Of a stretch of 32,000 bases of DNA, positions 1-32,000 are shown one piece after another. Under the pieces are notes generated by a model. The model made no database searches, was not told the origin of the DNA, and saw only the letters and a list, made by a program, of their open reading frames with translations. Within the stretch, counting starts at the first letter, position 1. Every line of letters begins with the position of its first letter. Where the stretch lies: contig OY970322.1 of assembly GCA_963716945.1 (NCBI GenBank), positions 120,001 to 152,000 of the forward strand. The letters run 5' to 3'. The DNA comes from Candidatus Saccharimonadota bacterium. Lineage in GTDB: Bacteria; Patescibacteriota; Saccharimonadia; Saccharimonadales; UBA4665. The position numbers were made by a program, and so were the translations under genes.

Positions 1-899
1 GTATGCAAGACGAAGTTTTCGAAATTGACATCGTGGCGCAGGCCGATGGCCAGGCCGCCGCCGATTATTAGCAAAGCCGCCGCCGCGGCCAAGCCGATCC
101 GCTGCGACCGCCGCGACAGCCGGCCGAGAAACAGGACCGTGACCAGGCTCAAGGCGGCGCCGACCCAGGCGCTGCGCGAGAAGGTGAAAAACAGCACCAC
201 CAGCGCTGCGGCCAGGAACAAGCCCTGACGCCAGTTGCGCCGGCCGCGCGTCAGCCTGACCGCCACCAGGCTAATCGGGATGACCAGGTAAGCGCCCAAA
301 GGGTTAGCCCCGCGCAAGGTCGAAAAAAACCGGACGTAATGCTGGTTATGGTTAATCGTCTCGACCGGCGGTATCGTCGAAGCGTTATAGCCGAAATGGC
401 TCAAAAAATCGTTGGGCAGGACAAATATCTGGAGCAGCCCGAAAACCACCACGGCCACCGCCGGCCAATATACCAGCCACTGCCAGTTGGCCCGCAACCG
501 CGTCAAGCGCAAGGCTACCGCCCAGGCTACCAGGAAGAAGACCAGGAACCGCAAGTTAACAATCAGGCCGTAGCCCAGCGCCTTGGCATTGACGTCATGC
601 TGGTTGAGCGCCAGCAAGCCCCAGACGACACTCAGCAGCATATAGGCGAAAATCAGCCAGACCAGCCGGCGCGTCAAGGTGTGGCTGCGGATCTTGTGGT
701 CGGCCGCAATCAGGTAAATCGCGCCGATCGTGCAAAGCACTAGCAAGCCCTCTTTCCAGAGGCGCAGCGCCGTATAATGGCCGAACAGGCTGGCACCCCA
801 GACGGTCAGGAAAGCATGGAACGGCATCAGCAGCAGGATGGCCATGACAATACCGCTCACCCACGTCAAAACCGTATACTTCAGCGCCGATGTTTTCAT
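1..899 (-). CDS. O-antigen ligase / Wzy-like polytopic membrane protein, N-terminal ~299 codons (3' end runs off the window start)
   Basis: This ORF is absent from the track because no stop lies inside the window. The start ATG is the complement of 897-899. I stepped through every minus-strand codon of that frame (plus-strand triplets starting at 3, 6 ... 897) and found no tta/cta/tca. The hand translation MKTSALKYTVLTWVSGIVMAILLLMPFHAFLTVWGASLFGHYTALRLWKEG...LFLAAALVVLFFTFSRSAWVGAALSLVTVLFLG is multi-TM. It carries the F-S-R-S-A-W loop typical of Wzy_C/O-antigen-ligase family proteins. Track ORFs 25..228(+), 339..743(+) and 595..864(-) are off-frame shadows of it. Confidence 0.7.
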   Translation of the reverse strand, partial: MKTSALKYTVLTWVSGIVMAILLLMPFHAFLTVWGASLFGHYTALRLWKEGLLVLCTIGAIYLIAADHKIRSHTLTRRLVWLIFAYMLLSVVWGLLALNQHDVNAKALGYGLIVNLRFLVFFLVAWAVALRLTRLRANWQWLVYWPAVAVVVFGLLQIFVLPNDFLSHFGYNASTIPPVETINHNQHYVRFFSTLRGANPLGAYLVIPISLVAVRLTRGRRNWRQGLFLAAALVVLFFTFSRSAWVGAALSLVTVLFLGRLSRRSQRIGLAAAAALLIIGGGLAIGLRHDVNFENFVLH

Positions 900-950
900 A
901 ATGCTACAATTTAGTATAGCTTAGGTTTCCGTGTCTATAAGCAGTACCCT

Positions 951-2393
951 ATGAAAAATAACGCTTCGCTCGTCTACAACTTTTGCCTGATTATCGGTGA
1001 CGCCCTGGCCATCACCGTGGCTTTTACCATCGCTTACATCTTGAGGGTAACGCTGGACCATCAGCCCTTGAGCGCCAATGTCCACGCCCATACTTACATC
1101 ACCATCCTGGTCAGCCTGCTGCCGTTCTGGATTCTGATCTTCGGCCTGCTGGGCCTGTACAACCTGAGGGTTTACGAGAAACGGTTCTCTGAGTTGGGCC
1201 GCCTGCTGGTCGGGACGTTCATCGGCATGCTGTTCGTCATCAGTTACAGCTACATGACCAACACCGTGATTTTTCCGGCCCGGCTGGTGACGGCTTACGG
1301 TTTCGGCCTGGCTTTCTTCTTCGTCCTGCTGTTCCGGACCGTGGCCCGGGGCCTGCGCCGCGAGCTCTTCGGCTACGGTATCGGCATCAACCAGGTGCTG
1401 CTGGTCGGCGATACCAAGACCACCCACCGCCTGATTGACGCCTTGTCCAACACGACCATCACCGGTTATCGGGTTGTCGGGGTCGTCGGCGGCATCAAGC
1501 ATCCGCTTAAGCCGGGCATTTCTTATAAACAGTACGATAGTTTCGCCGACGCCGTTCACCATCTCCGGGGCCGCCAGCTGCATACCATTATCCAGACTGA
1601 GCTCTACGCCGCCGGCGAGCGGAATGACGAAATCCTGACCTACGCCCAAGAGCATCATGCGGCTTACCGTTTCGTACCGGGCAACAGCGAATTGTTTGTC
1701 GGCAAGATAGAGGTCGACCTATTCCATGCCGTGCCGATTATCGCCGTCCACCAAACCGCCCTGATCGGCTGGGGCCGGGTGGTCAAACGGTTGACCGACC
1801 TGCTGTTGGGCGGTTTGATGCTCGTCATCGCCACGCCGTTCATGCTGCTGACCGCCATAGCCGTCAAGCTGACCGACGGCGGGCCGGTCTTTTTCCGGCA
1901 GGAGCGGCTCAGCCGTTTCCACACCAAAGTAAGGATTTTCAAATTCCGGTCTCTCAAATTACGCTATAACGGCCTGGACCCGGAAGAGGCCTTCCGGAAG
2001 CTGGACCAGCCGGAGCTGCTAGAGGCTTACCGCCGCGGCGGCGACCACTTGCCCGACGACCCGCGGCTGACCAGGGTTGGCCGCTTCATCCGCCGCAACA
2101 GCATTGATGAACTGCCGCAGCTTATCAACGTCGTGCGCGGCGACATCAGCCTGGTCGGGCCGCGGGCGCTAGTGCCTTATGAACTCGACAGCTACGCCCA
2201 AAAGAATCTGATTCTAAGCGTCAAATCCGGTATGACCGGCCTGGCCCAGATTTCCGGCGTCAGCGACCTGAGCTTCGAAGAACGCCGGAAGCTGGATCTG
2301 TATTACGTCCAGAATTGGAGCTTCTGGGGCGACCTCGTCATACTGGTCAAGACGTTCTGGGTGGTGGTCTTCCATAAGGGTACCCGGGGATGA
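951..2393 (+). CDS. Polyprenyl-phosphate sugar-1-phosphate transferase (WbaP/CpsE-type initiating bacterial sugar transferase)
   Basis: 480-aa ORF with N-terminal TM helices. The C-terminus has the bacterial sugar transferase signature [29 protein letters not shown] ... [10 protein letters not shown] ... [15 protein letters not shown]. Its stop overlaps the next start (ATGA at 2390-2393). Confidence 0.9.
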
Positions 2394-3529
2394 GCGCCGA
2401 CGGCGGCAGGGCGGCCGGCAAGAAGCTAAAGGTCGCCATTGTTTGCGACTGGCTGACCGGTATCGGCGGCGCCGAACGGGTCGTCTATGAACTGCACAAG
2501 CTGTACCCGAAGGCGCCGATTTACACCTCGCAATACGACCCCGGCAAACTCAGCTGGTTCGAGGACGCCGACGTGCGGACGACCTGGCTGCAGCGCCTGC
2601 CGAAAGGCCTGAAGAAGTTCTTGCCCCTGCTCCGGGCCTGGACTTTTAGCCGTCTTGACCTGAGCGGCTACGACCTGGTGCTGTCTTCGAGCGGCGCCGA
2701 GGCCAAAGGCGTACATACCGGCCCGGACACCATCCACATCTGTTACTGCCATTCGCCGACCCAGTACTACTGGATACGCCATGACGAGTACCTGGAGAAC
2801 CCCGGCTTCCCGCTCGGCCTGAACTGGTTGGCCCGCCTGGGCCTGCGGCTGCTGGTCGGGCCGCTCAAGCGCTGGGACCGGCACGCCGCCCGGCGGCCCG
2901 ATTACCTGGTAGCCAACTCCACCCATACCCAGGCCATGATCAAGCGCTACTACCGGCGCGACTCGGAGGTTATCTTCCCGCCGGTCGAGACCGACCGCTT
3001 CAAGTCGCGCGACAAGACGGTTCTGCGGCACGGTTTCGTGGTCGCCGGCCGCCAGACGCCTTACAAGCGGTTTGACCTGGCTATCCGGGCCTGCGACGAA
3101 CTGAAAATACCGCTGCTGGTCATCGGCGACGGTCCGGACCACCGCCGGCTGGAAAAGCTGGCCGGCCGCGGCACGACCTTCCTGTCTAACGTTAACGACA
3201 GCGAGATCGTCGGACATTTTGCGTCGGCGCTGGGTTTTATCCTGCCTAACATGGATGATTTCGGCATCGTGGCCGTCGAGGCCATGGCCGCCGGCACGCC
3301 GGTTATCGCTTATAATAAGGGTGGTGCCCTGGATTACGTCGTACCGGGCAAGACCGGCCTGTTTTTTGACAAGCAAACCGTCAAGAGCCTGGTCCCGGTC
3401 CTGGAAACGGCGGCGGCCAAAACCTTTAATTATGAAGCCATTGCCAAACACGCCGGGCAGTTTTCGGTATTGACTTTTAGAAAAAATATGCAAAACTATA
3501 TAAATCAGTGTTTAGCTGAAAGAAAGTAG
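2390..3529 (+). CDS. Glycosyltransferase family 4 (GT-B fold)
   Basis: 379-aa ORF. The C-terminal motif GFILPNMDDFGIVAVEAMAAGTPVIAYNKGGALDYVVPGKTGLFF is of the E-x7-E type. It is translationally coupled to the upstream gene. Confidence 0.85.
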   Translation: MSADGGRAAGKKLKVAIVCDWLTGIGGAERVVYELHKLYPKAPIYTSQYDPGKLSWFEDADVRTTWLQRLPKGLKKFLPLLRAWTFSRLDLSGYDLVLSSSGAEAKGVHTGPDTIHICYCHSPTQYYWIRHDEYLENPGFPLGLNWLARLGLRLLVGPLKRWDRHAARRPDYLVANSTHTQAMIKRYYRRDSEVIFPPVETDRFKSRDKTVLRHGFVVAGRQTPYKRFDLAIRACDELKIPLLVIGDGPDHRRLEKLAGRGTTFLSNVNDSEIVGHFASALGFILPNMDDFGIVAVEAMAAGTPVIAYNKGGALDYVVPGKTGLFFDKQTVKSLVPVLETAAAKTFNYEAIAKHAGQFSVLTFRKNMQNYINQCLAERK

Positions 3530-3537
3530 GCTGATAG

Positions 3538-5364
3538 ATGTGCGGAATAGTCGGTTATATCGGTAAAAAGTCCGGCGTGGAAGTCGTTCTGACGGGCCTT
3601 GAGGCGCTCGAGTACCGCGGTTACGACTCGGCCGGCATAGCCGTCGTCAACGAGAACGGCAACGAAGTCGTCAAGCAGGTCGGCCGCGTTACCGGCCTGA
3701 TAGAAACGGTCAGAGACCAGCACCTGGACGCCAAACTGGTAATCGGCCACACCCGCTGGGCCACCCATGGCACCCCGACCATCCGGAACGCCCACCCCCA
3801 GGTTAACAACGCCTCGACGATCTCGGTCGTCCACAACGGTATTATCGAGAACTTCGCCGAGCTGCGCGAGCGGCTTGAGGCCGAAGGCTACACCTTCGCC
3901 TCCGATACCGATACCGAAGTCGTACCTAATCTGATTGACTACTATGCCAAGCAGTTGTCCTCGTTCGAGGCGGCGTTTGAGGCGGCCTTGAACGATGTCC
4001 GGGGCGCATACGCCATCGCCGCCGTCACGGCCGATGAGCCCGGCACCTTGTACGCCGCCCGCCTGTCCAGCCCGCTGGTTATCGGCGTCGGCCAGGGCGA
4101 GCACATCCTGGCGTCCGATCCGGCGGCGATTATGAATCACACTAAAAAAGTTATTTACCTGGAAGATTACGACGTGGCGGTCATTACCGGCGACAAGGTC
4201 AAAATCCACAACCTCAAAGACGAAAAACGCCCCGCCCAGGAAGCCGAATTGCTGGATTACGATAACGAACAAGCCGTGCTCGGCGACTTCCCCAACTTCA
4301 TGCTCAAAGAGGTTTATGAGGCGCCGGCCACGATTAAGGCGGCCACCCTGGGACGTGTCCAGGCCGACAAGAGCCTGGTTAAGCTCGGCGGCCTGGAAAA
4401 CGTCCTCGGCGAACTCAAATATATAGACCGGATCGTCATCGTGGCTTGCGGCACGTCTTACTACGCCGGCCTGGTCGGCGAATACCTGATCGAGGAACTG
4501 GCCGGCATACCGGTCGAAGTCCAGCTGGCCAGCGAGTTCAAATACCGCAATGAGCCCTTCTCGCGCAGCACCGCCCTGCTGGCCATCTCGCAGTCCGGCG
4601 AAACGGCCGACACCATCGCCGCCCTTAAGAAGGTCGAGGATTACGGCGTCCTGCGGCTGGGTATCGTTAACTCCATCGGCAGCACCATCGCCCGCATGAC
4701 CGACGCCGGCGTTTATTGCCACGCCGGGCCCGAACAGGCGGTCGCCAGCACTAAGGCTTTCTTGGCCCAGGTAACGGTTTTGACCTTGATCGCCCTGCAC
4801 CTGAATAACGGCCAGAGCAAACGTTTCAAGCCGCTGCTCGAAGAACTCGACAGCCTGCCGGCCAAAGCCCAGGCGGTCCTGGATAACGCCGGCGAAATCA
4901 AGCGCATCGCCGAGAAATACGCCGGCTACCGCGACTTTCTTTACATCGGCCGCAACAACGCCTACCCGTCGGCTATGGAAGGCGCGCTGAAGTTAAAGGA
5001 AGTTTCTTACCTGCACGCCGAGGCCTACGCCGCCGGCGAGATGAAACACGGTCCGCTGGCCATGATCGACAAGGACTTCCCGACTTTCGTGATCGCTACC
5101 GATTCGCCGTTGCTCGAAAAGACCTACTCCAACATCCAGGAAATCCGCGCCCGCGGCGGCCCGGTCATCGCCTTGGCCACCAAGGGCAACAAAGACATAC
5201 AAAAGCTCTGTGACGACGTCATCTATATGCCGGCGACGGCCCTGGAAACACAGCCCATCCTTCACGCTATCATCACCCAGCTGTTCGCCTATTACATAGC
5301 CACGGCCCGCGGCTACGAAGTCGACCGGCCGCGCAACCTGGCCAAGTCGGTCACCGTCGAATAG
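3538..5364 (+). CDS. glmS: Glutamine--fructose-6-phosphate aminotransferase (isomerizing)
   Basis: 608 aa. The N-terminus MCGIVGYIG has the Cys2 of an Ntn amidotransferase. Two SIS-type halves follow, and the C-terminus ends ...RPRNLAKSVTVE. These are hallmark GlmS features. Confidence 0.97.
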   Translation: MCGIVGYIGKKSGVEVVLTGLEALEYRGYDSAGIAVVNENGNEVVKQVGRVTGLIETVRDQHLDAKLVIGHTRWATHGTPTIRNAHPQVNNASTISVVHNGIIENFAELRERLEAEGYTFASDTDTEVVPNLIDYYAKQLSSFEAAFEAALNDVRGAYAIAAVTADEPGTLYAARLSSPLVIGVGQGEHILASDPAAIMNHTKKVIYLEDYDVAVITGDKVKIHNLKDEKRPAQEAELLDYDNEQAVLGDFPNFMLKEVYEAPATIKAATLGRVQADKSLVKLGGLENVLGELKYIDRIVIVACGTSYYAGLVGEYLIEELAGIPVEVQLASEFKYRNEPFSRSTALLAISQSGETADTIAALKKVEDYGVLRLGIVNSIGSTIARMTDAGVYCHAGPEQAVASTKAFLAQVTVLTLIALHLNNGQSKRFKPLLEELDSLPAKAQAVLDNAGEIKRIAEKYAGYRDFLYIGRNNAYPSAMEGALKLKEVSYLHAEAYAAGEMKHGPLAMIDKDFPTFVIATDSPLLEKTYSNIQEIRARGGPVIALATKGNKDIQKLCDDVIYMPATALETQPILHAIITQLFAYYIATARGYEVDRPRNLAKSVTVE

Positions 5365-5368
5365 GCGC

Positions 5369-6145
5369 TTAGGCTTGTTTGAGAATGTCCCCGACAACGG
5401 CCGCGGTGTCCTGCCAGCGTGATATCTGCAGGCAGTCGATGCCCATGGCTTTGACCGGATAGTCGTTGCCGCCTTCTTGCATGCGGTCGCCGATGAAAAG
5501 TATGTCGGCCTGGTCGATCTTCAGTATTTCCATCAGCTTTTTCATGCCATAGGCCTTGTCGATACCGGGTTTGGTCACGTCAATCGAGGTCACGCCGCCG
5601 GTCCGGACTTCGAATTCGGGCAGCAGAGCGGCGATATAGTCGCGCAGTTCGGTTTTTTTCTTATTATCCGGGTCCCAGGCATCGCGGCGGCGGATGCCTT
5701 CGGCGCCCAGGGTCTCGACTATGTCCTGGCCGAGCGCCGAGAACGTCACCTGGCTGCCGCGGTCATCGATACAATCGCCGTAAACCTCGCCGCCGCGGTA
5801 GCCGAGGTCGTCGAAGCCTTTGTTCAGGGCGGCGGTAATTTTTTGCTTCTGCTCGTCGGTCAAATCTTCGGCGTAAACCTGCCGCCAGTTATGGGCCGCC
5901 GGATCGTAAACGTGGTAGCGCGTACCACAAGCCGGCATCAGGTGCAGCCGCCCAAGTTTGTCCGGGTCGGTCGTGAGGCCGGCCAGCAGCTGCTTGTCAA
6001 ACCGCTTGAAGCCGCCGCCGGAGATGACGCAGACCTGGAACTTGTCCAGCAAGCGGTCCAGCAGCCCGGCCATCCGGCCGTCAATCAGCGACCGGTTATC
6101 GGTCAGTGTCCGGTCGAGGTCGAAGGCTATGAGTTTTTTAGCCAA
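5369..6145 (-). CDS. HAD-IIB family hydrolase, resembling eukaryotic-type phosphomannomutase
   Basis: 258 aa. The motifs FDLDRTLT, ISGGG, SIDVTKPGIDKAYGM and GDRMQEGGNDYPV follow the HAD-IIB motif order. They resemble, as I recall it, the PMM pattern FDVDGTLT / GGSD / SFDVFPEGWDK / GGNDFE. Only 9 nt separate it from the manC stop, so co-transcription is likely. Confidence 0.6.
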   Translation of the reverse strand: MAKKLIAFDLDRTLTDNRSLIDGRMAGLLDRLLDKFQVCVISGGGFKRFDKQLLAGLTTDPDKLGRLHLMPACGTRYHVYDPAAHNWRQVYAEDLTDEQKQKITAALNKGFDDLGYRGGEVYGDCIDDRGSQVTFSALGQDIVETLGAEGIRRRDAWDPDNKKKTELRDYIAALLPEFEVRTGGVTSIDVTKPGIDKAYGMKKLMEILKIDQADILFIGDRMQEGGNDYPVKAMGIDCLQISRWQDTAAVVGDILKQA

Positions 6146-6154
6146 ACCGGGCCG

Positions 6155-7189
6155 CTAGCTTTCGTTAAGGCGCTTGCTGATTTCGCCGATTTTTTGGGAC
6201 AGATCCTTGCGAGCGACCAGCAGGCCTTTGGGCGTGTTGACGACGACCACGTTGTCGAGCCCTAGCACTACCAGCGGCTTTTCTTCGTAATTCTGGACGA
6301 ACGAGTTATCGACTTCCTCGATCTCGACCCGGCCGTGGACATGGTTCCCCTGTTCGTCGCTGCCGACGGCTTTGTGCAGGTCGCCGAAAGAACCCAGGTC
6401 CATCCAGTCGAACGAGGCCTGGACTACCAGCAGGTCCTTAACTTTTTCGATGAGCGCGTAATCGATGGCTTCGCTTTTGAGCTCCAGGTAGGCGGCTTCG
6501 TAGCCCTCGGGACCGGCAGCGTTCAGCTTGTCGTAGGCCGCCAGCAAGTCCGGGGCGTAGGCCTGCATTTTTTGCCGGAAAGTTTTGACGGAACCGACGA
6601 AATAGCCGGCGTTCCACAGGTAGTCGCCGCTCTTCAGATATTCGTTGGCGGTATCAAAGTCCGGTTTCTCCTTGAATGAGCTGACATTGTAAGCCAGCAC
6701 CTTGCTGTCGAAGGCCGCGCCTTTCTGGATGTAGCCGAAACAGGTCGCCGGGTAGTCCGGCTCGATGCCGACCAGGACAATGCGCTGGTGGGCTTGCGAA
6801 GTTTCGGCGGCGGCTTTCAGGCTGCCGACAAAGCCGGCCGTGTCACGGATATAGTGGTCGGCATGGATAAAGGCGATCGGTTCGTCCTCGCCGTGCTGGC
6901 CGGCGATACGGCTCAGGGCGGCGATGATACAGTTGGCCGTACCCCTGCGGGCCGGTTCGACGATAAAGCCTTCCGGCTTCAGGTCCGGCAGCTGCTCCCG
7001 AACGTGCTTGATGTGGCTGTTTTCGGAAACGACGTAGATATGGTCGGCCAGCTGGCTGGCCCGCCGGTAAGTTGCCTGCAGCAGCGAAGTATCCGACCCG
7101 TTGACTTTGAGCAGATGCTTGGGATAGTCCGGCGTTGACAACGGCCAGAGGCGCGTACCCGACCCGCCGGCGATTATGACTACGATCAT
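6155..7189 (-). CDS. manC: Mannose-1-phosphate guanylyltransferase (short form, no PMI/cupin domain)
   Basis: 344 aa. The N-terminal nucleotidyltransferase signature is [18 protein letters not shown]...PKHLL. The length and C-terminus fit the GMP-only form. Confidence 0.85.
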   Translation of the reverse strand: MIVVIIAGGSGTRLWPLSTPDYPKHLLKVNGSDTSLLQATYRRASQLADHIYVVSENSHIKHVREQLPDLKPEGFIVEPARRGTANCIIAALSRIAGQHGEDEPIAFIHADHYIRDTAGFVGSLKAAAETSQAHQRIVLVGIEPDYPATCFGYIQKGAAFDSKVLAYNVSSFKEKPDFDTANEYLKSGDYLWNAGYFVGSVKTFRQKMQAYAPDLLAAYDKLNAAGPEGYEAAYLELKSEAIDYALIEKVKDLLVVQASFDWMDLGSFGDLHKAVGSDEQGNHVHGRVEIEEVDNSFVQNYEEKPLVVLGLDNVVVVNTPKGLLVARKDLSQKIGEISKRLNES

Positions 7190-7196
7190 TGTTAAT

Positions 7197-7205
7197 AATA
7201 TAGCA
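7197..7205 (-). promoter_or_regulatory. Extended -10 element (TGCTATATT) 7 nt upstream of the manC ATG; candidate leaderless promoter
   Basis: The minus strand reads atttcTGcTATATTattaacaATG. No Shine-Dalgarno sequence lies between the element and the start. Confidence 0.5.
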
Positions 7206-7275
7206 GAAATAGCCTGGTTGACGGATAGTTCGGCTATAATAGCAAGGAGTCAATAAAAGGAGCTCCGTCTTAATT

Positions 7276-8706
7276 ATGAAAGTGAACCCTCAAATTTTTC
7301 GCGGTTACGACCTACGCGGCTTAGTCGACAAGGACTTAACTCCGGAAGTAGCCCTGCATCTGGGTAAAGCCTATGGCACCTATTTGACCAGGCGGGATAT
7401 GAACACCGCTGTAGTCGGCCGGGACTGCCGGGCGACCGGACCCGCATATAGCGAGGCTCTGATAGAGGGCTTGCGCTGGGCGGGCGTGAGCGTGACGGAC
7501 ATCGGCATGCAGCTGGTCGGCACTTTTTACTGGTCCCAATATCACCTTCAAATTCCGGCCGGCGTTTACGTCAGTGCATCGCACAACCCGCCTGAGTTCA
7601 ACGGCTTCAAATTCGCCAACGATTACTCGGAAACGCTGGTCAGCGACGGTATGCAGGAATTGCGCAAAATGGTCGAGGACGAAGATTATGACCAAGGCGC
7701 CTCTGAAGGCACTTTCAAGCAGGTCGATATCCGGCCGGCTTATTACGAAGACCTTGTCAAGCGCCTGCCGCTGACTCGGCATTTCAAAGTCGTTGTCGAC
7801 CCCAGCTGCACGACGGCCGGCGAAATCGCCCCGGCCCTGCTCCGGCAAGCCGGCTGTGAAGTCATCGAGTATAACACCAAGGTCGATCCGTCGTTCCCGC
7901 TGGGCGTGGCCGATCCGACCGAGACCCAGGTAGTTGAACGCTTGCGCGACGAAGTTCTGGAGAGCAAGGCTGACATCGGTTTTACCTATGACGCTGACGG
8001 CGACCGTATCGGTATTGTCGATGATGCCGGCAATATTATCTGGAACGACGTGCTGCTGGCTCTGTTCGCCATCGACGTGCTGCGCGACCACCCGGGCGCG
8101 ACCGTCATGTTTAACACGCTGTGCTCGAAAGTCGTGCCCGAAACTATCACGAAGCATGGCGGCAAACCGTTCATGTGGCGCACCGGCCACTCTTTCCTGA
8201 AGAAGAAAAACCAGGAAGTGAAAGCCGTTTTCATCGGTGAGCTGTCAGGTCATTTCTTCTTCTCAGCTGATTTCTACAACCACGACGACGGCCTTTACTC
8301 CACCCTACGCCTGCTGCAAGCTATCGAACGCTCCGGCAAGAAGCTTTCGGAACTGTTGGCCGAACTGCCGCGTTACGTTTCCAGCCCGGAGATCAAAGTT
8401 TTCTGTCCCGACGAAGAAAAAGTCGCCGTTGTCGACAAGCTCGTCCCGATTCTCAAGGAGAAATACCCCGACGCCGAAGTCATCAGCGACCAGCGGGCCG
8501 GGGATGGCATCCGCCTGGAACTCAAGGACGGCATGTTCGTCGTGCGTTATTCGCAAAACGGACCGTACTTGACAATTAAATTCGAAGCCCGCGACGACCA
8601 GGGCTACGAGAGTTTGCGCCAAGCCATCAACGATATTTTGCACCAATTCCCGGAAATCGACTGGGAATCTCCAATCAGCGCCAACGTCGAAGCCTTAAAC
8701 GGTTAG
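7276..8706 (+). CDS. Phosphomannomutase/phosphoglucomutase (alpha-D-phosphohexomutase superfamily)
   Basis: 476 aa. It has the phosphoserine loop SASHNPPEFNGFKF, the metal site FTYDADGDRIG and the sugar loop GELSGHFFF. The substrate (Man/Glc/GlcN) cannot be resolved from sequence alone. Confidence 0.9.
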   Translation: MKVNPQIFRGYDLRGLVDKDLTPEVALHLGKAYGTYLTRRDMNTAVVGRDCRATGPAYSEALIEGLRWAGVSVTDIGMQLVGTFYWSQYHLQIPAGVYVSASHNPPEFNGFKFANDYSETLVSDGMQELRKMVEDEDYDQGASEGTFKQVDIRPAYYEDLVKRLPLTRHFKVVVDPSCTTAGEIAPALLRQAGCEVIEYNTKVDPSFPLGVADPTETQVVERLRDEVLESKADIGFTYDADGDRIGIVDDAGNIIWNDVLLALFAIDVLRDHPGATVMFNTLCSKVVPETITKHGGKPFMWRTGHSFLKKKNQEVKAVFIGELSGHFFFSADFYNHDDGLYSTLRLLQAIERSGKKLSELLAELPRYVSSPEIKVFCPDEEKVAVVDKLVPILKEKYPDAEVISDQRAGDGIRLELKDGMFVVRYSQNGPYLTIKFEARDDQGYESLRQAINDILHQFPEIDWESPISANVEALNG

Positions 8707-8718
8707 GCCGGCACTAGC

Positions 8719-8727
8719 TGATATAAT
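8719..8727 (+). promoter_or_regulatory. Extended -10 element (TGATATAAT) 8 nt upstream of the rfbB ATG; candidate leaderless promoter
   Basis: The sequence reads gcTGaTATAATataggcatATG, a perfect TGnTATAAT. No convincing Shine-Dalgarno sequence is present. Confidence 0.5.
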
Positions 8728-8735
8728 ATAGGCAT

Positions 8736-9746
8736 ATGAAAATACTCGTTACCGGAGGCGCCGGCTTCATCGGCTCCAACTTCGTCCATTACCTGAGGCA
8801 GAATTACCCCGACTACCAAATAGTCGTCATCGACAAACTTAACCAGCAAGGCAACATCGAGAACCTGGCGGCCGTCCGGAACGATATCGAGTTCCACGAG
8901 TTCGACCTGGTCGAAGAAGCCAAACTGGCGCCGATTTTCGAGAGTGGCATTGATTACGTAGCCCACTTCGCGGCCGAGACCAACGTCGACCGGTCAATCG
9001 AGGACCCCGATACCTTCGTCAACAGCAACGTCCTGGCGACCAACATTTTGCTGCGCCTCAGCCGCGACCATAACGTCAAACGTTTCCACCACGTCTCGAC
9101 CGACGAGGTCTTCGGCAGCCTGGAACTGGACAGCGGCGACAAGTTCAATGAGAACACGCCCTACGACCCCCGCAGCCCGTATTCGGCGAGCAAGGCCGGC
9201 AGCGATCATCTCGTACGGTCCTACTTCCATACCTACGGGCTCGACGTTACGATCAGCAACTGTTCCAACAATTACGGCCCTTACCAGGTTCCTGAAAACA
9301 TCGTGCCGGTCTTCGCCCTGATGGCCATGCAGGACAAGCCGCTGACGATTTACGGCGACGGCAAAAGCGTCCGCGACTATCTGTTCGTACTCGACCACTG
9401 CCGGGCTATCGACCTCATCCTGCACAAGGGCAAAGCCGGCGAAACCTACTGCGTCGGCGGCGGCCAGGAACAAAACGGCATTCAGATTGCCGACGGCGTC
9501 TTATCGATTCTTGACAAGCCGGCCGAACTCAAGCAGTTCGTGACCGACCGGCCCGGCCACGACCGGCGCTACGCCATCGATTATTCCAAGCTCAGCCGGG
9601 AGCTCGGCTACGAACCGAGCGTGACGTTCGAGGAAGGTTTGCGCCGGACCATCAAGTGGTACCAGGATAATCCCGGCTGGTGGCAGCCCTACATGGAGAA
9701 GCTGTACGTGCCTAAATTCATGCAAAAGGACGTCGCCAATGCCTGA
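8736..9746 (+). CDS. rfbB: dTDP-glucose 4,6-dehydratase
   Basis: 336 aa. It opens with the Rossmann start MKILVTGGAGFIGSNFV and has the catalytic YSASKAGSD (Y-x3-K). The length is typical of RmlB. Confidence 0.95.
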   Translation: MKILVTGGAGFIGSNFVHYLRQNYPDYQIVVIDKLNQQGNIENLAAVRNDIEFHEFDLVEEAKLAPIFESGIDYVAHFAAETNVDRSIEDPDTFVNSNVLATNILLRLSRDHNVKRFHHVSTDEVFGSLELDSGDKFNENTPYDPRSPYSASKAGSDHLVRSYFHTYGLDVTISNCSNNYGPYQVPENIVPVFALMAMQDKPLTIYGDGKSVRDYLFVLDHCRAIDLILHKGKAGETYCVGGGQEQNGIQIADGVLSILDKPAELKQFVTDRPGHDRRYAIDYSKLSRELGYEPSVTFEEGLRRTIKWYQDNPGWWQPYMEKLYVPKFMQKDVANA

Positions 9747-17897: not shown

Positions 17898-18018
17898 GGA
17901 GAGGTACCCAAGGGGCCGAAGGGGCCGGGTTGTCAACCCGGTAGGAGGCGTCTAGTGATTAGCTTCGTCAGCATCGCCAGGACGGCTCGCGAGGGTTCGA
18001 ATCCCTCTCTCTCCGCCA
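17898..18018 (+). tRNA. Class-II, tRNA-Ser-like tRNA with anticodon GUC (Asp) and an unusually long (~49-nt) variable region; CCA is encoded
   Basis: Parsed structure: GGAGAGG-UA-CCC-AAGGGGCCGAA-GGG-G-CCGGG-UUGUCAA-CCCGG-[49 nt]-GAGGG-UUCGAAU-CCCUC-UCUCUCC-G-CCA. The acceptor stem is 7 bp. U8, the GG in the D loop, the canonical T arm, G73 and C11-G24 all match bacterial tRNA-Ser architecture. The amino-acid identity is uncertain. Confidence 0.75.
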
Positions 18019-18089
18019 GAAGAACGGTCAGCCACGCATGCGGTCCGGCTTTAATATCAAGCATGCTCTAACGGAAAGGGGGATCCACC

Positions 18090-18209
18090 ATGCCAAAACC
18101 AAACACGCGTGTACGCGACTCTCGGACGGGACAGTTTGTTCCACGCCGCGAGGCCGTAAGACGTCCGAGCACTACGGAGACAGAAGTTATCCGTAGACGC
18201 AAAGGCTAA
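18090..18209 (+). CDS. Small basic protein, 39 aa (MPKPNTRVRDSRTGQFVPRREAVRRPSTTETEVIRRRKG), function unknown
   Basis: It is below the track length cut-off. A strong Shine-Dalgarno AAGGGGGA ends 7 nt before ATG 18090, and the stop is TAA 18207-18209. A series of hairpins follows, including a canonical intrinsic terminator. The composition is Arg-rich. Confidence 0.6.
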   Translation: MPKPNTRVRDSRTGQFVPRREAVRRPSTTETEVIRRRKG

Positions 18210-18222
18210 AAACTAGTGGCAT

Positions 18223-18291
18223 AGCGAGCGGCGCGACGAACCGCTCGCTGTCACAAACAAAAAAGCACCATTTTTTAAGTGGTGCTTTTTT
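18223..18291 (+). terminator. Tandem hairpins: a GC-rich stem-loop plus a canonical (bidirectional) rho-independent terminator
   Basis: Hairpin A pairs AGCGAGCGG (18223-18231) with CCGCTCGCT (18241-18249). Hairpin B pairs GCACCA (18265-18270) with TGGTGC (18280-18285). Hairpin B is flanked by A6 (18259-18264) and T6 (18286-18291). Confidence 0.8.
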
Positions 18292-18303
18292 GCGCTTCGT
18301 CAG

Positions 18304-18325
18304 CATTCGAACTTTCGTTCGAGTG
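18304..18325 (+). other. 9-bp hairpin with a UUUC tetraloop (CATTCGAAC-TTTC-GTTCGAGTG)
   Basis: Read directly. It begins inside the second copy of the 13-nt repeat GCTTCGTCAGCAT (18294-18306). Confidence 0.6.
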
Positions 18326-18348
18326 GCCGTAAATTAATACAGCCATTG

Positions 18349-18364
18349 CAATACTTCAGTATTG
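18349..18364. repeat. Palindrome CAATACT-tc-AGTATTG, a candidate operator
   Basis: It has perfect 7-bp arms. AGTACT (18366-18371), a GTATTA direct repeat and the palindrome ACGTA-T-TACGT follow within 40 bp. All lie in an AT-rich spacer. Confidence 0.5.
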
Positions 18365-18495
18365 GAGTACTACAATAGCAGTATTAACGTATTACGTCAA
18401 TAACCCCCTTCCTTTTAATGTCACTGGCCGGCCGATAGTTGAAAGCTATGCATTTTATTACTTTTAGAATACCTAGCCTGCTGGCAGATTGTCAA

Positions 18496-18528
18496 TATTC
18501 GATACTATGCCGGCACAAATATCGAATA
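18496..18528. repeat. Inverted repeat TATTCGATA - 15 nt - TATCGAATA
   Basis: The 9-bp arms (18496-18504 and 18520-18528) are perfect. It could be an RNA hairpin or a protein-binding site. Confidence 0.5.
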
Positions 18529-18580
18529 CTTTTAATTAAGCATAGTTCATGGTGGGAGTGAAACTTAGGTCGGTGTGGTG

Positions 18581-18619
18581 CGGCCGACGAAGCGCGGCAC
18601 CGTCATCTGGCCGGGTTTT
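18581..18619 (+). terminator. Candidate intrinsic terminator/attenuator hairpin with a short U-tract
   Basis: CGGCCGACG (18581-18589) pairs with CGTC (18601-18604) and GGCCG (18609-18613), leaving a 4-nt bulge. GGTTTT follows. The U-tract is weak, so confidence is low. Confidence 0.3.
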
Positions 18620-18653
18620 ACACGGTGTTAACTTTATGGTAAATTGTAAATAT

Positions 18654-18662
18654 TGGTAGAAT
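18654..18662 (+). promoter_or_regulatory. Extended -10 element (TGGTAGAAT) 6 nt upstream of ATG 18669; candidate leaderless promoter
   Basis: The sequence reads atatTGgTAGAATataaacATG. No Shine-Dalgarno sequence is present. Confidence 0.5.
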
Positions 18663-18668
18663 ATAAAC

Positions 18669-19253
18669 ATGGCTAGTAGCAGTACTAAAAACCGTTCCTT
18701 TATACATAGGCCGCTTTATCTGATTGTCGGCTTGCTGGTAATTGTCGGCGCCGGTTATTTAATTGCCCGTGCGACCTTCCTCAAATCGAAAACGCCGGCC
18801 GTGCCGCGGACGGCCAACTCTTATACCAAAGGCCAGCCGGCCGGTTCAAGCGGCAGCTCTTCTTCGGGCAACCAGTCGTCATCCGGCCAAAGCACCACTA
18901 GCGGCAGCCAGAAAGGCGGTTCCGGCGGCAGTTCGGCCGTCGTCATAACGCCTTCCGGCAACTTCGTCAGCGACCACCACCCCAACCTCAGCGGGTCGCC
19001 GGCGCCCAATACCCTGACGTCGGTTTGCAACACCACGCCCGGCGCGGCCTGCCAGATAAGTTTTACGATGGACGGCGTGACCAAATCGTTGCCGTCGCAA
19101 ACTACCGATTCGGGCGGCTCGACCTACTGGACTAACTGGAAGCTGCAGGATGTCGGCCTGACCGCCGGCACGTGGAAAGTGCAGGCTACGGCCAGCCTGG
19201 ACGGCCAAACCCAAACGGCTTATGACGCCATGGACCTGGTGGTATCACAATGA
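18669..19253 (+). CDS. Membrane-anchored/secreted protein with a Ser/Gly-rich linker and a small C-terminal beta-rich domain
   Basis: 194 aa. The N-terminal TM anchor is LYLIVGLLVIVGAGYLIA. A low-complexity stretch GQPAGSSGSSSSGNQSSSGQSTTSGSQKGGSGGSS follows, then a ~100-aa domain containing 2 Cys. Its stop overlaps the next start (ATGA 19250-19253). Confidence 0.7.
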   Translation: MASSSTKNRSFIHRPLYLIVGLLVIVGAGYLIARATFLKSKTPAVPRTANSYTKGQPAGSSGSSSSGNQSSSGQSTTSGSQKGGSGGSSAVVITPSGNFVSDHHPNLSGSPAPNTLTSVCNTTPGAACQISFTMDGVTKSLPSQTTDSGGSTYWTNWKLQDVGLTAGTWKVQATASLDGQTQTAYDAMDLVVSQ

Positions 19254-20911
19254 GATACCTGCAACGCTTAGCCTTAGCCCTCGTAACGGCCACGGTCGCC
19301 TTGTCGTCAATTGCCGGTATCGCCCACGCCGATTCCTTCAACTCCAGCCGGATAATGGACGACTCGGTTTTCGATAACACGAACAGCATGAACGCTTCCC
19401 AGATAGACAGCTGGCTCAACTCGATGTTCGGCAGCACCAGCTGTATCAGTACCGACCATGGTTTCAGCGCGCCCGACCCGACCGGTTATTCGCCGTCGGG
19501 CGGCTTCACTTTCGGTGCCAACGTGTCGGCCGGGCAGGTCATATATGATGCCTCTCAAGCCTACAGCATTAACCCCCAGGTCCTGTTGGCGACCTTGCAG
19601 AAAGAACAAAGCCTGGTCAGCGGCAGCGCCGGCTGCAGCACGCTGGCTTACGCCGCCGCGGCCGGTTACGGCTGTCCCGACAGCGGCGGCCAATACAGCT
19701 ACTCCGGCGTCGACCTTTACGCCATCAACGGCGGCACTGTCACGTCGGTCAGCGGCACCTGCGTTAACAGCTCGCTCAAGGTCGGCTTCTCGCAGCAGGT
19801 TATCCGGGCCGCCTGGCTGCTCAAATTCGGCGAGCAGCGGTCCGAGGGCAACGTCAACTGGGCCGTAATAAAAGGCAGCTGGGACAATTCTGACGATCCG
19901 CAAACCTGCTACGGCGGCCCGATGACCCAGGGTACTTTCCAGATTTGCCCGGGCGGCCCGGCGACTTATTACGACGGCTACACGACCATTGACGGCCAAT
20001 CGACCCACATGGACACCGGGCCGACGGCGGCGCTGTACTGGTACACGCCGCACTTCTCGGGCAACCAGAACTTCTGGACGATATTTACCAACTGGTTCGG
20101 CGGCACGGTTTCCAACAGCTACTCCAATACGCTCAACTTCGTCCGGCTGAATTACTACACCGGCAACATGCAGGTCATCGGCTATCCCTCGATTAACTCT
20201 TACGCCTTCAGCAACCGCAACACCACCGTACCGTACCCCACCGGCACTTCGATTATCCCGCTGTTCCGGCCGAACGGCGATTTGAGCTTCATAAACCTGA
20301 ACGATGCTTCGGGCAAAGTCAGGGTCACGACGTTCAGCGCGGCCAGCAATTTCCAGCAGCTGTCGAGCGATATCGACGTGCCATACCCGGCCGTGCCGAA
20401 CGACGGCGCGGTCGTGCCGTTATTCCGGCCGAACGGCGATTTGAGCTTCGTGCGGCTGAATTACTACACCGGCAACACGCAGGTCGTGACTTATAGTTAC
20501 GGCAGCTACTTCCAGCAGCTGTCGAGCATCATAACTACCGCTTATCCGGATGTGCCGACCAACGGTTCGGTCGTGCCGCTGTTTCGGCCGAACGGCGATT
20601 TAAGCTTCGTCAATATGAATTACTTTACCGGCCATGCCCAGGTAGTGACTTACGGTCTCAACGGTTACTTCCAGCAGCTGTCGAGCAATATAATTACGCC
20701 CTACCCGGCGGTCGCGCCCGGCAGCCCGGTCATGCCGATGTTCATGCCGGACGAAGACTTAAGCTTCGTCAATTCCGACTACTACGCCGGCAACGCCCAG
20801 ATCGTGACTTACAGTTACCCCTATTACTACCAGTTCATAAGCACCCAGTACCTGACCGGCTACCCGAGCGTCAGCGACTACACGAACGTCAAGAGCCTGG
20901 TCAGCCAGTAG
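19250..20911 (+). CDS. Secreted protein: conserved-looking N-terminal domain (possibly lysozyme/transglycosylase-like) plus five C-terminal ~53-aa repeats
   Basis: 553 aa. The signal peptide is MRYLQRLALALVTATVALSSIAGIAHA. The N-domain contains IMDDSVFDNTNSMNASQIDSWLNS and SAGQVIYDASQAYSINPQVLLATLQKEQSLVS, an E-x-S context reminiscent of lytic transglycosylase/lysozyme-like folds. The C-terminal half consists of tandem repeats of LSFVxLNYYTGNxQVVTY....FQQLSS.I...YP.VP..G.VVPLFRPNGD. Confidence 0.7.
   Translation: MRYLQRLALALVTATVALSSIAGIAHADSFNSSRIMDDSVFDNTNSMNASQIDSWLNSMFGSTSCISTDHGFSAPDPTGYSPSGGFTFGANVSAGQVIYDASQAYSINPQVLLATLQKEQSLVSGSAGCSTLAYAAAAGYGCPDSGGQYSYSGVDLYAINGGTVTSVSGTCVNSSLKVGFSQQVIRAAWLLKFGEQRSEGNVNWAVIKGSWDNSDDPQTCYGGPMTQGTFQICPGGPATYYDGYTTIDGQSTHMDTGPTAALYWYTPHFSGNQNFWTIFTNWFGGTVSNSYSNTLNFVRLNYYTGNMQVIGYPSINSYAFSNRNTTVPYPTGTSIIPLFRPNGDLSFINLNDASGKVRVTTFSAASNFQQLSSDIDVPYPAVPNDGAVVPLFRPNGDLSFVRLNYYTGNTQVVTYSYGSYFQQLSSIITTAYPDVPTNGSVVPLFRPNGDLSFVNMNYFTGHAQVVTYGLNGYFQQLSSNIITPYPAVAPGSPVMPMFMPDEDLSFVNSDYYAGNAQIVTYSYPYYYQFISTQYLTGYPSVSDYTNVKSLVSQ
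20132..20908 (+). repeat. Tandem coding repeat, 5 units, period 159 bp (the first unit is 150 bp)
   Basis: The codon for the conserved Phe of L-S/N-F-V recurs at 20138, 20288, 20447, 20606 and 20765. The core ccgctgttccggccgaacggcgatttgagcttc is nearly identical at 20258, 20417 and 20576. Confidence 0.85.
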
Positions 20912-20922
20912 CTTGAACCTGC

Positions 20923-20934
20923 CGGCCCGGGCCG
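20923..20934. repeat. 12-bp perfect GC palindrome CGGCCCGGGCCG in a 39-bp convergent intergenic gap
   Basis: Read directly. It lies between the stop at 20911 (+) and the stop at 20951 (-). No U-tract is present. Confidence 0.8.
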
Positions 20935-20950
20935 TTAAAGCCGTTTGAGG

Positions 20951-22897
20951 TTAGAAATGGTCGGTAATTTTTAGCTTGACGACGGCTTGGCTGCCGGCGA
21001 TTGGCGTACCGCCCCTCGCTGACACGAATTGCACTAAACCGTCCCATGTATTAGGCAGGCCGTTGATCAGGATACCCTGCCCGGTGTTTTCGGGGATAAG
21101 CCGGTACTCGTTTTGCGTGCCGTCGGCGTACTGGATAGTCAGGAAGTATGTGTTGCCCCGGATTAGCTCGGTTTGCAGTTTGTCGGCTACGGTTTGCTTG
21201 ATCATGGTCCGGACGAAAAGCGGCTTGTCCCTTTGGTAGGGCTTGAGCGTAACCCACTTACCGGTCGCCGGAACCGGGTCGAGGCTTACGATCTGGTTCA
21301 GGGCCGGCGTCGGGACGGCGGCGGCGTTTTTCTTAAGCAGCATGAAACTGTCGCTGGAATCAACCAGTGTGTAGCGGCTAAGCATCGTCCTGAAAGTCTT
21401 GGGTTCGTCCCAGAGGACGTGCCGCCCGTCGACGCCGTCGACACCGCTAAGGCCGGTATAGTGCCAGACGATGTACTGCGGCGCGGCGCCGGATTCGAAG
21501 AAATTAGAGTTCAGGTTGTCCAAATAAGGGTCGTACGTTTCGAACGAAAACGGCGACGGCCGGTTATCCCACTTCAGGTTATTGGCGGCTATGATTGACG
21601 TTTCCCAGGGGAAGACGTCGACGCTGCCGCGGCCGATTTGCTGGCGCATCGATGACGGCAAAGCCGCCCCGCCCAAACCGGCGGCGCTGTACTCCGACCA
21701 CTGGCTGTCCTGCTTAGCCACGTTGAAATATTCGACGAAATTATTTTGTTCGATGTTAGCGACCGGCGAGCCGATGACCGACAGCAGGCTGCTGCCACCG
21801 CCGCTAAGCGGCAGGTCATTGCCCCAGACCGCCAAAACCGAAAAGCCGATTATCAGGCAGAGTACCTGCCTGTCCCGCCGCGTCCGGTTGTTCCAGCTGA
21901 CGTACATCAGGCAGGCTACCGGTATGGCTACCATCAGCAGCCTCAGCAAGTGCGCGTCCTGCCTGACGACCGCGTACTTCCAGATAACCAGCAGCGACGG
22001 CGCCAGGAACAGGTAGCGCAAAAAGGCCCTTCTGCCGTGCAGCAACGGCCAGACCAAAATCCCCAGCAGCGCCAACGCCGTAATGATCGTGCCGTAAGCC
22101 GTTTGCTCGCTGTATAGCGACATCGCGCCGCTGAAATTGTTGCTTTCTATGAGGCCGGTGCGGATATACATCGCGAAATTCGTAATACCCAGATGGTGTC
22201 CGAGCGCCAGGAAGACCACGGCGTAAACCGCAACCGCGTAAACCGCCCGCGCGGCCCGTTTGACAACCCGGCCGTCGTCGGTTAGCAGGCACAGAATTAT
22301 AAGGGTCAGCAAGGCCGCGAAACCGAGCGTAAACTTAGTCAGCAGGAACACGCCGCCGGCGGCCGACAGGGCTGTCAGCAACCACAGCCGTTTGCGGCCC
22401 GCCAGCTTCATATAGATAAAACAGTAGAGCAGGAACAGGCTCAGGTAACCCCATTCCGGCTCCAAGCTGTTGCCCATCGACAAGACGTAGACCGTTACGG
22501 CGGCGGCCAGCCACCTGGCCTTCGGGTCTTTGACGTACAGCCTGGCAAAGACATAAGCCCCGATACCCAGCAACAGGACATAGACCGCCAGCGAGGCCAT
22601 GACCTTGTGGACGTTTTGCGGCAGGTAGTTGGAAACCAGGTAGCCGAGCGGGCCATAGGTCGAAATAAACTGGCTGCCGAAAGCTTCGCCCGAGGCGGCC
22701 GCGTTGTTAACCGCGTAGTTGAATGATGGGTCGATGTTGCCATAGCTCAAATCCGACAACCGCGGCGCTAGCAGAAAAAAAGCTGCTGCCATGACGCAAA
22801 AAACTAATAGCAGATGCCGCGCCAGCAAAGCTAGTTTCAGGCTGCCGAACGACATCAGGCTTGGGCGTTTACTGTTGGCTTTGTGGCGTGTGGTCAA
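20951..22897 (-). CDS. Large polytopic membrane protein with a ~250-aa C-terminal extracytoplasmic domain (possible GT-C glycosyltransferase/polymerase)
   Basis: 648 aa. The N-terminal ~400 aa hold roughly 11-13 hydrophobic helices. The first loop reads YGNIDPSFNYAVNNAAASGEAFGSQFISTYGPLGYL. The C-terminal soluble part is beta-rich. The start is uncertain: TTG at 22897 or ATG at 22855. A TATAAT (complement of 22924-22929) lies upstream. Confidence 0.6.
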   Translation of the reverse strand: MTTRHKANSKRPSLMSFGSLKLALLARHLLLVFCVMAAAFFLLAPRLSDLSYGNIDPSFNYAVNNAAASGEAFGSQFISTYGPLGYLVSNYLPQNVHKVMASLAVYVLLLGIGAYVFARLYVKDPKARWLAAAVTVYVLSMGNSLEPEWGYLSLFLLYCFIYMKLAGRKRLWLLTALSAAGGVFLLTKFTLGFAALLTLIILCLLTDDGRVVKRAARAVYAVAVYAVVFLALGHHLGITNFAMYIRTGLIESNNFSGAMSLYSEQTAYGTIITALALLGILVWPLLHGRRAFLRYLFLAPSLLVIWKYAVVRQDAHLLRLLMVAIPVACLMYVSWNNRTRRDRQVLCLIIGFSVLAVWGNDLPLSGGGSSLLSVIGSPVANIEQNNFVEYFNVAKQDSQWSEYSAAGLGGAALPSSMRQQIGRGSVDVFPWETSIIAANNLKWDNRPSPFSFETYDPYLDNLNSNFFESGAAPQYIVWHYTGLSGVDGVDGRHVLWDEPKTFRTMLSRYTLVDSSDSFMLLKKNAAAVPTPALNQIVSLDPVPATGKWVTLKPYQRDKPLFVRTMIKQTVADKLQTELIRGNTYFLTIQYADGTQNEYRLIPENTGQGILINGLPNTWDGLVQFVSARGGTPIAGSQAVVKLKITDHF

Positions 22898-22958
22898 ACT
22901 TCATTCTCGGATTAGCATCTCTTATTATAGCCTCAATCACCGAAATATTAACCGTTCA

Positions 22959-25394
22959 CTAGGGCGCAAACTTGTACTTCGTGACAAGCTCCTCGGCAGT
23001 CACGGCAGCCAGGCCGTGCCCATCCAGCTCATAAAGGTTTCGGTCGTCCAGGCGGCAAACAATGCCGAACAGCCTTTCCAGAGCATGGGCGGTCGTACCG
23101 TCTACCTGGCCGTGTTCCGACTGGAAGTCGTCCGGCATTAGGTAAAGGCCGAGAACCGAGTCAAGGGTGTCAAGACGGGCCCAAAACATCGTTCCGCCGA
23201 AGTACGGATACCTTTCCGGCTGCTTGAGCACGGCCGCAGCCGATTCTTTGCTATAAGCCCGGCTGATCAAATGCTTCAGTATGGAAGCGTTGCTGCCCAT
23301 GTGGCGTTTAAGTGACACCAGGTGGTTGGCCGGACCGATTAGGCCGGTTTTAGGATCCTCTAGGCAGTTTAAGACGCTCTGCACTATTTCGGGGCTTGGC
23401 AAAAGGTTTTGCACCATCTCTTCAAACCAACTTGAGCCGTCTGCCCGGTGTTTTGATTTTTTGCTATGAAGCTTCAGGACATAATCATAGCCTGCGGCCT
23501 TAATCCGTTGGGCTACATACAAAAACGGCAAGACGTCGCGGCCGCGGTTTGGCAAAATGTAGGTGTGCAGCTTAGTCTGCTGACTGTCGACAGACGGTTT
23601 GAAGTCCTTATCTCGCACGTTAAGCGTTACGAATAAGTCGTACGGCTGCTTGATGTTGTTAAGCCTGGACTTAATGACCGGCCAGAGGTCGGTATAGTAA
23701 AGATGAACTACGACGGCCAGCTTGGTTTGGGGTGCTCTTTTGACGGCATAAGCTGGGAAGCTGGCCGCATTATGCTTATTGAAGCTCTCGGCGGCCATGG
23801 TTTCTACCGTCCTGTTGAGCGTGGCGTGCCCCAGGTGCATTGACGGTTCGAGGATAGCGCCTTCGGCCCATTCGTTCCAGGCATTGATGAAAATGAGGGG
23901 GGCCTTAGTTTTCTGCTTTTCTTGGGCTATGAGTCTTCGTAGCCAATGCGCATATAAGTCCGGGCTGAAATTCTGGTAAACGAAGCCTTTTCCCTTTTTG
24001 CGAGCGTCATTATCCCAGGATGGCGTCAGGCATTGGTATGTCGGGAAGTCATAGGCCCGGCCCAGTTCATCATTTAGCGCTATCGACCTGTAGTCGGCCA
24101 CGACGCCGCTGAAATTAACGTCCAGCAGTTTTTGCCTGACGTCGATGTAAGGAAACTTGCTGTCTTTGAACAGCCGGTTCTTGAAAAAAGCGCTCAGGGG
24201 CGCGAAATCGAGTGCCGCATCAAAGCCATATTCCCTGGGGTCCTGATCATCAAAGCTCAGGAAAGAAACGAGTTGCAGTTCCTTTTTGTACTTGTCGCGA
24301 AAGTACCGGCGCCAAACTTCAGCGTAGTGGGCCGGGTTTTTCAGCTCGGACGCTCGATAAACCATTAGCACCGGCTTTCCTTCCTCGCAAATATACCGGT
24401 CATCCGTTAGGATAGTTTCGACGTCTTTTATGAAGTTCAGCGGATCCTCATCCAGGTATTCCTGGGCGATTATAATATCGTCGTCCCTGCCGTCCCAGCG
24501 CTTGGTCCAGTTTTCATTCGCCCAGCAAATCGTGAAATTAAAGTCCCATTCTTTGTGGGCCATAAAGGTTTTCAGCGGGCCTTCCATGAGTTTACGGCCG
24601 CTAAACCAGTAATAGTAGAAGCAAAAACCGGAAATGCCATATTGCTTAGCAAGGTCGATTTGCTCGAGTATTTTCGATTCCAGTCTGAGATCATAGAAGC
24701 CTAGGTCTTTGGGCAGAATCGGCTGTTGGTGACCGATAAAACGCGGCTGGCCGGTTGTGACATTGCTCCACTCGGTAAAGCCTTTGCCCCACGCCAGGTC
24801 GTTTTCCTTAAACGGATGGAACTGGGGTAGGTATATGGCAGTCAGCCGTGGATCATTCTGATGGCGCTCATACCCGGCATCCAGCTGACCTTCATAATAG
24901 AATTGCTGCCTGTTTTCTATAAGGTTGACGTGTTCGGGATAGTTGTTGGAAAGATCCTTATTGTATATAGCTTCCGGCAGGTTCTCCAAACCGAACTGCA
25001 CCGGTGTACTGTAGAGTTTTTTGTAGCCCTTGCCGCTATTGATTTCTAGAGATACCTCGCCGTCCTCAAATTCAAACTCTGCCTTGAAGCCGCTGTAGAG
25101 TGCCTTATCTTTTGGCAGATCCGGGTGGGCTTTGACGACGTCCAGCCGCTTGAGTCCGGTCTTTAGGGGGTGGATCGTATCATTGTTGCGGACCCTAAGC
25201 TCGAACTTGCCGGGTTTTTTGGGGATGATCCAACCTTCTACGGACAGTTTTTTTTCGTTTTGCATTTTTTGGCGCGGGCTGTCGACGCTGAAGGCATAGT
25301 TCCTAGCCACGCTCAGCCTGGTGTTGGCCGCGTACCTGGCCCGACGCTGCAGATTGATCGCTCGCCTGACGTTTCGTTTAAGTTTTGCCTTCAT
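22959..25394 (-). CDS. Fusion glycan-synthesis protein: WbsX-like (GH99-like) domain plus rhamnan-synthesis RgpF-like domain
   Basis: 811 aa. AIYLPQFHPFKENDLAWGKGFTEWSNV is the hallmark WbsX-family motif. The C-terminal VVVHLYYTDLWPVIKSRLNNIKQPYDLFVTL ... ILPNRGRDVLPFLYV matches the RgpF family pattern. A ~150-aa N-terminal extra domain is also present. Confidence 0.8.
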   Translation of the reverse strand: MKAKLKRNVRRAINLQRRARYAANTRLSVARNYAFSVDSPRQKMQNEKKLSVEGWIIPKKPGKFELRVRNNDTIHPLKTGLKRLDVVKAHPDLPKDKALYSGFKAEFEFEDGEVSLEINSGKGYKKLYSTPVQFGLENLPEAIYNKDLSNNYPEHVNLIENRQQFYYEGQLDAGYERHQNDPRLTAIYLPQFHPFKENDLAWGKGFTEWSNVTTGQPRFIGHQQPILPKDLGFYDLRLESKILEQIDLAKQYGISGFCFYYYWFSGRKLMEGPLKTFMAHKEWDFNFTICWANENWTKRWDGRDDDIIIAQEYLDEDPLNFIKDVETILTDDRYICEEGKPVLMVYRASELKNPAHYAEVWRRYFRDKYKKELQLVSFLSFDDQDPREYGFDAALDFAPLSAFFKNRLFKDSKFPYIDVRQKLLDVNFSGVVADYRSIALNDELGRAYDFPTYQCLTPSWDNDARKKGKGFVYQNFSPDLYAHWLRRLIAQEKQKTKAPLIFINAWNEWAEGAILEPSMHLGHATLNRTVETMAAESFNKHNAASFPAYAVKRAPQTKLAVVVHLYYTDLWPVIKSRLNNIKQPYDLFVTLNVRDKDFKPSVDSQQTKLHTYILPNRGRDVLPFLYVAQRIKAAGYDYVLKLHSKKSKHRADGSSWFEEMVQNLLPSPEIVQSVLNCLEDPKTGLIGPANHLVSLKRHMGSNASILKHLISRAYSKESAAAVLKQPERYPYFGGTMFWARLDTLDSVLGLYLMPDDFQSEHGQVDGTTAHALERLFGIVCRLDDRNLYELDGHGLAAVTAEELVTKYKFAP

Positions 25395-25400
25395 TGTTAG

Positions 25401-27122
25401 CTACGCCTTAACTTCCATTTTCTGGTTTGAGTGGTTGAAATTCGGGTTCAGGTAACGGTCTTCTCGGCCGGCTTTGACCACCGGTTGCTGGCGCCAGACA
25501 GTTCCGTGCAGGATTGCCTGGACGTAAGGCGTATAAACATGGCGGTAACCTTTGTCTAGAAGATCCAAGCATAGACCGATTATGTCTTCCGATTTGTCAG
25601 CGGACAGAATGACTCCTTTGGTTGTAGCGAACAAAGCTGGATTGACCGCGCTGACGTTGCGGCGGCTTTTCGAATACAGCCCCCTAGAATAGTGCGGGTC
25701 GTCAAAGGGCATGTCATGGAGCATGTCCGCATATCCCCGCTCGCCGTAGCCGATACCTACGCCTGCGCTGCGAATAGTAGCCTTATCGGTATCTAACAAT
25801 ACCGGGCTTACGATGCCGACGCCTTCGATTTGGCTGTCGGCCACGAACGTCTTGGCCCATTGGTCACTGTTGATTTCCACGCTGTCCTCGGCGAAGATCA
25901 GGTACTTTTCACGGGCTTTCGCGGCGGCTAACTTATATTTATTATCGGTGCCGGCTAAAGGCAAAAATTCTATTTGCAGTCCGAGAGCACTTGTCCGAAG
26001 ATTCTCTTTGGCTCCGGAAGTCATCTGCGGCGAATGCAGACACAGGACGTCAAAGCGCAAGCCGGCGTCATGCGCTTTCAATGATTCTATCAGCCGCTTG
26101 GCGTTCGCGGCATTCTCGTAATCTATGACCACCGTCGCGGCAGAACCCTTAGCTGGTTCGTATTTAATAGTCCTGTGCTGCTTTATAATGCCCGTCACGA
26201 CTTCACCTTTTTTGCCTAGGCGCGACACGTGATCGACAAGTAGGTTTTTTTGGGCTTCGTAGACGTACGGTTTAGCGTCCGTATCTGAGGCAGTCGAAGC
26301 TTCGTGGATACGCCAGCTGTAAAGGATTTTGGGAATGTGAACAATTTTGTCGGTTTTTTCGGAAATACGCATAAACAAGTCCCAGTCTTGGGCTCCTTCG
26401 TAACCTTTGCGAAAACCGCCTACTTCTTTGATTACCGACGTCCGGATACAGGAAAAATGCGTGATGAAGTTGCAGCTTTCCAGAAACTCAGGGCTGAAGT
26501 CCGGCTTCAAGAATGGGTAGGAATGGACTTCGCCCGTCGTGTCGATCTTGTCTTCGTCGGAGTAGATGAAGTCGGCCCGCCTGTTGTTGCGTATGACCTT
26601 GACTACCTCGTATAAGGCATTCGGCCATAAGACGTCGTCGTGGTCCATCAGCCCTACGAATTCGCCTCTTGCAATTTCCAGCGCGGAATTGCTGGCCTCA
26701 CTGATGTGGCCGTTAGCGCCGCGTTCCACCAGCTTGATGCGGGGATCTTTATCTCGGTACTCCTTGATGACAGCCACTACTTTTTTGTCTGAAGAGCTGT
26801 CATCCGCGACACATAGTTCCCAGTTGGGATATGACTGTATGATGATGCTCTCTATGCAATCCCGCAAGTATGCTTCGGGCGTGTTGTAGGTGGGCATCAG
26901 AATGCTTATGAGTGGGTCGTTTTCGTTCAGGTCTCTTGTTTGTCCGTAATAGTCTTGGATGGTCGGGTAAAAGGAGCCTAGGTTGTAAATTTCGCGCTGG
27001 TCCGGTGACGAAACAGCCGATAGAATGCCCTTCTTCAATCCTTGGGCCACCCGGCGGCTGTATTTATTGCTATTGGCTACCTTTTTAGTGCCCGCCAGGC
27101 TCTTTTTAAGAAATCGCTTCAT
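25401..27122 (-). CDS. Two-domain glycosyltransferase (N-terminal GT2 plus a second GT-like domain)
   Basis: 573 aa. The GT2 signature is ISILMPTYNTPEAYLRDCIESIIIQSYPNWELCVADDSSSD ... GLMDHDD. The C-terminal ~240 aa form a second Rossmann-like domain. Only 6 nt separate it from the next gene. Confidence 0.85.
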   Translation of the reverse strand: MKRFLKKSLAGTKKVANSNKYSRRVAQGLKKGILSAVSSPDQREIYNLGSFYPTIQDYYGQTRDLNENDPLISILMPTYNTPEAYLRDCIESIIIQSYPNWELCVADDSSSDKKVVAVIKEYRDKDPRIKLVERGANGHISEASNSALEIARGEFVGLMDHDDVLWPNALYEVVKVIRNNRRADFIYSDEDKIDTTGEVHSYPFLKPDFSPEFLESCNFITHFSCIRTSVIKEVGGFRKGYEGAQDWDLFMRISEKTDKIVHIPKILYSWRIHEASTASDTDAKPYVYEAQKNLLVDHVSRLGKKGEVVTGIIKQHRTIKYEPAKGSAATVVIDYENAANAKRLIESLKAHDAGLRFDVLCLHSPQMTSGAKENLRTSALGLQIEFLPLAGTDNKYKLAAAKAREKYLIFAEDSVEINSDQWAKTFVADSQIEGVGIVSPVLLDTDKATIRSAGVGIGYGERGYADMLHDMPFDDPHYSRGLYSKSRRNVSAVNPALFATTKGVILSADKSEDIIGLCLDLLDKGYRHVYTPYVQAILHGTVWRQQPVVKAGREDRYLNPNFNHSNQKMEVKA

Positions 27123-27129
27123 GACAAGG

Positions 27130-28074
27130 CTAGCCTCGGGTTAGTTTCTTGGCCTTAAGTTTGGCGCGCTGGAGCCGCTGGGCGGTCTTAAAGGCCTTGG
27201 AGTTAACGACTTCGCTAAGCGCTTTGTTTAATTTTTCGTTTTGTTTCTTGATGTCTTCAATGACTTTTCTCGTAGCTTCGACTTCAGCCCTCCAGTCTTT
27301 ATTCTCGAGCTGTAGGTTCCTTATGAAATCCGCTTTGTACTGTTCAGGTTTTTTGGCCGGTGCAGGGTTAGGCAGGCGACGGCCAGCCTTGCCTACGGGC
27401 TCTAAAACAAGCTTGTACTGGAACGTCCGGGCTGCCGGGCTAGCCACCATGTTCCAGAATTTTTTATTTGCCGACAAGCCGTACTGCTCAAGCAGGCTCT
27501 CGACAACCTCTTTGGGGTAGTCGCTCTCAGAAGAGTCAATGCGGACAATATTGTAGCCGGCCCCGGTAACCAAATCGGATAACGAATTAAGCGTAAAATA
27601 TTTGAGGTGCGTGCTATCGAGAATGCCCATTTTTTCGTACTCGAAATTACCGCCCAATAGTTCGAGTCTCACGCTTATATGCGCTACGTTCGGGGTCGAC
27701 ACGAAGACCCGGCCGTTCTTGCTTAGGAGCTTAAGAATGTTCCTGAACGAAGCGTCGGGATTTTTGAGATGCTCTATAACGTCGCCCAGGAAGACGACGT
27801 CGTATTTTCTCTCATATATTTCTTCGGGCCACTCAGCGTCAAGATCGAATGAGTATACGCCGTCCAGGACTTTTCCGGCTTCTTTCCTGTCATTGCTGAT
27901 TTCAATGCCGTAGACGAGGCATTGCTTGTGTTTCCTGATGTAGGCACCGTAGTAGCCCGTGCTGCAGCCAACATCCAGTACGGTTGAGCCCTCGGGTATA
28001 TCGTCATAGAACCAGCCGATGGCGCCTAGAATGTCGGGTGGAATATTTTCGGAGTATTTAGACATTATTGACAC
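27130..28074 (-). CDS. Class I SAM-dependent methyltransferase with a C-terminal coiled-coil tail
   Basis: 314 aa. The SAM motif I is VLDVGCSTGYYG. The last ~75 aa (KADFIRNLQLENKDWRAEVEATRKVIEDIKKQNEKLNKALSEVVNSKAFKTAQRLQRAKLKAKK) are heptad-like and charged. The gene overlaps the wzt stop by 17 nt. Confidence 0.85.
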   Translation of the reverse strand: MSIMSKYSENIPPDILGAIGWFYDDIPEGSTVLDVGCSTGYYGAYIRKHKQCLVYGIEISNDRKEAGKVLDGVYSFDLDAEWPEEIYERKYDVVFLGDVIEHLKNPDASFRNILKLLSKNGRVFVSTPNVAHISVRLELLGGNFEYEKMGILDSTHLKYFTLNSLSDLVTGAGYNIVRIDSSESDYPKEVVESLLEQYGLSANKKFWNMVASPAARTFQYKLVLEPVGKAGRRLPNPAPAKKPEQYKADFIRNLQLENKDWRAEVEATRKVIEDIKKQNEKLNKALSEVVNSKAFKTAQRLQRAKLKAKKLTRG

Positions 28075-29254
28075 TCCACTTGGTATCCAACAGCGCTACG
28101 CCCTGGATTTCGGTCTCCTGCTTGATGTTAAAAATTGCGACCTTTGGAAGATAATAAAGGACCTTGTTGGCGTCACTGTTCATAACGGCTAGCGTCACGT
28201 GGTATGTCCCTGGTGTCAGGTTTTGGGACAATGAAACTTTGATGTCATTCTCGACGCCTGATATCGGGGCTATCGAATTAAGTTTGGTATTCGTACCAAA
28301 ACAGTAAACGCCAGCGTTGGTGAAAACCTGGAAGCCGATAGCCAGGTTTTTCTGGCTGGACTTATTCTTGATCCTGAAACCCAGCTCGATACCTTCGTTC
28401 AAGCTGAAGCTTTTGGTAGGTCCTTTGGCGGATGACAAAACCACCTCGTCGATCTCGAACTTGCCGGCAGCTTCGTTGGCTTTTTTTCGCTTGCCGCTCA
28501 AGCCGGTGCCACCCCCAAAATTCTGTTCCAGGTATTGGTCGGCGACTTCGCCGGGATTGCCCATCATCTTTATGAGGCCGTCCTCGATAAGTAGCGCTCT
28601 TTTGCAGAATCTCTGGACAGCTGACATGTCGTGGGTAACGAGCACTACAGTCCTGCCGTCCGAACTCATGTCCGCGAAAACTTCATAGCATTTTTGTTGG
28701 AATGACGCATCACCAACTGCCAGGACTTCATCAAAAAGCAGAATATCGCTCTGGGCCCGTATAGCGATCGAGAAAGCCAGGCGGACCTGCATGCCGGAAG
28801 AGTAGTTTTTGAGTTTCTGGTCCATGAATTTTTCCAGTTCGGCAAATTCGACTATGTCCTTGTACATCTTTTGCATTTCCTTGCGGTTGAAGCCCAGCAG
28901 CGCGCCGTTCAGGAAGATATTTTCGCGGCCGGTCAGTTCCGGGTTGAAACCGACGCCCAATTCGATGAACGGCGTAAGTTTGCCATGTACCTGCACAGTG
29001 CCGCCGGTCGGCACGTACGTTCCGGCCAGCATTTTGAGTAGAGTGCTTTTGCCGCTGCCGTTACGGCCTACAATACCGAAGAACTCGCCACGTTTAACTT
29101 CGAACGAAATGTCCTTTAGGGCTTCCAGTTTCTCATAGGTCTTTTTGCGCCTGTAAAAATTAATAACGGCACTTTTGATGGAGTTGGTTTTTTCGTGCGG
29201 CAGCTTGAAAGTTTTGCTGGCATGGTCAACCTTGATAACAATATCGTCACTCAC
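28058..29254 (-). CDS. wzt: ABC transporter ATP-binding protein for polysaccharide export (Wzt/TagH/RgpD type) with a C-terminal ~150-aa extension
   Basis: 398 aa with a GTG start at 29254. It has Walker A GRNGSGKST, the signature YSSGMQVRLAFS and Walker B ILLFDEVLAVGD. Residues ~250-398 are a beta-rich extra domain, as in Wzt proteins that carry a glycan-binding module. Confidence 0.9.
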   Translation of the reverse strand: MSDDIVIKVDHASKTFKLPHEKTNSIKSAVINFYRRKKTYEKLEALKDISFEVKRGEFFGIVGRNGSGKSTLLKMLAGTYVPTGGTVQVHGKLTPFIELGVGFNPELTGRENIFLNGALLGFNRKEMQKMYKDIVEFAELEKFMDQKLKNYSSGMQVRLAFSIAIRAQSDILLFDEVLAVGDASFQQKCYEVFADMSSDGRTVVLVTHDMSAVQRFCKRALLIEDGLIKMMGNPGEVADQYLEQNFGGGTGLSGKRKKANEAAGKFEIDEVVLSSAKGPTKSFSLNEGIELGFRIKNKSSQKNLAIGFQVFTNAGVYCFGTNTKLNSIAPISGVENDIKVSLSQNLTPGTYHVTLAVMNSDANKVLYYLPKVAIFNIKQETEIQGVALLDTKWSVNNV

Positions 29255-29256
29255 GA

Positions 29257-30057
29257 CTAGATGTTCTCCGCGAAGTATTTAGATTCTCTTCGGAAATAAA
29301 GGATGCCGATTAGGAGAACCGCCGCCACAATGCCGAATGGTATAAATTGATACCAGCCGCCTTGGAAGATCTGGTAAACGGTAATCGTTTGGTGAGTAAT
29401 CGCGCTGTAGCGGGCATCCTGAATCGCCTGGGCCATAGGGTTAAGCAGGATCAGTTTCTGGAGAGTAAGGTTAGTAATCCGTGACAGAGGATAAAGAATT
29501 GGTGTCAGGTAAAAGCCGGCCTGGAGCATGACTTCCCATATATAGTTGATGTCACGGAACTTCACGAAAGCGGCCGACAGGAAGAACGATAACCCGAGTG
29601 CCAGCAAGTATACCTCTATCAAAATAAGCGGTAGCCAGAGCATAGTGCTCGACAAGCCAACATGGTTAATAAACATGAAAACGATAATCACCAGCAAGTT
29701 CAAGAAGAAATTAATGAGGGCTGAGAGGCTGCTGCTGAACACTATGATCCAGCGGGGAATACGAATTTTGCGTATCAGGTCGCCGCGACCGACGATTGAA
29801 CCCAGGCTCAGGACCGTCATCTCCAGAAAGAAGTTCCACATGACCACCCCGAGCAGCAGATAAACTGGATAATGTGGCACGCCATTGCCGATCTTAAGGA
29901 ATTTCACAAAGACAACATACAGAATTAAGAAAAGTAGTAGTGGCCGGAGCAGCGACCAGGCATAGCCTAGTACTGAGCCTTGATAGCGCAACTTGAAGTC
30001 CGTCCGGACTAGCTCGCTTAGAAGCGCGCGGTTTTGTTTAGTGACAAATCGCCTCAT
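29257..30057 (-). CDS. wzm: ABC-2 type polysaccharide export permease (Wzm/TagG/RgpC type)
   Basis: 266 aa with 6 hydrophobic helices. The N-terminus ELVRTDFKLRYQGSVLGYAWSLLRPLL is typical of ABC-2 permeases. Its stop lies 2 nt before the wzt start. Confidence 0.9.
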   Translation of the reverse strand: MRRFVTKQNRALLSELVRTDFKLRYQGSVLGYAWSLLRPLLLFLILYVVFVKFLKIGNGVPHYPVYLLLGVVMWNFFLEMTVLSLGSIVGRGDLIRKIRIPRWIIVFSSSLSALINFFLNLLVIIVFMFINHVGLSSTMLWLPLILIEVYLLALGLSFFLSAAFVKFRDINYIWEVMLQAGFYLTPILYPLSRITNLTLQKLILLNPMAQAIQDARYSAITHQTITVYQIFQGGWYQFIPFGIVAAVLLIGILYFRRESKYFAENI

Positions 30058-30067
30058 TGATTAAGGT

Positions 30068-30073
30068 ATTATA
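30068..30073 (-). promoter_or_regulatory. TATAAT -10 hexamer 10 nt upstream of the wzm ATG; it overlaps a plus-strand TATTAT for the divergent GT2 gene
   Basis: The minus strand reads cttcctcTATAATaccttaatcaATG. The divergent intergenic gap is only 29 bp. Confidence 0.45.
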
Positions 30074-30086
30074 GAGGAAGAACGGA

Positions 30087-31109
30087 TTGAAGTCGATGCA
30101 AAAGATAGCCGTAGTGGTGCCCAACTGGAACGGTAAAGACAGGCTCAAAGCCTGCTTGGACTCGTTGCGGGCCCAAACTTTGCGGCCGCATATCATAGTC
30201 GTAGACAACGGTTCGGCCGACGGTTCGGCGGCACTGGTTGAAGAGGCTTATCCCGACATCGAGCTAATCAAGCATGATAGGAACAAAGGCTATGCCGGCG
30301 GCATGAACCCCGGCTTCCGGCGGGCCATCGAGCTGGGTTTTGACTATGTCGCGGCCTTTAATAACGACGCCGTCGCCGACAAGCAGTGGCTCGGCAACCT
30401 GGCGGCCTGCCTGGACAGTCACGACCGGGTCGGTATCGCCGCCTGCAAACTGCTGACCAGCGACGGGCGGGCGCTGGACAGTACCGGCGACTACTATACG
30501 GCCTGGGGCCTGCCATACCCGCGCGGCCGAAACGAGACCGCCATTGATAAATATGACGGCCGGACCGATGTCTTCGCGGCCAGCGGCGGGGCCAGCCTGT
30601 ACCGCGTGAAAATGCTGGAAGCCGTCGGCCTGTTCGACGAGGACTTTTTCGCCTACTACGAGGATGTCGACTTGAGCTTCCGGGCCCAGCTGGCCGGTTG
30701 GAAAGTCCGCTACGTGCCGGCGGCCACGGCCCGCCATCAAATCGGCGGCACTAGCGGCGGCCTAAAAGGCTTCACGACTTACCAAACCCTGAAAAACCTG
30801 CCGATGCTGATGGTCAAAAACGTCCCCCGCAAATACCTCTACCGGGTCAGTTGGCGGCTCGCCTTCGCCCAAACGCTTTTCTTCGGCAGGGCCGTCCTGC
30901 GCGGCCACGGCTGGTCAGCCGCGAAAGGCAAGGCGGTCTGTCTTTATTACTTGCCGCGCAACTTGCGCAAGCGCAAGCGAATCCAGGCCGCCAAGACCGT
31001 CGGTGACGACTATATCTGGTCGATGATGGTCCATGATCTGCCGCCTAACGCCGCCGGCCTGCGCCGCCTGAGGTCCTTGGGCTGGAAACTAAGGGGCAGG
31101 AAAGCATGA
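30087..31109 (+). CDS. Glycosyltransferase family 2 (rhamnosyltransferase-like)
   Basis: 340 aa. Motifs are KIAVVVPNWNGKDRLKACLDSLRAQTLRPHIIVVDNGSADGS and YYEDVDLSFR. The TTG start at 30087 lies 7 nt after GAGGA. ATG 30096 is an alternative start. Confidence 0.88.
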   Translation: MKSMQKIAVVVPNWNGKDRLKACLDSLRAQTLRPHIIVVDNGSADGSAALVEEAYPDIELIKHDRNKGYAGGMNPGFRRAIELGFDYVAAFNNDAVADKQWLGNLAACLDSHDRVGIAACKLLTSDGRALDSTGDYYTAWGLPYPRGRNETAIDKYDGRTDVFAASGGASLYRVKMLEAVGLFDEDFFAYYEDVDLSFRAQLAGWKVRYVPAATARHQIGGTSGGLKGFTTYQTLKNLPMLMVKNVPRKYLYRVSWRLAFAQTLFFGRAVLRGHGWSAAKGKAVCLYYLPRNLRKRKRIQAAKTVGDDYIWSMMVHDLPPNAAGLRRLRSLGWKLRGRKA

Positions 31110-32000
31110 GCAAAATCGTCATCGACGCCCGCGAGTACACCACCAGCACCGGCCGCTACATGTTCCGGCTGGTCGAATATCTGGAAAAGCTGGACAGCCC
31201 GCACGACTACGTGCTGCTGCTCAAGCCGGCGGACATGGACGCCTACGACTTGGCCAACCCCCGGTTCACTAAGATCGCTTGCCCGTACAAAGAGTTCACG
31301 TTTTTCGGGGAGCAGGTCCGTTTCCGGCGTCAGCTGCGGCGGCTGAAACCGGACCTGGTGCATTTCGGCAAAGACCACCAGCCGGTACTTTACGGCGGCA
31401 AAACCGTCACCACTATGCATGACCTGACGACCGCCCGGTTCCGTAACCCGGACAAAGCCTGGCCGGTCTTCAAGTTCAAGCAGCTGGTTTACCGCCGGGT
31501 GGTCAAACGCGTCGCGCGCAAGTCAAGCGCTATTCTGACCGGGTCGCAGTTCGTCAAAGAGGACCTGGCCCGGTTTACCGGCGTCGATCCTGCCAAGATT
31601 ACCGTCACGCCCGAAGCGGCCGATCCGATCAAGGAAGCCGCCGAACCGATCCCGCCGCTGGCCGGCCGAAAATTCATCATGTATGTCGGTCGGCCGACGC
31701 CGCACAAGAACCTGGAACGGCTGGTCAAGGCTTTCGCGTTGCTCAGGGCCCAACACCCGGACCTCGTCTTGGTCCTGGCCGGCAAACTTGACAACAACTA
31801 CCGGCGGCTTGAAAAAACCGTACAAAAGAAGAACACCAGGGGAGTGGTTTTCGTAGGTTTCGTCAGCGAGGCCCGGCTGCGCTGGCTGTACGAGAATTGC
31901 GCGGCCTATGTCTTCCCGTCGCTTAGCGAGGGCTTCGGCCTGCCCGGCCTGGAAGCCATGCTGCACGGCGCGCCGGTCGTCAGCAGCAATGCCACTTGCC
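31106..32000 (+). CDS. Glycosyltransferase family 4, N-terminal ~298 codons (runs off the window end)
   Basis: It is not in the track because no stop lies in the window. Hand translation from ATG 31106 (ATGA overlap with the upstream stop) is open to base 32000. It reads MSKIVIDAREYTTSTGRYMF...FVGFVSEARLRWLYENCAAYVFPSLSEGFGLPGLEAMLHGAPVVSSNATC, a typical GT4 C-terminal motif. Confidence 0.85.
   Translation, partial: MSKIVIDAREYTTSTGRYMFRLVEYLEKLDSPHDYVLLLKPADMDAYDLANPRFTKIACPYKEFTFFGEQVRFRRQLRRLKPDLVHFGKDHQPVLYGGKTVTTMHDLTTARFRNPDKAWPVFKFKQLVYRRVVKRVARKSSAILTGSQFVKEDLARFTGVDPAKITVTPEAADPIKEAAEPIPPLAGRKFIMYVGRPTPHKNLERLVKAFALLRAQHPDLVLVLAGKLDNNYRRLEKTVQKKNTRGVVFVGFVSEARLRWLYENCAAYVFPSLSEGFGLPGLEAMLHGAPVVSSNATC

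What the first reader, a model, noticed from the sequence alone, without database searches (positions are those of the whole stretch)
17898..18018. 121-nt tRNA-Ser-like gene carrying a GUC (Asp) anticodon and a ~49-nt, ~17-bp variable arm
Read directly, the gene parses as GGAGAGG / UA / CCC-AAGGGGCCGAA-GGG / G / CCGGG-UUGUCAA-CCCGG / 49 nt / GAGGG-UUCGAAU-CCCUC / UCUCUCC / G / CCA.

The scaffold is that of bacterial tRNA-Ser. It has G1-C72, G2-C71, A3-U70, C11-G24, G73, a class-II D arm and a long extra arm.

Two things are anomalous:
- The canonical 7-nt anticodon loop places GUC at positions 34-36. That anticodon reads the Asp codons GAY and is not a Ser, Leu or Tyr anticodon.
- The variable region (17942-17990) is 49 nt. 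It folds into an almost continuous helix from G17945-C17988 down to U17964-A17970 with loop UCGUC. That is roughly twice the size of ordinary class-II extra arms.

As I recall the E. coli identity rules, SerRS ignores the anticodon and reads the long arm plus G73. AspRS reads GUC plus G73 (and G2-C71, C38, G10); here A38 and C10 deviate. The identity is therefore genuinely ambiguous.

Possible interpretations:
- an Asp-to-Ser recoding or mistranslating tRNA, comparable to the Ser-identity allo-tRNAs reported from metagenomes
- an aberrant tRNA-Asp
- a non-translational tRNA-like RNA
Basis: partly seen in the sequence, partly recalled or inferred. Interest (0 to 1): 0.8.

Follow-up and report, generated by a model that had tools for sequence, protein, structure and literature searches.

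The report
Antisense-RNA-paired serine-type tRNA, wrong anticodon
The odd 121-base gene is a real, conserved serine-type tRNA with a non-serine anticodon, and its oversized extra arm matches a small antisense RNA encoded next to it, an arrangement not found described for any tRNA.

Summary
Window 17898-18018 (+) is a 7/5 cloverleaf with anticodon GUC, G73, an encoded CCA and a 49-nt, 16-bp variable arm. Rfam tRNA scores it 48.9 bits; ARAGORN misses it.

It is not a one-off. Seven further distinct copies in metagenome contigs share the serine-type body. Their anticodons differ and none is a serine anticodon: GUC, GAA, CCA, GCG. Sixteen of 30 pairs show compensatory change, including a tertiary G19:C56 to A19:U56 swap.

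Every copy sits in the same roughly 600-bp module:
- the tRNA
- a covarying hairpin
- a 39-46 aa basic protein gene
- a bidirectional terminator
- a convergent, promoter-equipped ~110-nt small RNA gene on the opposite strand

A 13-nt stretch at the tip of the variable arm (GC-N6-AGCAT) is repeated exactly inside the small RNA gene. Its middle differs between loci (five versions), and both copies always change together. The small RNA is therefore complementary to the arm tip.

Best reading: a serine-type missense tRNA, or tRNA-like leader, held in check by an antisense RNA. The layout resembles par/Fst toxin-antitoxin loci and is often found near recombinases or transposases.

GAY codons still encode conserved Asp, so there is no recoding. 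Charging, expression and toxicity are untested.

The parts
17898..18018 (+). Serine-type class II tRNA(-like) gene. Anticodon GUC at 17932-17934, G73 at 18015, encoded CCA at 18016-18018.
   Evidence: Rfam RF00005 48.9 bits. Cloverleaf by minimum free energy. Family covariance model R1 scores it 126.8 bits, against 74 bits or less for ordinary tRNAs. Covariation statistics.
17942..17990 (+). 49-nt variable arm: 16 bp in four helical segments, with apical hairpin GCU-UCGUC-AGC.
   Evidence: Fold. The outer helices covary across 8 homologues (helix 5: 6 of 7 pairs with changes on both sides).
17962..17974 (+). X1: the 13-nt GCTTCGTCAGCAT at the tip of the variable arm, proposed target of the antisense RNA.
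   Evidence: Exact direct repeat with 18294-18306. The same arrangement, with co-varying middle hexamers, occurs in all 8 loci.
18036..18066 (+). Conserved hairpin in the 71-nt spacer between the tRNA and the small ORF (GCATGC...GCATGC stem, about 19-nt loop). The Shine-Dalgarno sequence GGAAAGGGGG at 18073-18082 follows it.
   Evidence: Read. The stem sequence differs between loci but stays paired (GCAUGC/GCAUGC, CGCAC/GUGCG, GCAUAUG/CAUAUGC, UGCGUAC/GUACGCA; sequences). No T-run follows it, so it is not a terminator.
18090..18209 (+). Small ORF of 39 aa, very basic: MPKPNTRVRDSRTGQFVPRREAVRRPSTTETEVIRRRKG.
   Evidence: Homologues P0006-P0058 and 434 cluster representatives. Alignments A2 and A6. 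No Pfam or PHROG family. AlphaFold2 pLDDT 78, small beta/alpha fold, no PDB match.
18258..18292 (.). Bidirectional intrinsic terminator: 16-nt arms, with an A-run before and a T-run after.
   Evidence: Inverted repeat I1. Conserved in all full modules. Terminates both predicted transcripts.
18294..18306 (-). X2, which gives anti-X in the minus-strand transcript: AUGCUGACGAAGC, the perfect complement of X1, presented as a small hairpin.
   Evidence: Cognate X/anti-X duplex -25.4 kcal/mol against -7 to -18 kcal/mol for other specificity groups.
18257..18365 (-). Predicted ~108-nt antisense small RNA: three hairpins, the anti-X hairpin and the terminator. The start is inferred from the promoter (plus or minus 3 nt).
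   Evidence: All 7 homologues fold into the same five-hairpin structure. 97% of cells paired and 11 of 30 pairs compensatory, 0 of 500 shuffles reach this. Its G.U pairs exist only in the minus-strand sense. No Rfam family.
18372..18400 (-). Sigma-70-type promoter of the small RNA: TTGACG, 17 nt, (TGC)TATTGT.
   Evidence: The same promoter with exactly 17-nt spacing and the TGC extended -10 is present in all 8 loci.
17711..17739 (+). Candidate promoter for the tRNA and small-ORF transcript: TTGACA, 17 nt, GATAAT, about 150 nt upstream of the tRNA.
   Evidence: 11 of 12 consensus matches. Not shown to be conserved, so assignment is tentative.

Best explanation
The gene encodes a genuine L-shaped RNA of the tRNA type. 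It was built on a bacterial tRNA-Ser body but carries a non-serine anticodon. It belongs to a small family in which that anticodon varies: GUC, GAA, CCA, GCG.

The over-long variable arm is a display stalk. Its apical hairpin carries a 13-nt sequence (X) that is perfectly complementary to a hairpin in a ~110-nt small RNA. That small RNA is transcribed convergently from the opposite strand and ends at the same bidirectional terminator.

The tRNA appears to be made on one transcript with a small, very basic protein gene 66-74 nt downstream.

Proposed mechanism:
- Loop-loop kissing between the arm tip and the small RNA extends into a 13-bp duplex.
- The fully complementary terminator stems add a second contact.
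- This sequesters, unfolds or marks for cleavage the tRNA (or the tRNA-mRNA precursor).
- When free, the tRNA would be charged with serine, because SerRS ignores the anticodon. It would then insert Ser at Asp codons in this genome, and at Phe, Trp or Arg codons in relatives.

The whole would thus be an RNA-controlled missense tRNA with the layout of a par/Fst-type addiction module, often found near integrases, serine recombinases or IS1595 transposases.

Shown here: the structure, the family, the covariation, the X/anti-X concordance, and the conserved promoter and terminator.

Inferred: transcription of both RNAs, their pairing in vivo, serine charging, decoding, and any toxic or addictive role.
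For: tRNA nature:
- Rfam 48.9 bits.
- Eight homologues keep acceptor, D, anticodon, variable and T helices, with 16 of 30 pairs compensatory.
- U8, A14, G15/C48 and G18G19 are kept. L291 changes G19:C56 to A19:U56 together.

Serine type:
- G73, an encoded CCA and invariant G1-C72 to G4-C69 in all copies.
- C11-G24 in 7 of 8; 3-bp D stem with an 11-12-nt loop; long arm.
- The 3' 29 nt are identical to 3' ends annotated tRNA-Ser.
- Identity rules from PMC9976931.

Anticodon loop:
- Always 7 nt, Y32-U33 (one C33), R37-A38.
- CUGAAGA is identical in three loci whose stems differ by compensatory changes.

Antisense RNA:
- X is repeated exactly in 7 of 8 loci (13-14 nt); L290 has 10 nt plus one mismatch.
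- Spacing is 313-349 nt where measured.
- Five different middle hexamers (TTCGTC, TTTCAG, CTCTAC, CTGATT, CTTGTC), always matched by the local copy.
- Cognate duplexes are -19 to -28 kcal/mol; other groups -7 to -18.
- A minus-strand promoter TTGACN/TTTACA-17-(TGC)TAnnnT is present in 8 of 8.
- The same five-hairpin fold appears in 7 of 7, with covariation and strand-specific G.U pairs.

Layout parallel: par/Fst has convergent promoters, a shared bidirectional terminator and direct repeats read in opposite directions (PMC7472228).

Plausibility:
- Engineered tRNAs keep translational activity with a foreign hairpin at the variable-arm tip.
- They can be sequestered through that hairpin (PMC7590224).

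Mobile-element context:
- Serine recombinase genes that overlap tRNA-Met (L290) and tRNA-Gly (L175) lie 1.3 kb (L290) and 5 kb (L175) from the module.
- An integrase lies nearby in L178, and IS1595 in L181 and L291.
Against: - No expression, charging or phenotype data exist for either RNA.
- The antisense target lies about 130 nt upstream of the start codon rather than on it. This differs from par/Fst.
- The small protein is hydrophilic and basic, unlike type I toxins.
- More distant homologues of the small protein (L187-L193) occur with no tRNA-like gene upstream, so it is not intrinsically tied to this module. Those loci were not checked for a small RNA.
- A sister variant (L175, L185) keeps the tRNA-like gene and small ORF with a normal 16-nt arm and no X repeat downstream. 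It was not checked for a convergent small-RNA promoter. The tRNA-ORF link is therefore older than the antisense control and may have a non-decoding purpose such as processing or stability.
- Two members (L177, L178) have a G.G mismatch in the T stem. L177 has UCCGAAU in the T loop and L178 has C33. This suggests relaxed decoding constraints.
- AspRS could also recognise GUC plus G73 in the window copy.
- None of the anticodons seen is Ser, but with so few independent states this is not statistically meaningful.
- The source genome's full tRNA set could not be inspected.
Confidence: 0.5

Rival explanations
1. The tRNA-like fold is a non-decoding cis element at the 5' end of the small-protein mRNA. 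It could be an RNase P/RNase Z processing handle, a stabiliser or a protein-binding platform. In this reading the antisense RNA regulates that transcript, and the anticodon is irrelevant.
For: - The tRNA-ORF spacing (66-74 nt) and the spacer hairpin are conserved, with no terminator between them.
- The reduced L175/L185 variant keeps the acceptor and T arms, G73 and CCA, but has a weak anticodon stem, lacks nucleotides 8-9 and has no X repeat downstream.
- The anticodon differs among homologous loci.
- L177 and L178 show T-arm decay.
Against: - The anticodon loop keeps canonical tRNA features (7 nt, U33, R37). Its sequence is conserved within subgroups while the stem covaries.
- Tertiary pairs needed only for the L-shape are maintained, one of them by compensatory change.
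- The antisense target is far from the ribosome-binding site.
- A processing handle would not need a serine-type D loop, C11-G24 or G73.
Confidence: 0.3
2. It is the organism's own tRNA-Asp, or a spare one. AspRS would charge it through GUC, G73 and G2-C71, and it merely acquired a long arm.
For: GUC, G73 and G2-C71 are Asp determinants in E. coli (PMC9976931). No other tRNA lies in the 32-kb window. The genome inventory could not be made.
Against: - Homologous copies in the same module carry GAA, CCA and GCG.
- C10 and A38 deviate from Asp identity.
- The D arm, discriminator context and 3' half are tRNA-Ser-like.
- A class II arm is unknown in tRNA-Asp.
Confidence: 0.05
3. The two X copies are DNA recombination sites or scars (att-like direct repeats) of a mobile element inserted into a tRNA gene. 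In this reading there is no RNA-RNA function, and the tRNA is a decaying pseudogene.
For: Direct repeats flank a ~330-bp segment. tRNA genes are common integration sites. Recombinases or transposases lie near five of the loci examined.
Against: - The segment between the repeats is the same in all 8 loci, contains no recombinase, and excising it would destroy the tRNA.
- X2 always sits between a conserved hairpin and the terminator of a unit with a conserved promoter on the opposite strand.
- Both X copies lie in hairpin loops.
- The tRNA shows purifying selection, not decay.
- The recombinases found nearby overlap other tRNA genes, tRNA-Met in L290 and tRNA-Gly in L175.
Confidence: 0.05
4. A serine-charged tRNA dedicated to a non-ribosomal use, for example as an aminoacyl donor for cell-envelope or natural-product synthesis. 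That would leave the anticodon free to drift.
For: In the window the gene lies inside a polysaccharide and cell-envelope gene cluster. The serine-type identity elements are conserved.
Against: Other family members sit in unrelated contexts. No Fem-type or other aminoacyl-tRNA transferase gene was seen nearby. The anticodon loop is conserved within subgroups rather than drifting.
Confidence: 0.05

Closest known systems
allo-tRNAs (Mukai et al. 2017, Nucleic Acids Res 45:2776; PMC5389517)
   Same: - Bacterial tRNAs with Ser identity features (long variable arm, G73 or U73) and assorted non-serine anticodons.
- Proposed as missense or nonsense suppressors and/or regulatory RNAs.
- Often found next to toxin-antitoxin or transposon genes.
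- Known mostly from metagenomes.
   Different: - allo-tRNAs are defined by an 8/4 or 9/3 acceptor/T-stem split and a long D stem with a tetraloop.
- This family is canonical 7/5, with a 3-bp D stem and an 11-12-nt D loop.
- No allo-tRNA is reported with a 42-52-nt arm, a cognate antisense RNA or a linked small ORF.
par/Fst type I toxin-antitoxin loci (pAD1 RNA I / RNA II; PMC7472228)
   Same: - Convergent transcription units share a bidirectional intrinsic terminator.
- Direct DNA repeats read in opposite directions give the two RNAs dispersed complementarity.
- Loop-loop initiation.
- The interaction sequences diverge between homologous loci, which gives specificity.
   Different: - There is one repeat here, not two. 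It lies in a tRNA variable arm, not over the start codon or Shine-Dalgarno sequence.
- The encoded peptide is hydrophilic and basic, not an Fst/Ldr membrane peptide.
- The regulator is ~110 nt with five hairpins rather than ~40 nt.
- No toxicity has been shown.
Type VIII toxin-antitoxin systems (RNA toxin with RNA antitoxin, e.g. CreTA; PMC10097628, PMC9458426, PMC10767807)
   Same: If the tRNA is the harmful agent, both partners would be RNAs and the target would be translation.
   Different: CreA acts through a CRISPR effector on transcription of creT. Here the control would be direct antisense pairing. No tRNA is known as a toxin.
Engineered aptamer-tagged tRNAs (Mukai 2020; PMC7590224)
   Same: - The tip of a long variable arm is replaced by a foreign hairpin.
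- The tRNA stays translationally active.
- A high-affinity partner binding that hairpin sequesters the tRNA.
- Bulges in the arm stem block SerRS.
   Different: Those tRNAs are synthetic, their partners are proteins, and the chassis is a 9/3 allo-tRNA.
Ordinary bacterial tRNA-Ser
   Same: - Acceptor stem, G73 and class II D arm.
- T arm: the 3' 29 nt are identical to annotated tRNA-Ser 3' ends.
- The covariance model built from the family scores ordinary class II tRNAs next best, at 74 bits or less.
   Different: The anticodon is not a serine anticodon. The arm is 42-52 nt rather than about 13-23 nt. It is embedded in the three-gene module.

Membership tests
tRNA (Rfam RF00005) | Cloverleaf sequence/structure profile at or above the gathering score of 29 bits | tested here: met
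   48.9 bits, model positions 1-71 of 71. Homologues L156, L176, L181 and L290 score 49.8-52.1 bits. L177, L178, L291, L175 and L185 do not reach the gathering score.
tRNA (standard gene finder) | Detected by ARAGORN | tested here: not met
   No genes in the window or in any family member at default settings. The arm is probably too long for ARAGORN's limits (not verified).
Bacterial tRNA-Ser | Class II architecture: long variable arm, 3-bp D stem, enlarged D loop | tested here: met
Bacterial tRNA-Ser | G73 discriminator, G2-C71 and other acceptor-stem determinants, C11-G24 | tested here: met
   G73 and G1-C72 to G4-C69 are invariant in 8 of 8. C11-G24 is present in 7 of 8, with U11-A24 in L291. 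Rules from PMC9976931; the role of C11-G24 is from my own recollection of E. coli studies.
Bacterial tRNA-Ser | Serine anticodon (NGA or GCU) | tested here: not met
   GUC in the window and L156; GAA in L176, L177, L178 and L181; CCA in L290; GCG in L291.
Bacterial tRNA-Ser | Charged by SerRS | not testable with these tools
   Needs in vitro aminoacylation or charged-tRNA sequencing.
Bacterial tRNA-Asp | GUC anticodon plus G73 and G2-C71 | tested here: met
   for the window copy only.
Bacterial tRNA-Asp | G10, C38 and a class I (4-5-nt) variable loop, with the anticodon conserved among orthologues | tested here: not met
   C10, A38 and a 49-nt arm. Orthologous copies carry other anticodons.
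allo-tRNA (Mukai 2017) | 8/4 or 9/3 acceptor/T-stem composition with a long D stem and tetraloop | tested here: not met
   7-bp acceptor, 5-bp T stem, 3-bp D stem with an 11-12-nt loop. Definition from PMC5389517.
allo-tRNA (Mukai 2017) | Ser identity elements combined with non-serine anticodons | tested here: met
par/Fst-type type I toxin-antitoxin locus | Convergent promoters and a shared bidirectional intrinsic terminator | tested here: inconclusive
   The terminator and the small-RNA promoter (8 of 8) are present. The promoter of the tRNA/ORF transcript is only tentatively placed. Transcription was not measured.
par/Fst-type type I toxin-antitoxin locus | Direct repeats transcribed in opposite directions that give RNA-RNA complementarity | tested here: met
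   One 13-nt repeat, co-varying in 8 loci. par has two repeats placed over the start codon.
par/Fst-type type I toxin-antitoxin locus | Small hydrophobic Fst/Ldr-type toxin peptide | tested here: not met
   The 39-aa product is hydrophilic with net charge about +8. It has no Pfam or PHROG match.
Toxin-antitoxin system (any type) | Toxin activity neutralised by the cognate antitoxin | not testable with these tools
   Needs expression experiments.
tmRNA | tRNA-like domain plus an internal tag reading frame, detected by ARAGORN or Rfam | tested here: not met
   No tmRNA call. The ORF lies after the CCA and has its own Shine-Dalgarno sequence and start codon.

The most novel reading that the evidence does not exclude
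The tRNA itself is the harmful component of an all-RNA addiction or defence module. It would be a stable, serine-charged missense tRNA: Asp to Ser here, and Phe, Trp or Arg to Ser in relatives. A labile antisense small RNA would keep it inert by docking onto a purpose-built hairpin at the tip of the variable arm. Loss of the element, or shut-off of host transcription, would free the tRNA and cause proteome-wide mistranslation.
Probability: 0.25. Interest if true: 0.92.

Novelty: new variant of a known kind. Interest (0 to 1): 0.8.

Why it matters
- **Natural missense tRNAs.** Such tRNAs are rare in bacteria, and how cells tolerate them is unclear. This family suggests one answer: a built-in RNA switch on the tRNA itself.
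- **A new use for the variable arm.** It would be the first natural case of a tRNA variable arm used as a docking site for a regulatory RNA. Synthetic biologists arrived at the same design independently with aptamer-tagged tRNAs.
- **Toxin-antitoxin biology.** It would extend RNA-only toxin-antitoxin logic to tRNAs.
- **An annotation blind spot.** ARAGORN misses every member of the family.
- **Experimental handles.** The five natural X/anti-X specificity variants and the several anticodons provide ready-made orthogonal pairs for testing.

Tried and rejected
- **ARAGORN.** Default settings find nothing. Relaxed settings (-ps80) give junk, sometimes reading the arm tip as an anticodon loop.
- **Genome-collection scan.** The pattern (arm loop plus T loop) returned only 8 chance or tmRNA hits, and the source genome was not there.
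- **Metagenome scan.** The anticodon/T-loop pattern gave 45 stretches, of which one (L156) was a true homologue.
- **Viral collection.** Three scans gave no family member. The covariance model found none among the roughly 190 fetched loci searched.
- **Phage and plasmid BLAST of the module.** Only tRNA-Ser 3'-end matches.
- **Rfam at permissive threshold.** No family for the small RNA or spacer. The Plastid-psbI-rps4 hit is just the tRNA-Ser-like T arm.
- **Small protein.** No Pfam, PHROG or PDB-fold relative.
- **Full-length RNAduplex matrix.** Uninformative because it ignores intramolecular folding. Replaced by 22-nt windows around X.
- **Second conserved repeat.** I looked for one between the transcript and the small RNA. 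Only L156 has one.
- **Anticodon versus small ORF.** I looked for a link between the anticodon and codons in the small ORF and rejected it. L290 carries CCA but its ORF has no Trp codon.
- **Complement of the anticodon loop.** I looked by eye through the window and L176 small-RNA sequences and saw none. The TTGACAA at 17711 is a promoter -35 element and is not transcribed.
- **Asp recoding.** Rejected.
- **Accession searches in the literature.** Nothing found.
- **Taxonomy.** It could not be established. Two carrier contigs of 1.10 and 1.18 Mb hint at a small-genome lineage, possibly Saccharibacteria-like. That is inference only.
Full report
**1.

- a 7-bp acceptor stem, then U8 A9
- a 3-bp D stem (CCC/GGG) with an 11-nt loop
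- a 5-bp anticodon stem with the loop UUGUCAA (GUC at 17932-17934)
- 49 nt of variable region
- a T arm GAGGG-UUCGAAU-CCCUC, then G73 and an encoded CCA

Rfam's tRNA model matches it end to end at 48.9 bits against a gathering score of 29. It treats 46 nt as an insertion at the variable position.

The sequence on its own folds into the acceptor, anticodon, variable and T arms of a cloverleaf, with a 16-bp variable arm, though the fold does not form the canonical D arm. The energy is -54.9 kcal/mol and 0 of 200 shuffles fold as well.

ARAGORN finds nothing in the window or in any relative, so routine annotation would skip this gene.

**2. It is a family, not an accident**

- A metagenome scan for the anticodon loop plus T loop at class II spacing gave one true homologue, L156.
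- L156 has the same small ORF just downstream of its tRNA.
- I used that 39-46 aa protein as a handle and looked up the encoding contigs.
- This gave eight distinct full copies: window, L156, L176, L177, L178, L181, L290 and L291. All are from metagenomic assemblies, and two sit on contigs of 1.10 and 1.18 Mb.

Conserved across the copies:
- All carry G73 and an encoded CCA.
- G1-C72, G2-C71, A3-U70 and G4-C69 are invariant.
- U8, A14 and G15/C48 are invariant. G18 G19 is present in 7 of 8; L291 has A19.
- C11-G24 is present in 7 of 8.

Covariation across the eight sequences:

| Measure | Observed | Control |
|---|---|---|
| Cells forming a standard pair | 96.2% | 79.3% in shuffles; about 50% when partners are slid |
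| Pairs changed on both sides | 16 of 30 | 0 of 500 shuffles reach this |

L291 changes the tertiary pair G19:C56 to A19:U56 in concert. That change only makes sense for an L-shaped tRNA fold.

A covariance model built from the family scores its members 112-128 bits. Ordinary class II tRNAs come next at 74 bits or less.

**3. The anticodon is not conserved, and is never serine**

| Anticodon | Loop | Loci |
|---|---|---|
| GUC | UUGUCAA | window, L156 |
| GAA | CUGAAGA | L176, L177, L181 |
| GAA | CCGAAGA | L178 |
| CCA | CUCCAAA | L290 |
| GCG | UUGCGGA | L291 |

The loops keep the canonical pattern of 7 nt, Y32, U33 (one exception) and R37. CUGAAGA is identical in three loci whose stems differ by compensatory substitutions. 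The loop therefore looks selected within subgroups.

This rules out 'aberrant tRNA-Asp'. Reassignment of Asp codons is also excluded. GAC and GAT make up 434 of 7,232 codons in the window's main ORFs. They encode all 22 Asp residues of RmlA, including the conserved GDN, WLDTGT and PDG motifs aligned to PDB 4ho0.

**4. The body is serine-type**

- The 3' 29 nt (from the base before the T stem through the acceptor 3' strand, G73 and CCA) are identical to 3' ends annotated tRNA-Ser in phage records and to unannotated sites in plasmid records.
- They also resemble plastid tRNA-Ser closely enough to trigger the Plastid-psbI-rps4 model.
- Serine identity rests on the long arm and on G73 reinforced by the acceptor stem. 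It is independent of the anticodon (PMC9976931).
- All of these elements are present.
- Whether an arm with internal loops and more than twice the usual length still fits SerRS cannot be judged from sequence.

**5. What the extra arm length is for**

In all eight loci, a 13-nt stretch at the tip of the variable arm recurs exactly as a direct repeat, 313-349 bp downstream in the four loci measured. I call it X, of the form GC-N6-AGCAT. The second copy lies immediately after the terminator of the small ORF.
- In the window the two copies are at 17962-17974 and 18294-18306.
- L290 is the partial exception, with 10 nt plus one mismatch.

The middle hexamer differs between loci, and the local downstream copy always matches it:

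| Middle hexamer | Loci |
|---|---|
| TTCGTC | window, L156, L181 |
| TTTCAG | L290 |
| CTCTAC | L176, L178 |
| CTGATT | L177 |
| CTTGTC | L291 |

The downstream copy is not in random DNA. On the minus strand, all eight loci carry a sigma-70-type promoter with identical geometry: TTGACN or TTTACA, exactly 17 nt, then TGC-TAnnnT.

About 110 nt follow the promoter. In all seven sequences tested they fold into the same five hairpins:
- three hairpins
- a small hairpin that presents the complement of X
- the terminator, which is bidirectional (A-run, stem, T-run) and shared with the small-ORF transcript

This small RNA shows 97% pairing and 11 of 30 compensatory pairs, with 0 of 500 shuffles reaching that. 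Several G.U pairs would be A.C mismatches on the other strand, which argues that the minus strand is the functional one.

Duplexes between 22-nt windows around X and anti-X:

| Pairing | Energy (kcal/mol) |
|---|---|
| Cognate | -19 to -28 |
| Across specificity groups | -7 to -18 |

The simplest reading is a loop-loop antisense pair between the tRNA's arm tip and a convergently encoded small RNA. No Rfam family covers the small RNA.

**6. The rest of the module**

- Between the tRNA and the ORF lies a 66-74-nt spacer.
- The spacer contains a hairpin whose stem sequence varies but stays paired (for example GCAUGC/GCAUGC, CGCAC/GUGCG, GCAUAUG/CAUAUGC). A good Shine-Dalgarno sequence follows.
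- There is no terminator between tRNA and ORF, so co-transcription is likely. This is inferred, not shown.
- The protein is very basic and hydrophilic, with a core motif T-x-V-R-D-S-x-T-G-R-F-V-P ... P-x-T-T-E-T-E-V.
- It has no Pfam or PHROG family.
- It has 434 cluster representatives at E of 0.001 or better, many as tandem duplications.
- It is occasionally fused to a Cro/C1-type HTH domain or a Tad2-like domain.
- AlphaFold2 predicts a small beta/alpha fold (pLDDT 78), with no structural neighbour in the PDB.

**7. Boundaries of the association**

- More distant homologues of the small protein (L187-L193) have no tRNA-like gene upstream. They were not checked for a small RNA.
- A sister group (L175, L185) keeps a reduced tRNA-like gene, 86 nt long.
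- That reduced gene has acceptor and T arms, G73, CCA and a CCU/AGG D arm.
- Its anticodon-like loops are CUGAAAA (L175) and CUGAUAA (L185), on weak stems.
- Its variable arm is a normal 16 nt with a GCAA tetraloop.
- These loci have no X repeat downstream. They were not checked for a convergent small-RNA promoter.
- So the tRNA-ORF link is older than the long arm.
- The long arm, X and the antisense RNA are found together in all eight full modules.

**8. Genomic context**

- In L290 and L175 a large serine recombinase gene overlaps an ordinary tRNA gene (tRNA-Met and tRNA-Gly). It lies 1.3 kb from the module in L290 and 5 kb in L175.
- L178 has a tyrosine integrase 3 kb away.
- L181 and L291 have IS1595 transposases next door.
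- In the window itself the module lies inside a rhamnose and polysaccharide biosynthesis cluster, with no recombinase in view.

**9. Mechanism and comparison**

The layout has three features of the par/Fst type I toxin-antitoxin family (PMC7472228):
- convergent units
- a shared bidirectional terminator
- a direct repeat read in opposite directions, with locus-specific interaction sequences

It also differs from par/Fst. The target is a tRNA arm rather than the translation start, and the peptide is not a hydrophobic toxin.

The nearest tRNA relatives in concept are the allo-tRNAs: Ser identity, varied anticodons, proximity to toxin-antitoxin genes (PMC5389517). The defining 8/4 or 9/3 geometry is not met here, so this family is not an allo-tRNA.

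Engineered tRNAs with a foreign hairpin at the variable-arm tip remain active and can be sequestered through that hairpin (PMC7590224). The proposed control is therefore physically plausible.

If the tRNA itself is the harmful agent, the system would count as an RNA-RNA (type VIII-like) toxin-antitoxin pair.

I found nothing describing this module in the searchable literature.

**10. Verdict**

Firmly supported:
- a real, conserved, serine-type tRNA-like gene family with non-serine anticodons
- a variable-arm tip that is complementary to a neighbouring, convergently encoded small RNA

Not shown:
- transcription of either RNA
- pairing in vivo
- serine charging
- decoding of GAY
- any toxic or addictive function

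I put about 0.5 on the antisense-controlled missense-tRNA reading and about 0.3 on a non-decoding tRNA-like leader with the same antisense control. The remainder is split among minor rivals.

Noticed in passing
L154 4410-4515 (-) (Ga0209329_1000036): An unrelated class-II-shaped tRNA that also has a GUC anticodon. It has a 34-nt variable region, A73 and no encoded CCA. Rfam tRNA scores it 56.7 bits and ARAGORN misses it. It is a second, independent long-armed tRNA with an Asp anticodon.
   Followed up: partly
L175 9841-9926 and L185 3846-3931: A reduced 86-nt sister form of the tRNA-like gene sits upstream of the same small ORF. It lacks nucleotides 8-9, has a weak anticodon stem with loops CUGAAAA or CUGAUAA, and has a normal 16-nt arm with a GCAA tetraloop. 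There is no X repeat downstream, and a strong promoter lies directly at its 5' end. The loci were not checked for a convergent small-RNA promoter.
   Followed up: partly
L175 5989-6097 (-): A LOOT RNA (Rfam RF03000, 72 bits) lies between the serine recombinase gene that overlaps tRNA-Gly and the tRNA-like module. Its function is unknown.
   Followed up: no
L156 1221-1232 and 1661-1672: A second exact 12-nt direct repeat (AACACACCTCAC) links the leader just upstream of the tRNA to the 5' hairpin of the predicted small RNA. It is present only in this locus.
   Followed up: partly
L291 2809-2930: This member has A19 and U56 in place of G19:C56, and U11-A24 in place of C11-G24. Both are concerted changes that preserve pairing.
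   Followed up: yes
window 19250-20911 (+) and 18669-19253 (+): Two overlapping ORFs encode apparently secreted proteins of unknown family. The 553-aa one contains about four repeats of a motif like VPLFRPNGDLSFV-x-LNYYTGN-x-QVVTY. It gives a sub-threshold hit to the OB-fold 'tRNA_anti-codon' domain (24.7 bits against a cut-off of 27), which is probably spurious.
   Followed up: no
window 23000-30000: G+C drops from about 0.58 to 0.48-0.53 across a block of glycosyltransferase genes (WbsX/RgpF, GT2). This suggests a horizontally acquired part of the polysaccharide cluster.
   Followed up: no
P0146, P0166 and many 70-90 aa hits: The ~35-aa domain of the small protein occurs as tandem duplications. 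It is also fused to a Cro/C1-type HTH domain (P0146) and to a Thoeris anti-defence Tad2-like domain (P0166). It also neighbours ImmA/IrrE M78 peptidase genes (L185, L187-L190). This hints at a role in mobile elements or phages.
   Followed up: partly
L046 4862-4983 and 5076-5204; L108 3659-3943; L083 9903-10042 (-); L007 3783-3911 (-); L047 7451-7582: Phage contigs carry 110-140-nt tRNA-like genes with 40-60-nt insertions between the anticodon region and the T arm. They are not related to this family.
   Followed up: no
window 17711-17717: The -35 box of the candidate upstream promoter reads TTGACAA, the exact complement of the anticodon loop UUGUCAA. It is probably coincidence, because the box would not be transcribed.
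   Followed up: partly
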